From Oligoflexus sp. (lineage in GTDB: Bacteria > Bdellovibrionota_B > Oligoflexia > Oligoflexales > Oligoflexaceae), in NCBI GenBank assembly GCA_041736305.1, contig JBGSTX010000039.1:1-12705 (forward strand): a stretch of 12,705 bases of DNA, written 5' to 3'. The translations under genes and the position numbers were made by a program. Positions 1 through 12,705 of the stretch are shown piece by piece. Each line of letters begins with the position of its first letter. The stretch's first letter is position 1. Below the pieces are notes generated by a model that did no database searches, was not told where the DNA came from, and saw only the letters and a list, made by a program, of their open reading frames with translations.

Positions 1-1
1 C

Positions 2-445
2 GACTTTGGAGCTGGTCAGGATCAATGTAAGAGCCAGAGCGATAATCATCCCTTGCTAGAAGAAACGGCAAAGCAAATGAAAGAATACTTTGCCGGAACG
101 CGAGAGGTATTCGATCTCCCTCTGGATCTTTCGCGCGGCACCCCCTTCCAGCACAAGGTCTGGCTAAGTCTGGCGAATATTCCTTTTGGAACTTATCGGA
201 CTTACAAAGAGCAGGCGGCCCTGCTGGGGATGAGCAAGGGTTTCCGTGCGATCGGAGCCGCCAACGGCAAAAATCCTTTGCCCATCATCTTGCCCTGCCA
301 TCGCGTGATCGCTACGAAAGGGCACCTTCATGGCTACAGCGCGGGTCTGGCGATTAAAAAAATGCTCCTCGAAATCGAAGGTATTGCCTGTCAGGATTTT
401 CGTGTGCAAGTAGCGCGCGCAGAGGGTGGCAGTAGGAATCTCTGA
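2..445 (+). CDS. ogt: Methylated-DNA--protein-cysteine S-methyltransferase (O6-alkylguanine DNA alkyltransferase), 5' truncated by window edge
   Basis: Frame is open from base 2 (DFGAGQDQ...HPLLEETAKQMKEYFAG). Contains EYFAG..FDLPLD, GTPFQHKVW, IPFGTYRTY, RAIGAANGKNP and the active-site PCHRV motif, then GYSAGLAIKKMLLEIE. The TTG at 53 is probably not the true start. Confidence 0.96.
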   Translation, partial: DFGAGQDQCKSQSDNHPLLEETAKQMKEYFAGTREVFDLPLDLSRGTPFQHKVWLSLANIPFGTYRTYKEQAALLGMSKGFRAIGAANGKNPLPIILPCHRVIATKGHLHGYSAGLAIKKMLLEIEGIACQDFRVQVARAEGGSRNL

Positions 446-539
446 GAAAAAAATGAACATTGTGATCATAGTTTAATGGAAATTCTAGAAGCTAAAATTC
501 GATCTCGCCTACGGCGTCAGCAGCCCGTCAAAACTTCGT

Positions 540-690
540 CGTTGCCTTTCACTTAGCCTTTGCCGTGCGCGTGATCTTGATCCTGTTCGATCAACTTTGC
601 CTGTACAGCCCTTGCTTCGTAAAGCTTCACCAAAGCAAAGGGCTCATGGCAAGGGGTTCGGCGAAGATCAGGATCAAGCCTAAGGCAACG
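540..690. repeat. ~150-nt imperfect rod-like inverted repeat, candidate structured ncRNA
   Basis: Nested pairings: CGTTGCCTT 540-548/AAGGCAACG 682-690; CTTGATCCTG 576-585/CAGGATCAAG 669-678; TTCG 586-589/CGAA 662-665; TTTGCC 596-601/GGCAAG 648-653; AGCCCTTGCTT 607-617/AAGCAAAGGGCT 633-644. There is also a side hairpin, TCAC 549-552/GTGA 571-574. Confidence 0.6.
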
Positions 691-832
691 TCTACGCCCA
701 CGTCAAAGTCAATATTCCTTCATATCGTGACAGCAGTGCCAGCATGCTTAAGTCTAATATTTTCAATTAGATAAAGTGCAATAAAAAAATTTCTTTCGGC
801 TCGCCGAGGATGCCGGTGTGCAAAGAATTGAA

Positions 833-936
833 GCATCTTTGTTTGGACCAGCAGCCAGTGGGTTCGCATCTTTCTTAATCTTAGTTGCTGCTTGTTTTTC
901 AGGGTATTCATAAAAAATGCATCTTTCTTTAATCTT
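833..936. promoter_or_regulatory. Direct repeats GCATCTTT, possible regulator binding sites
   Basis: GCATCTTTGTTT 833-844, GCATCTTTCTTAATCTT 866-882 and GCATCTTTCTTTAATCTT 919-936 lie in AT-rich DNA upstream of the lipoprotein operon. Confidence 0.3.
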
Positions 937-1149
937 TAAAATCGCGCGTGTGCTTTCCATTTGTTTAGGCTATAGCCTGAACTCGTTCCAGGACGCGGAT
1001 TACACAACTTCGATATCTCGTCCTAGCAAGTTCAAAAAAGAGCTTGCGAGCCAAAGTCTTAAGGCCAGGCTCTCTCAAAGCCGGCGTTGGTTGACTGAGT
1101 CGGGAACCAGGCTTTCGCACACGTGACCTTTACGAGGAGTTTTTCTTTC

Positions 1150-3432
1150 ATGAATTCAGTCCTGCGTTTCTTCACAGCGTTCACGGTAATGAGTCTTGTG
1201 GCTGCTTCTTGCGGTGATAAAGACAAGAAAGACAACCAACGGAGCGAGCCTGGCTGCGAAAATGGGCTTGCGAGCGGCACTAATCGAGACCAGACTCTCT
1301 TCACCAGCGATTTCGCACCCTACGGTAAAACCTGCCAACAAATTGCGTTCCAAGGCAAAGCCGTTTGCGAAAATGGTCAAATAGGTTTTACATCGTCTGG
1401 TAGACCAAGTTGCGAAGAGACCATCCTCAAAAAAATCACCGTCAAAGGCAGTCGCTCACAGATTGAAATCGGTGAGACTCTGGCTCTCGAGCTGACGGGT
1501 ACCGATCAGCGCGGCGGAACTTTCCCTATCGACGTCCAAACTGTCATTTGGGAGACTAACGATAATTCAATTAGCGTTACAAATTCAGGTTTGATCACGG
1601 GAAGCAAAATTGTTCCCGACGCCGCTGTTTACGCGACAGTTATGGTTGAAGGAAAAGAAGTCTTTGGCACTTTCCGAGTCGGTGTTACTGGTCGCAACTG
1701 CGAGGGTACGGCTCATAATTTGAATAAAGAATTCACCCGCTTCAAAGCAGCCAAGGTTCCCTTCAATGCGACATGCCAAGAAGTCACTACGGAGGCGCTG
1801 TGTAATAACGGTACATTTGAATTTGAAGAAGGTGTCGCCGAGACCTGTAGCGTAGCTCAGCTGAGCAGCTTGGTTGCTGATCCTAGTTCACTCTTCCTAT
1901 CTGAAGGTGAAACGGCCGCCGTTTTCCTTAGCTTGGTGGACGAAATTGGTACTCGCATACCGCTGGACGCCAGCGCCGCTGAGTGGACCTTGCCGACCGA
2001 TCAACTTAGCCATAGCAATGGCCAAATTACAGCTCTGGTAAACCTGACATCTGAGCTTAAGGTACAGGTCAAAGCCAAAGATCAAGCTTTCAGCACTGAA
2101 ATCACGGTTGCTTCCCGCGCCGACCAACCAGAGAGCCTTCGTTTCGAACAAGGCGATCAGGTTCTCAAAGAAGGCGACGAAGTTGAACTCAAGGCACTAT
2201 CTGTCATTCGTGGTCAAACCGAAGCTGTCGACCCCAAGCGTCTGACTTGGGAGTCTAGTGCACCTACCAACGTTTCTGTAAGCGAAGGGCGCGTTAAAGC
2301 CCTCAAGGCCGGCACTCTTGCTTCCATCACAGCTAAGCTTGATCAGACGGTCATCAGTCTCAATGTAACAGTTGAAGAAAAGTTAAGCCTTGATGCTAAA
2401 CTGATCGATGGTCGGGAACTGACAGCTGACAAGCTAAGCCTCTTGCCTGCGGTACTGGCTACCGTTACTGGTCCACTCCAGAGCGCAGAGCCAGAACTGA
2501 AGAACGGCACAGAAGGTTGTGAGTTCTCGATTCACAAAAACCGTAAGGTTTGGGAACTCGATGTAAAAATCGACGAAAATCGCGGGGAGCTCCCTGGCGC
2601 TTGTGAAGTCGAAATCGCTCTTAAATCGGCCGCAGGCCAAACCGCCCAACAAAAAGTTACAGTTCCTGTCGACTACCGTCGCTTCAGCTTCAAGGAAATT
2701 CGTGCTGAAGGTACCGAAGGTCGCCTCGAAATCGGTCGCTTTAACTACAAGCTCTCGAAGAACTTGAGCGTAGTTGAAACCACTGTTCAGAAGTTCAGCA
2801 ATAAGGAAGAAATAAGTCCTGCCGATTGCGAGTTGTCGACCGAAGAGAAAGACGGGACTTACACTGTCTTCGCTACCCGTGCTGCGGGTTCAAGCGGCAT
2901 TTGCAGTGGCTATCTCGCTTTCGAGTTTAAAAAAGAAGGTGTAGAGGAGAATCGCTACCACTACCAACTCTTGGTTCAGTCGCCTGATAAAACCTTCTTG
3001 GAACACTGCCAGTCACCACGCGACGAAGCTGTGAGAGCTACCGTGAACGCTGTGCGTAAGATTCTTGCTCCGTCGGCCAGCTGTGAGAAGCTCGTAGAAG
3101 TCCTCGATGAAAAGAACCTTTATAGCGCCGCCAACAATGACGATACACTCAGCCTTTCCATGGCTAATCAGAAATTGACTGATCTCTCTCCACTGTCGCG
3201 CTTCGTCGGTCTCAAAGAGTTGGACCTCGCTGCCAATCTTGATCTGAGCGATATCTCGGCCCTTGCGGAAGTGAAATTGTTGAAACTTCTCAACCTCAAA
3301 GGGACAGCCGTAAGTGATTTTAGCGCCATCTACAAGCACAAGCGTATGAATGATCTAAGGATCCCTTCCCAGGTTCGCATTGCTTGTAGCGATGCTGTCG
3401 TCAACCCAGAACTTAAAAAAGTTTGTCAGTAA
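1150..3432 (+). CDS. Surface lipoprotein with Cys-rich repeats, Ig-like (Big_2-type) domains and C-terminal internalin-like leucine-rich repeats (760 aa)
   Basis: SD GAGGAG at 1134-1139 precedes ATG 1150. Signal peptide with lipobox: MNSVLRFFTAFTVMSLVAAS-C. Two 4-Cys modules (1255-1413, 1699-1848). Three Big_2-like units (GETLAL..W.TND..G.ITG; GETAAV..W..NGQITAL; GDEVEL..WESSAP.NVSVSEGRVKALKAG). Two further Cys-paired beta modules. Cap TFLEHC..TV..C followed by LRRs (LTDLSPLSRFVGLKELDLAAN, LSDISALAEVKLLKLLNLKGT, VSDFSAI). Confidence 0.88.
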   Translation: MNSVLRFFTAFTVMSLVAASCGDKDKKDNQRSEPGCENGLASGTNRDQTLFTSDFAPYGKTCQQIAFQGKAVCENGQIGFTSSGRPSCEETILKKITVKGSRSQIEIGETLALELTGTDQRGGTFPIDVQTVIWETNDNSISVTNSGLITGSKIVPDAAVYATVMVEGKEVFGTFRVGVTGRNCEGTAHNLNKEFTRFKAAKVPFNATCQEVTTEALCNNGTFEFEEGVAETCSVAQLSSLVADPSSLFLSEGETAAVFLSLVDEIGTRIPLDASAAEWTLPTDQLSHSNGQITALVNLTSELKVQVKAKDQAFSTEITVASRADQPESLRFEQGDQVLKEGDEVELKALSVIRGQTEAVDPKRLTWESSAPTNVSVSEGRVKALKAGTLASITAKLDQTVISLNVTVEEKLSLDAKLIDGRELTADKLSLLPAVLATVTGPLQSAEPELKNGTEGCEFSIHKNRKVWELDVKIDENRGELPGACEVEIALKSAAGQTAQQKVTVPVDYRRFSFKEIRAEGTEGRLEIGRFNYKLSKNLSVVETTVQKFSNKEEISPADCELSTEEKDGTYTVFATRAAGSSGICSGYLAFEFKKEGVEENRYHYQLLVQSPDKTFLEHCQSPRDEAVRATVNAVRKILAPSASCEKLVEVLDEKNLYSAANNDDTLSLSMANQKLTDLSPLSRFVGLKELDLAANLDLSDISALAEVKLLKLLNLKGTAVSDFSAIYKHKRMNDLRIPSQVRIACSDAVVNPELKKVCQ

Positions 3433-3446
3433 GAAAGGTCTATTCT

Positions 3447-5051
3447 ATGCGCGCGATATTATCTCTTAGTGTTTTGGCCACTCTCACCGCCTGCAATCCG
3501 CCCAAGGATAGCAAGGTCAACGAACAGTGGAACGAACGGAACAATCCGGTTCTGATGATGGCCTACGACAATGAATTCGTTACTCAGTTCGACGCCCTGC
3601 CATTGAGCGGACGTCCAGAAAAAATGCCTTGGAGCGATCACTATTGGCCAACTTATCATGGTGGACTGACCTACCGCTGGAATTCGGCAAAGACCAAGCT
3701 GCTCGATCAGAAAGTACAGGCATCCAGCGATCGCGTTTTTGCCGGACAGCTGGATAATAATCCAGAGCTGCAAAAACTCCGCAGCGAAGTTATGGGCTAT
3801 ACGCCTTACACCAAAGAGCAGCTTGCGGCTCTTTCCGAGCGGGAGAGAACGCGCCTTATCGATACTCTCTCACCTGCGGAAAAATACGATATATACCGCG
3901 GCGACTTTAAGTACTCGACGGTCAACGAAGAACGCAAGCGGACTAATATTTTTTCGACTCTTCGCGACAAGCCTGAGTACAAAGCTGATGCTAAAATACC
4001 AACCTGGTTCGGGATCTGTCACTCCTGGGCACCGGCCACGATTCTGTTCAACGAGCCAGGGCCGGTTAACTTGAAAAGCAAAGACGGCTTTCAAGTTCCG
4101 ATGGCTGCCTCCGATGTCAAAGCTTTGCTCTCCCATATGCTCGACAAGGATCCATCCCAGGCCCGCGTCGATCGTTTCCTTGCGGAGCGCTGCAACAACG
4201 ACATCAGCGAAGCGACTATTGACACTCTCATGGAACTCTTCGTACCGCTCCAGATAGGTAATAAAGAGTTGATCTCGAAGCAAGTGAACCTGCTCTTCGA
4301 CAGTGAGAAGCTTGATACCCAAACGATGCTAGTGGCCGCTTCTTTTATGTATGCCTTTTATTCTGATCAGGCTACTGCAGCCGCCGAGTATCAGAAGCTT
4401 TTCGAAAACCTACGCCGCAACACTGGCAGAAACTCTGCTCTTTCTCTGGCTTATCTCGAATCTCAAAAGAATTTCGCTGATGCGGGCACCCCTGTAGGTA
4501 CCAATCTTGAAACCATTCGCAGCAATATCGTCAAAGCAGTTGAGAAGCCAGCCTGCAACGACACCAACGCTGGTGCCTTCCACTTAGTCATCGCTAACGT
4601 GATGGGCATTCAAAAGCAAAGCTTTGGTATCGATGCGACCCGTGACTACGAAGTTTGGAACCAGGCAGCTGCCAGCTACGAGTCATCCGTTGTCAAAGAA
4701 TTCAAGGGTGATGAAATTTCGAGCGATGCAGCACCAGGTACCGTGAGAGAACTCCAGATTCGCACGCGCTTTCGCTACACCACCGAGGAGAATCCAGCTC
4801 GCGACCCCTTTGGCGACGATGTTTCGCTGCAGCGGTACCACGTACAGTTGGGCGACAACTATATCGGCTCTGACGGCCGTCGCTTCAAGGCTCTCGATTA
4901 CAAAATCGAACTCGATCGCGCCGGTAACATTATCGGTGGAACATGGCTCAGTAAGGTACGTCCTGACTTCCTCTGGGGCACTGGAAATGCGTTCTTCAGC
5001 AAAGAGTTCGGTGAGATCGAAGACATCTACTATCAATCCCTCCAACGCTAA
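3447..5051 (+). CDS. Transglutaminase elicitor (GP42/TGase_elicitor family) lipoprotein (534 aa)
   Basis: ATG 3447 follows GAAAGG and lies 14 bp after the upstream stop. Lipobox MRAILSLSVLATLTA-C. Family motifs: PWSDHYWP, LSPAEKYD, PTWFGICHSWAPA (putative catalytic Cys at 4017-4019), DVKALLS, DTNAGAFH, EVWNQ (Pep-13 region), YKIELDRAGNIIGGTW, RPDFLW. Confidence 0.9.
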   Translation: MRAILSLSVLATLTACNPPKDSKVNEQWNERNNPVLMMAYDNEFVTQFDALPLSGRPEKMPWSDHYWPTYHGGLTYRWNSAKTKLLDQKVQASSDRVFAGQLDNNPELQKLRSEVMGYTPYTKEQLAALSERERTRLIDTLSPAEKYDIYRGDFKYSTVNEERKRTNIFSTLRDKPEYKADAKIPTWFGICHSWAPATILFNEPGPVNLKSKDGFQVPMAASDVKALLSHMLDKDPSQARVDRFLAERCNNDISEATIDTLMELFVPLQIGNKELISKQVNLLFDSEKLDTQTMLVAASFMYAFYSDQATAAAEYQKLFENLRRNTGRNSALSLAYLESQKNFADAGTPVGTNLETIRSNIVKAVEKPACNDTNAGAFHLVIANVMGIQKQSFGIDATRDYEVWNQAAASYESSVVKEFKGDEISSDAAPGTVRELQIRTRFRYTTEENPARDPFGDDVSLQRYHVQLGDNYIGSDGRRFKALDYKIELDRAGNIIGGTWLSKVRPDFLWGTGNAFFSKEFGEIEDIYYQSLQR

Positions 5052-5072
5052 TCTGCCTTAACAAAAGCATCT

Positions 5073-5100
5073 TGTGTGGCCTTCGGGCCGCACATCCTTT
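5073..5100 (+). terminator. Probable intrinsic terminator or 3' stabilising hairpin of the Ig/LRR-transglutaminase operon
   Basis: TGTGTGGCC-TTCG-GGCCGCACA forms a 9-bp stem with a C(UUCG)G loop, 21 bp after the stop. The downstream U-tract is weak (TCCTTT). Confidence 0.65.
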
Positions 5101-5485
5101 GGGCTTACAGTCCTCATTCGAAGACAGAATGTTTCCCGCGCTCTTCCCATCTCTTTTCAAATCTCTAATGCTAACGATAACAAGACTTTCATCCTCATCG
5201 CTGAGTTCATTGGACCGCTTTTTTCTAGATGAATGGGTGCCGTCCTCAAAGTTCTCTTCCATTCTGTCTCTCGATCGAGACTGTAAAATTTCTCCCGTCA
5301 CCAGCTTCATCTATTCCATAAAATAAAAACTTCTAAGCAATTTGAGCCTCTTTCGAGCAGCTTTGTCTTAGTCAGTAGCAACGGATTGATGAGTGATTGA
5401 AAAAATCGTTGGGAAGGTGAAGCGTTAAACTAGCTAGAATCTGCGGTAAAAAGCGATAAATATTGTACAATTCAAACTCGCACGT

Positions 5486-5596
5486 TTTCTGTATGCATCC
5501 CGAGACAGTTGACGCAAAGCAGAAAATGCCTAGTATTGTTCTGTATGGGCTTTGTGTTTAGCGAGCATTTCGAGCGTCAGCTACGGGAGACAGAAA
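5486..5596 (+). ncRNA. Candidate structured RNA (~110-nt rod with an alternative pairing)
   Basis: TTTCTGT 5486-5492/ACAGAAA 5590-5596; TCCCG 5498-5502/CGGGA 5584-5588; AGTTGACGC 5507-5515/GCGTCAGCT 5574-5582; AAATGC 5524-5529/GCATTT 5565-5570. G-U pairs favour the + strand. A -10-like TACAAT lies at 5466-5471. Confidence 0.35.
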
Positions 5597-5952
5597 TAAA
5601 TTTGATCGTCCTGCTGCATCCTTCGAGTTTCAGCGTCTGGTCTATGAAATTTATTTATTAAATTAGCGACCTAGGAAAGCAATTCTACTCCCCAAGCCCT
5701 CCTGCAACGGATGGAAAGGTTCTTGCTAAGAGCCATCGCCGTTAGATGAGTCAAAGGATTTGTACTTTTTACGAAAATCTAAATTCCTGCCCACCGGAAA
5801 GGGCGTGGAGCCGAAGTTTTCAAAAAAAAAGTACTAGCCCTAAATTTCGGGTTCAGAGTTTTCACGCGTTTCGTTGAAGCCTATCGAGCTTTAACGACAT
5901 GAGGAAGCTTTGACTCCGACATGGATGCAACTGATCTTATCTGGAGAGATCA

Positions 5953-7008
5953 ATGAGATTAAGCGCTTTTTTTTCCTGCTTCTCGCTAGTAGCACTCCTA
6001 GCTTGCGGAAGCCCTGAGGACGAGATGTCTGAGACCTCATGGGCCCACTCAACTGTCGATCGCTCAAGTGGCACCATCCCCGCCCTCATTGCTTACCGGG
6101 AACTTGGCTTTCGCACTGACTACCAGAAAATTCGAGTCTGTCTCCAGGAAAGTCCTTCTTACAAGGGACGCAATCTCCTCTTAGAATCAAAGTTGGCTTA
6201 CGCGGCCTGGATCGATGCTACCGGACGAGGATCGAGTACTCAATGGGGCCTTTTCGATTTCCAAATCGAAAATCACTGTGACATGTTTGACGAGAACTAT
6301 GCAGCAGCTGTCGTCATTGCCAGTCAGACTAAGCACGATCCGAGCCAGTCTGATGATTTCACCGTCATCAACTGCACCCAGCGCAACTGCTATCCCAATG
6401 CCTACACGACTGGTTGGGGCGGCCCTGCTGCGATGAGCTACACCTACGGTGATAAGACCGGTAAAACCTGGTCCAACATCAGCACCTACCAACCGTCCGT
6501 CGCCCGTCTCTCCCCCTATCTCGCTTGGCAATCGCTCGAAACAGAATTCAGATTGGTCGCTAATAGCACCCAAAGCGGTAACACACAGGCTTCAGCATTG
6601 CTCTCGCAATACCTAGCTCTGAAATCGAAGGCCGAGACAGTTTCTTATGCAGAGCTTGTAGCTTTTAATAAGAAACTGGCTAGCCTGAAAGTAGATTCCA
6701 AAGCAAGATATGGCATAGTCAACAGCGGTAGTTCCTATCAGCTGCAAACACCCGCATTCCATACTCTCTTGCATGAAGTAGGCCACCAATTCGGAATGAT
6801 GCACGCCCACGTCAAATCGGGATATACAGATAATGGCTCTGCTAAGGGTGCCAGGGGTCAGATCAAGGATGGTTTCTGGACCACCAACGATGCGACCATG
6901 GCCTATGATAATTCCTATTTCTACCTCACGGCTGATGACCGATCCGGAATGCAAGACCTCAGCGCTAAACTCTACCCCTATCTAAGTGCCCGTCGCGTGC
7001 GCAAATAG
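5953..7008 (+). CDS. Metzincin zinc metalloprotease lipoprotein (matrixin/M10-M12-like; 351 aa)
   Basis: SD GGAGAG at 5943-5948. Lipobox MRLSAFFSCFSLVALLA-C. HExxHxxGxxH motif = HEVGHQFGMMH (6772-6804). Met-turn DATMAY and C-terminal LTADD helix. Confidence 0.9.
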   Translation: MRLSAFFSCFSLVALLACGSPEDEMSETSWAHSTVDRSSGTIPALIAYRELGFRTDYQKIRVCLQESPSYKGRNLLLESKLAYAAWIDATGRGSSTQWGLFDFQIENHCDMFDENYAAAVVIASQTKHDPSQSDDFTVINCTQRNCYPNAYTTGWGGPAAMSYTYGDKTGKTWSNISTYQPSVARLSPYLAWQSLETEFRLVANSTQSGNTQASALLSQYLALKSKAETVSYAELVAFNKKLASLKVDSKARYGIVNSGSSYQLQTPAFHTLLHEVGHQFGMMHAHVKSGYTDNGSAKGARGQIKDGFWTTNDATMAYDNSYFYLTADDRSGMQDLSAKLYPYLSARRVRK

Positions 7009-7038
7009 AGACGTAGACTCTAAGTTCGACAGAAATTC

Positions 7039-7320
7039 TCAACACAGCCCGCCTTCGCTAAGAAGGCGGGTTTTTCTATTGGGATCCAGGACCCGATAAA
7101 GGACGTAAGAGGAGTCTGCGGGAATACCCTCTCCAAAGAGCCGGCGATAGATCTGGGGCGCGTGTTCGCTTGGGATAGGAATTCCTGGCCTCGGGCCTTC
7201 TTGAACGCAGGAAAAGAGGCTTTTGAGCCACTCAGCATCAGCCGTACTGAGTCCAACCACCGCCACTCTTCGCCGCCGCAGCGGACTCACTGCCAGCACA
7301 TAATAAAATATCTTCTGCAC
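7039..7320 (-). CDS. Possible small hypothetical protein (93 aa, MQKIFYYVLAVSPLRRRRVAVVGLS...)
   Basis: GTG at 7320 is preceded by GGGAG at 8-nt spacing. The ORF fills the gap between the pstS terminator and the convergent protease terminator, but its 3' end overlaps that terminator hairpin. No recognisable motif. Confidence 0.3.
   Translation of the reverse strand: MQKIFYYVLAVSPLRRRRVAVVGLSTADAEWLKSLFSCVQEGPRPGIPIPSEHAPQIYRRLFGEGIPADSSYVLYRVLDPNRKTRLLSEGGLC
7047..7076 (+). terminator. Rho-independent terminator of the metalloprotease gene
   Basis: GCCCGCCTTC-GCTAA-GAAGGCGGGT followed by TTTTC, 38 bp after the stop. Confidence 0.88.
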
Positions 7321-7380
7321 CGCTCTGACTCCCGCGTCAATAATTCGTCCCAAAGAATGAGCCGCTGAGGAGAAAATTGC

Positions 7381-7425
7381 AAAAGAAAAAGCGCCGCTCC
7401 TGCAGAAATCTGCATGAACAGCGCT
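7381..7425 (-). terminator. Rho-independent terminator downstream of pstS
   Basis: On the - strand: AGCGCTGTTC-A-TGCAG-ATTT-CTGCA-G-GAGCGGCGCT then TTTTCTTTT. The G-U pairs work only on the - strand. It lies ~60 nt after the pstS stop. Confidence 0.75.
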
Positions 7426-7484
7426 CGGTGCAACACCTTGTAAGAAGCCGTTCTCCTCAGGAGGGGACGCCTTCAAAAAGTCAA

Positions 7485-8300
7485 TCAATCGAGAGTGAAA
7501 AATTCGTTGTCCTGGAGAAGAGGATCAGCGAACGAACGATCCAGCATGTTGCCAAGCAAGGTTGCTTCAGCTGCGCTTGGCTTGACGCTGCCACTGGCTT
7601 CGTAAACATAGAGTTTGCGAGCAAGAGGATAGTTGAAGTTTCTGATCGTGCCTGGAGTTGGTACATAAGCTTTGCCGCCTTCTTTTTTGGCGAGCGAAAG
7701 AGCTTTGTTACCGTCGCGGCCAGCAGAAAGGCCAGCGTAGCCGATTGCGTTCACATTGCTTGACGTGAAGGCAGCAATATCAGAAGTCTCAGATACGACT
7801 TTTACGCAAGAACCAAATTCTTTGATTCCAACCAGAGTCTTGAAAGTGTCGGTGGTACCTGAAGCATCGTTTCTGCGGTAAACAACGATGGCTTGGTTTT
7901 GTCCGCCGACCTGGCTCCAGTTGGTGAGCGTGCAGCTATAGATTTTTTTGACCTGTGCGAGATCAAGAGTTTTGACGCTGTTACCGTCGTTAACGAAGAC
8001 AGCAATTCCATCGAGACCTATTGTGTGCTCGATGACTTTGATGCCTTTGGCTTTAGCCTTGGCCAGAGCTTCATCCTTCATTTCACGAGACATGGGAGCG
8101 ATGCCTTGCTGGCCATTGACCAGAGCGTCTTCGCCTTTGCCAGAACCGCCGCCTTGATAAACCAGTTTTGATTCGAGACCGCTAGCGACGATCACGTCGC
8201 TGACAAAACCAGCTAGCGTGTCAGAACCTTGGATGGATGTTGACTGAGCCATGAGGGGAGAGCTGACGACGAGAGCACCGAGCAAAATCTTGTGAACCAT
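7485..8300 (-). CDS. pstS: PstS-family phosphate ABC transporter substrate-binding protein (271 aa)
   Basis: SD AAGGAG. Sec signal MVHKILLGALVVSSPLMA. Motifs IQGSDT, GGGSGKG, MSR, GLDGIAVFVN, TNWSQVGG, RNDASGT, AIGY, YPLARKLYVY. Confidence 0.92.
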   Translation of the reverse strand: MVHKILLGALVVSSPLMAQSTSIQGSDTLAGFVSDVIVASGLESKLVYQGGGSGKGEDALVNGQQGIAPMSREMKDEALAKAKAKGIKVIEHTIGLDGIAVFVNDGNSVKTLDLAQVKKIYSCTLTNWSQVGGQNQAIVVYRRNDASGTTDTFKTLVGIKEFGSCVKVVSETSDIAAFTSSNVNAIGYAGLSAGRDGNKALSLAKKEGGKAYVPTPGTIRNFNYPLARKLYVYEASGSVKPSAAEATLLGNMLDRSFADPLLQDNEFFTLD

Positions 8301-8332
8301 GAGAGATCTCCTTTTGATCTTTTGATAGTTTC

Positions 8333-8388
8333 TCTATAGGCGAACGATCGGCCGATTTAGAAAAATTTCTGATAAATTTCTCGACAAA
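8333..8388 (-). promoter_or_regulatory. Candidate Pho-box-like 11-bp periodic repeats plus -10 for pstS
   Basis: On the - strand: TTGTCGAGAAAT TTATCAGAAAT TTTTCTAAATC, with AGAAATTT copies at 8374-8381 and 8363-8370 (period 11). A TATAGA -10-like hexamer follows at 8338-8333. Confidence 0.35.
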
Positions 8389-8391
8389 AAT

Positions 8392-11112
8392 TCAAGGCGT
8401 AAACTGTTTTTCGCATTCTGTCTGTGGATAGGTCTGCTGACCTTTCGCAACTTTGCTGCGCACATAGTCATAAATGGTCCAGCCCGCGTTAGTGGCAGCT
8501 TTTTGTAGCCACTTCTCGAGTGCCTTAGGATTAACTGGTTCTCCGGTCTCCTCGTCATACTGCAGGCGAGGATCGCTAGGCTTGAGGTTTTGATAGCTAC
8601 AGACCTCGTTGAAAATTTCATAGTCGCGGAAATATGGTTTTGCAGCTTTGGCGTTGCTAGGGATCTGTCGTGCGCAGCGATCCATGATGGTCTTGAGCAT
8701 CTGCGCTTTGTTGCTGCCGAGCAGCTCGGCGACCTGCGGCGGCGGATTCATTTTGGTGCCTTCGAGGGCCATCCAGATGAAATAGTTGCCGCTCAGGTCT
8801 TCTGTTTCGCCTCGTGGGCTGATGCGTTCAAACTCAGCTAAGTTTGCACCCTCGTTGCCGAAGAGGCCGGCTTTGAAGTTGGCGACGCGTATCTGCCCAC
8901 CTGACCACTTTTTGAGATTCTGCGCCATAGGTCCATCGGCTTCGCCGAGACGACCGTGACATTTCACACAGGTGATGTTGTAGAAGTAGGCTCCTGGCTG
9001 CGTCCAGTAGAGCTGGCCAGCAGGCTTAGAGAAGCTGCCATCTGGCTTTTTCATCCAGTCTTTGATCTCGCTGCTCGCTAGTTCTCTTTCAGGAAACTTG
9101 CATTCAGGCTTCTCCTGCCACCAGTCAACCGCATAGGCCTTTTCGGAAATCTTGTGCAGCTGAGAATCGAAGGTCAAGTCGTAGTACCAAGGCGCCATGC
9201 CATTTGTCGGATCGTTCCAATCTTCGCGACGCGGCTTGTAGGGACCGCTCGGTTCGGTGGGATCATCTTCTACGATCGGGGCATCGGCTAGCGAGTAATC
9301 ATCGTCCTGAGTACACTTCGTAGCCGAAGCAAAAGAATTTATTTGGCTCTGATCCTGCATCGGATCAAAAGTTTTGATCCAGCGAGAAAAGAGGTCGACC
9401 GCGCGGCAATCAGGGCCACCCGTGCTGTGCAAGGGCATGCGAGCTTCTAGCTTGAGCTCTTCATCAGTTGCGGCGAGCCGGTGGAAGAGGTAGCTCTGAT
9501 CAAGTTGACCTTCATGATGCACGAGTTTCCTGTTTTCAAACTGAGTGGAAGCCATGAACGTATCAAAATTGATGATGCGGCCTGCGCTCATATCGAGTTT
9601 GACATCGGAGTCGGTCTTGGCAAAGCCGTTAGGATTGTGGCAGGACGCACAGTTGCCGAGGGCATAGCCTTGCGCCCGCAGCGTATGCTCGTTGAGAGGA
9701 CGAGCTGAAGGGAAATTCTCGAGCTTTGGTAGTTTCGCGGCATCTTCGACCGAGATCAGGCCGTGTTTGACAAAATTTTCAATTTGTTTCAGCTCGTCTT
9801 TACCCACGGCAATGTCGCGAGCCGCTTCCCCGAGATTGCGTCGATTGACTTGCAAAGGAGTAAAGCCAAGAACGAAACTCTCGTCGACTCCACCCTGGTG
9901 GCACTGCTCACAGCGGTGGCGTGCAGGGACCAGATAGCTTCGCTTACTGCCAGTCTCTTGGTTAAAATCGAGCGAGAGAACTAGGTCCTTCCAAGGCGTA
10001 CCATCTCGATAGGGAGTGGTCAGGAGTTCGGCATCCGTAGCGTTATCGCGCCAAACGTAGGTTCCATAAAGAGGTTTCTTAGGAGGATAACGAACCACGA
10101 TCAGACGGGTCTCCACCGGACGATAGCGCACGATGCCATCGCTTTCCTTGACGCCGCGGTAGAAAGTTTTATAGAAGCGAGTGTTTTCTGGGACTACGAA
10201 ATTGGATTCTCCTTCATTGCTGCCAGGCTTCAGCGTAAGGGCTTCGGGCTTACCACTGCCGTCTTTTTTTGCCGGCAAGTGAATGTGCCGCAATTTTCGT
10301 GCATGGTCGTTCCACAGAGGATACTCGACGTTATAGGAGTAAGTACCTTTGGCAGCTAGAGTAGGACTATCCATGCTTACGAGGTCGGTGCCGCTGAGCA
10401 GTGCAGGCAGCGCGTCGCTCGCTTCGAATTTTTCATCCGCTGCAGCGTCGATGCCCCCCTCTTCGGTTTCCGGTAGGCAGTTGCCTAGATCGGTCATCTG
10501 TTGCTCGGCTAGCTCGCCCCACATGCTCGGGTAAGCCTGGCTCTGGGCGGATCCTTCGGCATTTTCTGCCTTGCCTGAACTTATCCAAGCATCGAGCCGA
10601 CGGCCGAGGTCTTCGTAAGCTGCGGGGTTCAGCGAGCGAATACTCTCAGGTGGCATGCGGCCGCTGACGATGGCGTCCCGCATTTTCTCAGCTGACGAAG
10701 CGAAGCCGGGGCTCAGCTTCGGGCTGCCGTCAATCACGAGCTCGCGATCGGCGAAGCTCGAACTATAGGAAAAGCCCCCAAGGTTCGCAGCCGGTGCTTG
10801 ATGACAGCCTGCGCAGGAGCTGTCGATATCTCGCTTAATATCAGCAAAGCTCGGGCCCTGGGCGGCTGCGCCGCTTGGTTTAGCCAAGGTGAAAGTTTGG
10901 TAGCTCTCAGGAAGAGCGCAGGGACGGGTGTTCGAAAGATTTGGGCCGGCACCGCCTTCTGTGAGCTGTTCCGGCTCAGGGACTGCGGGCTCATTTCCGG
11001 ATTTCTTCTCTTTGGATTTGAGGCAGGCACTGAGCGATACCGTGACGAAAAGCATGAGCAGAATAAGCGGCCGAGACCAGCTTCTCCGACGGATGCTTGG
11101 ACAAACAAACAT
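8392..11112 (-). CDS. Tetraheme c-type cytochrome lipoprotein with SO2930-like diheme core (906 aa)
   Basis: SD GGAGG lies 6 nt before ATG 11112, which is a better start than TTG 11181. Lipobox ...LLMLFVTVSLSA-C. CxxCH at 10801-10815 (CAGCH), 9898-9912 (CEQCH), 9637-9651 (CASCH) and 8956-8970 (CVKCH). RMPP, RMPL and KMNPP provide candidate distal Met ligands. YPLWNDHARKLRHI, FYKTF, VETRLIV, YVW and GY..GNCASCHNP match the SO2930/HNE_0200 diheme family pattern. Confidence 0.88.
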   Translation of the reverse strand: MFVCPSIRRRSWSRPLILLMLFVTVSLSACLKSKEKKSGNEPAVPEPEQLTEGGAGPNLSNTRPCALPESYQTFTLAKPSGAAAQGPSFADIKRDIDSSCAGCHQAPAANLGGFSYSSSFADRELVIDGSPKLSPGFASSAEKMRDAIVSGRMPPESIRSLNPAAYEDLGRRLDAWISSGKAENAEGSAQSQAYPSMWGELAEQQMTDLGNCLPETEEGGIDAAADEKFEASDALPALLSGTDLVSMDSPTLAAKGTYSYNVEYPLWNDHARKLRHIHLPAKKDGSGKPEALTLKPGSNEGESNFVVPENTRFYKTFYRGVKESDGIVRYRPVETRLIVVRYPPKKPLYGTYVWRDNATDAELLTTPYRDGTPWKDLVLSLDFNQETGSKRSYLVPARHRCEQCHQGGVDESFVLGFTPLQVNRRNLGEAARDIAVGKDELKQIENFVKHGLISVEDAAKLPKLENFPSARPLNEHTLRAQGYALGNCASCHNPNGFAKTDSDVKLDMSAGRIINFDTFMASTQFENRKLVHHEGQLDQSYLFHRLAATDEELKLEARMPLHSTGGPDCRAVDLFSRWIKTFDPMQDQSQINSFASATKCTQDDDYSLADAPIVEDDPTEPSGPYKPRREDWNDPTNGMAPWYYDLTFDSQLHKISEKAYAVDWWQEKPECKFPERELASSEIKDWMKKPDGSFSKPAGQLYWTQPGAYFYNITCVKCHGRLGEADGPMAQNLKKWSGGQIRVANFKAGLFGNEGANLAEFERISPRGETEDLSGNYFIWMALEGTKMNPPPQVAELLGSNKAQMLKTIMDRCARQIPSNAKAAKPYFRDYEIFNEVCSYQNLKPSDPRLQYDEETGEPVNPKALEKWLQKAATNAGWTIYDYVRSKVAKGQQTYPQTECEKQFTP

Positions 11113-11194
11113 AGCCTTCCTCCTAGGGACAGGGCGTTTTAGATTCGGAGACGTTATAGGCGTGGGGGCTGCAAGGCTCAAATGAATTGACCGT

Positions 11195-11213
11195 GAATCT
11201 TTTGTGAAGATTC
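11195..11213. promoter_or_regulatory. Palindrome GAATCTT-N5-AAGATTC in the divergent promoter region
   Basis: Perfect 7-bp arms at 11195-11201 and 11207-11213, between the divergent cytochrome and epimerase genes. Confidence 0.35.
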
Positions 11214-11257
11214 TGCGGAACTTAGCTTGGGAGGAGGGTGACGTTACTCAAATACTC

Positions 11258-11286
11258 CTGAAAAGCGGCTTAAGCTAGGCTAGAAT
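11258..11286 (+). promoter_or_regulatory. Candidate sigma70 promoter for the epimerase
   Basis: -35 CTGAAA (11258-11263), 17-bp spacer, -10 TAGAAT (11281-11286), then SD GGGAGG at 11313-11318. Confidence 0.45.
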
Positions 11287-11322
11287 GAGTCATAACAAAG
11301 GTCCCACCCGCTGGGAGGTTTT

Positions 11323-12471
11323 ATGCCGAAAATGCAAGAGAAGGCCGGTTCTCTAGTCTCAGGTGGCGTCCGCTGCCTCTCCATTCCCATTCATGTACCC
11401 TTTACAATTTCTCGTGAGTCCTTGGCCGAAGCACAGATTGCTCTGGTAGAACTACAAAACGGTGAAGGGCTGCGAGGGCTCGGGGAGTGCGCCCCCTTTC
11501 CCAGTTTGACCTACGATACGGTAGGAGGAGCTTCTAAGCTGGCTCTGCAAATTCTCGATGAGATTCGCTCACTCGACTCCCAACGTGCCCTAGCTCATCT
11601 ACGAGGATTGCGGGAAGAAATCGTTTCCCAGTCCATAACAGCCTATGTTGGAGTCGAAAGCGCTCTCTGGGATCTCACGGCTCGCGAAGCTGGGGTATCC
11701 CTGGCCTCGCTTTGGGGAGCTGGTCGCGAGAAGGCGCTCAGCACCGACATTACGCTTCCCATAATGGCCCCTGAAGGGGTAGGGGAGTTTTGGGATCTGT
11801 TTGCTGGACACGGCTTTCCTATCGTGAAGGTGAAAGTGTCGGGTCATCTGGAGCAGGATTTGGCCCTCATCGATGCGCTCCTCAGGGTTTTACCGAAAGG
11901 AGTTGAACTGACTTTAGATGGGAATCAAGGCTATGAACTGGACGCGGCTTTGCGTTTGGTCGACGCTCTTGCAGCCAGAGATTGCCGTCCGCTCTTTTTC
12001 GAACAGCCGCTGCCGGAAGACGATCACCAAGGGCTGGCGCGTCTAAGTTCTAAGCTGTCGATTCCTGTTTGCGTGGACGAGACCGTGCGTACGCTCGCCG
12101 ACGCTCAGAAGGTGATAGAAGAGAAACTCGCGCATATGATCAACGTAAAAATAATGAAGTCGGGAATAGAAGAAGCCCTGGCGATCATCGCCTGTGCGCG
12201 CAAGGCGCAGATTCCGCTGATGATCGGCGGTATGCTGGAGAGTGAGGTCGCGGCCGGCATCTCGCTGCAGATGGCTCTCGGAACAGACGCCATAAGTTTT
12301 GCGGATCTCGACACGCCCTTCTTTTTCAAGCAACGTGTCGCCAAAAACAGCGCCTGGGATCAAGCGAATGCGAGGCTTGAAATGCCTAAAGGACCAGGCC
12401 ATGGAATGGAGGCTTTGACAAAAAAGCCTGGAATCCGTGAGGAACCCAGGCTTTCTTCAAAAGATATCTGA
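11323..12471 (+). CDS. Dipeptide epimerase (L-Ala-D/L-Glu epimerase-like, YcjG/YkfB group; enolase superfamily, MLE subgroup; 382 aa)
   Basis: N-terminal PFTISR, GLGECAP and ALWDL. Catalytic KVK. Metal ligands DGNQG, EQP and DE. Second Lys in NVKIMKSG. The DLD motif is diagnostic of dipeptide epimerases. Confidence 0.93.
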   Translation: MPKMQEKAGSLVSGGVRCLSIPIHVPFTISRESLAEAQIALVELQNGEGLRGLGECAPFPSLTYDTVGGASKLALQILDEIRSLDSQRALAHLRGLREEIVSQSITAYVGVESALWDLTAREAGVSLASLWGAGREKALSTDITLPIMAPEGVGEFWDLFAGHGFPIVKVKVSGHLEQDLALIDALLRVLPKGVELTLDGNQGYELDAALRLVDALAARDCRPLFFEQPLPEDDHQGLARLSSKLSIPVCVDETVRTLADAQKVIEEKLAHMINVKIMKSGIEEALAIIACARKAQIPLMIGGMLESEVAAGISLQMALGTDAISFADLDTPFFFKQRVAKNSAWDQANARLEMPKGPGHGMEALTKKPGIREEPRLSSKDI

Positions 12472-12479
12472 CGAAGTAC

Positions 12480-12704
12480 TTACTCTGGCGTCCGGTAGTT
12501 GACGAGTTCTGCGTAGATTCCGTCGTGCACATGAGTGGCCTGGGCCGTTGCCAGATCGCTCATCACCTTCTGCGTAGTTTCGGGGTAGCCGTTGTTCTGA
12601 ACCGCGATGTGGATAATCGTGATGAGATGGCTGCCGCCTTGTTGATCACCGATGGTCAGGGTAATCGTGTTGTAGGTCGTGTACTTGTTCTCAGGGCTAC
12701 TCAC
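12480..12704 (-). CDS. C-terminal fragment of an unknown protein (5' truncated by window edge)
   Basis: Frame is open from the window end to TAA at 12480-12482, with gene-like codon usage (third-position C/G). It converges on the epimerase with an 8-bp gap. No motif recognised. Confidence 0.65.
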   Translation of the reverse strand: MSSPENKYTTYNTITLTIGDQQGGSHLITIIHIAVQNNGYPETTQKVMSDLATAQATHVHDGIYAELVNYRTPE

Positions 12705-12705
12705 G

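Follow-up and report, generated by a model that had tools for sequence, protein, structure and literature searches.

The window, by which we mean the whole 12,705-nucleotide stretch of Oligoflexus DNA that was analysed, carries two adjacent genes, ORF1 and ORF2, that recur as a pair in this genus. ORF2 encodes an enzyme of the GP42 (TGase_elicitor) family and ORF1 a long Ig/LRR protein. We favour, with modest confidence, the reading that ORF1 is a dedicated docking scaffold of the ORF2 enzyme in a two-gene Oligoflexus envelope operon. The original prediction was aware of no bacterial description of such a pairing, and likewise our literature search found no described bacterial system that pairs an Ig/LRR lipoprotein with a GP42-type enzyme.

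The gene pair and its distribution

The two genes lie on the same strand with the 14-bp gap that had been predicted (Table 1), and a plus-strand scan found nothing resembling a promoter or terminator within this spacer or next to it. The UUCG hairpin that had been said to close the pair was located downstream of ORF2 and folds stably (MFE -23.4 kcal/mol, z -2.2 in an 81-nt context). A simple terminator scan made no call at the hairpin because a T-run is absent; it is possibly a transcript end or a stabiliser.

We searched 61 genomes for the pair, 14 of which belong to the genus Oligoflexus. Full-length relatives of ORF1 adjoined long-form relatives of ORF2, with ORF1 first, at nine loci in 8 of the 14 Oligoflexus genomes, and a tenth ORF1-ORF2 locus was found on a metagenome contig. 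Both genes were absent from 6/14 and just one of them was present in 0/14, so the linkage in related genomes that the original prediction had put up for checking took the form of both or neither in 14/14. Across the loci the genes are co-directional and spaced by -4 to 25 nt, their reading frames overlapping by 4 nt at one locus. Only the ORF1-ORF2 pair is common to all loci: the gene contexts around it differ, and the window's five other genes have no relative in the other ORF1-ORF2 loci. The neighbourhood survey also set a boundary, as the pairing is not general among bacterial TGase_elicitor genes. A member of the ORF1 family adjoined 7/7 long-form loci versus 0/47 other TGase_elicitor loci (within ~5 kb), and therefore ORF1 accompanies the subfamily that bears the insert. 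ORF1 has one copy only in its genome. The same genome holds roughly nine short-form paralogous loci, without an ORF1 paralogue, and none of these shares a contig with another LRR gene.

Table 1 Features of the ORF1-ORF2 pair (nucleotide positions refer to the window, residues to the respective protein)
Feature	Position	Strand	Residues	Description
ORF1	1150..3432	+		ATG 1150, stop 3430-3432, 760 aa; probable lipoprotein (signal peptide, Cys21); proposed stalk plus clamp protein
ORF1 stalk	1252..2373	+	35-408	five small domains; AF2 secondary structure and pLDDT
Stalk, Cys-rich beta module			35-90	AF2 model
Stalk, Ig-like			93-180	AF2 model
Stalk, second Cys-rich module			184-236	AF2 model
Stalk, Ig-like			238-322	AF2 model
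Stalk, Ig-like			329-408	AF2 model
ORF1 clamp	2386..3429	+		predicted ORF2 docking site; AF2 model
Clamp, two beta-sandwiches			413-516, 524-610	AF2 model
Clamp, helical cap			616-661	AF2 model
Clamp, four LRRs			665-760	short strands 668-670, 690-692, 713-715, 735-737
Intergenic spacer, 14 nt	3433..3446	+		begins with purine-rich GAAAGG, 8 nt upstream of ORF2 ATG
ORF2	3447..5051	+		ATG 3447, stop 5049-5051, 534 aa; lipoprotein, GP42-type (TGase_elicitor) papain-fold cysteine enzyme, long form
Cys191-His192 codons, 'CH' catalytic motif	4017..4022	+	191-192	WFGICHSW; aligned to GISH in 3tw5 chain
ORF2 helical insert	4197..4544	+	251-366	between invariant Cys249 and Cys370; marks long-form subfamily
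ORF2 C-terminal segment and helix	4986..5042	+	514-532	predicted seat: LRR concave face
9-bp hairpin, UUCG loop	5073..5094	+		UGUGUGGCC-UUCG-GGCCGCACA, 22 nt downstream of ORF2 stop

Architecture of ORF1 and ORF2

ORF2 had been recognised from a GICH catalytic Cys and other TGase_elicitor motifs, and the searches bore this out. The TGase_elicitor profile (PF16683) matched ORF2 with 107.6 bits, well over its cut-off of 25 (E 7.6e-31), the four matching stretches being divided by the helical insert, and a sequence comparison with PDB 3TW5 gave E 3.9e-15. For the AF2 model (pLDDT 93.6), 3tw5 was the sole Foldseek match at E<=0.001 (E 1e-13), and VIA-align superposed the two with Z 30.1 and an rmsd of 2.6 Å over 301 of 344 residues at 27% identity, the next row standing at Z 7.8. 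The 'CH' motif, as defined for GP42 in PMC10318531, forms the start of helix 191-200 in ORF2 and is kept in 77/78 family members. N374 and N405 were found in 78/78 members and D372 in 73/78; D372 and N405 align with the D and N of GP42, and one of them may be the polar partner of the His, a role for an Asp on a non-core helix or an Asn on strand beta-2. These results indicate that ORF2 is clearly a GP42/TGase_elicitor family enzyme by profile, fold and motif, and one that looks intact. In the proposed mechanism it would work as a cysteine enzyme of the GP42 type, anchored by a lipid and built on a papain-like core, in which Cys191-His192, Asp372 and Asn405 are retained. We infer that it most likely transfers acyl groups on the side chains of proteins, by cross-linking of the transglutaminase type or by related deamidation or hydrolysis; what substrate, membrane and membrane side the pair would have can likewise only be inferred.

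The two invariant cysteines that flank the insert are 113-126 residues apart in 29 long forms versus 12-66 in 49 short forms. The insert of ~95 aa consists of six helices in the AF2 model and has a mean pairwise identity of 30%, compared with 61-63% in the core, and its structure search returned generic helical-bundle matches only (Z<8). It would provide this subfamily with an extra helical domain beside the active-site face.

The AF2 model of ORF1 (mean pLDDT 86) showed two Cys-rich modules and five Ig-like sandwiches, followed by a helical cap and four LRRs. Foldseek matched the model to Ig arrays (the S-layer proteins Sap, EA1, SbsB and SbsC, LigA, cadherins and titin), with the four S-layer proteins as the top bacterial matches; the predicted order of a Cys/Ig stalk with a distal LRR was thereby upheld. 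In an alignment of 10 relatives, Cys 36, 88, 209, 218 and 233 of ORF1 are invariant, and the two Cys-rich modules matched no Pfam family. Matches to Big_2 (PF02368) were confined to part of the family: the window's own ORF1 gave no Pfam match to it at E<=10 and its DNA none at E<=0.01, but the domain was found in 5/10 relatives (best E 1.1e-6). Atlas Big_2 clusters scored only 0.80 against ORF1, which we take as a lead. The LRR assignment proved sound. LRR_4 reached 23.2 bits on the ORF1 protein, below the cut-off of 27, and 30.8 bits on the genome with neighbours in frame, and it was present in 10/10 relatives. A PDB sequence search found LRRs of Roco proteins and internalins, with E values as low as 2e-12, and the C-terminus combines the repeat profile with a beta-strand/turn solenoid of the LRR type.

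Both proteins had been predicted to carry a lipobox. That of ORF2 (L-T-A-C16) fits the canonical pattern [LVI][ASTVI][GAS]C, and eight orthologues have LAAC, IMAC, LFAC or LAGC. The claim stood less firmly for ORF1, whose A-A-S-C21 is non-canonical with Ala at -3 and whose relatives read LQAC, VEGC, TEGC, LINC, LISC, MITC or IFSC at these positions; the Cys that directly follows the hydrophobic stretch is kept in 10/10 relatives. Judged by sequence, ORF1 is probably a lipoprotein, and a signal peptidase I site may be the alternative to the lipobox. In all relatives a Lys-rich tether follows Cys21. We propose that ORF1 is a disulfide-rich probable lipoprotein with a stalk and a clamp. The stalk would consist of three Ig-like domains together with the two Cys-rich modules, and the clamp, at the C-terminal end, of two beta-sandwiches, the helical cap and the four LRRs.

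Predicted docking of the enzyme on ORF1

The complex of ORF2 residues 25-534 with ORF1 residues 411-760 was predicted with scores of 0.63, 0.66 and 0.69 (median 0.66), and the best of three controls scored 0.00. The score mark was reached by 58/80 solved complexes and 2/110 mismatched pairs, counts to be read as rough, own alignments having been used. The runs agreed in at least 79% of contacts, with a partner pLDDT of at least 87. On the ORF1 side the predicted interface comprised residues 419-471, 638-642, 668-673, 690-695, 713-718 and 735-737, and the lowest-error ORF2-ORF1 residue pairs were 525-694, 525-717, 526-717 and 529-717. The C-terminal helix of ORF2 is predicted to be gripped by the LRR concave face and the neighbouring sandwich. 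None of C191, H192, D372 and N405 is listed among the interface residues, and the helical insert lies outside the predicted interface.

In the arrangement that we propose, the clamp would hold the enzyme at two places, the LRR concave face receiving the C-terminal helix and the first clamp sandwich receiving a beta-hairpin loop of the enzyme. Both contacts would lie at the far ends of two helices whose N-termini form the active site, and the active site of ORF2 is therefore expected to stay free. With the active site free and the LRR occupied by the enzyme, the part of ORF1 would be to position the enzyme or present it, and not to select a foreign target with its LRR. It might instead be the enzyme's substrate, the transglutaminase polymerising the Lys/Gln-bearing stalk into a covalent surface coat and the docking being an enzyme-substrate encounter. 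We regard this as rather unlikely: the S-layer matches of ORF1 and its Lys-rich tether speak for it, and strict pairing and a predicted contact would fit a dedicated substrate as well, but the predicted interface is away from the catalytic residues (judging from secondary structure), and a Lys-rich tether is a common feature of lipoproteins.

Some LRR proteins are known to inhibit or regulate enzymes, with ribonuclease inhibitor, plant PGIPs and SDS22-PP1 as examples. By this precedent, and by the tight gene coupling that extends to overlapping frames at one locus, ORF1 could serve to regulate the enzyme, as an inhibitor or as a helper in maturation or export, keeping a potentially harmful cross-linking activity silent or correctly placed until needed. 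Such a role appears improbable when the catalytic residues are not among the interface residues, a 760-aa stalk protein is large for a mere inhibitor, and the genome holds no ORF1 paralogue for its short-form paralogous loci, which share no contig with another LRR gene.

At the best-placed of the predicted contacts, charges swap in a complementary manner from one clade to the other. In clade A, ORF2 has E525-D526 in 6/6 pairs and ORF1 has K717/N715 in the five that cover that strand; in clade B (four pairs), ORF2 K525 and K/R526 occur with ORF1 D/E717, D715 and D695. One intermediate pair joins ORF2 A525-D526 to ORF1 K715-A717. Three of the four full charge-reversal columns in the 510 of ORF2 are among its 28 interface residues (Fisher p 6e-4, columns treated as independent), and 1/3 of those in ORF1 411-760 lies in the interface (p 0.23). 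This covariation consists of one clade split and one intermediate and represents one or two evolutionary events.

These data bear on the target choice that the original prediction had assigned to the LRR tip, with ORF1 as an adhesin whose free tip binds an external protein (of prey, host or biofilm) for cross-linking or modification by the transglutaminase. LRR and Ig arrays are indeed typical of adhesins, as the Foldseek matches to LigA, cadherins and S-layer proteins and the sequence matches to internalin LRRs illustrate; the two genes are paired as a putative operon, and the strands of the LRR differ from clade to clade, a frequent trait of surfaces that bind targets. We nevertheless consider this role unlikely. 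The concave face that would have to be free is where the enzyme is predicted to sit, its variation is mirrored by opposite-charge changes in the enzyme, and four LRRs leave little surface for a second ligand. Nothing that was seen pointed to predation or to a host, and to our knowledge Oligoflexus is not known as predatory, which leaves a prey or host target without basis here.

Model and covariation thus support the docking of ORF2 on ORF1 as a prediction. That the two are envelope proteins which share a transcript but never touch, and the interface a false pass, strikes us as very improbable. Mismatched pairs do reach the mark at times (2/110, on a calibration not made on own alignments), and the interface residues are conserved no better than the rest (0.67 vs 0.67 in ORF2, 0.49 vs 0.57 in ORF1); set against this are the controls at 0.00, the charge swap at the exact predicted contacts, and the occurrence of both genes or neither in every Oligoflexus genome searched while gene contexts differ. 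On the scaffold reading, the two-gene operon would yield a dedicated cell-envelope enzyme-scaffold pair. Both proteins would be anchored by N-terminal lipids with the enzyme predicted at the far end of ORF1, so the arrangement would need an arched or flat-lying stalk, two different membranes, or cell-cell contact.

Comparison with known systems

ORF2 shares its fold and 'CH' motif with the GP42 transglutaminase of Phytophthora sojae (PDB 3TW5), together with the conserved D..N..H helix and the EVWNQ strand. GP42 was reportedly described by Reiss et al. in 2011 as a Ca2+-dependent transglutaminase with relatives in marine Vibrio. In contrast to GP42, ORF2 is bacterial and lipid-anchored, contains the helical insert between two invariant Cys and has a dedicated partner gene.

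Lig proteins are lipoprotein adhesins. Like the Leptospira Lig proteins and other surface lipoproteins with Big_2 arrays, ORF1 has Ig-like domains in a chain, preceded by what is probably a lipobox, and the LigA fragment 8gyr was matched by Foldseek at E 2e-9. ORF1 differs in having only about five sandwiches, two interleaved Cys-rich modules and a terminal helical cap with LRR, and the two have no sequence-level relationship beyond domain type. The 22-residue LRRs of Listeria internalins are of the same type as those of ORF1 and are also joined with Ig-like domains; InlA, InlB and InlH in the PDB matched the ORF1 LRR down to E 3.4e-9. In ORF1, however, the order is reversed (Ig chain first, LRR last, where internalins have the LRR ahead of an Ig-like inter-repeat domain), only four repeats are present, and the predicted ligand is the operon partner and not a host receptor. 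Classification of ORF1 as an internalin was rejected, with 17-21 bits for NCBIfam internalin_A and internalin_H against cut-offs of 1050-1600 and the domain order reversed.

TGase_elicitor domains elsewhere are fused to C-terminal ankyrin repeats, a parallel design. The Bacteriovoracaceae proteins of this kind (L089 and P0080) unite the same enzyme family with a solenoid-repeat protein-binding module; they differ from the ORF1-ORF2 pair in being one fused chain, in having ankyrin instead of LRR repeats and a short-form enzyme, and in lacking an Ig stalk. In the LpoA/LpoB-PBP1A/1B systems, a dedicated lipoprotein of elongated shape binds to an enzyme of the envelope and determines where that enzyme acts. 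ORF1-ORF2 resembles them in working principle only, with no homology: here the enzyme is a predicted acyl-transferase of papain fold, and both partners would be lipoproteins.

Linkage of ORF1 and ORF2 in Oligoflexus

The search for ORF1, the gene of a probable Ig/LRR stalk lipoprotein, and ORF2, the GP42-type (TGase_elicitor, PF16683) enzyme gene, covered 61 genomes, namely that of the window plus 13 from its genus, 8 from its family and 39 from its order. Single-protein pattern-based locus searches gave nothing, and the loci came from whole-genome searches and alignment-based scans. Full-length ORF1 relatives (30–42% identity) and long-form ORF2 relatives (48–61%), which carry a helical insert between Cys249 and Cys370 in ORF2 numbering, were restricted to the genus among these 61 genomes. 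The pair was always adjacent and on the same strand with ORF1 first (9 loci in 8 genomes, one locus cut by a contig end). The remaining six genomes of the genus (72–94% complete) had neither gene, and no genome had just one. With starts set ahead of the signal peptides, intergenic gaps were 14, 18, 25, −4, 5, 5, 5, 5 and 17 nt; by longest ORFs they ranged from −16 to 25 nt. A tenth adjacent pair was found on a metagenome contig. Among candidates scored from 5.8 billion proteins, just two further ORF1 relatives were recovered, and these presumably lie on the same contigs (70,299 and 54,297 nt) as the two best ORF2 relatives.

A further survey took in 54 TGase_elicitor loci and as much as 5 kb of their flanking sequence; the ORF1-family profile matched at 7/7 long-form loci and at 0/47 others. 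The window's genome (392 contigs, 92.7% complete, the window being one entire contig) has about nine further TGase_elicitor loci, none on a contig with any LRR gene, and has no ORF1 paralogue. From the 61-genome search and the 54-locus survey, the pairing is therefore genuine, is confined to one subfamily within a single genus, and does not extend to bacterial GP42-like genes in general. The other pair loci had no relatives of the five remaining genes of the window, and beyond the pair synteny was limited to three closely related loci.

The 14-nt spacer begins with GAAAGG. The hairpin downstream of ORF2 is without a T-run and was not called by the terminator scan. Promoter and terminator scans of 446–6000 gave no more sites than in shuffles and, at the junction of the two genes, none on the + strand; the Rfam search of the window gave no match. 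The roughly 700 nt upstream of ORF1 (446–1149; GC 0.46–0.50 vs 0.49–0.53 in genes) yielded neither a convincing ORF nor an Rfam match nor a promoter-like site in the scans. Elsewhere in the window, a 351-aa ORF has a lipobox-like LLAC (residues 15–18), the zinc motif HEVGHQFGMMH and weak reprolysin-type (M12B) Pfam matches under cut-offs; it is not conserved beside the pair in other genomes. A PstS-like gene adjoins that of a 929-aa protein with several CxxCH motifs, which matched cytochrome c models and, in part, the SO2930-family diheme cytochrome (114.5 bits vs a cut-off of 313).

Coordinates of the pair, its surroundings, the ORF1 domains and the small lipoprotein genes at other surveyed loci
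Feature	Position	Strand	Remark
ORF1	ATG 1150, stop 3430-3432	+	760 aa
ORF2	ATG 3447, stop 5049-5051	+	534 aa
Hairpin	5073-5094		9 bp, UUCG loop, downstream of ORF2
Zinc-motif ORF	5953-7008	+	351 aa
PstS-like gene	7485-8300	-	PBP_like_2
CxxCH protein gene	8392-11181	-	929 aa
ORF1 Cys-rich beta module	residues 35-90		
ORF1 Ig-like sandwich	residues 93-180		
ORF1 second Cys-rich module	residues 184-236		
ORF1 Ig-like sandwich	residues 238-322		
ORF1 Ig-like sandwich	residues 329-408		
ORF1 larger beta-sandwich	residues 413-516		
ORF1 larger beta-sandwich	residues 524-610		
ORF1 helical cap	residues 616-661		
ORF1 LRRs	residues 665-760		four repeats
~140-aa lipoprotein	L065:6265-6681		
~140-aa lipoprotein	L067:6265-6681		
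~140-aa lipoprotein	L074:2766-3188		
~140-aa lipoprotein	L081:6247-6672		
~140-aa lipoprotein	L082:1163-1588		
~140-aa lipoprotein	L084:6188-6613		

Architecture of the ORF1 and ORF2 proteins

ORF2 matched Pfam TGase_elicitor with 107.6 bits (cut-off 25), and its sole PDB relative by sequence was GP42 of Phytophthora sojae (3tw5, E 3.9e-15). An AF2 model built from a 78-row alignment (pLDDT 93.6) matched 3tw5 in Foldseek (E 1e-13) and, in VIA-align, with Z 30.1 and an rmsd of 2.6 Å over 301 residues; the next row had Z 7.8, and papain-like proteases had Z 5–6. Where GP42 reads WFGISHAW, the aligned ORF2 stretch reads WFGICHSW. PMC10318531, from which the description of the GP42 active site is taken, gives the 'CH' arrangement as an unusual catalytic signature of the family. 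CH was kept in 77/78 aligned family members, D372 in 73/78, and N374, N405, C249 and C370 in 78/78. The C249–C370 spacing was 113–126 residues in 29 of the 78 proteins, including ORF2, and 12–66 in the other 49. In the AF2 model the extra part of the long form is a six-helix domain, whose mean pairwise identity of 30%, vs 61–63% in the core, marks it as fast-evolving. We gave this insert no fold assignment because the structure search with VIA-align returned merely generic helical bundles (Z<8).

The AF2 model of ORF1, from ten sequences, had a mean pLDDT of 86 and a pTM of 0.51, and Foldseek matched it to Ig-type domain arrays of S-layer proteins, LigA, cadherins and titin. LRR_4 matched in 10/10 ORF1 relatives and Big_2 in 5/10; the window's own copy had no Pfam match to Big_2, and an Atlas search with residues 30–240 gave Big_2 clusters at 0.80, which we take as a lead only. 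Besides the lipobox Cys, 12 Cys are invariant, a set consistent with an oxidising extracytoplasmic compartment. A Cys-rich beta module followed by an Ig-like domain forms a unit present in two tandem copies (residues 35–180 and 184–322; window 1252–2115), and its Cys-rich part had no Pfam match. Of the ORF1 orthologues at two surveyed loci (L036:8054-10243 and L033:8093-10456), one has a gap of about 40 residues that removes the first Cys-rich module, and the stalk therefore tolerates module loss; another has a 16-residue insertion immediately before the first LRR.

The ORF2 lipobox (L-T-A-C16) is canonical; that of ORF1 (A-A-S-C21) is less so, with its Cys invariant in 10/10 relatives. At all pair loci the lipobox Cys is kept in the ORF1 and ORF2 proteins alike. 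As regards the E. coli +2 rule, which might not apply to this phylum, Asp at +2 occurs in a single ORF1 relative.

Predicted docking and covariation at the interface

The complex of ORF2 residues 25–534 (78-row alignment) with the ORF1 clamp, residues 411–760 (10-row alignment), scored 0.63, 0.66 and 0.69 (median 0.66), against 0.00 for the best of three controls. The runs had at least 79% of contacts in common, and the partner pLDDT was 87 or higher. When the tool was calibrated, 58/80 solved complexes and 2/110 mismatched pairs reached the score mark, rates that are approximate with the alignments used here. Only one PDB entry represents ORF2's enzyme family, and no solved complex of a GP42-type enzyme with an LRR protein is known, so a high score through memorised structures seems unlikely.

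The predicted interface comprises ORF2 residues 40, 43, 202, 388–391, the hairpin loop 421–433, 490–494 and the C-terminal segment and helix 514–532, and, on ORF1, residues 419–471, cap residues 638–642 and the four LRR strands. C191, H192, D372 and N405 are absent from this list. Judged from the interface list and the AF2 secondary structure, the clamp would hold the back of the enzyme and leave the active site free, because residues 202 and 388–391 are the C-terminal ends of two helices that carry catalytic residues at their N-termini. Another possible reading takes ORF1 as the enzyme's substrate.

Interface columns were compared in 11 matched ORF1–ORF2 pairs, which fall into two clades of differing charge at predicted contacts. 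All 6 pairs of clade A carry E525 and D526 in ORF2; the 5 that cover the relevant ORF1 strand show K717 and N715 there, and ORF1 positions 694/695 are small in most. The 4 pairs of clade B carry K525 and K/R526 in ORF2, together with D/E717, D715 and D695 in ORF1. One intermediate pair combines ORF2 A525-D526 with ORF1 K715-A717. The contacts of least expected error include 525–717, 526–717 and 525–694. Full charge reversal was found in 4/510 ORF2 columns, three of which (202, 525 and 526) belong to the interface of 28 residues (Fisher p 6e-4). However, the charge swap amounts to one or two evolutionary events, ORF1 reversal columns fall in the interface in 1/3 cases (p 0.23), and interface residues are no more conserved than the remainder.

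Docking of the enzyme on the clamp, suggested by the complex prediction and the charge swap, takes the place of the original prediction that the LRR tip selects a target. In the best-supported reading the two genes would encode a dedicated scaffold–enzyme pair, with the enzyme held by the C-terminal clamp of ORF1 and the complex tethered to a membrane by the N-terminal stalk. If the docking is true, an LRR within this predicted operon serves as an enzyme-docking module, not as an adhesin tip. A toxin–immunity pair was dropped, ORF1 being far too large and both proteins exported, and so was a function in predation, for which no evidence was found.

The enzyme family across the phylum

GP42-type transglutaminases are oomycete cell-wall enzymes and plant immune elicitors. 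PF16683 matched in 122/131 sampled Bdellovibrionota genomes, usually several times per genome and often ten or more, and in 0/14 control genomes; by a loose lipobox pattern, 57/78 family members are lipoprotein-like. The window's genome has about ten such loci, those outside the window being on contigs C132, C367 (32.9–36.8 kb, three in tandem), C322, C9, C286, C228 and C102. At 6/47 loci, a conserved lipoprotein of about 140 aa is encoded 77–82 nt downstream of short-form TGase_elicitor genes (44–93% identity among the six; Bacteriovoracaceae- and Halobacteriovoraceae-type MAGs). This lipoprotein could represent another partner type of these enzymes; no relative was found in the window's genome. 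TGase_elicitor is fused to C-terminal ankyrin repeats at L089:4875-7085 and in protein P0080 (Ank_2 E 5e-10 and 1.3e-14), and by precomputed Pfam domains in two more proteins, P0086 and P0091.

A wider picture, which we regard as improbable, is that of an enzyme on a ruler: with the stalk anchored in one membrane leaflet, the LRR clamp would hold a GP42-type transglutaminase that has a short tether of its own and is located in the other membrane, on an adjacent cell of the filament or beneath an arched stalk, so that envelope proteins are cross-linked at a fixed place and distance. GP42-type enzymes would form a phylum-wide envelope cross-linking class, and each subfamily would be directed by a different partner, be it the Ig/LRR stalk, the small lipoprotein of 140 aa or the fused ankyrin repeats.

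Full-text searches, judged by titles, abstract starts and term counts, yielded no function on record for bacterial GP42 relatives. Nor did they yield anything relevant on TGase_elicitor or GP42 in bacteria (including a phylum-wide expansion), on transglutaminase with Bdellovibrio, Oligoflexus or relatives, or on its pairing with LRR, lipoprotein or operon. A strictly conserved partner and a predicted, mutation-testable interface provide a first concrete handle on one bacterial subfamily. The near-complete genome of Oligoflexus tunisiensis Shr3 has the pair, and laboratory tests look feasible if this strain can be grown and manipulated. The parts belong to kinds already described, and what is new is the putative operon, the long-form subfamily and the predicted docking of the enzyme on the LRR.
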